This document shows, one piece after another, positions 1-64,000 of a stretch of 64,000 nucleotides of DNA; within the stretch, counting starts at the first letter, position 1; each line of letters opens with the position of its first letter. A model generated the notes under the pieces. That model did no database searches. It was not told where the DNA came from and saw only the letters and a program-made list of their open reading frames with translations. Source of the DNA: Folioceros fuciformis (taxonomy: Eukaryota); NCBI GenBank assembly GCA_049999805.1, contig JBNGIO010006289.1, forward strand, positions 601,141 through 665,140. Direction: 5' to 3'. Both the position numbers and the translations under genes were made by a program.

Positions 1-1233
1 TCCTCCACAAGCGGCCTGACCAGACCGGAAATTCACACATTGAATTAAACAGACAAGACGTTGAGATGGCTACAAGGAGCTAGCTGACCATGGTGCCGTT
101 GGAGGCCGAGCTGGGGCCGACAACGGGGCCAGGGCCAGGCTCCGGGCCTGCCCCGGACGACGACGGCTCCGCAGCTTCGCGGGGCCGTTTCCTACTACCC
201 TTGAGTCTGGCCATCGAGGGGATTGCGAATCCCCAGTGCCAGTCACCGCAGATGGCGGAGGCAAGTCCACAATGTGCCAGTCAGAGAGGAGCAGCACCAG
301 CGGACGGGTCGCGAAGCAAGCCCAAGGCCTGGCGGCTTCTGAGCTCAAAGGGCTGCTTCCACACTTAGCACCTGCCTCTTCACCCTCGGCAGGTGCTGCT
401 CTCAGAGCACAACTCAAATCCACCGCTTCTCACGGGCAGCGAGTCAAAGGCAAACCCTACACCAAGGGCGCCCGAATTCGAAAATGTGGGCGGGTCCCCT
501 ACCAAAGCAACAGTCACTACCCAGACTGGTGGTCTATGTCCAGTCTGCAGATGTATGGACTCAACCCGTGGGACACAGCTTGTGGTTTGCACGCCTTGTA
601 ACCTATTCAAATGCTCTAAAGCAGTCCGATAGAATCCAAAAAACGTAGACTGCCACATCGGCGTAAGTGTTGGGAACGTAAGAGAAAAATATATTTATTA
701 AATTTTGTTTTTGTTTTCTATTATATTATTATTTCGATGTTGCACTATCTCGTGGGGTGGACCACGTATCTTTTCTGTTGTGGAAGTTTACATTAGAGTC
801 TACTAAGTTCATAAAGTCCAAAGTTTAAGTTAGGTCTTAAGTTTGTAAGTTCTCTTGTATGTAATATATTTAAGATCCATAGTTTATACTATAGTAAACG
901 TTAATAATACCTCTTTATGGATTGGACTCTAAAATTATAAAACAACTCATTATCTCTTCTTCATAGAGAATATAAATTTATATATTATTTATAGTAAAAG
1001 AGTTTAAAATTAATATTTTTTTATATTCTCCCTCACCAACTCTTCTATATATACCTCCGACCTGCCCTTGCCCTTGTCTCGGTCTGTTGATTGAATTGTT
1101 GTATATACCTATATGATAAGTGATTAAAATACTATTTATTTATTTGTTTATTTATTTATTTCAATAAATTAAATGAATAGCATATGGAATGGATGGTTTT
1201 TACGAAGGCATGGCAGATATGACATATTCGAGC

Positions 1234-1245
1234 CCTAACCCTAAA
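1234..1245 (+). promoter_or_regulatory. Telo-box-like element upstream of eIF3j
   Basis: CCCTAACCCTAA ~490 nt upstream of the eIF3j ATG, with a GGCCCA (site II-like) motif at ~1674. This pairing is known in promoters of plant translation genes, but the motifs are short and could occur by chance. Confidence 0.35.
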
Positions 1246-1727
1246 ATGGTCGCCACATAACTTACCACGCGTCTAGACATCCCGGCTTTTCTCGAAGTTC
1301 GTGCCAGTGCTTGCCAGAGTGTGGATCCTCGCCAGCCGCGATCTGCTTTCACCGCGCACTTGGGGTGATCCTGTGCTGGGCATCGCTGCTTCGGTCTCAA
1401 CTCCACTACCCGAATCCATGTCTACTGCTTCCCACTTGCATTGGTTGCTGCCGTTTGTCTTGCCCCCAGGCCAACCCGGCATTGCTAGTTGCGTTTTTAG
1501 CAGCAAGGGGTTGTGTGGATCGCTGCGAAATATATGATGTGAAGGGGAGGAAACCCCTGCGATGGTGCCCAGGGTTTCGATCAGGCCGTGGCTTGCATCG
1601 GCCCGTGGATTGTGACCGGCTTCTGAACTCCAGCCGAGGGAGTGCAACAGGGTGACAGTAATCTAAGTAGGGTGGCCCAAGTTGCCGCTGTCCATCTTCT
1701 GCGCCAGCTTAACCCCAACCGTGAGCT

Positions 1728-3084
1728 ATGGATGATGACTGGGGTATGCTCGTACTCCGCAATTCATGTTTGACGGTCCGCCAGGGACTGTGACGCTCAT
1801 TTTCTGTCTTGCGGGCTCGCTCAGCCTTTTATGTCGTCCGGGTTATGCTGTTTTGGCTGGGCTTACACCTGTATCCCAGCTCCGTGGTAGAGTCTTCATT
1901 ATCGCGTGCATCGGCTGTTGCAGATGCGGACGATTTTGTCCCGCCTGCCCCTGTTGTAGCGAAACCGGAGCCATCGAAGAGTCCTTGGGAAGATGAAGAG
2001 GATGCTGAAGAAGTTGTGAAAACTTCGTGGGAAGATGAGGATGCACCGAATGCTGTAAGTTCTTTTCAGGGATTGATGAAGTTTGTGCTCGCTGGAATTG
2101 TATCCATTTCGTGCGCTTGCGCACCGCAGAGTTGGCGAGTTGGATAGTAGCATCAATGCTCGCAGCCTGGCCTTGGATAATCCTGGTTGGGGACCCTAAA
2201 GATTGCTGTTCTAGCTGAAACAGGCCTCGGGTGTGGCTTCGAACCCTCCACCACCGAAGCCGAAAGCTGAGAAGAAGAAGGCCGTCGAACCCAAGAAAAA
2301 GAAGGTTGCAGACGAAAGGCTGGCAGACCCTGCGGCTGAGAAGCTTCGGCAACAGAGGTACCTTGGTTAGATTCAATTCGTGTTCTCCGTTGACTCCTAG
2401 AGTTTCTAGGTGAAGTGAGTTTCACAGGTCTCTTTCCGTCATCAAAGCAGACTTATTGAGGAGGCTGACTATCAGTCCACAACGGAGTTATTTGGCCAAA
2501 GCAAAGAGGGTGGCCATACGCTAGACAACTTCATCCCCAAGTCCGAGGAGGACTTCTTGGAGTATGCGGAGTTACTGGCATCTAAGCTGAAGCCCTTTGA
2601 GGTCTGTTTTGAGGACACTCGGTGATTTCCGGTTTGTATATGGTGCTTCATTGTTGGCCGATGGCCTCCTTTGGGTGTGCGAAGCGTTGATCAGGTGTAC
2701 ATTGTCTCCTTCCAGAAAAGCTTCCATTACCTTACGATGCTCAAGACTTTGGTGAAGCTCTCTGTGGGATCTCTCAAAGCTGCAGATGCTAAGGAGTTGG
2801 CCTCCAGTGCAACTGTTGTCGCAAATGAGAAGCTGAAGGCGGAAAAGGATGCTGCTGGAAAGAAGAAGTCTGGTGAGCCTTGCTCACCTTGCAATCACAT
2901 TACTGGCTGAGGCTCTTGGTACCGGATGTCCGTATGTTTCGTCGTAGGAGTCGGATTTCGTGGTTGTATCAATTGTACTGGTATTTGTGCAGGGCCCAAG
3001 AAGAAGCAGCTTCATGTTGACAAACCTGACGACGACGGCTTTGGCGTCGCCTACGACGACGCGGACGACTATGATTTCATGTGA
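1728..3084 (+). CDS. eIF3j: Eukaryotic translation initiation factor 3 subunit J (6 exons)
   Basis: ATG at 1728 (MDDDW) followed by a GT donor; exons ~1728-1743, 1924-2054, 2214-2357, 2452-2600, 2716-2872, 2993-3084. Spliced product has acidic WEDEE/WEDED motifs, DPAAEKLRQQRLIEEADY, LDNFIPKSEEDFLEYAELL, ANEKLKAEK and a C-terminal DDYDFM*, typical of eIF3j. Confidence 0.93.
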
Positions 3085-3673
3085 ACTCGGCTAGTAGGAC
3101 ATCTATTTTTTTATTTCGTACCCTTCAGATTCTTCTGTGCGTGCGGGTCCTCTTCTTCATGGGGTGGACTTGTAGCTTCGGCAGCCTCTGGTTTCATCGT
3201 TCGTTCTTGAGTTTTTGGGAGATAAGTTTTGAAAGGTGTATTATCCTGTTCCTTGAAGTGTACGCTCTCCGCTCTCCGTTCTCCGTCAAGTGCGTGCTGC
3301 GGAGGCTTAACCTCAGGCTGATCAACTCTGTGGTCCGTAACACGTTGGACGATGTCACTTATGCGGACTAAAACCGCAGTCCCATGACCAAAGGTTGGGA
3401 GCTTTTAATTCGAAGTACGCGTACGGACGGGAGCATGAGGATGAGCCTCGGAAGGCTGATTTATCGCAGAGACATGCGGAGTGCTTTTCCTATCTGACGA
3501 CCCCAAGGAGTTCACGTTTACCAAGGAAGCTGTTGAGACTTGTAGGGCACCGAAGCGGTACGTTGACCACGTATATCACAGACGCGGGGAAGCAGGTCCA
3601 AGCTCACAAGTTCGATGAAGAGACGAAGGAGAAGGTGGTTGTGCATACAAAGAGGAGAAAGAGATGTGCCAAT

Positions 3674-4522
3674 CTAAATGGTCTGAAACGACTCGTGAAT
3701 GTGGCGGAGCAGTTGCTCATCACGGGCCCAGTCCTGCACAGGAGCTTTGACAAAATGAGCATACAACTTATTCTTAGCGCAGGTGACAGAGATCAGGCCA
3801 TGAGCCACCGGACTGTCGATTTCATAGTCGTAGTAAATCTGGCCCTTGTCATCCTGACGATCCGACGCCTTGATTTCATCAGCGAAAGAAATGATGTCCT
3901 GCAGAGTTACATCGGAGAGGGCAAGGTTGTCCAGGACAGCGTCTCGGGGAGCTAGCTTCCGGAAGCCCGATAGGAAGGTTAGGTAAACCTTCTCCTCCTT
4001 TCTCTTGGGATTGTAGAATTCGCTATCTGTGCCGTTGGTTCCCTTCTCCACCTTAGAGATGAGCCGCTCTTTCCAGCCCTGCGGAACTTCGAAGGTGTAC
4101 TCCGCCGTGTCCCTCTTGCTAGAATTGCCGCCATAACCCCCATAGCTGGATGCACTGGCAGCGGTGCCGAAGTAGACATTGAAGTTGACGGTGTCTGCAG
4201 CCATAACAGGGGACCCTCCCGCCATCAGTGCAGCGGCCAGCGCTCCCACCAGTCCCAACTTCACCGCACCGGAGCCATGCAAGCTTGATCCCGAGCACGG
4301 CGCCGCCGCACGCTCCACCATGGCTTCCTCCGACTGCAGCCCCTCCCGAGCTTGGACGCGCCATTGCCTGCCGTCCTTCCACCCGTTGGCCCCATTCCTG
4401 CGCATGCACAAGAACGCTTCAGCATTGGCACCCGCTCCTCCCGGATGCGTCTGCTTGCTGCTGCTGCCAGATGCGGGTGCCGCGCACACTATGGCGGCCG
4501 AGCCGCACGCTGTGGACGCCAT
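3674..4522 (-). CDS. PPD4: PsbP domain-containing thylakoid lumen protein (PPD4-like), intronless
   Basis: 282-aa ORF with a plastid transit peptide and hydrophobic lumen signal, then VYFGTAASASSYGGYGGN, GWKERLISKVEKGTNGTDSEFYNP and LISVTCAKNKLYAHFV, matching PPD4 as recalled. Confidence 0.88.
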   Translation of the reverse strand: MASTACGSAAIVCAAPASGSSSKQTHPGGAGANAEAFLCMRRNGANGWKDGRQWRVQAREGLQSEEAMVERAAAPCSGSSLHGSGAVKLGLVGALAAALMAGGSPVMAADTVNFNVYFGTAASASSYGGYGGNSSKRDTAEYTFEVPQGWKERLISKVEKGTNGTDSEFYNPKRKEEKVYLTFLSGFRKLAPRDAVLDNLALSDVTLQDIISFADEIKASDRQDDKGQIYYDYEIDSPVAHGLISVTCAKNKLYAHFVKAPVQDWARDEQLLRHIHESFQTI

Positions 4523-5307
4523 TGTTCCAAATCCAGCACACTTGCGCGAGTGTACGAGAAGCCCGCGAGTGACGATCCGCAGAGGATAAGGAAACTGATG
4601 ACAGCTCGGTTCAGACTCCGGCTATTCGTTAGAAAAGTAAAAGCCTCGGCTCTCTCGCTTCTCGTTGGCTATGGCAGCACCCTCGACTCCTGACGGTGCC
4701 GGAGCCGGTGACTCTGGAGTGTGTTACTGGACTCCCGTTCTCCAAGCTAGGGGCCGTATGATCCCACACTCCCTAAGGGTTCACACAAAGATCTAATGAA
4801 CTCCTCGTTCCACAACCTGTTCCTTCACAACTGTACGCGGTTTAACCCCCGTGCAACACAGAGAGTGACATTTAGCAGGTTTTGGGAGGTGCGGCCTCTC
4901 CATCCGAAAGCTCCCCCTGCTTCCAGTAAAAGAGCCGAGACAGGGCCAATTTCCGAGCTCAAACGCGCTTGCTAGGTTCAGGCGTATCTGGGGCTGGAGC
5001 CCGAATGAGACGCACCATTGTCCATCTGCTCACCCAAGGAGGCAGCTTTTCATCAACCCAAGCTGGCGTCCACTTATTTTCCCACGGCAGCCTTAGCTAT
5101 GATCCAATGCCTTGTCTACTTCCTATATTTCTCTACTTGTTGACGACTTCACATGCTCTCCTAAAATCACCCATCTAGAGTGGGCTAATAGCATGCCCCT
5201 CATTGATGCCTAGGCCCAAGCGACTAAGACCCACACAAGAAACACTTTTAGTAGGGCATTCCATAACATGAGCCCTTGAGACCTAGATAGTTGAAACTCA
5301 TGTAGCC

Positions 5308-5462
5308 ACACTGTAGAGCATCTACATCAGCCTTTCTTGCATTGAAGAGCATCCACAACGGCCTTTCTCGCACTGAGGAGCATCCACAACGGCCTTTCTC
5401 GCACTGAAGAGCATCCACAATGGCGTTTCTCGCAATGAAGAGCATGCACAATAGCCTTTCTC
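5308..5462. repeat. 31-bp tandem minisatellite, ~5 copies
   Basis: Unit ~GCACTGARGAGCATCCACAACGGCCTTTCTC repeated head-to-tail with no spacers; the first and last copies are degenerate. Confidence 0.9.
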
Positions 5463-7916
5463 ACCCTCCTTGCTTGTGCAATGTTGCCTGTAGTCCCCTT
5501 AACTAGAAACTAGAGTGCATAGTAAGATTAGAGTGGAAGTAGGAGAGACAGGAGGGTGGGAAAAAGTTTTGTGCGCACTAGCAAGTGGCAATGGAGTGTA
5601 ATTGGTTGTTCGCACATGGGCCAAAGTTGTGGTTTCTAGTTTGCTTCAGGGATAGGTCCTCCTTGGCAAGGGGATTTTTTTCGTCCAAACACCCAAACAA
5701 GAAGGCGGAGCTAGTGGGTTTTATTGGTCCAGGCACCCCATTGGATGGGAGGAGGGTGCGGTTTGTTATAAAAAAGGGGCAAGTATCTTCCTTCAAGCAT
5801 GAAAGGGGACTGGAGGAGGATGCCTTGTGTAAAGAAAGGGGGAAATGGGTTTTCTGATCTCCACGAAGAGGAGAGCGGAGGAGGAGATGTCGTATGTGCT
5901 AAAAAAAAAGAAAAAGAAAAGAGAGCGAGGACCGACGACTCTGTCCTCTTGGGTATATCATATGCACCACATATGTACGTGTATGTGAAGGTGGAGGGAC
6001 CCTGTGCATTTAGCATTGGTTGGGTCGGGTGGAGACGAAGACGAAGGGTGCAGTGGGGACAAGCAAGCGTACAGCGCAATAGATCGAAGCAGGAGTTACC
6101 AATTAATATAAACAAGTGGACGAGTGTTGGTCACCACGCTTCTGGCACACGATCCCTGCAAATGGCAAGTGAGAGCCAGGGCTTGGGATGGATGGATGGA
6201 TAGCATAAAGTTAAGGCAGGAGCACAAAGCCTATATGTATGTATGTACCAGATTCTCCACGTGGTTGGGAGTTTGTCCTGTGCAATTCTGGTGCAGAGAA
6301 GGGGGCTGCCTGTCCTGTAAAAGAGGGGCTCCCCCTCAAATCAAGCCAGGCTCATCAGAACCGAAATTTGATGGGATGAGAAGGAAGCGACCAAGAAGAT
6401 GAGGCATCTGTAGACGAAAGGTATCTGATCCCATTGCGCTGAGCGGCTGCCAGTACCAGTGCCGATGTGAAGAGTGGTAGCTCGGTCCCACAACCTACCG
6501 AGAATCGAAGGAGAACCACTGGCGTGAACAATCTCATTTCCCCACCCAGCACGATACGAGGCGACGGGTCCCACAGCTCGCCGGCAACGGCCAGAATGGG
6601 CGGGACGGAACGGAGCGGTGGTAGTGCGTTAATGGGTATCCTTGCTTGCATGCCGACACAGTGCGTCCTCTCCGGCTCCGGTCCAGGGCAAGAAGGCACC
6701 TGCCCAACGGCGCCTGAAACGTACCGTAATATTAGTAGCATCTGTCGCCAGCGGAGTCCCAGGATGGATGATTCCTTCCTCCCCTATGCCATTGTGCGTC
6801 TGGGACAGAGGCGAATGGCGTGCTTTGCTTTCCGCCATGGCAGCACGGGGAATAACAATAATCTAGATTGGACATACGATCACATACTCGGCCGCAAGCT
6901 GTGTACGTAGCCTGGCTCATCGTCCATCCCGGATTCAACACGTCGTGTGGACGATGGGGCGACGGATAGATGCGCTGGATTCCCCGGCCCACCGAATGCC
7001 GCCCTCATGTTTCCCTCTCTCTTCCTGATACACCACACGTTTGGAAGAATTTGCAAGATATGCGTTGTACAGTGACTTGCAGGCGTGCGATTGTAGGAGA
7101 GGCCCATGGCATCGCACCGGCATTGGGCATGCAATGGCAGCGATTGCAGGTCCGCAGCCCTGCAGCTGCTCCACTCCTTTCACCCATTTTCTTCCTCTGC
7201 CATGGATGTAAATGCGGTGCGAAAGTGTTACATATGTAATTAGTTGACTGTGGCCGCCTGCGAAGATCACCTCTGTGGAGGCAGGAAGGGGCCCTGGGAC
7301 CCCCTTCGCTGGGACCCATCTCCAAGCATGGGCCCTGGCCCGCGTCTGGGGCTACTTGCACTTGTCGTTCACTACCCATCAGCAGGAGCAGCAGGAGGAG
7401 AAGGCGATGATGTCATGCTTTCGCTTGTGAGCTACACCTTTTCCCCCTTTAGCTTTCCACCAGGGTACTGTAACCCTGGCCAGCCTGAGACGCCAACAAA
7501 TTTCAACTCCGACCCCGACCTCCCTACGTCCCACCATTGTGTGTCGCCCTTTGCCGCATCTCTTTCTCCTGGCTGCTGGCCAAACCTCCACCCCCTGCGA
7601 CACGCACGAAGTGCCAGAAGAGCTGCAGCTACGCTAGCCGGCACTGTCGTTTGCTTGCTTCCTTCTCCCCTTGCCTTGCTGCCCTCCCTCCGTGTGGAGC
7701 AAGATCATGGCTTCCGGATGAGGCGGTGGAATTGGGCACGCTGATGAAGTGGTGCTAGCACGGCCCTGTCATGGGTTTTCACGCCTCGACCTTGCTCCGC
7801 TTCTGCTTCTGGGAATGCGAGCGATGCTGTGGCATGTGGTGACATGGGCTGAAAGGCGGTCTTGACGACAATCCGCCTGGATCCGGAGGCGTCACTTGTG
7901 GGGGGGACCCAGCTAG

Positions 7917-9301
7917 ATGGCATCCTCCGCCAGCAACAGCCGCCACTGGATCAGCTACCTAGCGGATAATCTGCTAGATTCGGTGGATTGTGAAGAAATC
8001 AACCTCAATCCCCCTCAGATTGAAGAGTCTAATATCTTTTGGTGTTCCCCGGGCATCAATGGATGCTCTGGATTCGGATGCCAGAATGACTGCTTCAGGT
8101 GAGGGTACAGCAGCAGCCCTTCCAGGTTTTGTATGGCTGGCCATGATGGGAAGGCTGGTTTTCTATGTTCTTCTGGGGTGGCAGCTGTAGCTGTTGGTGC
8201 CTCAGCTGTGCGCATGACGCTTCTTCACTCTCCAAACATGTGGCTTCTCTGCCCTGCAGTGTGGACAATGACTGCTCGGTGGGAGCGGATTCAGATGAAA
8301 TCTCGGATAAGTTCTGCGCCAGGAAGAGGTGGGTGGTCAGGTTACCCTGCATCCTCTCCTCCTCCCCGCATCCCTTGCGGCTGCACCTAGCTCCATTTGT
8401 GCGCAACCGAACGTGAACCTGTCTGGTGTGCAGGTGCAGGGAGCCTGACAACTGCATTAACGCGGCTGGAGTTAAAGCATGTCGGGAGAAGATGCGAAGG
8501 GACAGGCTTAATGACAGGTCGGTAGCTTTTCAGGTATGCTGTTCAACGTGGCTTAAGCGACAGCATACTGGCCGACTATGCAAGCAAAGCTACATTTGGT
8601 CAAGAGCTTGCTTACAGTTGCTGCCATGCTCATGGTCTTACGCGCAGCGTTCCATCGTTGTCGTGTTTCTGTTTGCCTTTCAGCAGGTTTGTGGAGCTGA
8701 GTAAAGTCTTGGATCCCAACAGACCTCCCAAGACCGATAAGTCTGCAATATTGAACGACACCGTCCGGATAGTGTGTCAGCTCCGAACTGAAGTGAAAGA
8801 GCTGAAAACATCGAACGCGCAACTACGAGAGGCCTTGAAGGACTTGAAGGTGAGTACTTGAACGCCGCTGCCCCAAGTTGATGGCCAGAGGAGGACACGG
8901 ACACGCTTCTGCTGCCGTATGTGTGTGACATGCTTTTGTGGAAACTGGTGCACCAGGAAGAGAAGAATGACCTTAGGGATGAGAAGGTGAGGCTGAAGGT
9001 GCACAAGGAGCAACTGGAACTGCAGATTAGAGCACTCACTGTCCTACCAGTTGGGGGGCACTTCGGCATGGCCCATGGTCTCTCCGCCAACATGGTCCAT
9101 ACGGCGGCTGCTGCTGTAGCTGCTTTAGCTGCTCAGACGTTGGCATCCAGTAAGGGACTGCTGCAAGGAGGAGGTAGCTTCAACCCGGGTTTGATGACCA
9201 CTCCACAGTATTGGATGCCGCCTCCTATCCCTACCCCAACCTCTGCTCCCGAGAAGCCCGCAACAGCTCAGGACGGTGCAGCTCACCCATCAGCCTCTTG
9301 A
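7917..9301 (+). CDS. bHLH subgroup IVc transcription factor (ILR3/bHLH104/115-like, iron-homeostasis family), 5 exons
   Basis: Exons ~7917-8098, 8260-8328, 8434-8517, 8688-8849, 8957-9301. Spliced product reads KACREKMRRDRLNDRFVELSKVLDPNRPPKTDKSAILND, then the zipper LKEEKNDLRDEKVRLKVHKEQLELQIRAL, then a YWMPP..QD tail. Confidence 0.9.
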
Positions 9302-9954
9302 CAATCTTTAACAGCGTCCAGGTGTAGAGTCTTTCATGATAACGTGGAGGTGGGCTCTCAGGATGTCGGTTTTTTGAGGCTAGTTTCGTTTACATCTGCC
9401 AGCAGTTACGGGTGGTCCTTCAATTCCAACTCTTGTGCGTACGCACGCACCTCAATGGTGCTGTTGCTGTGTGACAGGATGCTGCTTACGTCCAGGGGAT
9501 TAACAGATACATGGTGAGCTCGCCCTACCCTTTTTTCCTGACAGGAAACCTGTGACTTATTTCTCCATGTCTGTCGCCTAGTGGCTCAACGGTCCTAGCT
9601 AACTCTCCCCAAGTCAGTCGTGTCGTGGGTGAGTGTAATGACTCATTAACATTCTCACAACACATCCAGTCTTGGGAACAGTTTAATTTTTTTCATTCCA
9701 TATGTGCTACCTTCCTGCTGACCCAACGGCGTATGTACTGAAGTCCTTCACCGGTCGAATCCTCCCTTCCTTGAGATGTAACATACAGCACAGGGCATGC
9801 CTCATGTCCGTCGCAAGACGTGCGAACTTTCTTCACTTCTTTACCATACTATTATCAGTTTCCAGTTCTTGTATAGCTAGAAATTATTGTATCCTTTCAG
9901 CGAGAGGACGTGCTGCTCCTCTTCCTTACAGAGGTCAAAGATTTCTGCCTGTTT

Positions 9955-11856
9955 TCACATCATCTCCACTTTAGCTGAATTCCTGTCACAAGGGGAAGTT
10001 TGGAAACCAGAGTCGGCTTTGTAAATGTGAGCGAACAGCTCTTCTTCGTCTGGCTGAGGAGCTTCAATAGCTTTGGCGGCAGCGTCCTCTACTTCTTGCC
10101 GGATTTCCTTGTCCATGTTCTTCAGCTCTTCTCCTGTCGCTACGCCCTCCTACCAGCGTATCCAACCGTCAACATTACTTTCTCAGTTAAACGAATGAGA
10201 GTCATTTGAAACGCTGATGAGTCTATTATGACATTTTTCACCTTGGTGATGACTTTCCGGATGCTTTCAATAGGATCTCGGCGTTGCCTAATCCCTTGCA
10301 CTTCATTCCGAGTGCGGTAGGTAACCCCAGGATCGGACATGCTGTGCCCGTGATACCTGTACGTGTCACACTCCAGAACTATCGGACCCTGCAGCAAAAA
10401 TTTAGAGTGAGCAACGTAGCTGCAGCACAATGCAGGACCAGGACTCGAAGCTGGTAACAGGCTGTAAATCACCTTTCCTGAGAGGCAGAGTTCTTTGGCA
10501 AACTTGAAGGCGTTCTTCACCGCAAACACGTCCATTCCGTCGACCTGCAGAAGCAACAGTTGGTGCAAGTGCCGCAGCATCAACTTCTAAATGCGGACGG
10601 ATCCATCACCTTCAAACCGGGGAGATAGGGGATCCTATCGTAGAACGTTGTCTTTTTGGAAGCTCTCCACTCTGCGGTTCCCATGCCATACTACAGGCGA
10701 AACCGGTCAGGTGATGACGAGAAAAAAACAGTAAGACGGTGCAAAGCTAGTTTGCAACTACCATCCCTGCAAGAACCCCAACACTCACATGGTTGTTTTC
10801 CACCACAAGAATGAGGGGCAATTCCCAGAGGGCCGCGAGGTTTGCTGCTTCAGAGATTTGGCCCTATCATTGGAAAAATTCGTTAGCTAGTACCGACTGG
10901 TCGAAGCTGGCCCAGCTGCTGCGAGAAACGAAAAGCTTCTTTCTAAGCCCACTAGCAAGATCGCCCCTTATACCTGATTTGCAGCGCCGTCTCCATATAT
11001 AGCCACAGCCACATGATTCTTGCTTTGATACTTGAGAGCGAAGGCAAGTCCTGCCCCTAGCGGCGGAGTGGTGCCGACAATGCCCCATCCTCCGTAGAAG
11101 TTGTTCTCCTTTTTGAATAGGTGCATGGAGCCTCCCTGGCCACGGGAACATCCTGTCTGCTTTCCCATAAGTTCCGAAAACACTTCCTGCGCCAGGAAAA
11201 CAGCACGGTCCTTTACATCTCCATCACTAAATCCCAGTGCAGACCTTGAAGCACGCAATTCCCGTACACTGCACACAGTTGTTCATCAACGCCGTTTAGC
11301 TCTTACAAATAAGGTTCCTCCCCGGCTGTAGAAGACGCCGTGATCCCGGTATGCTGTTATGACGGCATCTTGGAAGGTGAGAGCCCCCTCCATTCCAACA
11401 CACACCGCCTCCTGTCCATCGTACAGGTGGCAGAATCCTCGAATCAGCTGGTTTTTGAACAGCTGCGACCATGAGACAACAAAAAATAATGAGAATCTTG
11501 TGAGAAGCCAGGCCCGAGAGCCAGGAAATTGTCAGTGCGCTGCTCACCATGTCAGCCTTGATCTCCATTCTCCGAATAGTCGCCATTTGGCGGTAGAAGA
11601 TGAGGAGCTCCTTAGCAGTGGTGTGCGCAGTCTCAGGCGGCCCGTTGTCGAGCAAGTAGGGGGTATACGGCACTGCGATTGGCACCTCGATTGAGCGACC
11701 ATCCTTCTGTCCCGCCTCGTTAGTCTCGGACGAAAAGAGACGAACTGCAGGAACTGGTTGCTGCATGTGGCTATGGTTGTACCCATGCTTCGCCCGAACT
11801 CCCCGAGCTCCAGCACAAAAAGATTTCAGCACAGCAGCACCAGCTCGGCTCCCCAT
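9955..11856 (-). CDS. Pyruvate dehydrogenase E1 alpha subunit, mitochondrial type, divergent paralog (8 exons)
   Basis: Spliced product contains [28 protein letters not shown], the TPP motif GDGAANQGQ...ENNH and [12 protein letters not shown]; the N-terminus resembles a mitochondrial presequence. Last exon ends ...[11 protein letters not shown] with TGA at 9957-9955. Confidence 0.92.
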
Positions 11857-12432
11857 CTTCAGCGCCGTGGCCTATGCTTCCCAACAGGCTCGCCAAAGGC
11901 GCTCGAGATCATGCACAAAGAAGAGGCCCTCAGGATCATGCACGAAGAAGAGGCGTCAGGATCGCGCATGCAGCAACTGAGTCTCAACCTTCGTTGTGGC
12001 CCGGCCGCGCCAGGTGGAGCAGATCCAAACCTGCCAAGTGTGCTAAAGGAATTACATTTTTTTTAATGAGAAATGATGACTTGACACTTAAATGCGGAAA
12101 AAGGGGTGGAAATTCCATGCAGCTCGTTACAATGGAACAACTTCAGCACAGAGGACGAGGGCAAGGGGAACTAGGCTCCACCTCATAAGGGAAGGGAGGG
12201 AACCGCGCAAAAAGCAAATTTACCGCTCCTCAAATTGACTGCATTAGGGACGTTGGAGTGCAACTGGGAGAAGGGGTGAAAGCTTTTCAAAGTTGAAGGC
12301 AAAGGCGGCACAGGATTCGCGCTCGGTGCAGGGCTGCAGTTGAAGTGCAAGGCCGTATGCGGCAGTAAATCCATCTCACGATCCATCTCCCGACTTCTCA
12401 CGGCTGCGCTGTTTTACATCTGACTTGGCGTC

Positions 12433-15400
12433 ATGTACGGGGGAGGTACTCTGCTCTTGCCCATCCTCTTCCTCGTCGTGTGCTGTTGCTATCGTTATCG
12501 CTATCGCTACTGCTGTTGCTCTGCTTGGCTTGGCTTGTTGCTAACCATGAGCTACATGGAACCGACCATGGCAGACGAGGTCTCGGCAATTGTGCTGGAT
12601 TTGGGGTCACATTCTTGTAAAGCTGGCTACGCAGGAGAAGATTTGCCCAAAGCTGTCTTTCCGTCTGTAAGCGCATTCCCCGTCACCCTGATTGCTTGAG
12701 CAGCCCAAAGTGTGAAAAAGTGCAATCGCCTTGACACCTGCTCCCTGCGTGATGCCGTGCAGGTGGTTGGGGCAATTGAGTTCACGGACGCTGCCAAAGC
12801 TGATGGCGACGTGGACGCCGCCGCCTTGAAGGCCCAAGAAGTAAACGCCAAGTCCGGCAGGAAGTTGTATTCTGGGATACAGGCTCTTGGCTATCGCCGA
12901 GATCATATGGAGGTGTAGCTTTGACATCCGACTTTGGGGAATGGTACCCACTTGCTTGCGAGCCTTGAGGTTGATGAAGGTTGCCTCTCGATGATGTGAC
13001 TATCAGGTCATTCCAGCCATGAAGGATGGACTCGTGTCAGATTGGGATGTTGTGGAGAGCATTTGGGAGCATGCTCTGAAGTGAGATGGATCCTCCTGTC
13101 TTATTCTGGGAAGTCATTGGCTTTATCTTTCAAGGTTTACGGCCAGTTGCCTAAACATGTTTGACAGGGATCGGCTGCTAGTGGAGCCGAAGGAGCACCC
13201 AATGCTGCTTGCAGAACCTTCATTCAATACGCAGCAACACAGAGAGAAGTACTATCACATCTCTGGGATTGGGTTTCTGTTGCCCTCATCAAGTGAAGGG
13301 TTTTTGAAGTTCGTGTATTTTTTCTTTGCAGGACTGTTGAGCTTATGTTCGAGAAGTATGGTGTTCCAGCCTTATTCCTTGCCAAGAATGCTGTGAGTTT
13401 ATGCTCTATGTTTCAGGCAAACTCAACTAGTTTGTGAGTTCGGAAACATGCACAAGGAATTCTGCAGCATTTCATGACAACGGTGTACCTGTGTTTCAGG
13501 TGTTAACGTCCTTTGCCTCTGGCCGAGCCACTTCGTTGGTTGTGGACTGGTCAGACTGCATACCTGGTCTGTCTCCTTTGGAATTGTTTCTATCACAGCT
13601 GACTGAATAGATAGCTACTGTTCCTAAATCGAAAGGAATTAAGGATAGACTTCTAGGTTTCACACGCATGTTGTGCTGTCTTATTTGGAGTATTGATCTC
13701 CTTGATTGCTGAGGAGGCGATGATTGTGGTAACGCTGTATGGTTGGTGGGTCTAGTGGTGGTGGCTCAACAACGGTAGCAGCTGTTCATGATGGATATGT
13801 TCTTCAAAAGGTGATTCTGTGTCATCTCTTCTTTGTGAACTGATCAGGCGTTATTTGCAGGGCTTTATGCATTCTGATGATAATTTGTTGGCTATCTTGG
13901 ATTTTGGAGAAAACCAGGCTATTGTAAGATCTCCAATTGGAGGGGAAGTGCTGACTGACTGCCTGCTAAAAACTTTAGAGAACAAGAGCATTGAGGTGAA
14001 CCCTAACCAAATGTTTTAATTGACCACTGTAAGTTGTAGCTGGACGTCTTGACATATTGGGTGGTTGCAGATAAAACCACGTTTCTCTTTCAAGCGCAAA
14101 GAAGTGCGGCCTGGGGAGTTTGAGGTAACTCATACTATCTCAGTCTTTTTTGGATTGTATGCTCGCTCTGGGCATTCTTCAGATGACAGAATGGGTCCTG
14201 TGTTGTCAACTTGAATGTAGTTGACCAGTTTGGACCACCCAAACACAACGGAAAGCTACTACAGATACATGCAGGTCGGTTCGTGGTCTTCAGTTGTTGT
14301 AATGGTTGTTATATCAGATACATGTTGTCCTACAGGTATTGAGCAAGATGGGATATCGTTTGACTTGATTTACCTGAGCTTCCACTTGTGAGCTGCAAAT
14401 TGTTTTGGTCTTGTGAACTCTTTGCAGAGAAGTATTGCAGCGGATGTAAAGGAATCAGTTTGTCGAGTCCCTGATATCACGTTCGATGGTGCGGTTCTGT
14501 TGACATTTCCTTTTCATTTGCTTCGCTGCAGCATATAAGGATCGCTTGTTCTAAGTTGGTGTTCTGTCTTCTGGCTCCAGAAAGCTCGTACGCAAATATT
14601 CCAACAACTCCGTATGAGCTACCTGATGGGCAGTGAGACCTCAACTTCTCAAGTGCGAATGTGTCGCTTGCTAGTACTACGTTCCACCCTGCTGACAACG
14701 CAACTGCGTTTGTTTTAGGATAATTGAAGTTGGAGCTGACAGATTTAAAATTCCAGACATCATGTTTAACCCGTCCCTTATCCAGGTCTGTTACTCTTGC
14801 TGAATGAGTCACGGGATGTGAGAGTTTCTGTCTGGGTTAGTGGTTGGTGAAAGCTTGTAATAGAGCATGATTGGTGCCACTTGCTCACCTTTTTCCTGTC
14901 CTGTATTCGTTGACAGACAATACCTGGAATGGAGTCTCCGTCACCTCTGCAGGGACTGCCTCAGATGGTCTGCTTCTTTTTGAAAGCCGTCGTCCTCATG
15001 AAAATGATTTCTGTGGTGGGTGGAACCGATTCCATGCTTATCTTGTAGTTTATTTGTAATACAGGTGATAGAGAGTATAAACAAGTGTGATGTTGATATC
15101 CGCCGTGAACTGTTCAGCAGCATTTTGGTAAGCGCGTTTGGAGGACGCGTAAGTCTTTTTTTCCTTTCGTAAGACGCTAGCATGTGCTTTTAGGGGTCAC
15201 AGCTCCACGTCCTGTTGTTTCAGCTTGCTGGAGGAGCAGCAGCAACGCAGCAAATGAAAGAGCGTTTGGAGAAAGAATTAGTTGAGGTATGATATGAGCC
15301 ACACCCTTGGTTTACTAGGAGTTAACGGGGTGGCCAGTTGTCTGAAGGCTCATCGTTGATGCGTCCAGGAGGCACCTCAAGCTGCAAGAGTAAAGGTTCT

Positions 15401-15738
15401 AGCAAGTGGAAATGCCATGGAACGGCGATTCAGGTAGTTTCTTGTTTTGGTTTTCATGGAGTAGAAAATTGTTTCACGGTGTCCGCCATGTCGTACAGAC
15501 GTTTTGTTCCGCTGCGGGGTTGGTAATAGCTCTCCGTCCGTGCAGTGTGTGGATAGGTGGCAGCATCCTCGCTTCTTTGGGATCCTTTCAGCAAATGTGG
15601 CTTTCTAAGCAAGAGTACGTGTTGATACGATGCACTTCCTGTGGCTCAGAGAAGAGTCACTCAGTTCTTTAAGTCATTGCATTGATGTGCAGATTTGAGG
15701 AGCACGGTCCAGCGTACGTGCAGAGGAAGTGTCCGTGA
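12433..15738 (+). CDS. ARP4: Actin-related protein 4 (nuclear ARP), many short exons
   Basis: [99 protein letters not shown] and a C-terminal VQRKCP*. Confidence 0.95.
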
Positions 15739-15931
15739 TTCTATGCAATGCCATGGTTCTGTGCAAGCCGCGTTGAGCACATGGATGCAACTAGCAACAC
15801 CAACAAGAGGGCACATGAAATTTGCTTTCTTGTAGAGGACGATGCTTGTCGTAAGATGAAAGGCAACTGGTGTTGACACAATCAATTGACAGGGAGACGA
15901 GATTCTAGGAAAAGATGATGGTTGCCATTGA

Positions 15932-18900
15932 TCAGCAACCTCTGATAGTTGGCAAAAGCTTTGCTGCACATTTGCTATCCATGTCCAACACAGTGTCTCC
16001 CTCCACGTAATGCACCCACAGGGCATCTTTTGGAGACTTGGGTGGAGGTAAAATCTCAGCAAGTTGAGAGAACTCTCCCCTGCTGAGGACAGAGTGATCA
16101 CTCCTGTCAGCCGCACTGTACGCCACGTCGGCCACAAGGATCCAAACAAGGTCTCCATCAATTTGTGACAAAGCGACCAAGGCCTCACTCACTCTGTCAT
16201 ACATACTCGGGACCATACAACCGAGCCCTAAGATCCATGACGCCAGGACTCCAACGACCCCCTCCAAGGCTGGTGCACTCTTCTTCCTCCCAGCTATCGA
16301 CGTTACACACTGCAGCACAGCTTCCTGAACTTGGGCAACCTCTACTGACGAAGAATGATGTTCTCGCCCTCTAGGGTCCCCTTGTACATTCCTCCCTGTG
16401 AAAACGCTCTCGCTGGACCTGTAAAGCATCATCTTTGATACTGTACCAGTGAAAGGTTGATTGTGAAGAAGCTTTACAATAAATGGCAAAGCATCCTTCT
16501 TCATTCGACGTGCAAAAAACTCCCCTCCACATTGATGTGTTGCGGTGGCTATAACTGCAAGCGCCCTGATCACAACCTGTAAAAATCAAACACTATGAGT
16601 ACAAAGCATTCCACTTCGCAGCTGTTCATTCAACTCGATGCAAGAACACGCTTACCGAAGACTTCCTATGCTGCAAAGTCGTTACTAGATGAGGCCAAAG
16701 ACGATGCATCGTTGGTAATAGTTTCATCCCAACGTTGTCGGATTCATGGTTTGCTTCAGGTATGCTCCGGTGCTCTTTGACGTACTGCTTAGTCGATTTA
16801 TCGACGCCTTGTATTGCCTCAAAGCCAGCCAAAGAGGATATGCCATACTGCAGGCAATGGGACCCAACGAAGATGGCCTAGCGTTAGAGGGGCTGGTTGA
16901 ACAAACATGCAACGCAGAGACGGTCAATCTACTAGACTAAGTTAGCAGAACATTTTCCTTCAACGTGACACACGAGTACACCCACCTCTACCGTGTCAAG
17001 AGCAAGGAGGCATATTTGCTGTTCCTTTGATGCGAGAAGAGGACCACAAGTCAAAATGCATGAAGCTGCAATAGAGCCAATACAACGGCAAGATTTCTCT
17101 CTGTCCTCCAGCTCAACCACTGCTTCATCAAGTGCTTGGTCTCTTTCCTCGAGGGACAAACGTGATGCCTCAAGAACCCTTTGAGCACATCCTGCAGCTC
17201 TGGAGGCCGCTAAAAGACCTTCCTGTTGTGCTGCCTTGCTTATCTCCCGTAGACCCTGGACATCAATTCAGAGTTTGGGTTATGGAAACCAGTCGTCAGG
17301 CGTCCCCGGCATTGATAGGAAAAACGTACCCGTAGCAATGGCACAGTATACTGTGGATGCTGCTGTCTCGCAGGAATCTCCAGTTCAAGTTGAACACTTC
17401 GCATCTGATAGGCAGTGTACCGAACGCTGGTCAAATGAATTAATCAGGCCAACAGGCACATTACATGGAATGAACAGGAAAACTCAGGGAAAGGCTACAT
17501 ACAGGCTCTTCAAGAAGTGGCAAAAGATCATGGGCTGCGCCAGTATGACGAAGAATGGCTGCCAAAAGGTTTGGAGCGTTGGGATACAAAGCAAAATGCC
17601 TCAGTTGCCGGCATAAAGAGTCTATAATGTGGTCTGCATTTACCATCACAAGAGCCTTGACCTACATAAGCAAGACCAACGTTCAGAGAAAAGTTTGAGC
17701 ACAAGTGACAAAATAGAAATACGTGCACCAAGATGAAACCCAGATATACCGAGCTATATCCACAATGCATACAGATTGTCCGTAGAACAACATCTGCAGC
17801 ATTGCTGACATTATTGGAGCCACAGCCGAGCCTCTCCAACAAAGCATATAACACCAATCCTAGGAAGCCGTGGTCATCGAACAACTTTCCCAAAGAAAGT
17901 GCGAATACCCCCAATCCTTCTACTAGAACCTGCCAAAATAGTAACCTACACAGGATTACCATGCATTGAATCTTCCACCACAAAGACTTGCGTAAGGACA
18001 AACATGATAAACACTGCGCGGAAGGAGGCAAAAACCTGCTGTAACATTCCAATGTCTTCTGTAAGGCTTAAAGGAGTACCACCATTTTCATCCACAAGAC
18101 TACCGTCACTGAAAGGATCCCATATCTCAGAAACCATGTAGTCATGGATAACATCCCCCACCAAATTGACAATCGATTTCCTTCCAAGATTACGGTCTGT
18201 TTGACCCCAACCCTCAAATAGGTAATGAACAACTGCGGGTGTTGTCAACCCAGCACTGGGAAGCCAGCCCTGGCCAAATATAAATGCTTCACTTGGCGCG
18301 GAATGCCCAAACATTGCAAAGAGGGCATCAGTCCAGACTCCGGAGGCCCCATATATAATTTCATTCAGTAGGACAACTGCTGTGGCGGCTGTCCGAACAT
18401 GATGGCCAGCTCCAAACATTGCACCTGACCTTGTCTGTGCAATCACATTCCTGCTGTCGGATTCTCGAGCAATTTGTCGGAGAGTATCTAGAAGAGGCTC
18501 CACGATCTTCAAAACAGCCACTCCATCTGACATTCCTGCTCAGATCCGACAATTCTATGAGCCGGATGTACAGAAAATTAGACGAGCGTGCACCACGCCC
18601 AAATCTGGACTCATAAATGTTAACTAACCTGTGGCAGCAGAAAGCCCAGCAAGTCTAAGGATGTACGAAACATTTGTATACAATGAACTGCCGCCTGTAC
18701 GTACTAGCCACGGAGGCATTCTAGGTAGCTTGTCTACTGCAGTCACATCTCCGACAGATTGCATTGTTGGCAACTGCTTCGGACTTACGTCTTCTATTAG
18801 GGGCGTATACACATTACTTGACGAGGAACCCACATGTGCATGGTCTACCGTAAGAAGGTGGCTGAACGACCCAGACAAAGCTGTACTGAAGCTCAAACAT

Positions 18901-21720
18901 TGAGTCATGGCATTGACAAAGCGTGCAATTAGCACCTGCGTTCAGAATCAAGGTGAGGGATGTGAGGCAGCAGAAGAACCTATCAGAACCCAATATACAA
19001 TCCTCGGATAAAAGCTCACCGGTGAATTCAGCAACTCCAGTGAAACAGTGTCAGGTCCGGCAAAGAACATAGCTGCAGCCAACTGGCGTGCATAGAGGAC
19101 TGCAACCTTCTCGTCTGATAGATACAAAGATCTTGGAAGCTTGTCTACCAGCCTGTTGTACGAGGAACAAACCCATCAGGTCAGACACAGTAATATCTAC
19201 GAAGAACTTCTAATGCCCTTGAGAAAGTTACAAGAAGAGCATAACATGTACTTCAGCCATCAATCCTGCTGCACTTTAGAATCAAGACGAACCCTAGACC
19301 AGAGTCATAATAAAGAATGTAGTACCTTCCCATCACGTCAACAAGACCGACGCTCAGTGATTTCAAACTCATATCCTCCAAACCATTCTCTTGTCTGGGC
19401 GAATGCCTTGGCATTGAGTGATAAGACACTGATACCAACGCTGCAAGATGAGTACAAGCTGCACAAGCTACTTGCTTCCAGTCATCACAAGCCAATGACA
19501 GCAGGCATTCCTGCACAAAATTGCTGCTCTTTAGTGGTTCTGCAGTATGGCTTGCAGAGGACAGGAATCAGTGCAGGTTTATCACAAACGAATTTAATCA
19601 CAGTCTAAATCCTGACTCTCTGCGCCACCTCAAATCGCATTCACAAAGCAAACCTAACCATCAAACCACCATACTCCTACCAGCAGCAATTGTGTGCAGT
19701 TTGCCAACGTTCTTGTACAGGCCTTGAGAAAAAGAGATGTGACATCAACCACCGTGAGCCTGATAGTAGGTGCTGGATGCGCACATAACTAAAGTTACAA
19801 GTGCATAACAAACAGTCAGATATTGTGTAAATCATCAATACTGTGCTGTCCATGATACTTGGTGCAAACCAAGCAAAGCTTTAGGAGAAAAAGCTCACCA
19901 ATGGCATGACTCTTGTTAGGAGTTTGTTAATATTGCCCGTAGTCGACTGCACCCATTCTTTGTCTCTCTCCAGACGAAAGTCAGCTACATCGGGATCTAT
20001 ACTTACCTTTGAGGTAGATGCCTCAATTGCTTGTTGCTTTTGTTTGCCTTCAATTCCTGAGGGCCCAAAAGTTGATTCTGTCATAATAGCTGGAGATCTG
20101 CTTTCCGATTCAGATCCTTTCTGAAGAGAGACAGACACTGCACGCAGCCTTGCCAAGGCAACATCCACAGAGACCAGACTGTTTGGCAACTCTACACTTA
20201 ATGCTTGACTGGGCAAGCCGTCCTGAGAGGTTGCACTATTTTGGGCATCTCCCAACACAAACAGAATTATCTCAGCCATGGCCCTGAGCGATTCCTCTAG
20301 CGCAACTGGGCTTCCAGCGGCACCTGAAGTGTAAGACGGGATAGAACTTGCACCGTGTTTCTTTGCAATTCTCATGCCCTTTACAAGACTGCTTGCCACC
20401 CCTGGCAAGAAGAAGGAGAGAGCGTCTGCAGACCCAACCTGTGAACATGTCAGCAACTGAATGCTTTGTAGCTTGACGTGCCCATTCTCTCCAAAAACCT
20501 CTGCTTCCCCCAGGCACATACCTTCCACAAAAGAGCACGAAGAGTGGATAATGCATCCCCACGCAGCTTCGAACTGCCCAATGCTCCACGAACAGCTTCT
20601 CCTTCAGAGATCTGTTCAAACGGCAAATCAGCTTGCATAAAACCACAGACATTGACATGGATAACAGATACGAGGAAGAAGAATGTCGTATGAAACCTTC
20701 AGGAGCAAATCGAGTATATATCCAATAGTGGAAGCCATCCCCTCTGAGTGGAACGAAGCCAAGAGGCAACCATTCACTATCTGAGAGTCCCCAGCTTCAG
20801 CAACTTTCATGGAGGCCGTCGCCACATACTGCACGTAAAATTGAAGCTCGTCGTTGTGAAGTGGCGGCGTTGACAGGAGGTGGCAAACACATCGTGAGTC
20901 TCCACATGGCTTCAGTGATAAGAAGGTTGCGCGTAGGCACTTGACTGCCCCATGTCTAAATTCTTCAGATGCTTGAGATGGCAATAGCGCAGCAGCTCCA
21001 GATAATTTCCTCAACACTGTTGCCATCTGATGAAACAGGCCCAAATTTTGAGAAAGATCCTCGTCAGAAAACCATTTGGCTGCTCGAAAGAGTGAAGAAG
21101 CGGATTTCGGCACAACGGTTGCATTCCTACTCGTCTAAAATCAGAAAATGAGCCAGTGCCCAGTGCCATCAACCTGGTCATGACTTTGTACAGGGCATCT
21201 CCGCAGCAGCATCTCCAAGCACGATAACACACCTTCGGCCGTCGTGTCACGTATCAAATTGACAGTGGTGTGGCCGGCAGATGACCTGGTGGCCACTGCC
21301 GCGTCCAGCAGCAGAAACAAAGGGAAGAGTACGTATCTGAAGACCAGACACAAGCAGAAAAAGCACAAAAATTTGAGCAGAGGAAGCGCAGATTGCCGCG
21401 ACAATCCATCAAACAGAATCAGAGGCAAAGACGAGGTTGAGGCCATACTCCATGCAGGGTTGCAATCCAGAGAGTGGCACGTCTGCAAGCAGTGACTCGA
21501 GGGAGTGCAGGAGGTCAGTGGGTGATGCCACTGCACCTGTGGGGATGTGAAGCAGCTGCGTGCACAGCGGGCGAAGCAATTGGAAGGCGCGGCGAGCATC
21601 ATCCTCACGATCAGCATCATCCTGGCTCCCTTGGTTGTGCTGCCGTCGCGCCTCAGTTTCGGGAAACATGGCGCTTGCCTTCCTGATGGCGGTATCAGGA
21701 TCGTTCACCAGCTCCGTCAT
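15932..21720 (-). CDS. TTI1: TELO2-interacting protein 1 homolog (HEAT/ARM-repeat TTT complex subunit), multi-exon
   Basis: Long helical-repeat protein across many exons: AFQLLRPLC, YVLFPLFLLLDAAV, SEEFRHG, ADALSFFLPGVAS, NADHIIDSLCRQLRH, LLPTMHRLWP, GGEFFARR. These resemble plant TTI1 as recalled. Start is either 21720 or 21669. Confidence 0.82.
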
Positions 21721-21951
21721 AAGCGTATAGTGGACGAGGCACAAATCGAAGAATTCCTGTCATGGTAATCGGCCTGGCTGCAGCTCAGGTCAAGCACTGG
21801 CAGAGACTGATGATAGTGGGTAGCAAACAGTTTAACCTAATGGTTCGTCTCGCGGCTCCCATAACGGCTGGCTTTCACGGCGGAAGGAACTTCAACCGTT
21901 GGCACTGGAGCCATCGTGTGCTGGGCTGAGCTTTCTCCTCCGCGAGCGCCT

Positions 21952-22689
21952 ATGGGGGCAGGGAAGAGGCTAGTGCCGGGGGTGTCACCCGAGGATGCCG
22001 ATTTTCCATCAGCTCTGCCTCCCAGCCCAACACGCTCCTGTGCTGGTCTGGACGATGAGTTACTGGAACTTGACAGCGCAGAAGCCGAATCGGATCAGTT
22101 CACCTCCGTGGTATCCATGCTGAACGCCATCGACATCCAAACCTACCACCTGCATCCGCAGCCGGTGGGGGGCAACAGGCCAGTACTCCGGCCTTCTGCC
22201 CAGGAGATTGCTCACACGAAGCAGGAGCCCCGCGGTGAGCTTAAGAAGTCCACACCATTAGCTTTCGACGAGTACGAAGCCAGGATTCTGGCCTTGAGCA
22301 AGCAGAAACCATCCTCGGAAAGCGTCCTCCTCAAGGCGTGCATCACGCCGGACAACATCCTAGAGCACATTCGAGATTATGTGAAGCAGCGTCCCGAGCT
22401 GGCATGCCTCACCTTGGAGGAAACCCTCCTGGCAATGCTACGATCTGAAAGTTACTACCCGGGACCCCACTGGCTGGTCAGGCCAGCCAGTGAGATGGAC
22501 GTGGAGAGGGCCGACGTCCTGTGGCGTTGCATGCTAGATCCTTCCAGCATGGAGATAGACGATGTGGAAATGATCTTCTTCGAGGAGAAAGGCAGTCCAG
22601 AGCCGGGGCAGTGGGAAGGAGTCGTGACAGAGGCCGATTCTGCTCCTTCTTCCATGACCGGAGCAGATCAAACGCAAATCCAGATCTAG
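21952..22689 (+). CDS. Hypothetical intronless protein (~245 aa), no family recognised
   Basis: Uninterrupted ORF from the first ATG at 21952, with protein-like composition (acidic termini, helical-looking core), head-to-head with TTI1. Confidence 0.6.
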   Translation: MGAGKRLVPGVSPEDADFPSALPPSPTRSCAGLDDELLELDSAEAESDQFTSVVSMLNAIDIQTYHLHPQPVGGNRPVLRPSAQEIAHTKQEPRGELKKSTPLAFDEYEARILALSKQKPSSESVLLKACITPDNILEHIRDYVKQRPELACLTLEETLLAMLRSESYYPGPHWLVRPASEMDVERADVLWRCMLDPSSMEIDDVEMIFFEEKGSPEPGQWEGVVTEADSAPSSMTGADQTQIQI

Positions 22690-23340
22690 CCCCAATCCAC
22701 ACACATACATATATACCTATTGCATGAGGACTTGGAGGCTGTCGGAAGTTTGTTCCCGCAGTGCAGAATCTGCACCACCTGGAGATGTAACGGGTCTCCA
22801 ACTCACCGCAAAATAGCCTACCTACACGAAGACATCTTCGTACTGTACGCACAAAAATGGAAGAAAGAAAACAAAGCAAATTTTCGTTGTTTATGATCTC
22901 TCCTGACCCTTGACGATAGTGATGCTTCACAATGCCACAAAAACAAGAATGGCGCTCGTGGTCCGAGGAGACCAGAACTTCTAAGTCTAGGTCTGCAAGG
23001 GTGAAGGGATTGAAGGCTGCCTTGTGGCCCTGCCCTGGATGTGTGCGTGGTCCGCAACGTTCTGTACTACCGGGACTATCTACAGACTAGGATGCGAGAT
23101 TGAAACCTCCTACTCTACTGTACTTGGAGAGTTCTGCGTTCACGCGGAATCGGGCCAGGCACTCTAACAAAAGGACAAGCTAAAGTAGTGAAGTAGGTGA
23201 CTAGTAAGTAGAATGTGCACTTAACTTAGCACGGTGCTCATCTGGGATTGTGTTGGTGCGTAAGGGTGAGCGACGTTTCTGGGCTAGGAAGTGTATAAGT
23301 ATCGGCTGCTGCCAAGGACGGTGTTGTGACAGAGGCAGAA

Positions 23341-25265
23341 ATGAGGCGTGTGCACGGATTGCGGGAGGTGAGCTCCTGGCTGCGCTCCGCGCTGTGCGCG
23401 CCCTCCACCAGCAGCAGCCATGGAGCTGCCGCGACTCTGCTGCAACAACAGCGTGGTTACGCTGCCGATTCCTCCCCGATCTCCATCGACATCGCTGTTC
23501 CTTTCAAGGCTCACAAATGTGAGCCTCCCAGCCAGCAGGTGACCACCAGCGGGGAGGAGCTCCTGGGGTTCTTCCGGACAATGTTTGTGATGCGCAGGAT
23601 GGAGATCGCCGCTGATTCCTTGTACAAGAGCAAATTTATCCGCGGATTTTGCCACCTGTACGACGGCCAGGAGGCGGTGTGCGTGGGAATGGAGGCCTCG
23701 CTCACCCCCAAGGACTGCGTCATCACTGCCTACCGAGACCACTGTACACACCTCGGTCGCGGGGGTACGCTCCTCGAGGTTTTTGCCGAGTTGATGGGCC
23801 GGAAAGACGGCTGTTCTTTGGGGAAAGGAGGCTCCATGCACATGTACAAGAAGTCGGGGGGCTTCTACGGCGGCAACGGGATTGTCGGTGCGCAAACGCC
23901 CCTGGGTGCTGGCCTTGCCTTTGCGCAGAAGTATCTCAAGGTGGAAGGCGTTACTCTCACTCTCTATGGGGACGGGGCTGCGAATCAGGGTCAGCTGTTT
24001 GAGGCCATGAATATGGCCGCTCTGTGGGATCTACCTGTTATTTTCGTTTGCGAGAACAACCACTGTGAGTTGGCGCTGCTCTCCGCCTCTCGCTCCATTC
24101 TCTCTCTCAGTTTGGATGTGTGACGGATTGGTCAAGCAGTTTCAAGCTGATCCGACTGGGATTTCTTCCTTTTTTTTCGTGCAGATGGAATGGGGACAGC
24201 GGAGTGGCGCTCAGCGAAGAGTCCCGAGTATTACAGTCGAGGCGACTATGTGCCTGGTCTCAAGGTTAGGTTTTGCCTGTATAAATTGGTTGGTGACTAT
24301 GAGACCAATGTTCTCACGACCCAATTCCCCAAGTTTGGTGTCTCGTCTCTGTTCATTGTCTTGTGCATCTGACGGAGTGCCTGTATCCTTGATAATTCTC
24401 AGGTGGATGGTATGGATGCCCTAGCAGTGAAGCAGGCCGTGAACTATGCTAGAAGTCATGCACTTACCAAAGGCCCATTTGTAAGAGCCTGCAAATCCCG
24501 AAGACAGGATTTTTGATTGATTTGTTACCACGTTCCTTGACTCAACTGACAAGGTTGGGCAAACAGGTGATGGAAATGGATACGTACAGATATCATGGAC
24601 ACTCCATGTCAGATCCTGGTAGCACGTACCGAACAAGAGATGAGATTGCTGGAATCCGGCAGGTCTGGTTTAAACACGTCGGCCTTTGAAGGCACAGGAG
24701 TGCTGCACCAGCATGATCATCAGATGGATTAACCATATCTGTTTGCTTGCATGAGCAGGAACGTGATCCCATTGAGAGAATAAGGAAGTTACTGCTGGCC
24801 CATGATATCGTCACAGCAAATGACATCAAGGTACCCTTGCTCCGGTTTCCTGATTGCAATCTGGTTTTTGACACTTCCATATGCTAACTTCGTGTTCACG
24901 TCTCTTAGAATATCGAGAAGGAAGCCAAGAAGGAGGTCGACGATGCACTAGCTAAAGCTAAGGTTTGATCGTCAGTTTGATCAATTTGGTCCTCGATCTT
25001 GCTAAGCATTTTGTTTGGTTCCCTTTCTGAGGGTTCTCTTGTTGTTGTGGCTATTTCATCTCAGGAAAGCCCGCAACCAGACCCCTCGGAACTTTTCTCA
25101 AACATCTATGTCAAAGGTCTGGGGGCGGAGGTAAGGGGGCACTTCATGCTTCAGAGGTTTTTGCAATTACTATGGTCTTTGTTAGCATCGAGATCTCATT
25201 TCACTCTTGAATGTGCACAGGCATATGGGTGTGACCGCAAGGAAGTTGTTGTGACGCTGCCGTGA
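23341..25265 (+). CDS. Pyruvate dehydrogenase E1 alpha subunit, mitochondrial, canonical land-plant type (8 exons)
   Basis: [82 protein letters not shown] and a C-terminal [12 protein letters not shown]. Confidence 0.96.
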
Positions 25266-25886
25266 GCAATCAGCAACCCATTTCATTTTTCGTTGTTTAA
25301 GTCCCTAAACTGCGTTTAGGAGCATGCCAAATGTACCAAGGGCGGGTAGACGGTGTCCAATGTGGTTGGAGCTTCAGGGTAGTGGTGGCCTGTTCGCACA
25401 CGTACTCGATTTGGTCAAATCTATATCTAATTTAGAGTTGAATGTACGTCATTTGCCTGACGTCATTGGTCGTCTGTGTCATTGATGCACAGGAGTCCTA
25501 GTGAGAAAGCGCCTAACAATCGCGATAAATTAAGAGAGAATGTTCCCAGCTGGACAGTTAACCTCTGCATATTCCATTCACTTTAGATCTTTGAGTACTC
25601 CAACGATTGTGAAACACAGGGCTAAGCGGTGCTCTATCTCACTACCTGTGCTAATGGGAATTAGGACGACTAGCATAGAAGGGGAAATTAATTTCCACTT
25701 TATGTATACTTGCCTTCATCAGCTATGTGTCTCGGCTAGGTCCTATAAATCAAATATTGAAGTAAATCATATGCCTTCATGGTCATGATAGGGACTACAA
25801 ATCCAAGGAAGCATGCACGTACATGGGTGGCAAGCGCAACGGCTAAAGTGCACGCCAGGATGCCCCCAATTGGGGCATTGCTCACA

Positions 25887-28800
25887 CTACATCCGTAGAT
25901 AACGGCTTCCAAAGGCATCGTCCTTTTCAGCTTGTTGCTTCTTGAGCCTGTGCCAGAACCCACCAAGTTGTGTTGCTTCCGACTAGGTAACGGAAAACTG
26001 AAATAGTCCAGTCAGCTGTAACACCATTGGCTTTCTGTAATAACTGCTTACCTTACATTCCGCTCCTCTCGAGCATAAAGAGCTTCCATCTCTTTATCAG
26101 TTAGCTGCTCAACTACAGGTTCAAATGAGTCCCAGTCGTTTCTACGCCTGAAGCCAACAAGATTAGAGAGAAAATGGTCGGTGGAAACGAATGGAGATGC
26201 AACTGTAAATAACGGCGGCACAAGATTTACCTCACGACACTTATCTTATTGTTTGGTCTTCGCATGAGGTTCAAAGCTGTAGTTGGGGGGTTGCTGCATG
26301 ACATGTTATTGATGTGAGTAAAGTCTGAAAAAACATAAATCGACGACTACATCGAGCACAATCCCCACTCTCATTGTACCTTGACGCGCTATAATCTACA
26401 CCCCTCTCTCTGCGGGCTTTTTTACTGATGCGAGAGTCTCGTCCAGACGAGGATATTTGCTTGTTTATCTGCTGGCCAGACAAAATTAGTCCGCTGACAA
26501 TTTACAATGTAAGCGCCTCATCGAAAGGAAAAGTCTAAATACTGGTGGAATGAGCGGCTTGCGGAAAGACAAGACAATGGTACAACGTACACGGTGACAA
26601 AACCTTACCTCATGTATTTGTTCCCGGATTGACAGGGCGATCGCAGGCTGCAAGCAAAGCGAGTACGAGTTCCTGAGTACAACGTCCTCTAGCTCCAAAG
26701 AGGTTCAGTCAACATAAGGAACCCGTTCACGGCAAACAGGCAACCTTACTGCAATCTCAGGGTCCTCCAGCTCAAGGTCCTGACACATACGTCTGGCGAA
26801 CTCCTCAGGGTTAGCGTCCGGATTGTTCACATCCTGTAAATAACCACCATCCATGACTTATGGACCTGAGATGTTACGCAGATACATCCTTGAGATCTGC
26901 AGTGCAAATGAGTTGACCCACCCACAGAAAATGGTCGTGTATGAGAGTTCTGTTCACCCGAAGATCGAGCTGCAATTGCACGACATTACTGTTAGGAACC
27001 ACCTTCACTTTGACTGCCAAGCTTGCTAGTCGAACTCCCACTGAGAAACATGGGTTAACACAAAAGGTGTGGGCAGGAACTAACATCCAAGGCTGGGAAC
27101 ATTCTTTTCTAAACCCAAAACCCAAATCACATACCTTCATCATCTGAACCTTCTCTTCCGTGCTCGGTCTTTGATTATCTGTGGCTCGATACTCGGCTAA
27201 TTGTGTCTGTCAAGTGGCAAAATGTTCAGTCTAGATTGCCATAGCAAGCCTGGCCAAGAAAGTAACATCCCAGCCTCGGCAAAAAATGGGAAAGAGATGA
27301 AAAGAGTTCCAAACGTGGGATAAACAACAACTGAGAAAGAAAAGCAAGATTCACCTGCATAGATTGAGCAATGTAATGTCCAAATGCGATAGGAAGGTTC
27401 ATGTCCTTAGTAAGCCGTCGAACGAAAGGCACAATCTCGGAGTCCGGATCTGTCAAATGAACAGAGCTTCACCTATTCAGAGTCTGCTAGCTAAATGCAG
27501 ATGAGCCTGCTTCAAACTTCACCTCAGAACCTGAGCCAGGAACAAGACATGAAGACGATAGCATACCATCTGCATTCCAAGAAAATACATCCTTGTAGCG
27601 TTGCCCGTCAGCTTCAATGTCCAACCTGATGGGAATTAGGTTGTCCACGGGCGGCCTGCAGTTGAACCCCAACATAAGCTCACTGCAACCTCCAGAGGCA
27701 GACATGCGCACGGGTATGAGAAGGCTCACTCGGCTGGCTTGGGGGGAAAGTCTATGCGGAGGTTGGCAGCAGCGCTGGGTCTGCTCTGCCGTGACTTCTC
27801 CTTGCGGGCCTGAATCTGGTTGCTGTCTGCCTCTCGCTGCAAGAGTGCCTGCGGAAACACTTCCTGCTGCTGTTCCTGCCTTTGATGATGCTGTTGCTCC
27901 TGCTGGCGCTCCTTTTGCTGTTGCTGGGCCTCCTCTTGTGATTGTTGCTGCTGATCCAGTTCCATAGCCTGCTCTTGCGGTTGCTGCCGCTTCTGGGCGT
28001 CTTCTTGTGGTCGTCGCTGAGGATGAGCTTCTTCTTGTGGTTGCTGCCGCTGCTGGGCTTCCTCTTGTGGTTGCTGAAACTGCTTAGTCTCCTCTTGCGG
28101 TTGCTGATGAGGATGGGCTTCTTCTTGTGGTTCCTGCCGCTGCTGGGCTTCTTCTTGTGGTTGCTGAATATGCTTGGTCTCCTCTTGCGGTTGCTGCCGC
28201 TGCTGGGCTTCCTCTTGTGGTTCCTGAAGCTGCTTAGTCTGCTCTTGTGGTTGCTCCTGAGGATGGGCTTCTTCTTGTGGTTCCTGCCGCTGCTGGGCAT
28301 CTTCTTGTGGTTGCTGAAGCTGCTGGGTCTCCTCTTGTGGTTGCTGGCGCTGCTGGGCTTTCTCATGTGGTTGCTGAAGCTGCTTAGTCTCCTCTTGTGG
28401 TTGCTGCCGCTGCTGGGCCTCCTCTAATGGTTGCTGTAGCTGCTGGGCCTCCTCTACTGGTTGCCGCAGCTGCTGGGCCTCCTCTACTGGTTGCTGCCGC
28501 TGCTGGGTCTCCTCTAGTGGTTGCTGCGGCTGGTGGCCCTTCTCTAGTGGTTGCTGGCGCTGCTGGGTCTTCTCTAGTGGTTGCTGGCGCTGCTGGGTCT
28601 TCTCTAGTGGTTGCTGCCGCTGCTGGGCCTCCTCCGCTGATTGCTGCAGCTGCTGGGCCTCCTCCAGTGGTTGCTGGCGCAGCTGGACCCCTTCTTTTGG
28701 CTGTTGCTGCTCATCCTGATCCAGTTCCATGGCCTGCTCTTGTGTTTGCTGCTGCTGCTGCTGCTGGCGGGCCTCCTCTTCTGGTCTCCATTGCTGATCC

Positions 28801-29912
28801 AGTTCCACTGCCTCCTTTTGTGGAGGCTGCTGCTGGTGCTCCAATTCCATTGGTTGCTGGGCCCCGTCTTGTGGTTGCTGCTGCTGCAGGTCCAGTTCCA
28901 TTGGTTGCTGGGCCCCGTCTTGTGGTTGCTGCTGCTGCAGGTCCATTTCCATTGGTTGCTGGGCCCCGTCTTGTGGTTGCTGCTGCTGCAGGTACAGTTC
29001 CATTAGCTGCCCTTGCGGTTGTTGCTGCTGCTGGTTCAGTTCAATTGGCTGCTCTTGCGGTTGTTGCTGCCGCTCATCCAGTTGATCCAGTTCCATTGTC
29101 TGGTCTTGCGGTTGTTGCTGCTGCTCATCCAGTTCCATTGCCTGTTCTTGCGGTTGCTGCTGCTCCTCCCCTTGCGGTGGCTCCTCCTGCCGTGCCTCCT
29201 CCGGTGGTTCCCCCTGCTGTAGCGGTCCCTCCTCTTGCGGAGGCCGCTGCTGTTGAAGTGCCTCCTCCAGTGGTCGCTCCTGCTGCTGTACTGCATACTC
29301 TTGAGGTGGCTCCAGCTTCTGACTCTGCTCTTTCTGTGGCTCTTCCTCCTGCTGCACTGTCTGCTCTTGGGGTGGCTCCCCCTGCTCCTGCTCCTGCATT
29401 GCTGGCTCCTGTGCTGCTTCCTCCTGCTGGTGCTGCTCTGCCAGTTCTTGTGCTGACTCCTGCTCCTGCTGCGGTGCCCCCTCTCGAGGAGCTTCCTGTG
29501 GGCCCAGGTGTGCCTGCACTTCTGGAGGTTCTTGCCGCTGCTGCGCCTCATGTTGAGGAGATTGCTGCGGGTTCTGCAATGCCTGCTCTTGTGAAGGTTG
29601 TTGTTGCTGCTGTGCCTCCTCTTGTGGTAGCACCTCCTGCTCCTGCTGTTGTTCCTCCTTTCGTGGCGGAACCTGCTCCTCCTGCTGAGCGTCCTCTCCT
29701 GGTAGGTCCTGTTCCTGCTGCAACTGATGCCCAACCGGTGTTGGAGAGTCGTGCTGCTGCAGCTCCAATTGTGAGGCTTTCAGGTCACGACCACCATCCT
29801 TCCCCTCCTCCTCCTCCTCCTCCTCTTCCCCGGTCTGCTCACATGCCTCACCATCCCCAAAGCCGCCCACGTCGCCCGTCCCTCCATCACCTCCTTCCAC
29901 GGTAATCGCCAT
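25887..29912 (-). CDS. BSH: SNF5/BUSHY SWI/SNF core subunit with a very long Q/E/P-repeat N-terminal extension
   Basis: Core exons (27655 down to 25887) encode NLIPIRLDIEADGQRYKDVFSWN, LDLRVNRTLIHDHFLWD, PEEFARRMCQDLELEDPEI, AIALSIREQI and FEPVVEQLT..EALYAREERN. Exon 1 (29912 to ~27730) joins in frame via GA|gtgagc...ctgcag|G. Final exon reads RLKKQQAEKDDAFGSRYLRM*. Confidence 0.9.
27950..29160 (-). repeat. Coding minisatellite array (30-nt and 51-nt units) in BSH exon 1
   Basis: About 20 or more 10-aa units (EEAQQRQQPL/Q type) at ~27960-28680 and ~3 copies of a 17-aa unit (MELDLQQQQPQDGAQQP) at ~28830-28990, plus shorter MELD-Q(n)-PQ variants. Confidence 0.95.
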
Positions 29913-30927
29913 CGCGCGCTTGAACCACACTCCGCGCTATTTCCTCTCTCGACGCTTCGTGCTTGCAGAGCGGGGTAGATAAAATAGAACAACCCAAACC
30001 CAAAGGTGAATTCACGAAATTTTCATACCTTGGTTTAGGTCACTGTAAGTCACTCACGACAGAAGCAACCAACACCAACACTTAGTAATGCATATTTGTT
30101 ATCTATCAAGTCACAGAAAATATATACATAGGTGCACCCATCTACACCTACTTCATCGGGAAAATGGGGGGAAGAAAAGGACTGAGGGGGAGAGACGCTC
30201 GGTACATATGTACGTCTCTTCGCTTACTTTCAACTATGTACCAACCTACGCTTGGATATCCATGTGCATGGAAGGTGAGGGATCGAGCGCGGAGAGGTGA
30301 CGGGAATGGGATATCGGGGATGCATCTTCACAAGGCCCCGCCAGGTACATGACATGTGTGGGAGCTCCGATGTATCGCACGAGAGCACGGCACCGGCAGG
30401 CGAGGAACATGTTGCGCAACTATGGCTGGCGCTGGCACCTTGGGACGCTGACAGTACGTGATGCGAAGTAGTAATGTATGAACAGTCTAAGGCGCACCTA
30501 CAACCTAGGTTTCATCTCCCGAGCTTCCAGGAAGCATCTCCCTCCAGCCTCCTAATTCCTAAATCTGCGGTCTCCGGGGCAGCCTGGAGCGTTGCCTCCT
30601 CCAAATTCGCGCTCTCCTCGGCTTCCGCATGCTCTCGGCTCCCCCCAGCCCATGTTAGCCCTGCCGCCTCCGCCTCCGCCTGCGCCTCTTCCTCCTCCTC
30701 CGCCTCCCTCCGACTTGGTAATGTGTGCGCTATCGAACTGTAGATGAGTTGAACGGTTTCGCTTTTATTATGTCTTGGCAAGTTGGCTCACGATGTGCAC
30801 AATTTGCATTTTGCGCAGTCTTGGCTTCTGGCGGTAGGGAAGGAACGTTGCTTACAGGCATTGACTCTGACTCTCTTCATTAGAGGGCTTGTGTAAGGGA
30901 GTGTGGAGGTGACGAGGGGGTGCGGAA

Positions 30928-32446
30928 ATGACGCACACGCACACGCACACGCACACGCACACGCACACGGTGAGGCCAAGGTCGGGAGCTGCTGCTGAAG
31001 AAGAGAGCGCTCCACGCCCAGGCCAGCCTCGTCCAGGAGTCCAGGCTCTTGTGGAGAGGGGAATTCAGATGGTGCCCGAGGCGTACATACGGCCCGTGAA
31101 CCAGCGGCCTCTGCTGGGACCAAGCCATCCCAATGGCTGCTTCCGGATCACCACTGCGGGCAAAATTCCGGTTGTCGACCTGGCCAGGCTCAGCGACAGC
31201 GACGGCACCATAGGCCGCAAGCAGACTATGAAGGCCATCGCTCGTGCTTGTGAGGAGTGGGGCTTCTTTCAGGTGCGCTCCCTACCCTGCACTTGTCTAC
31301 AAGCTTTCATCTTCGATGCACCCGCACTGGTAGCGGCTAATGTGTGTGGCTAGATCGATCGTACTCTGATAATGCAATGCTGCGCATGCGGGATTATGGC
31401 AGGTGATCAACCATGGCATCCCTGATCATGTGCTGGACGACACGCTGGATCTGGCTAAGCGATTCTTCAGCCTGCCGTTGAGGGAAAAGGCCACGTACAA
31501 CTCGGGCCCGGGGGCAGATCCGTCTGTCCATCCCAGCTCCGGAAGCTTTGGTTCTACTTTCCCTCCTGCGCAGGATTCGGCTCTGGACTGGAGGGATGTG
31601 CTCCAACACTGCTTCATCAACGATGACGCCACAGATGACAAACGACAGTGGCCGTCCAAGCCACAAGCTTACAAGTGAACACCATTGCCAGCCAGCGCGC
31701 TTCATTCAACTGTGACCACTGCGACTCATTGTTTACTCACCCCTCTTCTATCTTGCTTGCAGGCAGATCATGCTCAAGTATCGAGAGGCGATAACAGGTT
31801 TGGCTGAGCGCCTGCTTGCAACAGTGGCGCAAAATTTGGGTCTCGAAGGCGATCACATCCACCGCCTTGTAGGCAAGTCCACAAGCCTGGTCAACCTCAT
31901 ACAGTATCCACAGTGTCCAGAACCGGAGCTTGTTTTGGGAGTGAGAGGTCATTCCGATCCGTCCGTCATTTCGCTCCTCCTCCAAGACGAGGTTGGAGGC
32001 TTGGAAGTCCGTGCCAAGGACGGCCAGTGGGTGTTGCTGCAACCTATTCCGCGAGCCATTGTCGTGAACACTGGCGACATTTTGCAGGTATGGAATCGCG
32101 ACCCCGTGATTTGTACAGTACGGGAATATTACATATGCCAGGTTCTCGTGTTTCATTGCTGGTACTGACCGGTGCAATCGATGCGCTGCAAACGTTGCAG
32201 GTCATCAGCAATGGCAGGTATCCTAGCGTGGAACATCGTGTCGTAGTGAACGGCATGCAGTCTCGACTGTCTGTCTCGACATACCACTGTCCACATTCCG
32301 ATTCCAAAATCGGTCCTGCGCCGGGACTGACGACCGAAGATCAGCCTGCTCGCTACAGAGACTTCTACTTCTCCGAGTACGTGAACGAATTGTACAATCT
32401 CCAAAGCACTCGAAATCCATCACTGGAGTCGTTCTACATCCACTAG
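30928..32446 (+). CDS. 2-oxoglutarate/Fe(II)-dependent dioxygenase (DOXC type), 4 exons
   Basis: Exons ~30928-31272, 31403-31674, 31763-32087, 32201-32446. IPVVDL, ACEEWGFFQVINHG, LDWRD, Fe ligands HSD (RGHSDP) and distal H (VEHRVVVN), and the 2OG-binding RLS motif. Confidence 0.93.
30931..30969 (+). repeat. (ACGCAC)n hexanucleotide microsatellite immediately after the ATG, encoding (Thr-His)6
   Basis: ATG ACGCAC ACGCAC ... is directly visible, ~6.5 copies. Confidence 0.9.
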
Positions 32447-32917
32447 CTGGGCTTGACCAGAAACGTTACACTCCCATGTACGCTTCGAAACCCAATTCTA
32501 AATTGATAATAGGTGATGGAATTTGGGATCTACCCAAGTGGTCTACATAGTACACGATGCCTTGTTTCCCCCTCTAACCAGCCTGGATCTGGGCCGTCTA
32601 GCGATCCTGTCGGAACCAACGCGTTCACCTGTCAGCATATGTTTCTACTAAAAATCACCAAGCTGACCGGAGAAGTTGCTGAAATGGAATTAGCTCACGA
32701 CACGATGTAAAAGTGCTCGCGTGCAAATGGACGCGAAATTGTATCCACTGAAGACCTGGATGCACTAATCTCCAGGATCGGGATGAGCGAAGGCAGGGCA
32801 TACGTGATGAGTATCGCCTGCCGGTCAAACGTTGCTTTCAATTCCTGCTGGTTCGAACCACAGGTTCAGATTGGTGCGTCCTGTCTGACGCTGAATAGAT
32901 GAACGCCCCCAAAGCTC

Positions 32918-34285
32918 TCAGAATGCTGCCCACCCTGAATCACCGCCGGCAGACGAGCTTCCTTGCTTCCCCGCCGAGGGCAAGGCAAGCTGCACACAAA
33001 CGGAAAGTTGGAGTCGGGGGAAAAAAAACACAGGGCTGCTTCACATGGTAATGGCTATTTATGAGAACCCCAGCAAACAACACCGCGTACCTCTAGTTGA
33101 CTCAAATCTGCAAAAGGATCACCAGTTGGCCTCCCAGGATCTTTCCTGGGCACCGAGGTGGAAGCACCAGGCTTGAGAGAGCTGACGCTGCTCTTAGCAA
33201 GCGCAGGTATTGCTGATGTACTGGTTCTCATTGTTTTGGTATCATTCGGCGGTGGCGGTAAAGGTGCCCGGATCCTGCCACCACCAGGAGGTGGCGCCAA
33301 TGGAGCCTTCATGCGACCTGTGGCAGCAATGTTCGTAGAACCTCCTCCTGTAGTAGCACTTGATATCATTCCCGATCCTGCCACAGGCTTGGTTTTCACG
33401 TTTATCCGAATAGTCTGACCCTCCTGATAGCGCGACAGGTAGGAGGAGCACCATGTTAGAAAATAGTAAACTCACCAAACAACTCTCACAAGTCAGTCTC
33501 AAGCAAGCAAACAACCGTCCCTGCCGATGCCCATTGAAGGCGACAAACTCACAATGTCATTCGAACACTAAGGTTCACCTGACTACGCTGACTATCTCGC
33601 AGTAGTCCTGCATTGCACCAACAACGTGTCTGATAGGCGAGACCAGTGCACTAACCAACTGAAACCAAACATTTTACACGAGAAGCCCACCAAAAGCCCC
33701 TTACGCTCCCGCAAGCAACTTCTCACAAACAATATGTAGCATCCTGACAATCAAACATTCTCTCACATCGACAACGTGCCAATAACTTGCATTCGGATTC
33801 ACCTTCAAACGGAGATCCAAGGACGGCTGCTGCGGTAGGCCGCTGTCATCATCGACTCCACCCTGCTCCTTTTCTAGCTCCCTCTTCACATATTTCTCAT
33901 GATCAGAAAGCGCAACGTTGAAATCGAACGCCTCATTCCTCTCGGCGAACCCTAACCCAATGAAGGCATGCTTCCCTCTGCCGTCTTCAATTCTCAGAAC
34001 GAAATAACGCGAAGAATCCGTGACAGTTTCAACACAAGTATCTCTCTTCCCAGGAAGCACATTGCAACCCGCAAACAGCTCTCCCGTGTTGGAATCCTCC
34101 AATTTGATCTCGCACCTGTCCCTGAAAGAGAGAACTCTCAGCCTTCCGGTCCAGATCTTGTCAGACTGAAGCCACTCGGCACATTTGTAGCCACCACTGG
34201 TCCCTCGAGGCGGAATTTTGTACACCGACACTTCTCTGACGACCAAAAGAGTCTGCTCAAAGGAATCCTCATCGTCATATGACAT
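32918..34285 (-). CDS. NECAP: Adaptin ear-binding coat-associated protein (NECAP, PHear domain), 3 coding exons
   Basis: VYKIPPR..GGYKCAEW, WTGRLRV, VETVTDSSRYFVLRIEDGRGKHAFIGLGFAERNEAFDFNVALSDH, LRLKEGQTIRINVK, a Pro-rich tail and a terminal WXXF motif (GWAAF*). Confidence 0.95.
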
Positions 34286-34829
34286 TCTGAGCAGAACAAG
34301 CAGGGCAAACCCCGGAACGATCTGGGACTATCACAGCTGAGGAGTCCCTCTCCACCAGAGAACAAATCTGCAGACAATTACCAGTCACCCTCTTCTCCAC
34401 CTCCGCAAACCCCACCCAACTATACGAGGAGCAGCTAGGCTGGCCAAAATCCTCAGTCTCCGTACGCCAATAACAGGCTCCTCGGCTCAGCAGCACAGAT
34501 CAGCCACTGCAGAGGGAGACGAGCGGCACCATGACCAGAGGATCTCCAAGATCTGGCCCCCCCTCAACCTCCCACTCTCAGATCACAAGATTCGTACAAG
34601 GAGGCAACAGTTCCGATGTAATTTTCCCTCTCCTTCACCACCTCTCACACTCCTTCAGCACCTTACAGCATTGCGCAAAGCCCAAGGTAACAGGCGATCA
34701 GGTCAGATGGATCCGGAGCACAAAAGCCAAACCAGTCCGAGACCAGAAAACGTGCAAGCGGTGTGAGACATCCAGTTTTACTGATGCCACTTAGATTGAC
34801 TAAAGCGTAAGTGATAATATTCAGCCCTT

Positions 34830-34843
34830 GGGGTTTAGGGTTT
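34830..34843 (-). promoter_or_regulatory. Telo-box in the divergent NECAP / RlmN-like intergenic region
   Basis: GGGTTTAGGGTTT (AAACCCTAAACCC on the minus strand), ~120 nt upstream of the RlmN-like ATG. Confidence 0.45.
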
Positions 34844-34961
34844 ACTGCTAGGGCGCGATAAAGCTTTGTGCTCTGCTGATTGCATATCATGAAATGTTGA
34901 AGAAACAGCAAGGCGGAAATGGTGTTGCCGTAGATGCTACTACTTGCGTACTCTCGTCACG

Positions 34962-37336
<2,375 letters not shown>

Positions 37337-37905
37337 ATGTCTAGTGCTACATGTCCTTCACCCCATGGGCCTCTGACAGCACGTTGAGGATAGGCCTGCG
37401 TTGTGACCATGTAGAACTGTGGGCCCGCAGTCCCGCAGCGCTGTGACACCGCCGATTCTGAACAGGCTCCTTCCAACACCAAGTCTGGGAAGGTAGGATG
37501 TCAGGGCCGGGAGTCTACAGATGTTCTTCGGGCTTGTTTTCTCTCCCTTTGCCTCACTGTGGACTCTCCATGAACCCATGGACTTCACGAGGAGATGGCG
37601 CTTCATGTAAACCGTTCCCTGGCTGTGACTTGAGTCTTTATAGTATTGCGGGGTATGTGGCCCACGGAGAACGAAGTGTGTACTCAGCACAGACGTAGTA
37701 TTCAAAGTTCCATGTATGGTATGAGATTGTTAGTTTTGTGTGTAATGAGATTGTGTAATGAGTTGTGTATGGTATTTCTCCTCTCCCTCCCGGACCGAGA
37801 GTCCACCATGTACGTACAGAGTATAAATAAGTTTGTCGTCCAAAGAGCGACGTTTCCTGCAAGCACGTACAGTACTATGCCGTTGAAGTAGAATTCTGCC
37901 GTCGG

Positions 37906-39873
37906 TTACTCCTCACTATTCAATGCCATCTGCCTCTTCAAGTCCAGTGTCATATCCACCCCGGGTACTGCTCCTGGCTTAAAAAGGCGAGGATGTGGAA
38001 CCCCTAAACCTGCGCAAATGGTCCGAATTATCTCAGAGGCCACTTCTCCCACGTCCAGCTCGTTCAACGTGACGGCTATGGAATAGTTGTGCACTGGATC
38101 GCATATGGCTGTGCTCCCTCCCAGTCCCGAATGACCGAATGGCAACACCTTAGCGTCGGTTTGTGACTCGTCCCACGGGAGTGTGTACAAACCCAGTCCG
38201 AAGACGCCCCCTGGCAGCACATACCGGCTGTACTCCCCCCGGCCAATCATGGCTTGCAGGAACTTCGGGCTGGTAAACAGCGACTTGTCGTCGTGGTTCT
38301 TGTCGCCGTTTGCAGGGAGTGGTGAGTTGCTTTCATCCGCGGCTGATGGTAGCTGCGGGTGGCTGTCCAGAGGTGGCTCGCTTGTCGATGAAGATTCTGG
38401 AATCTTACCACCAGCTGCCAACATCGCATAGTACCTGGCTAGTGCTCTGGCAGAGAAGTGGCCATTGGCAGCTGGCACAATTCCTCGTCGTATTCTCAAA
38501 TCATTGAACAGCGTTTCTGTGGCGGCGACGATGTCGCCGACAGGCCCTGCAACATCCGGATTTCGCATCACCGCTTTCAGACCTTCATTCACAATGCTGA
38601 TCGATGCCAACCGAGATTCCACACCTGCAGGACTCGTGAAACGATGAGGAGTGAGTTGCGGAGCTTACAAAGGAAGCATCACACGTGTGCCCCACAGAAC
38701 GGAAGTTACCGTGTGGTATGCCTACGTAGGCTTCCCCACTTATCCCCAGTGGCTTCGTGAAAGTCTCCGCCAGGAAATCTTGAAACGACTTCTTGGATAC
38801 CCTCTGAATTTCACGGGGCAGATCATGTCAATCCATAGATGTTTCTGACCAGCAGAAACCATCGTCAGCCAAATGGAAAATCCGTTATGGCTCTTATACC
38901 TCGATGATACCCCCACAGAGCCAGCCAAACGACATGGCATGATAAACTTGTGCACGGCCAGGTGGGATTAACGGTTTCGCTGCCGCAGTGCGCCTCACAC
39001 ATTCTTGAAAATCGCTCATCAGAAACGGATCTTCCCTCATATCTTCTGCGAGAGCAGTCCATAAACCCGCTGTGTGATTAAGAACATGTGCAACCTGCAT
39101 CACACAATCAACTTCCGTTAGACACGAATTGACTGAATGGAAAGCATTCGTATGACGAGACACATACAAACTCCAGCACTTTCACATACCGTTATCTTCT
39201 CCTTTCCGTTCACTCCAAACTCTGGCCATAAGTCAACCACCTTATCATCGAAATTCAAAGCCCTGGGGAAACAGAGATGCGCCTATTAGGAAAGCCCTAT
39301 CGACAGGAAAGCTCACCAAACTACAGTTTATTGAAGAAGAAAAGAGCTTACCCGTGATCCACGAGCCAGTGAACAAGTCCAGCAACGACACCTTTTGTTG
39401 TAGAGAAGACTGGAAACAAACTGTCACGTCGGACCGGCCGAGGGTCCGACTTGCTCAGAACTCCGGCAGCTGTGTCAACAACCACTTTCCCATCCTTATA
39501 GACACACACCTACAGATCGGCAAGAAATCCTTTCAACTTCCTATAACACGATCGTGGAAGGAAGAAACAAATCATTAGGCGGGAATTGGTGATTTCCGAA
39601 TGAATCCACAGCAGCGTTCAACCTGAATGCCCAAGACTCGTTGCTGACGAGCCAGATCCACCAAAACTGCACGGACTTTTTCTTCCACTTCTGAAATGGC
39701 TGGTGTATCGAAGTGAAGGATACTGTCACTGCTCAAACAGGAGGCTGATGAGAAACCGAAGGTTTTGATGCCCCTTCATGCTTGCACTGGAGAAAAATCG
39801 GCCTCCTTACAGCTATATCAGCGTAGCGTACGTACCTTGTGACACTCACAGCAGCCTCTGCGGAAGAACTCAT
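37906..39873 (-). CDS. Stand-alone beta-lactamase-family (serine hydrolase) protein, ~460 aa, 7 coding exons; paralog of the C-terminal half of the gene at 43650-48592
   Basis: Exons ~39873-39836, 39730-39622, 39509-39353, 39264-39190, 39094-38900, 38803-38710, 38624-37906 splice into an open frame with SxxK (FSTTK), YHAMSFG, PAANGHFSARALARYYA and FGHSGLGGS. Start codon is inferred. Confidence 0.85.
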
Positions 39874-40485
39874 GATGTCAAGATTTGCAATTTGGCCAGT
39901 GAGCCCCGCAGATCGACAGACCTGGACCAGAATTGGCAAGTAGTAGGTGGAACTGTGTGCCAACCTTCCGAGGACCACACGGCTATCCGCTCCTTCCGGT
40001 CAGTGTCACTATCCAAGCCGTCTGCTTTCACCTCCATATATGACCTGCCGACCAATCTTCACCTTCCAGGAAAGTCGGCAAACAACACATGAAAAGATCC
40101 ATGCCGTCCGCCCGCCGGCATCGACTTGGCGCACATTCCAGGCAGATACAAGGACGTGACGACAACGGAGACATCCAAGTGGTTTTCCCGTAGTTTAAAA
40201 CGATTGTTGCATGCCGTTCTGCTAGAGCCTCCCGCGCACTGCCATCGGCACCAGTAGTACGTACATACATACGTATTAGTTCGCGAGTGAAGACCTGCAA
40301 CTACAGTACGGAGCTCGAATTTTGATGTGTCTGATTCTGCTCAACTGTACGTGGACCAACCAAAATCTGGCATCCGAACGTGCCTTGTCTGACCATCTGC
40401 TTCCCCTTCAGCGAACAAACACAGAACATGCTCTGGCCAAGTAAGGTACGCTACGATGAAAAGTTGTGTGCTCGTGAACCGGTGG

Positions 40486-43009
40486 TCAGACATCGATCAG
40501 TTCCTTGCAATCGTCCCCAACTTGAGATTGGAGAGCTTGGACATCCACCTCTGCGAATCTAAGCTGGAGTTCGTTTTGCATTCGCTCCACCACAAACCTC
40601 TCCTTATCAGTTATGATGCTCGTGACAGTCCCTGGCTTCTCTTCGATGGGCATGCGGCCGGTTCGTCCCGCTCTGTGCACGTAGTCTGTGACGTTTGCTG
40701 GAAGATCCACGTTGTAAATGTGGCTCACTTCTGGCAAATCAAGGCCCCTAGCTGCAATGTCCGTAGCCACTAAAACACACCTGCCTTCTCTAAATTCCTG
40801 CACCACAGAGAAGCGGGTTTGCATAACCTTGTCCGAAGAAAAGGTAGTCCTTCATCACATGACAAGAGCGAGTACAGGTCTTACCGCTAAACTGAATGTA
40901 CGAGCATTTATGTTAGCCTCTTCCTCCAGCACTACAGGCTCCCATTTGTTCGCATCTTTGCACCCACTGGTTGCCTCCGATAAGAAATGCTGAACAGCAG
41001 CAGTCATTGGCAGATCGCCAGATCTTCTTGCCTTCTCGGACTGACAAATTTGTTGCAGAATACAATTTGGATGTGAGAGAGCTGAAAGCATGCATGTTTG
41101 CGGTTTAGTAGGGCTCTTCTCGGCACACCTGTTCGTTGACAAAAACAATGGCAGCTGTGGGTGCGTCGGCAGTAAGCAGTGCAAATAGGGTGTCCAGCTT
41201 TGCCTCTTTAGATGTTACCTACGAATAAGCAACAATTGTGAGACTAATCCCACTGAGCGAACCAGGAGAACAAAGGCAAGAAAGATACCAGGAATCTGTG
41301 CTTCAGATACTTTGGGATCTTTATTTCAGGAGATACATGAATGTGGAGAAGATCACCCTGAGACAAAATGCATGACAGATTCTCAGAAGTCGGCCCACAT
41401 TAACCCTGACGGAACGTGAGGTCCACAACATGACTCTAAAGGTGCAGCCGTAAGACACGACGAAAATTTAGATACCTTGGTCCATTTGTTTTGTATGCAG
41501 TCTTTGACAAAGCGGTTGTGCTGAGGAATCGTCGCACTGGCAAACATGGTCTGCCGTTTCTGTGGCAAGGTGTGTACAGTCAACAGCTTCCCAAGAAGTT
41601 GGCTATCTTTTGCAGCACCTATCATGGCATCCACCTACGCAGAACATTTTCCTCAGAATTGACAGGGGTTCACAGTCAAACCAGACGCTGATCACCCATG
41701 TCAAATATGATGCCAATATGGTGGAGCGGGGTGAATCACCTCATCAATGACGACAAATGACACTGCACCAGTCCGCAGTGCCTCAATGGAGATCATGCGA
41801 GAGATGGCTGGTAGTGTTCCAACAATAAGTTGGGGAGGATCGGCCTGGAATACAACCGCGGAGATTTAGAGTAATGACCATGAAAGCATTTCAAAAGCTT
41901 GAGATGAACTCCGAAGGGTTTTCAAAGATCACATAGGCAGCTGAGAAAACAAAGCATTGTAGTCAACAAACAAAACCTTCAGCCAAGTTTTCTGCCGACT
42001 AGTAGAGCCTCCATCCAACAGGGCCATCACACTAACGACACTTTTCTCTGCAGGCCTCCCTGCAAGCTCTCCTGCCCCTCTACCTGCCAGCAGTCTTGCT
42101 ACCTTAGCAACCTGCGTCACTTCACTCAAGAACAGTGGTCATGCACTACCAGGAAAACAAAAGGCATTCAAGATAAAGCATCCAGCACCACGAGGTGAAT
42201 TCTTCTCTCACAACTCGTGAATTTGATTCCCACATACCTGCATCCCGAGCTCTCTGGTGGGAACGACCACCAAAGCTTGGACTGCAGCTCGGCTGGGGTT
42301 GATTTTCGAGAGGATAGGGAGCAAATATGCAAATGTCTTCCCGGAACCTGTCTGCACATGCAGCGCTGAGGTTAGAGTGATGCTGACGATGACATCCAGC
42401 CATCATTCCTTGCAAGTTAGATAAGTCACTGGAAGAATATGTGGAGCACCTGCTCAACATCGAGCAATTCTGACCTGTGCATGAATTACACAATCTCGGC
42501 CAGAGAGTAGAACAGGAAGCACTTCACGTTGAACAGGTGTGGGGAATTTAAATCCCACTTCTTCTGCCCTGATAGACCAAGGTTGAAACCAACAGTCTCA
42601 GACAGAGGTATGAAAACCCTGCCACAACCAGGGACACCCGACAGACATGTAGAGTGAATCCACTCAACCCAGCAGTGGACAGTCCAAGTCATCAACCTGG
42701 GAAAGAGCTTCCAAGGACCATGCCATAAACTGACCTCTGCAAAAGATCCTGTGGTACTTGATCAGAGTATAATTCCGTCAGCGTCATTATTGGACCTGCG
42801 GTTGCCCTAGGCAAATTCAAAACATTCCACTTTCGCAGGCAGCCCATATTAGAGCTGGATTTGCCAGCTTTTAGAACCACTCCGTTGAAACTGGAGACCC
42901 CAGGTCTGATTGAGCTGATGCAGATCCCAAATGCGCGCGGCCTGGAAAGAAGCCCTCCCAATCCCATTTCCATGCTTGGTCTCGTTCCAGCGAATCCCGG
43001 AGTACACAT
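40486..43009 (-). CDS. RH58: DEAD-box ATP-dependent RNA helicase, RH58-like (plastid), multi-exon
   Basis: [61 protein letters not shown] and [11 protein letters not shown]. Start is either 43009 or 42973. Confidence 0.85.
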
Positions 43010-43649
43010 GATTCGCTACTTGGAGAAATTCACACACACCATGACAAGCATGCTGCCACGACGCCTCCAATTCCTACCGATTGTCTGCAGTGGCTTTCTG
43101 CTTAAGAGGCCGTGCCTCTTATAACAGTTTAACTCTGCTTGCCTTGACTAACTGCATTGTGTTTTGAGAGAGGAGCCACTATGTTTGTTCCGCTCACCAC
43201 AAGCCATACACATAGTCACACGACTACTTGAAACGCAGAATGCCGTGGGAAACTTGAGTCTCTTTGTTTGTGAAGGTCATCTGTTAGTCTACTCGTCACA
43301 TCGCCCTCTCGCATCCTGATTCGCCCCGCCACAATTCACAACGATTTATTAAATGAGTGATCAATGTATGTATGTGAGCAAAAAGTATGCTGACATGCGA
43401 AGTCCAGTGAGTGGCATCCGCCACCTCCAAGTGAGACAGGAAAGGAATTTTCAGGGAAAGTTGGATCGGAGGTCTCCGATGTTCCCTGGACCCAAGTTAG
43501 GAAGGGGGCTTTGAGCTGGCAGAGCCTGACTTGCGATTGGATGGGAGTCCAGGTGGTAGACGACGTTTATCGTGGAATTTGCAATCCAACAATTGGTTTC
43601 GGATTTCTCTTCAGCCTGGCCGTGTGAAGCGTAGCGTAGCTGCGTGAGC

Positions 43650-46600
43650 ATGGGCTGGGGCGGTGCCTTTGTGAGGCAGATCAGTGTCTTCTGGGTAGCT
43701 CTGGTTGTGTTTTTGGATTACAAGGTGCGTTCCTGCTAGGTCAAATGTTGCCAATTTCCTTGAGGTTTGGCTTCCAGGTATTGAGTTGATCTTGCTATGG
43801 GTCACAATTCGGGGCTGATTCTTTCGTTGGTGATTAACGTTGTGGAAGCTGTTGTGGAGCAGTGTACACAAAAATGGGACGCCTGGACTCGCGAATCCCA
43901 GAAAGAAAGGCTTTGGGAGAGCACCCACATTCGGAACTCCAAGCGGGTGTTGCGCGTTATAACTAGACTGACAGGACTGTGGGTGAAGGCTGGCCAGTAT
44001 TTGTCAACAAGGGCAGATGTTTTGCCTGAGCCTTACATCATTTGTTTGCGTGTGCTCCAAGATTCACTGCCTCCACGGCCACTGTCTGAGGTGACAGTCA
44101 AACTGCGCTTCCTGTGTTGTGGTCTGGACAGCTCACACGTAGAGGATGCTGGCTCACACGTAGAGGATGCTGTCCTGGGTTGCAGGTCTATGGTACTGTG
44201 GAGAAGGAGCTGGGTAAGCCAGTTTCGGATCTCTTCCCAAATTTTGTTGACACACCAATCGCCACAGCTTCGGTAACCACTGGAGACCATTCATTTATTT
44301 GCAAATCTGGGCTTCTTGTAGCCTCCTCCCAGGTTGTGTTGCTTCACGTTCACAGCTGGTATGCTTGGCTCTTGTTCAGATTGCACAGGTTCATCGAGCA
44401 TCGACGAAAGACGGTTTGGATGTTGTTGTCAAAGTGCAGCATGCGGGTGTAAAGAAAATCATTTTGCAGGTTGGTTGCCAGCCCCTTGTGCCACATACAG
44501 AGAAACAGTGCTGCTGGGAGTGCTGAGAATCTAGGTTGATGACTGCAGGATCTAAAAAATGCTCGGACCATCATCAAATGGATAGCATGGGCGGAGCCTC
44601 AGTACGACTTTGGCCCAGTTATTGACGAGTGGTGCGCAGAAGTCCCGAAAGAACTTGATTTTAATCTAGAAGCTGGTATTGTGCCAGGGCTGTTGTTGTT
44701 TTCCCTGTTCCTACATCTCCTAGGCCCCGAAAGATGCGAAGCATACAACTGTTGCCGGGCAGCTATATCCCCTCCTGTTTTTGCAATATGCAGATGGTTC
44801 GGTCATGATCCTTTGAACCGATCATACTTATGCAGCTGCGTTGATGACTTTCAGAAAGTACGCGCAAGGTTGCAAGCAATTTGGATTTTAAAAACACCTC
44901 TAGCTCATTCAAGAGTCAAGTTGACATTCTGGTTCCCCATGTTATTCAGGTAATATTTCCTGTTAAATTATCATGGCTTTAGAGCTTCAGTCATGCATGC
45001 TGCAAGCTGACCATTTTGTTGTCTGATTGCAGTCGACTGAGAAGGTTTTGGTGCTGGAGTACATGGATGGAGTGCGCCTGAATGATGTTGCAGCTCTGGA
45101 TTCGCTAGGCGTCGACAGGCAACATCTTGTGGAAACAATAACACGATGTTATGCCCATCAGATTTACATAGATGGATTTTTCAATGCAGACCCTCATCCA
45201 GGTAACAGTTAGTCTACATGCTTGGTTATTGTGACATCTTGTCCATTCAAGTGACCTGTTTCTCTGTGAAAATCAAGTGACCTGTTTCTCCGTGTAAATA
45301 GGGAATTTCCTGGTTAGTCGGCAGCCACCATTCAAGCCCGTTCTTTTGGACTTTGGGTTGACAAAGTCTTTGAACTTTGCTACCAAGCAGGCATTTGCCA
45401 AGATGCTCTTGGCGTGTGCAGAGGTCAGCTGTTTGGCATCCTCCCTTCGTTCGTTTTGTAATTTTCACCTCATGTTGCAATGTACTGAAACATGGATTAT
45501 GATCTTGTTTTGAATATATAAATAGGGAGACTATTCAGCTCTCTTGTCAGCTTTCTCTGAGATGGGATTAAAGTTAAGGCTCGATCTTCCTGAGGAGGCT
45601 ATGGAAGTCACAACCTTCTTTTTCCGCCGTTCTATGCCTGCAAAGGAATCTTTTGTATGTCACCAGCCCATGTCACATGTTTTGTGCCTTATCCGCACAA
45701 CGTTCGATATGTATATATCAATCAGATGCTGACTAGTTGGAGGTGGTTAAAACAGGATAATTTGCCGAACTGGAGCAAGGAACGAGAAGAGCGATTGAAA
45801 CGAATTCAGGAGAAAGCGCAACTGGAGGAGAAAGGGAAAACTATCCGAAATCCTGTATGGTCCACACCTACAGCAAATATCCGGTTGCTGATTAATTTAG
45901 TTGTCTTGCTACAGTACAGAATGTGAACTGCTGGTAGAGTCCTGGTTAATGCGTTTTGTGCTATCCCTTTGAGTCCGCCGTTGGACATGCCCGACCTGAT
46001 GGTTGGGGTCAAGGGGATCGATGGACTATGCTTCATATCGGGGCACCTGATGCTTTGAATGACCAGGAGAGCATAGGAGGCTGAACATTTCATGACAGTG
46101 TGGAACTGATCCAGACATGATTGGCCTGCAGGTAGATGCTTTCCCAGGTGATGCTGTGTTCTTCATGCGAGTTCTGAATCTCCTTCGTGGTAAGAAGCTT
46201 TGCGGACAGACAGATGTGTGATGCAGCTTGTGAAAGTTGGATCTGCGACCCTGTGACCTTCAGGTGAATGTTGGCCTTGCTGACTCCAGACTTGGACTTA
46301 AATGTCCACTCCTGTACAGGTCTATCAGCAAGTCTTAACACTCACGTTGTGTATCTGGACATAATGAAGCCATTTGCAGAGGTTGCTTTGTCAAGGTATT
46401 TGAGCAACACCTTATCTAAAGGTGGTTAAGGTCATTGACGCGTGATGTGAAACGGGTGCTACCAGGTGCTCAGGCTTCGCAGGCTTGGGTTTCTGACAGC
46501 AGCACCCTGATTCTGCTTCGTTTTCAGCAGCATAATTCAACAAGGAGGTGGCAATCAATTAGATCGCAACAGCTGGGTGTATGCGACACCTTCCAAATCA

Positions 46601-48592
46601 GAAACCGAAGACAGAGTACGAAGCTTGTTGCGGGAGTTGGGTCGTCAGCAACGCGTTTTGGGCATTCAGGTTGGATGCTACTTCGGATCTCAGAACCTCC
46701 AAACCATGCACTTCTTTTTTTATCGCTGTTTACGGTCTTCACGTAGTATGAGTGTCTATTGTTGGCGTAAGATGTCTGAAGGAGGTTTCATGTTCATGTG
46801 TAGGTCTGTGTCTATAAAGATGGGAAAGTTATCATTGACACAGCTGCTGGGGTACTCGGAAAGTTTGACCCCAGGCCAGTTCAACCCGACAGTTTGTTTC
46901 CAGCCTTTTCCACAACTAAAGGGGTGACAGCTGGGCTCGTCCACTGGCTCCTTGATCATGGGTAAATCTTCATTGTTTGTTGGTACGGATGACAGCTTCA
47001 AGGGCAATTTACGTGCTGGTGCCTAATGTGGGTGTTGGCTTGTACACCAGGGCTCTGAATTTGGGTGATAAGGTGTCTGACTTGTGGCCAGAGTTTGGCG
47101 TGAACGGAAAAGAAAGTTGCACGGTACGGAAACCTTCTACGTCGCCGTGGATGATGGTATGGAGTCACTCAGTTTCGGTGATGTTGGCGAACTTGTTTGT
47201 TTGATGCAGGTCGCACATGTTCTTAATCATACAGCGGGTTTACAAAATGCTCTCTCGGAGGTGATGAAGGCAGAACCCCTTGTGATCTGCAACTTTGAAG
47301 ATTGTGTAAGTCGGATTGCAGCAGCAGAGCCAGCAAGCCCACCTGGTAGTCAACAGACTTATCATGCGATGTCATTTGGCTGGATTTGTGGAGGCATCAT
47401 CGAGGTACTGGAATCAACTGGGATTGCCCTGTTGTGTAAGAGGATGGGTGCTCGTTCTTGTGAAATCCTGGAACAAAGCATTTTACTTGTGACCGGCGAG
47501 ATCTTAGGATGATTGACTGTCAAATGCAGAGGGCATCCAAGAAGTCGTTTAAAGATTTCTTGGAGCAGACATTCACGAAACCATTGGGAGTCTCTGGGGA
47601 ATTCTACATAGGCATCCCACCCGGTAAGCCATGTGTCTGTGGGGAAAGCTTCCGGTGCTCTGCAAATTCTTCCACTGACCAGTCATATTCTCTTGTTCCT
47701 GACAGGGGTAGAATCTCGTCTGGCGTCGCTCACCCTTGACAGTGAGGAGCTGAAAAGGATCTTGACGCAGGACCAAGCTGCAGCAGCTATGAAGCGTTTC
47801 ATGGGAAATGGCCTCTCAACATCGGCTGGAGCTGAGCATGAGGAGGAGAAGCAGGAGCCATCCGCAGCAGCGGCACCGCCGTCCCTCTTCCTGCAAAGTA
47901 GAGTAGGAGACATGGGTGGTGTCCTCTCTTCTGCAGTGACCCTTTTCAATGCTTTGTTCATCCGACGAGCAGTGGTGCCTGCTGCTAATGGTCACTTCTC
48001 GGCCAGAGCACTAGCTCGTTTTTATGCAATGCTGGCAGCTGGGGGTAAGATTCCAGAAACTTCGTCATCAAGCGAGCCTCCATTAGGCAGCCACTCACAG
48101 GTGCCGTCAGTATCACCCGCCAGCGGCAAGAAGCGGGAGCGAGGATCTGGGAAAAGCAGCTCACGAACCTCCACTCCCGGGGACACAACGGGGGTAGCAT
48201 CGGAGGACTCGAAGCAGCTGTTCTCCAGCCCCAAGATCTTTCACGCAGCTGCGGGCACAGGGGAGTTCAGCCATCATGTAGTGAAAGGAGGGCAATTCGG
48301 ACTTGGGTTTATCCGCCTTCCCTCGGAGACGTCTGGCGATGAAGAGGGGGTGTTGCCGTTCGGACATTCCGGCATGGGAGGCAGCACAGCCTTCTGTGAT
48401 CCTGAGCACAACTTCGCCATAGCCATCACGCTGAACAGGCTCAATCGTGGCGACGTGGCCGGGGAGATTGTGCGACTGGTTTGCAGGGAGCTAGGCATCC
48501 CGTGTCCACTCCGCTTTGCAGAAGGAGCAAATCGCGGCGTAGACATGACACTAGAGTTGGAGGCAGGTGTGGGCACAGACGCCATCGTCTAA
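43650..48592 (+). CDS. ABC1/UbiB atypical kinase fused to a C-terminal beta-lactamase-family domain, multi-exon
   Basis: MGWG start, GLWVKAGQYLSTRADVLP, PIATASIAQVHRA, VVVKVQH, PKELDFNLEA, LVLEYMDG, GFFNADPHPGNFLV, LLDFGLTK; then FSTTK (SxxK), YHAMSFG and FGHSGMGGS. This architecture matches the known plant ABC1K-beta-lactamase fusion. Confidence 0.94.
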
Positions 48593-48943
48593 GTCCAGTC
48601 GCATGTAACAGGGCATTTCCATAAGTTCCGTGTGTGATTTCTTGAGCAGTCCGTGTCCGCAGTTGTCCATCTCCTTGAGGTGAAGGCGCACTGAGTCAGG
48701 CTGGTTTGCGATGTTGATTTGTCGCTGGTGCTATGGCATCTATCCGGAAGGTAAAGTGCGTCAAAGGACAGGTTGTTGCTTCCTGGTTGCGCTCTTGGAC
48801 AAATATAGATAGATGGTAGCTCGGTGCTACAGTGGTGTGCAATTACGGGCACGTTATCTCGCCTTGCATTCCTCATCAGCAGCTGCTGCTGCATTCGGTG
48901 AGTCTGGTAGGGCCTGCCTGTGGATCCCTCCAATTCCGCAGCC

Positions 48944-50317
48944 ATGGCCGGGGAAGGCGAGGAAGATTTGATGCAACTGGACGAGCCGGGGGACGTGGAA
49001 AGGGTGCAGACGTTGGTGGAGATGGGCGTAACTCGAATTCCGCGCAGGTTTATCAGGCCTCTGGAAGAGCGACACGACGAGGCACTGGTGGATTGGAGCG
49101 GGGCGATCCCGGTGATCGATCTCGCGGGCTTCGAGGGAGGGGCCGCCCGTGCGAGAGTGAGGCGGGAGGTAGGCCAGGCTTGCGAGGAATGGGGGTTTTT
49201 CCAGGTGGTGAACCACGGGGTGCCGCAGCGGGTGATGGAGGAGACGTTCCGCGTGGGACTGGGATTCTTCGCCCTGTCCAGCCAGGAGAAACTGCAGTAC
49301 GCTCGGGACCCCGGCGGCTTCGCTACGGAGGGCTATGGCAACCGGATGCTGGTGCAGGAGGAGCAGGTAGGGCTTGCGCGGCGTCCGCATGCATGCAGAA
49401 ATGCAGAAACCGGGGTTGATGCCATGAGGTAGCTTTGCCGTGTCCCAGGTGCTGGATTGGAGAGACTACGTTGATCACCACACCCTGCCCTTCTCGAGAA
49501 GGAACGAGAACAACTGGCCCGACAAGCCTGCCGGCTACAGGTGGGCTACGACAAAGCTCTGCTTTCTAATCCAGCAATTCGATTGCTTGGCATGATGTCC
49601 CACGGCCTTGCCCCTGACACTGAGTGGACAGGGAGGCCATCGTGGAGTACAGCGACCACACCAGGCGTCTGGCCGAAAGGCTTCTGGCTGTAATCTCGGA
49701 GAGTCTGGGGCTGTCGTCATCTGCCGTGGCTGATGCGATAGGAGAGCCCGTCCAGAACGTGAGCATCAACTACTACCCGGCCTGCCCCCAACCCGATCTG
49801 ACCCTGGGACTGCAGTCTCACTCGGATTTCGGAGCCATCACTCTCCTCATCCAAGACGAGGTTGGTGGACTTCAGGTAGCCAAGGACGCGCACTGGGTGG
49901 CTGTGCCTCCAGTGCCCCATGCGTTCGTGGTGAATCTGGGAGATCAGATGCAGGTACACACATCCAATCCAGCATTTCTTGTCTTCCCTGACTTTGCTTG
50001 AGCACTTGGTAAGTAGGTTTAGGGCAGGTGGTGCGGGATAACAAACCCTGTCGGTGCCGCAGATATTGTCTAATGACAGGTTCAATAGCGTGGAGCACCG
50101 TGCTGTGGTGAACGGCAAGCGGCCTCGGATGTCGGTGGCGACGTTCTATGATCCGTCTAGGGAGCGCAAGATCGCACCCTTGCGAGAACTAGTCGGGCAG
50201 GGGCAACGCCCTCGTTACAGGGAGATCGTGTTCGGGGATCACGTTACCGCTTGGTACTCCAAGGGTCCTTACGGCAAGAAGAATTTGGATTCTCTAGCAG
50301 TAGCCGGCTATTCGTGA
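48944..50317 (+). CDS. 2-oxoglutarate/Fe(II)-dependent dioxygenase (DOXC type), 5 exons
   Basis: RVQTLVEMG, IPVIDL, ACEEWGFFQVVNHGVP, EGYGNRML, VLDWRDYVDHHTLP, NYYPACPQPDLTLGLQSHSDFGAITLL, VEHRAVVN and RMSVATFYDP. Confidence 0.94.
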
Positions 50318-51225
50318 CGTCGAAGGATCAGTTCTAATGTAAATAAACCAAGACTGTGTGTACAAGAGAAGTAAATGGAGGTTTTTATACAGTATATTGG
50401 AAGGAGGGTTTAGGGTACAGGTTGGTTGGTTGGGTGAGGCCATCATCGTCACCCAGGCTCCCAAGCTTCACAGAAAAAAATAATACAGAGGTCTGTGTCC
50501 GGTCTCCACGATTCCCGCACCCTCTTTTATCAGCATCCCCGCGTGTGTTGGAAGGAACTTTCCAGCCCGGCCCGGGAAGTCGTGCCAATGCGAACACTCC
50601 TTGCGTGACCTGACATGCATGAAACAGGGCTCTAATAAGGCCTCGAAATCCTGGACTGAAAGAGTGTAGATAGTTCAAGTATAAGATGTGTTGAGAAACG
50701 AAACGACTGTCAGTCCTCCCCCCTGTTAAAAATCATTCGGCGGGGTCTGGGTCAGTTCAAGTCAAGGAAAGTGAGGGGGTAGGGGACGCTTGTAATGAGG
50801 AGCGTGGGCGTGGTACTTGTTGGTGAAGGTTCACAGCTGCTGTGGTGTCCTGCCTGCTTGGAATTTGGAGCCAAGCTAGATACCTTGAGCAATCATCCAT
50901 GATATCCATATACATATACTACCCGACCCAGTTGTACCTGAGAAAACGATCCCAGACTGTCCGCCGTGTGGACTCCGCGGTGGAACTCCGCCCGGAGACA
51001 CAGGTACAGGTACAGACACAGGCACAGGCGCAGGCAAAGGCGATGTCAGTCACCTCTTTTCAGATCTGCGGGAGGCCTTAGAGCCGTAAGCTGGACCATC
51101 TCCGCAAGGCAGGGCCGCATTCCTTGGGCGCGCGCGCGGACGTCGACCTGACCTGTCGCCCGTCTGTCTCCGTGTGGAGTGCGGAGATTGGCCAGGCGGC
51201 AGGATCTGGCCTTCAAGTCGCTAAC

Positions 51226-52810
51226 ATGACTACAGAGCTTCCGTGGACGGAGGCTGCTGCCAGGCCCAGGGCGTGGTGGAGGACCATCTTGAATCTATTC
51301 CTGTCTCTGTGTGTGCTTGTCTGGATCGCCTTCGGTTTCCTCACGGTTTTAGGCGTTTATGACTTGAATTCCGGCCTGCGCGGCGAGGTTTTGCCTCGTC
51401 TACTCTGGCTGGATCGTGGGGTTGTTGGCAACGTGTATGAGGAATCACTCCGGGGACTGCAGCAAGTAAGTTTTGTTCCAGCATGTTTGGGCGTCCTATT
51501 ACCTGCCCTGCTCAATTGGGCGGTTTGGGGCAGGCCTGCTAGCGTCAGGATTGCTTCCGAATCGCCTCCTCTCACAAGGTTTCTTTGGTGTGTTTCCGAA
51601 ACGACAGGCACGTGAGACACCTCCCAGGGGGCCTCGTGTGGCAATCTGCCTTGTGGGTGGAGCTCGAGCATTCGAGCTGACAGGGCCTACAATTAAGAAG
51701 TATGTTTTTGATGTCTATCACGATGCTGATATCTTCCTCCACTCCCCCCTGGACGACGATGCTCATAAGTTCACTCTCCTGAGTGGTACCAAAAACCTTG
51801 CAGCTGCTCGAATCTTCAAACCTGAACGCATTCCGCCTTCCCGGGCCCCTCAAGGACTGCTTATGGCCGCCAATTCTCCAAACGGAACTCAGGTATACTT
51901 CGCCACCTGGGCCGGACACACTTCTTCAGAATTGCTCAATGTGGTACATGTAGGACAGGCAAGACCACAAGTCTCGGTTTGCAACAGCAGCTCACAGCTT
52001 TTTGTGGGATATTTGCTCTGGCAGGGTCTGTTGCAATATTTCTCCCTGGTGGAAGGATGCATAGACATGATTAAAGGCTACCAAGATACACACAACGTGA
52101 CCTACGACTGGATAGTGAGGACAAGGGTGGATACCTTCTGGAACAACGCTCTTCCGCCTATAACTTCCTTCAACAACCAGTCTTACACGGTGCCATACGG
52201 TTCCCAATATGGAGGACTGAACGACAGGCTGGGGATCGGAACATGGAGGACCAGCGAAGCCGCATTAGCGAGAGTCAGTCTTCTGCCAGCCCTCCATTCA
52301 CACGGCTACTCGAGCCTTAACTCTGAGACAGCGTTCAAGTTGCAGCTGTCGGTGTCCAACGTATCACACGAGACACGACTTTTCCCTTTCTGTGTGTTGA
52401 GCCGCAGAACGTATGGTTGGCCTTCCACGCCTCTCGGTGTTCCTGTGGCATCCATTCTGTCCAGGGGACCACTGAACGGCGCCAAGTGCAGACCCTGCAC
52501 GCCAGCAGTCACGGGTATTGCAGCCCGGCGGATAGCGGACGACCTGAGCAAGACATGGGGCTGGATAGGGCCATTCAACTCCACGCAGGACTTGCAGCTA
52601 TGTGAGGCAGGAGGAGACTGGGACTCGAACTGGCAGGCCGTGTACTCTGAAGCTCTTGGCCAGCCAGATCATTTTTATGACAGGCAAATGCTCTACAACA
52701 GGACTGCTTCGAGCTGTGTAGAGGACGTGGAAGCTCTCATGGCAGAATGGGACTCTTGGACGGCACCGTCACCCGAGGAAATTTGCAAGGCAGCCCGACC
52801 ACGTCGATGA
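51226..52810 (+). CDS. Membrane-anchored plant protein of unknown function (type II topology), 3 exons
   Basis: Exon 1 (51226-51465) has a single hydrophobic segment; exons ~51608-51892 and 52025-52810 encode RVAICLVGGARAFELTGP, NSPNGTQGLLQYFSLVEGC, YDWIVRTRVD, YGGLNDRLGIG and GPLNGAKCRPC, recalled as a conserved uncharacterised plant family. Confidence 0.8.
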
Positions 52811-53039
52811 CTCAGAGATGGAGGGCGAAGGAAGAGAAATCCGGAGGACTGTAACTTGTAAGCATGAGGCTCTTCGATCTGTCAGCCCATATACCTCCAG
52901 TGTTTAGTCCGCATTGGCGTTCACGCCACGTGAGGAGCGGCACGCCCGTGGCCTTGCCCTCGGATGTTGCAGGAAGCTTAAAGTAAGACTCCGTGGCGGG
53001 AGCCAGATTTTTGTGTTCGTCCGCAACGCAAGGAGGAGC

Positions 53040-54240
53040 TGTGACGGGCGTGAAGTCGCTAGTGGTCGAAGGGCTCCACAGCCAGGAGTCTAAAACAATA
53101 TGTGAGGCCCAATTCGGAACGGCTGGAGGTGACGGAGCTGCATGGGGTAGAGCTGCTGGTAATTGATCTCTCTTCCTTCAAGATGAATGGCCCTTCCAAG
53201 TCTGAGGCAGATGCCTCCCTGTTCGCGAAGCATCAGACCTGTAAAGAAGAGGGGAATTTTCCTAGGACGAGTCCGGGCTCGCTCCTCCTCGATTTTTTCC
53301 TTCTCGGTTTGCGTGCGGGCGGTTTGCCGGGATGCAGACCTGAACCATGGCGTGCCGGTGGGCTTCGATGGACACAGGATGTCGCAGCTGGCACGCGACT
53401 TCTTCGCGCTTACTCTGGAGGAGATTCAAGCAGAAGTTGGAGCTGCAGCCCGGGCAGCACGTTTTCGTGGGTAAATTCGGAACCTAGCAAGGCCGCTGTG
53501 CTGGATTGGAAAGACGTTTTGAGGCGCTTTTTTCCCGCGACCTGGCAGTCGGACCAGGGCGCATGGCCGGGCGAGCCCCGTCTCTACAGGTGACCTTCGG
53601 AATCGTGATCGACCCGCTCTGAACATCCCTTGGCGCACAGTGGACAAGCCCGTTGTCTGACGCGTTTGAAGCCACCACGGTACGCTTCCGAAATGAAATG
53701 ACAGCATTGGCCAAAAAGGTGCTGTCGTTCATGGCGCTGAACTTGGGGCTTCCAGGACACACCTTCTCTATGAAGAACTCGGGGCCCTCGAACAACACGT
53801 GCACCTTGTGGACCATCCCGAGGGCCCAGAGCCGGATGTCGCCCTGAGGATCAAGAGTCACGCGGACTTGGGACCCAGGCAGGCCTTTGTCATCAACATC
53901 GGAAATGCATGGCAGGCGAGTTCGTCCCAAACCATTCCGCTTACGTTTCCTGCATTCCCGAGAGGACGGATGATAGTTTAACGAGCATTTATGGATGCAC
54001 TGCGAATGTGCAAGCCATCACAAACGATACATATCCCAGCGTGGATCACGGGGCAGTAGTGAATGTGAGGAAGGCTCGGTTGCATATCGTCACTTTCCAC
54101 ACTCCGGAGCCAAGCCACGTCAGAGCCCCTGCATCTGCCCTAATCCCACAAGAAGAAGCTGCACGAACTCGAAGTTTCATTTCTGGGTAGCATCTGAGGG
54201 CGGTGTATGCGAAGGGACCGACCGGAATGGGAAAAAAAAT
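53040..54240 (+). pseudogene. Degenerate 2OG-Fe(II) dioxygenase pseudogene
   Basis: Colinear DOXC fragments in shifting frames: GVKSLVVEG, YVRPNSER, LLVIDLS, NHGVP, ARDFFAL, VLDWKDVL, WPGEPRLYR, LSFMALNLGL, EPDVALRIKSHADLG, AFVINIGNAWQ, ITNDTYPSVDHGAVVN. The LLLQDEVGGLQ segment is missing and RxS is replaced by RLH. Confidence 0.8.
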
Positions 54241-54536
54241 CCTGAGCACGTTCAGTTCGAAGACAAAAACTGGATGAAGACAGTTTGTATGTAAGAACGG
54301 AAATCGATAGCTATCCGCACAAAAAAATTTTGGAGTGATAACAAGAAAGCGAGCCTGCCACACAAGGATGGCGGCAGCAGCAGCAACAACAACAACAACA
54401 ACCACTTGTCTGCCAAGGGCCATGCTGCTTGCAATCACGGCTCTACGATTCATCCTACTTACTTGGTGTCAGTTAGTATGCATGACAAGGGTGAGCTCGA
54501 GGAATAGAATTCTGCTCACGATATGACCGTGCGTCT

Positions 54537-55598
54537 TCACCCTTGAGGCTTGGCGAGCTGGAGCCTTTGCCGGAAGTCTTCAGCCATGAGGGGAAGGCCC
54601 TCCCTGAGAGTGATCTTGGGCTCCCAGCCCAGGATGGAGGAAGCCTTGGTTATGTCCGGTTTCCGCTGGCGGGGATCGTCCGGGGTGTTGTCCACGATCT
54701 TCCAGCTGGCCGAGGGTTCGATGATGTCCTTCACGGCCTCCGCCAGCTCCAGCATAGTGAATTCCCCGGGGTTGCCGATGTTGATCGGGCCGGTGACCTC
54801 CGCCTCCATGAGCTTCACCAGGCCCTCCACCATGTCCGACACGTAACAGAAGCTCCTGGTCTGCGTGCCCGGGGCCTGCACCGTGAGAGTCTCTCCCCGC
54901 AGAGCCTGCGCGATGAAATTGCTCACCACCCGGCCGTCGTCGATGTTCATCCGGGGCCCGTATGTGTTGAAGATGCGCGCGATCCGGATCTCGATGCCGT
55001 GCTGCCGGTGGTAGTCGAACATGAGCGTCTCCGCCACGCGCTTGCCCTCGTCGTAGCAGCTGCGAACCCCGATGGGATTCACGTTACCCCAGTACTCCTC
55101 CTTCTGCGGGTGCTCCAGCGGATCCCCGTACACCTCGGAGGTGGAGGTGAGCAGGATCCGAGCCCCCACCCGCTTCGCCAGCCCCAACATGTTCAGCGTC
55201 CCCATCACATTGGTCTTGATGGTCTTCACTGGGTTGTGCTTGTAGAAGATGGGAGACGCCGGGCACGCCAGGTGGTAGATCTGGTCCACCTCCACCAGCA
55301 GCGGCTCCGTCACGTCGTGCCGGATGAGCTCAAAATTGGGATGCCCGATCCATTTTCGCAGATTGTCCTTGCTCCCCGTGAAGAAGTTGTCCGCCACAAT
55401 CACCTCGTTCCTCCCATCCTCCATCAGCCGGTCAACCAGATGCGAGCCGATGAAACCCGCCCCTCCCGTCACCAAGATCCTCATCTTGGAGGCGGTGAAT
55501 TTGGACAGCCTCAGTGGCGAGATCGGCGGCGGTGCCTTCTGCCCATTCTGCTGCGCTTGCGCTTGCGTCTGCGTCTGCTGTTGCTGCGTCTCCACCAT
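54537..55598 (-). CDS. UXS: UDP-glucuronic acid decarboxylase (UDP-xylose synthase), soluble type, intronless
   Basis: [47 protein letters not shown] (YxxxK), [10 protein letters not shown] and [10 protein letters not shown]; no transmembrane segment. Confidence 0.97.
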
Positions 55599-55617
55599 CT
55601 TCACTCACCCCTTCCAC

Positions 55618-55670
55618 GCCTCCAAGGCTTAAGGTGTCTGCCTCCAAGGCTTAAGGCGTCTGCCTCCAGG
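55618..55670. repeat. 22-bp tandem duplication just upstream of the UXS ATG
   Basis: GCCTCCAAGGCTTAAGGYGTCT x2 plus a partial third copy. Confidence 0.85.
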
Positions 55671-56005
55671 CACGGACGGTGCTGAAACTTGGCGGCAGGC
55701 GGGGCTGGCAAGACAAACGTGTCTCCGCACTCTCCCCTGCCTTCCTCTCCTTGCCTACCTTGCCTTGCCTTCAGACAGCTTCTTCACGGCCCAACGTTAC
55801 CATGCTCTCCTAAGCGTCTTTTCGTCCTCCCGCTCTCCTGTGATCCCTCCGTTCGTCGCGTTCCGTCTAAGTCCCGGGTTAATAGCATTACAGCACCTGG
55901 CAGACAAAAACTCGAAACTAGCTGGCGCGGCCGTATCGTTCCCTCCTCACGACCGGGTCCTTCCCCCGAGGTCCCACGAGAAGAAGCACAGCTCCAACGG
56001 AAGCC

Positions 56006-57130
56006 ATGGCCGCGGGCGTGCCGATGCTCTCATCTCCCACGCCGCATGTCTGGCGTCCCTGCAACATCCTTGCCCAGCCGCCGCGCCGATTCGGTTGGTA
56101 CTTCCCTCTCCTCCTCCGCTCGCTCCTGGATTCCCTCGACGCGCGGCCCCTTCTCACGCTGCACCTGTGCTCACCAGTGTGTGCAAGCAGCAGCTGGAGA
56201 AGGAAAGCGCAAAGGCTGTGGACGAGGTGCCGCAGGCTTCGTCCGGCGTGAGCCGAAGGATCGTGTTGCAAGCCGCTGCTGCAGCACTTGCCTGCCCCTG
56301 CCCTGACCACGGCGTGGCCAGGGCAGCAGGAGAGCCTGCTATCACGCTGAAGGTCTTCTTCGATGTGGCCATCGACGGCCAGCCGGCGGGCCGCATCGTT
56401 GTGGGACTGTACGGGGAGGACGTGCCCGTCGGGGCGCGGAGGTTCGGAGAGATTGCCGTCGGGCAGCGGGGCATCAGCTATAGGAGGAAAGAATTTTACA
56501 AGCTCACTCCTTCCTACATCCAGAACGCGGGGATCCGGAGCTTCAGCCTGAGCGGCGGAGTTGCGGATGCCGCGCGCTTCACAGGCGGACAGACGTCGGA
56601 CGCGCTGGTAGCCGAGATGGAGCAGCTGGACAAGGCCGGGAAGCGGCTTCCCAACACAAAGGGATCCGTGTCCATCGTGGCTGTGGATGCATCCAAGCCT
56701 CCGCCCAAGCCCCGGCTTGTAGCCCGGGATGGCAAGCTGGTGGTGGTGGAGGAACAGTCCCGCCCGGACCCTAACGGAACGGAGTTCATGATCGTCACCA
56801 ACGATGCCCCGGAGCTCGACTCCACCAACCTCGTGGTAGGGAGAGTAGTGCAGGGCATGGATGTGGTGCAGAAGCTGGCATCCGTGAAAGTCGTCCAGGA
56901 GAACACCAGTAGCCCTTACTTCCAGTACGTACAGTCCTTCCTACCTTTCCTTCCAGAGCTCCCTCTTTCCCTCCCTGAAGATGCAGTTCCATATTTCATC
57001 GCCTTCTGCTGCAATCTTTGGATGCAGGGCAGCCAAGCTGATTGGAGACACTCGAGTGATCGTGGCAGAAAGGGGTTTCAACAGGCCCTACTCCAAAATC
57101 AGCATAACAAAGTGTGGCCAGGTAGATTAA
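56006..57130 (+). CDS. CYP26-2: Chloroplast lumen cyclophilin, CYP26-2-like, 3 exons
   Basis: Exons ~56006-56097, 56178-56924, 57028-57130. Twin-arginine signal SRRIVLQAAAA, KVFFDVAIDGQPAGRIVVGLYG, ISYRRKEF, PNGTEF, VVGRVVQGMDVV, ENTSSPYF and AERGFNRPYSKI. Confidence 0.85.
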
Positions 57131-57719
57131 GCAAACTGCCAGTCACTCGCGTGACATGTGAAATGGAAACACTGGAAAGGACCCGAACCGAAGTGTATTT
57201 GTCTTCGTTCAATCCCTTACGTAAGAAAACCAAGCAAGTCGCCCGACGAGACGTTGGGATGAGGAACTCGGCTGTACCGTTTCCGGCATTGTTTCGCCGC
57301 AGTGTACAGAAATGGTTTGTAGGTCCGGTATTCAAATAGATACGGTGTAAAACGCGCGAACGGAATGCGCAACGGAGAGTTTCCTTTCTTCAGCAAGACG
57401 TTTCCGTCCCTGGCCCGACTTCCCCGTAATCGGACACCGACTTGTTTTCCATGGTGTTGCATTGCCCAGAAGTCGGTGGTGCTCAATGCTGTGGAGCTCT
57501 CCCAGCGCACATATCTCAGCGTCATAACACCAACTTCATCCCGTCCCGCGTTTGATGCTATTCTTGTCTCGCCATGGATTGTGACCACCCCTTGCGGACT
57601 CGGTTGACGATTCATGCTGCAATGCTATCTACCGAATTGGCCATCCTCTGCAAGGGAAGGAGAGCAGCCTGCTGATTTGTCGGAGGAGTCTCCGTTTCAG
57701 GAGAGTTTGACAGGTTGAG

Positions 57720-60700
57720 ATGGGGGCAGCGAAACCTCTCTCATTCGCAGATGTCTGTGAGGCTTTGGAGGTAATAAGCTCTAAGTCCGGGAAGAGTAAG
57801 AAGAAGAGAATTTTGAAGCTTCTACTTGCCGCTGCCCGGGCAACGGGCGACTTGTATGAAGTCGTGCGCCTGCTTGTGCCCCAGGTGCTACATCAAATTC
57901 AGCTGAATTTGGGACTCGCTACTTCCTCCAGTCACATTCTTGTGTACATTGTGAAGCGGTCGGAGTAAATTCGACAGTGTGTAGTGTTCTGATGCTAGCG
58001 AATTCTGCAGAGGGATTTTGACAGACGGGACTACGGTCTGCAAGAGACGACGCTAGGTGTGTGCCTCATGCAAGCGCTTATGCTTGCACATGACTCAGAG
58101 GATGGACTTCTGTTGAGCAAATGGAGGCTGAGTGAATGCTCTTCCTCGTCTGTGGGAGACCTGTCTCTAATAGCTTTTGAGGTATAGTGGGTTCTGGACC
58201 TTCATTTCAGAGGCTCTGGGCTTTTCCGCAAAAGCTGCAGAGTGCTGAGGCCAACTAGGCTGCACAATGCTGAATTCCGTGGTGGTCCCTTGTACGTAGG
58301 TCCTTGCCAAACGACTGCAATTTCCGCTCTCCCAATTGTCTGTGAGGGGTGTGAACTCCATATTGGATCAGGTTGCTGACTCAAGCAAAAGGTTGGTCCT
58401 TCGTCGTTTGCATCCCAGACACTGTGGGATTCCCCTATAGAGATTCTAAGAACAGTTACTGCTGGTTGAACAGAGAGGGAAAAGTGCAGGCGCTTCAGGA
58501 GTTGTTGAGGAATACCAAGGCTAGGGAAATGAAATGGATTGTCCGGATCATTTTAAAAGGTGTGACCTCTGCAGCTTTTCAGTCTTTCGAATGGATTTTG
58601 GGACTGACTTGTCTATCGACGTTCCATGTCAGTACTCAATGGGACTGTAACAGACCTCTGCTGACTGACGGTGTGCCATGTCAGAAATGAGGATGGGACT
58701 GGCAGAAGACTCTGTGCTCGAGGAGCTACATCCAGACGCACGAGAGATGATGGCTTTCTGTGTTGATCTGAAGCATGTGTGCTTGCAACTGCACGATCCC
58801 TGTGTTCGAGTTCGCAGGCAGGTGTTTGTCTCTTTTCAATCTTACCGTGGAACTTTGAAAGCCCTCCGCTTATTTTTCCATACCTTTCAGGCAGGAGATA
58901 GTGGTTGGGAGGCCTGTCAAATCGCAGAATTCAAAGAGGATGGACTCAATCATCACATCGTGGAACTATGTAAGTAATCAAACATGGTAAGTCTGCAGAT
59001 TTGCCCAATGACGTCCTCGGGTTTGGTTGCCGTTGCGTACTCCGAAGTGCTAAAGCATGTAAGCTGACAGATCCTTTCTCGCACATTGCAGATGGCATGC
59101 AACCGGGTTGTAGCTGAATGCAAATTTGATGGTGATCGCATCCAATTGCACAAAGATGGTTCTCTTATCTGGTTCTGGTCAAGGTACGTTGACAGGTTTC
59201 TCTGGTGATGTGCCCTCGTTATGGCGTATGCATCAAAATTTCGTGGACCAGTTGCTCGTTTGTTCAGGAACGGACTGGAACACAGGGAGTACAACAATGT
59301 GTTTGGGGACATTCTCATTCGAAATATATCATCAGACAGGTAGCACACAGTATTTGGGTGGGATAATCTGCTGATACGCAGAATGTCCACCTACTTGTTT
59401 CCGTAATTTCACCTCTGACTCTCGTAACCAACCACTGCCAGATGTGTACTAGACGGGGAATTGGTAGTCAGGGGGCGAGCTTCAGGGCATTTCAAGCCAC
59501 GCACGAAACATCAGAACCGAGATGCAGGTATCTCCTTGTGTTCCTCTCTGCACTGCGAGCTTGCATACTGTGCTGGGAGTCAGAATTCCCAGTGACATTG
59601 TACAGTCAATAAACCATTCTATATTTGCAGCTAGGGCAGAACGCAAGGGATGGACAACTGATGATCAGGTTGGTGTTGATTTATTCCCATATTTGAATTT
59701 AGGTGGACAAACTTGGAGGTTTCTCGTCGCTAGATTGTATGACTGAGGAGATACGGACGTATGTCGTCCTCTCTGTTGTGTGCAGATCTGCTGTATCCTG
59801 TTCACATGGCTAGAAAATGTCTCAGCCTGGGGCTAGTATGATGATTGGTCAGATGGAGGTCTACTCATGCTTGTGCCCTGGGTCTTCCCTTAATGGTAAG
59901 GACAGTTGTCGCATTTGACATTCTGTACGAAGAGAATTGTGGGAGTGTCATGCACCTGCCGTTACACCAGCGCCAAGCATTACTGAGACGAGTGGTGATA
60001 TCTTCACCTCCACAGTTCATCTGCACAGCTCAGAGTAAGTCAACTTCACCCTTAGTTCTTCTGCAGCCTGGAGGGCTTCAGTGAATGAAGTAAGAGAACA
60101 CTTGAGTCACACTATAAATTTCCTCTTTTCTTTAAAGGTGGAGTGACACGCCTGGATGGGCGTGGGCGACGTTGGTCAGTGCGACCCTCTTCCCAGCAGG
60201 ACCTTCTGGAGTTTTATGAGGAAACCCTTCAGCATGGGTAAAACTAGCTTCTGTCACAGGACTGCAGAGATACTGGGACTGCAGAGATGCAGCACCTTTC
60301 CTGTTTTGTGGGTGGACTTGTACAAATTTTGGCAATAATTCCTTCATTCCCGTCAATCAGGGATGAAGGAATTATTGTCAAAGACCTTGATTCTGCATGG
60401 GCTCCCAACAACAGGGATGGTCGCTGGATTAAGATCAAGCCCGACTACTCTCAACTCAGCAATGATCTTGATCTGCTTATCATTGGTAAAGTGTCTGAGG
60501 AAGACGTCAGAAAAGGCTGGGATTTTCACAAGCAGAAACGTTCCCGATGGAAAGCGCTGTTCTTAACTGCCTGTGCTTTGTTTTCAGGAGGATACTATGG
60601 CATTGGTCAAAATGGTGGGCAGGTTGGCATCGGCATTTTGCATTCATCTCTCCCTACAAAGTCGGTCTTACTTTCACAAATGTTGGTGTCGTGGTTGTAG

Positions 60701-63638
60701 GGTCTTAGAATGCTGGTTAGAAGCAAACATCCTTCTGCTGCATTCGACTGGTTTTTTTCCTCTCCAATGGTTTTTACTTTCTCCAATGATCGACCCATTG
60801 TTTGTGGCAGATAACTTCCTATTTGTTGGCTCTTGCTGATAAACCAGCAACTGATGGGCGTCCATCAAGGCATGTACACTTTCACATCTTCCTCTTCAAC
60901 ACGTCTGTTTGAGCAGGAACTACTATTTAACTTGACCTTCATTCATCTGACTTGGTTTGTAATTCTGAGTATGGAATTCGGGTGATGGTTTACCTGCACT
61001 CATCTTGTTCTCTACATGTTTTCCTTTGGACAGATTCGTTTCCTTCTGTAGATGTGGCAAAGGCCTTACAGACGACGATCGTAGACTTCTTCACAGCAGA
61101 TTAGCACCGTATTATGTGTGAGATATTTGACTTGTGGCCGAATACATACATACAATTAGCACTTTTTTTGGGAGATGTGACATGAGCTTAACCTTTCTGC
61201 AGGAGAAACAAGAAGGGTGGAAACCCGCCTGTAGGCTCTGGCTATCATGTTACGAACAATCGATATGAGTGCCCAGATGTTTGGATTTCCAGACCAGACG
61301 TGTAAGTTTGCCCCTCGTGATCCTTCTTAGCTTTCAAACTCTTTATTCCACTCTACCTAATCTGCTAACCACTGGACGATCTCAGGTCCATAGTGCTTCA
61401 AGTTTGTGGTGAACAGAGGCTCTATTTCACAAAGGTGAGGCGATCAAATGTGCACAAGTTGTTCTACGAATCTTGCGGAAATTGCATGACATGTTCTGGC
61501 TTGCAGACATTTGCATCTGAGTGGACGTGCCGATTTCCAAGAGTGGAGCGTATTCGTTTCGACAAGAGTTGGTTTGAGACTTTCAGTGTGCAAGGTTTGT
61601 GTCCACGATCCACCCAGTTTCTGTGCATCTACATGTGCACTCTGAACATGTCTCCAACTTTGAACATGTTTCAAATTTCTTTCATTCCAAATCACATTTT
61701 TAATTTTAAAGTTGATGGGTCTCCTTGCATAGAAATGAAGGAGCTCATGAACTCTTCAGCAAGTATCGTACGTTCGGGCAAGTATAACCCCTTCACTGAG
61801 GGGTGTTCAGAGATTGATTCACGAGCTGCCCGCAGGAAACGAGCTAAAATCCTTCCAGAGATGCAACTAAGTAGTCTTACGGGCGTAACACAGACATCCG
61901 CGGAGTTTGAAGGCTTGACATTCTGTATCCATCTTATCAGCTGCCTGGGTCACTTTGACACAAACTGGGCTTGCATTGCTTGAGTTTAAAAAAGCTTACT
62001 ATGCCACTTTGTATTTGGCAGCGACAAGACATGCAGGTCTTGTGGTTATGATGGTCACATGTGACTGGATGTGGCCTTGACCCTTCTTCGTTCAGACATC
62101 TGCAACATGGCGAAAGACTTTGGAAAGGAAGACGTTTGTACTCAAATCAAACAACATGGTGGCACAGTGGTCATGAACTTAGTACCCTCTGTAACACATG
62201 TGATTGCGGAGCGGAGTAGAGGTCCGTAACGGCAGCCTAACAGCTAGGATCACAAATGTACTTAGCAATTGATGCCGGAAATTGATCTTAACCGGGTGAT
62301 GCAGGAATCCGATACGCAGCTGCAGCACAGAGTGGCATGGACGTTGTCTGCTTTTCATGGCTCAAAAAGTGCATTGAATGCAAAGAGCTGCTTCCTATCA
62401 CTCCGAGGTGGGTCCTCTTGTGCAACTGCTGACGCACTGCGTAAGGCTGGCGGGACAAGCTCTCATCTACTACGCGAAATTGTTTGCAGGCAGTATCTGC
62501 ACATGTCTACGTCGACAAAGCATAAGCTTCAGGAAGTAGTCGATGACTTCGGAGATGCATATTTTGAGCCGACAACCATTATCGAATTGCGCCAGGTAAG
62601 GGCTTGTGGGGAGGGATAGCATGTCTTATCTGGGGATTATGACTTGGAAGTTTCCTCGTGAAGGACACCAGGATCTCTGAATGTTTTTGGCATGCGCAGG
62701 TCGTTGACCGCATTTCGTGTCCGGACGATCAGCAATTCCTAGGCCGAGAAGCTGTCATTGACCTCGANNNNNNNNNNNNNNNNNNNNNNNNNNNNNNNNN
62801 NNNNNNNNNNNNNNNNNNNNNNNNNNNNNNNNNNNNNNNNNNNNNNNNNNNNNNNNNNNNNNNNNNNACGCCATGTATTTAACCTGAATTCTGCTGTAAG
62901 TTGGTCTATCTAGGCAGGAGGAGATCCTCAAAAGCTTTATCAATTGGTGGCTGTTTCTCGGTGCAGGGATCCTCAAGCTCACGTAGTAGCAAGATTATCT
63001 CTTAAAAGAATCTGTATAGCTGCAGCGATGTGGGGAGCAACTATTTCTCATCAACCGCACTCTGGAGTAACCCATGTCGTCTGCTACTTACCACGCGATG
63101 AGGAAGTCTCGTCCGGCTTTAGGGGGAGGTCGGTAACTGCAGCCGCTGCACTCTTTTCCCACTACGAACTTATGGCAATGCAAATTTGTCTGCAGAACGC
63201 TTACGCTCGGAATCTGCAAACTGTCTGAGGTGGTCTTCCCTACAGCTTGGTTCAGGAATTGTCACTGGAGGAAAGGACGAACGTGGTCAATCATCTATGG
63301 CTGGAGGCGTGTATAGTTGAGCAACAACTCCTGTCGCTTGATGAGTACGCTGTGAGGTACAACGATGCACCAAGTACCGTCTTTGACTAGTTCTTGAGCG
63401 TTGGGGTTAAACTCCTTGATGTGGACTGTGGAGTGAAATCAGAGATTACTCTGAAACTGTTGGGACCAAGCTGGTTGAGGGAAGCACTGTTACACATGTC
63501 CAACCAGACGTCCTGGGGCATTGTAAATTGGATGCGACCTGTTCGAGAACCAGGGATCCCAAAGATGTCCTGAAAAAGAGCGTGGCCCGTTCTGCGAGGC
63601 CGGATACGAAGCGTAAGCTGCGTTCGGTTGTACAATGA
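57720..63638 (+). CDS. LIG4: DNA ligase IV-like protein (DNA-binding, adenylation, OB and BRCT domains), many exons, spans an assembly gap
   Basis: VRLLVP..DRRDYGLQE, EMKWIVRIILK, LHPDA, adenylation motif ECKFDGDRIQLHK, VLDGEL, FVAFDILY, EGIIVKDL..WIKIKPDY, LDLLIIGGYYG, RFPRVERIRFDK; BRCT-like HGGTVVMNL..THVI and THVVCY..VVNHLWLEAC. The 3' end (63638) is inferred from splice signals. Confidence 0.88.
62768..62867. other. Assembly gap (100 N)
   Basis: Run of 100 N within the LIG4 gene. Confidence 1.
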
Positions 63639-64000
63639 CAAGGTCCTGTCACAGCAGAGCTCCGAGGTGGGACCTCACAGTTCCATGCAACTTGGGAGGT
63701 CACTGTGACCAATAGAAGATTGAAGATCTAATGTGTACCGAAAAGTTGTAAACCGTCGTGATTCATTCCTCCGGAAATTGAGAAGTTTCTGGCCGTGGCC
63801 AGATTTCTCTGCCTAAACATCCCATGGCGTCAACGCAGCGATGCAGACACAAGTGGCAAGGAAGGCTACATCTGCACGGAACCAAATTCAATTGATCGAG
63901 CAGTGCATCAGCCGAGGCGGCATGACATCGCTGTTTTGATAGGTTGAAGAGACCATGCCGTTTGATACTCTTCCACCAAACCCGATGTAAGACATTTTTG

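Follow-up and report, generated by a model that had tools for sequence, protein, structure and literature searches.

The SNF5/BSH gene in the window (the whole 64-kb stretch of DNA that was analysed) encodes a 972-amino-acid (aa) protein in which the SNF5 core is preceded by an N-terminal arm of ~700 aa, which is predicted to be mostly disordered, acidic, and Gln-rich. The gene is expressed, and the repeat-bearing exon that encodes the arm is joined to the core. Plant BSH is generally regarded as a bare SNF5 core, normally of about 260 residues; here, the lineage's only BSH is about four times longer.

The spliced gene model comprises 11 exons on the minus strand, with introns of 74-165 nt and a single terminal stop at position 25887 (Table 1). 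The coding part of exon 1 (2183 nt, 727 codons plus 2 nt) begins at an ATG at position 29912 flanked by G at -3 and +4, and its frame is free of stops, whereas the five other frames of this region hold 5-23 stops each. An open frame of 727 codons occurred in 0 of 1000 dinucleotide shuffles of exon 1 (median 227, maximum 561); as such shuffling destroys the three-base period, it excludes only base composition as the source of the open frame. Single changes of the stop type within the repeats (0/7 vs 26/83, p 0.08) give a comparison that is circular, the frame having been picked for its openness. Intron 1 has GT..AG ends and joins exon 2 in frame at 27655, and its position in the protein appears to match that of intron 1 in other plant BSH genes, as deduced from read-through proteins. 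Rfam yielded no match within positions 25000-31500. The original prediction of a stop-free repeat exon spliced in frame onto an intact SNF5 core is borne out by the RNA joint at intron 1 and by the full-length model. Its dimensions need adjustment: the long frame exists but gives 972 aa instead of ~1000 aa, and the arm, put at ~725 aa, has an added part of ~700 aa, since exon 1 closes with ~27 codons that correspond to the normal plant leader.

Table 1. Features of the SNF5/BSH gene (positions in the window)
Feature	Position	Strand	Evidence
Residues 1-50, Gly/Asp/Glu head, 8-Glu run, net charge per residue -0.28	29763..29912	-	RNA only from codon 42
Residues 51-255, degenerate Gln/Glu/Pro repeats	29148..29762	-	Repeat scan; RNA contig 6
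Residues 256-409, 42-51 nt units, acidic-hydrophobic MELD-like motif per unit	28686..29147	-	Repeat scan
Residues 410-649, ~24 30-nt units, consensus decamer QQRQQPQEEA	27966..28685	-	Repeat scan
Residues 643-708, predicted long Gln/Glu helix	27789..27986	-	Structure model only
Residues 701-727, linker, basic then Pro-rich	27730..27812	-	Alignment
Exon 1, coding part	27730..29912	-	Frame analysis; RNA contigs over 1753/2183 nt
Intron 1, 74 nt, phase 2	27656..27729	-	RNA contig joint
Exon 2, start of SNF5 repeat 1	27567..27655	-	Pfam PF04855 E 5.9e-07; RNA joints
Exon 3	27355..27449	-	RNA joints, gene model
Exon 4	27135..27206	-	RNA joints, gene model
Exon 5, start of SNF5 repeat 2	26922..26969	-	RNA joints, gene model
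Exon 6	26750..26833	-	Pfam PF04855 E 1.9e-04; RNA joints
Exon 7	26609..26647	-	RNA joints, gene model
Exon 8	26380..26468	-	RNA joints, gene model
Exon 9	26231..26293	-	RNA joints, gene model
Exon 10, start of C-terminal helix region	26052..26147	-	RNA joints, gene model, alignment
Exon 11, coding part through stop codon	25887..25947	-	RNA joints, gene model

All 10 introns, including intron 1, are present as spliced joints in contigs of run X1, which was taken as RNA because it contains spliced joints and empty introns, none of the runs being annotated as RNA. Runs X2 and X3 yielded 0 records, which does not demonstrate absence. The scenario in which the repeat exon is never spliced to the SNF5 exons thus did not materialise. 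The contigs cover 80% of exon 1, reach upstream as far as 29789, and agree with the repeats at 99% or better, with one base different. The listed RNA pieces begin at codon 42, the first 41 codons including the ATG being without cover, and the gaps in cover fall at 28069-28268 and 29790-30111, from which nothing is concluded here. RNA depth is 68-114 upstream in exon 1 and 175-276 over the core, with zero depth in introns 1-5. It is unlikely that a shorter protein dominates, with translation starting inside the repeats, an arm of 80-550 aa, and upstream RNA that represents a minor or separate transcript. No listed contig crosses the entire arm, the one that spans intron 1 stops at codon 615, and the region around the ATG (29790-30111) lacks cover, all of which would fit such a form, as would in-frame ATGs at codons 172, 259-395, and 650 (with a purine at -3 or G at +4) and the 145-aa arm of the called protein of a relative, P0004. 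However, all six inner contig ends sit within stretches of repeated 31-mers, upstream depth is of the same order as that over the core while introns 1-5 are empty, and the frame is uninterrupted starting at codon 1, whose ATG lies in the G-flanked context given above. A late start near 27.8-28.0 kb, which had been considered at the outset, is likewise unlikely in view of the RNA cover up to 29789, although this cover comes in separate contigs.

Judged by its matches, the core is intact and the protein is a member of the SNF5/BSH family. Pfam PF04855 matches exon 2 with 29.9 bits (cut-off 21.8) and exon 6 with 21.7 bits, just under the cut-off; four other exons, each searched alone, gave no match to it. 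A profile of 16 short plant/algal BSH proteins matches model residues 729-969 with a whole-sequence E of 1.8e-113. The core of P0004, which is 82% identical, resembles SMARCB1, Snf5, and Sfh1 in sequence and predicted fold, and it is in the P0004 model, not in one of the window protein, that two tandem repeats, each of strands followed by two helices, are seen. In the SNF5/SMARCB1 family, a C-terminal helix binds the acidic patch of the nucleosome. Here, the C-terminal region aligns with those of other plants, its match to SMARCB1 is weak (5.2 bits), and a helix is predicted there in P0004; residues 925-972 are slightly acidic overall. Arabidopsis BSH (BUSHY, AT3G17590) aligns over the whole core, through both SNF5 repeats and the C-terminal region, and repeat 1, repeat 2, and, as predicted in P0004, a C-terminal helix are shared with human SMARCB1/INI1 and yeast Sfh1.

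No other BSH was found in the assembly; Arabidopsis BSH is likewise a single gene. The only Pfam SNF5 match in the assembly and all six tblastn-type matches fall within this locus, so neither the second, short BSH nor the specialised, e.g., germline, paralog that had been envisaged was found there. The assembly consists of 7240 contigs and may be incomplete, and the BSH searches were made exon by exon, which leaves some room for a paralog accompanied by a short BSH of ordinary type or for an assembly artefact. Both are highly improbable: every match lies in this locus, and an artefact is at odds with the fit of the RNA contigs to the repeats. The genome is compact (87 Mb) and holds two SWI3-type SWIRM loci, SWI3 being the subunit through which SNF5 proteins enter a SWI/SNF complex.

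The arm is built of nested tandem repeats (positions 27894-29687) with periods of 30, 51, 42, 93, 15, 33, 39, and 21 nt. In particular, the MELD-like motif occurs in 10 copies, nine of them within residues 256-409, and the decamer array was found at this locus only. Exon 1 also contains identical 31-mers, which point to recent duplication. In the decamer array, 5/17 changes are synonymous, compared with 21/66 of the possible single changes (p 0.68), i.e., there is no synonymous preference. The arm contains 34% Gln and 19% Glu (Asp/Glu 22%), the fraction of charged residues is 0.28, and only 6 of 700 residues are aromatic; condensate formation and histone binding, both suggested at the outset, are putative roles of the arm. 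Its computed net charge is about -108 at pH 7.5 and -101 at pH 6.5 (-0.156 per residue). In a single-sequence structure model, pLDDT is below 50 for 615 of the 727 exon 1 residues. The arm has no Pfam match, and a weak match of the plant BSH profile to residues 647-705 was dismissed as a composition artefact. Among the 164 frames of the window, exon 1 is the only one of comparable Gln/Glu content, and none was found in the two SWI3-type loci; the sequence read amounted to these 64 kb and three further loci. The expectation of an acidic, Gln-rich, disordered arm is therefore upheld, except for the scattered histidines that had drawn attention: His accounts for 15 of 700 residues (2.1%), which is lower than the 2.45% that six further frames in the window give as a baseline.

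P0004 carries a Gln/Glu arm of its own, of at least 145 aa, which the original prediction had overlooked. The two arms cannot be aligned except over the last 25 exon 1 residues (17/25 identical), whereas their composition is similar (Gln, 34% in the window protein and 30% in P0004; Glu, 19% and 18%; net charge per residue, -0.156 and -0.138), and both are predicted to end in a helix followed by a basic linker. P0004 has 6 His in 145 aa (4.1%), and the MELD-like motif is absent from the 145 aa known of its arm. Core identity to the 23 other plant/algal rows in the alignment is 41-64%. The 18 other plant/algal matches have no arm and measure 222-276 aa (242 aa for the Arabidopsis isoform), compared with 972 aa here, which agrees with the proposal that the arm is lineage-specific. 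In the other plant rows, an F-R-M-P leader motif, which is not a family-wide feature, precedes repeat 1; here it is missing, and in its place the Pro-rich linker follows the acidic arm. In the tree, the window protein and P0004 form their own clade among plant/algal BSH (support 100/100), the position of which among land-plant groups is without support, and the stem to the two cores is the longest of the land-plant groups (0.44 vs 0.10-0.33). The arm-bearing lineage is probably that of the hornworts, and sequence comparison suggests that the arm arose by expansion of an ancestral short first exon.

Further relatives were sought in several collections. No protein of 691-2000 aa with a P0004 core was present among 1083 candidates, a collection from which the window's exon 1 and a further five of its frames are also missing. 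The exon 2 frame, too short a query to be informative, returned no candidate in a word-indexed search; in an atlas search, exon 2 matches were below 0.9 and unrelated, and exon 1 gave no usable match, so that this search was uninformative as well. Metagenome contigs scanned for the lineage's exon 2 motif yielded 0 stretches, so no genomic copy of the relative's exon 1 could be read. P0006 looks like a chance match, the long leaders of P0026, P0027, P0028, and P0031 look like intron or upstream read-throughs, and P0051 has an N-terminus of non-plant type.

The best explanation, put forward tentatively, is that the arm is a disordered polyanion with a putative function that depends on composition and is exerted most likely on histones. 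As its conservation suggests, the core would build into a plant MINU-type (PBAF-like) SWI/SNF complex, as does Arabidopsis BSH, which is reported to be specific to the MINU-associated complex (10.1101/2022.11.24.517835). An ancestral first exon of ~20 codons would have grown through in-frame tandem duplication. Tethered to the remodeller, the arm may make weak, multisite contacts with basic partners, of which histones or their tails on the nucleosome being remodelled are the most plausible, and would repel DNA and acidic activators; the sites and the duration of the complex's action might thereby be tuned. Nucleoplasmin, Spt6, and FACT (Spt16) are reported to be chromatin proteins that likewise carry long disordered polyanions, and these acidic tracts are reported to bind histones; the tracts, however, have no homology to the arm, in which Gln and Pro thin out the charge. 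That composition but not sequence is kept between the window protein and P0004 counts for action via bulk composition, and the same combination is found in the fungal Snf5 arm, which is functional (PMC8890752). A more specific version, in which the arm either serves as an internal histone chaperone or imitates the acidic patch of the nucleosome, binding the protein's own C-terminal helix until displaced by a nucleosome, with chemistry opposite to that in yeast and a length tuned between species by repeat number, seems rather unlikely.

Several observations speak against the polyanion reading: Gln dilutes the charge of the arm (-0.16 per residue), slippage of CAG/GAG repeats alone could yield the shared composition, the decamer array lacks synonymous preference, only one armed relative is known (its arm length being a minimum), and the arm has neither a single contig over it nor listed RNA for its first 41 codons. 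A close rival, which is possible though not favoured, is tolerated repeat growth, whereby the arm is made as protein but has little function, its Gln/Glu repeat having been lengthened by slippage and unequal crossing-over at a site that projects from the complex while selection keeps only frame and solubility. The missing synonymous bias, the recent duplications, the long stem, and arms that cannot be aligned despite cores that are 82% identical would all be accommodated in this way. Moreover, Physcomitrium is listed without any SMARCB (PMC9170682, supplement 2), which suggests that constraint on the SNF5 subunit in bryophytes may be loose. Neutral growth is harder to reconcile with the similar charge and the common helix-plus-basic-linker end in two species, and with a single-copy protein that has been lengthened about 3-4 times in a compact genome; in yeast, too, the arm seemed dispensable in steady growth and was needed only after starvation (PMC8890752).

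Two other functions are less probable than a polyanion. In budding-yeast Snf5, too, a long disordered segment rich in Gln precedes repeat 1, the core starting at residue 454 of 905, and the definition of the yeast type (at least 25% Gln, N-terminal, disordered; PMC8890752) also describes the present arm with its 34% Gln, a value above the middle of the 18-43% range reported for fungal arms. The occurrence at the same end of the same subunit, together with the 15 His here and the higher share in P0004, could suggest a yeast-like pH sensor and activator binder, in which His residues in the Gln-rich chain respond to nuclear pH and switch binding. This idea, part of the original prediction, is improbable: the mechanism as published depends on a chain that is depleted of charge, and the Gln-rich regions concerned are Glu-depleted (PMC8890752). 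The yeast-type arm is both charge-depleted and His-enriched, whereas the present arm consists of clear tandem units, is 22% acidic (fraction charged 0.28), has ordinary His, and would shift in net charge only from -108 to -101 between pH 7.5 and 6.5; a polyanion would also be expected to repel acidic activators. Fungi probably acquired their arm on the branch leading to Ascomycota (PMC8890752), which implies that the arms of yeast and of this lineage arose separately. It is even less probable that the 10 MELD-like copies, for all their acidic, Gln-rich context, form an activation domain or motif array that recruits co-activators or another partner by sequence; the motif is missing from the known P0004 arm, and aromatic residues are scarce (6/700).

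The slot before the SNF5 core is occupied by a winged helix in animals, a pH-sensing Gln-rich chain in ascomycete yeasts, nothing in most plants, and an acidic repeat arm here, and the lineage provides a natural test of the role of this slot. SMARCB1 and Sfh1 also have extra sequence before repeat 1, their cores starting near residues 182 and 203, respectively; in SMARCB1, this is reported to include a folded winged-helix domain (PMC9332782), in contrast to the disordered repeat arm described here. The arm bears on whether a remodeller's disordered region is kept for its composition or just tolerated; if neutral, it would be a striking yet ordinary repeat expansion. A literature search, with most subscription papers out of reach, found no description of the arm. 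Public hornwort gene models may well include the long protein, uncommented.

The BSH gene of Folioceros fuciformis is real, expressed and single-copy, and its product, a member of the SNF5/BSH family, carries an N-terminal arm of approx. 700 amino acids that is alike in kind in one relative. Such a long-armed BSH will be unexpected for specialists in plant chromatin. As originally predicted from sequence, a stop-free repeat exon of approx. 2.2 kb opens with an ATG, and stops (5–23 per frame) occur only in the five other frames. Tandem Repeats Finder detects nested arrays in this exon, every period being a multiple of three. The 727-codon frame was reached in none of 1000 dinucleotide shuffles (longest, 561), showing that base composition alone fails to account for it, and nothing more. 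Exon boundaries taken from RNA give 11 exons and 10 GT-AG introns of 74–165 nt, and the computed product has 972 amino acids (113.7 kDa, pI 4.4). The expected acidic, Gln-rich composition was confirmed: residues 1–700 contain 34% Gln, 22% Asp/Glu and 10% Pro, with 15 His and six aromatic residues. Exon 1 has no match in Pfam. In its single-sequence model, pLDDT is below 50 in 615 of 727 residues and a single long helix spans residues 643–708; low pLDDT is expected without an alignment and is thus only consistent with the disorder proposed for the arm. A MELD-like motif occurs in ten copies within the arm and was not seen in the available part of the arm of P0004 (the relative described below); it looks like a phosphomimetic version of kinetochore KNL1 MELT repeats. 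One base of an RNA contig departs from the genome, a plus-strand C>T that changes the second base of Gly codon 61 to give Glu and is likely allelic.

Three sequencing runs were aligned to the locus, yielding 15 contigs for X1 (all at least 99% alike) and none for X2 or X3. X1 is judged to be RNA, not DNA, because depth in five bins across introns 1–5 matches the expectation from exons alone. Of its 11 joints, 10 correspond to the introns and one to a second, minor donor of intron 6. In particular, the contig with the intron 1 joint also carries 340 nt of exon 1 (to codon 615), so that the repeat exon is spliced in frame to the SNF5 core, as anticipated, and the opposing case, in which the two are never joined, did not occur. 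Four pieces among the contigs listed cover at least 1753 of the 2183 nt of exon 1. None of the listed contigs spans the whole exon; all six inner contig ends lie within stretches of repeated 31-mers, which is where such assemblies break. The ATG falls outside the RNA cover because no contig is listed over 29790–30111. A full-length transcript is nevertheless highly probable, on the basis of one run of one study, for which the strand of the reads is not given. At intron 6, use of the minor donor (depth 22.5, against 116.3 for the main one), located 5 nt further downstream, would shift the frame, and one contig retains the intron (depth 20.9). The 2199-nt contig with the last BSH exons continues approx. 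1460 nt beyond 25500 toward the converging pyruvate dehydrogenase E1-alpha gene, which suggests that the two 3' ends overlap.

Positions of features at the BSH locus and its neighbours
Feature	Position	Strand	X1 depth
BSH gene	25887-29912	minus	
Exon 1 frame (ATG at 29912)	29912-27730	minus	
Nested arrays (periods 30, 51, 42, 93, 15, 33, 39, 21 nt)	27894-29687		
Pro-rich linker	27730-27812		
MELD-like motif copies	27965-29138		
Contig with intron 1 joint, exon 1 part	27729-28068		175
Exon 1 contig	28269-28568		114
Exon 1 contig	28587-28874		68
Exon 1 contig	28964-29789		95
RNA/genome difference	29731		
Intron 6	26648-26749		
Contig with last BSH exons, part of its span	25500-25946		
711-nt contig (from 30112 past 30600)	30112-30822		51.5
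(ACGCAC)6.5 repeat	30931-30969		
Related frame 1	37906-38568	opposite to frame 2	
Related frame 2	47789-48592	opposite to frame 1	

The idea of a specialised paralog beside a short BSH found no support. Across the 87-Mb assembly (7240 contigs), Pfam PF04855 matched once and a liverwort BSH query six times, and the repeat DNA of the arm was found in three of three places and six of six pattern matches, all within the BSH locus. This makes a second, short BSH improbable, with the reservation that the assembly need not be complete.

A search for relatives with exon 2 returned 59 hits. Among the relatives, P0004, from a 2353-nt contig without intron sequence, is 82% identical to the window BSH over 261 aligned columns, and its N-terminus, likewise rich in Gln/Glu, extends for at least 145 amino acids. 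The two arms can be aligned only over the 25 residues preceding the intron, yet they are similar in Gln (30% in P0004, 34% in the window), Glu (18% and 19%) and net charge per residue (-0.138 and -0.156). A search with the P0004 core gave 22 hits: P0004 itself, 18 plant and algal proteins of 222–276 amino acids (liverworts, Sphagnum, Selaginella, Chara, Mesotaenium and seed plants) and three distant proteins of 471–634 amino acids, two named Rhizopus. The predicted lineage-specific addition is thus upheld, and other SNF5 proteins likewise carry such additions ahead of repeat 1. The P0004 model contains both SNF5 repeats and a C-terminal helix, places a further helix (103–131) ahead of a basic linker, and matches SMARCB1, Snf5 and Sfh1. 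The P0004 protein ends at the intron 10 position, as retention of that intron would produce.

F-(R/K)-(M/L/I)-P precedes the first-strand motif in 42 of 80 rows, many of them near-duplicates, behind leaders of 18–63 amino acids (at most 26 in 38 of the 42). In 22 further rows, including the window's own frame, intron-like sequence reads into R-P at the leader/core boundary, and P0058 has both ends; these proteins thus indicate that BSH genes of other plants have a phase-2 intron there too. Given the short leaders and this shared intron position, the arm is, on sequence grounds, an enlargement of an ancestral short first exon rather than a fused neighbour. F-R-M-P before repeat 1 is retained from Chara to flowering plants and is replaced in both arm-bearing species by a Pro-rich linker. 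According to PDB titles, the human segment ahead of repeat 1 contacts a SWI3-type SWIRM domain.

In a tree of 21 rows (four of 25, P0035, P0072, P0077 and P0078, were left out as partial or redundant), the window BSH groups with P0004 in a separate clade (100/100) that excludes mosses, liverworts, Selaginella and seed plants; the tree gives no clear branching order for these groups. The genome also contains an LCIB-family gene (L017 and L018, two matches above the cut-off on one contig, G000:C1919), and LCIB has been reported from hornworts and no other sequenced land plants (PMC8075897). A hornwort lineage is therefore probable.

In yeast, recruitment by an acidic activator has been reported to depend on pH through the Snf5 Gln-rich region and its histidines. 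The authors link this mechanism to charge depletion, such regions lacking Lys, Arg and Glu, and assign the gain of the region to the line leading to Ascomycota (PMC8890752). The arm differs in two tested features: His makes up 2.1% (vs 2.45% in six other window frames), and the charged fraction is 0.28. Moreover, its computed charge is -108 at pH 7.5, -101 at pH 6.5 and -95 at pH 6.0. The proposed analogy to yeast pH sensing therefore does not transfer well. Instead, the arm might act as a long polyanion tethered to a remodeller subunit. Its partners would most likely be basic, namely histones and tails exposed during remodelling, with BSH's own C-terminal helix as an alternative; the SMARCB1 C-terminal helix has been reported to bind the nucleosome acidic patch (PMC9332782), and acidic tracts of histone chaperones provide a precedent. 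This reading, drawn by analogy, is tentative, with a probability somewhat short of even. Tolerated repeat growth is a strong rival, though judged somewhat less probable. Such growth would fit a decamer array without synonymous preference (5/17 vs 21/66, p 0.68), the failure of the two arms to align, the long stem to their clade and the listing of Physcomitrium without SMARCB (PMC9170682). Two points count toward function: both species have kept an arm of similar charge and ending, and no comparable Gln/Glu frame occurs elsewhere in the window (1 of 164 frames) or at two SWI3-type loci that were read.

Arabidopsis BSH has been described as specific to MINU complexes (10.1101/2022.11.24.517835). 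A SWI/SNF survey including Anthoceros agrestis gives SMARCB, in the portion covered, as a single SNF5 domain only (PMC9170682), and a literature search covering few subscription journals and no preprint supplements turned up no description of a long BSH in plants. Given that SWI3A/B functions in the reproduction of bryophytes (PMC8128824, PMC13190419), the complex may have a germline role; the covered text of both papers does not mention BSH/SNF5, and nothing in this analysis links the arm to such a role.

A 711-nt X1 contig occupies the space that separates BSH from the diverging 2OG-Fe(II) oxygenase gene, where only short frames (longest, 90 amino acids) and no Rfam match occur. It could represent a non-coding transcript, a small gene of its own, or an extended leader belonging to one of the two flanking genes. 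Where the oxygenase probably starts, a perfect hexanucleotide repeat encodes a Thr-His run. Finally, a pair of related frames, one on each strand and separated by 10 kb, have long stretches in common and look like the last exons of a duplicated gene.
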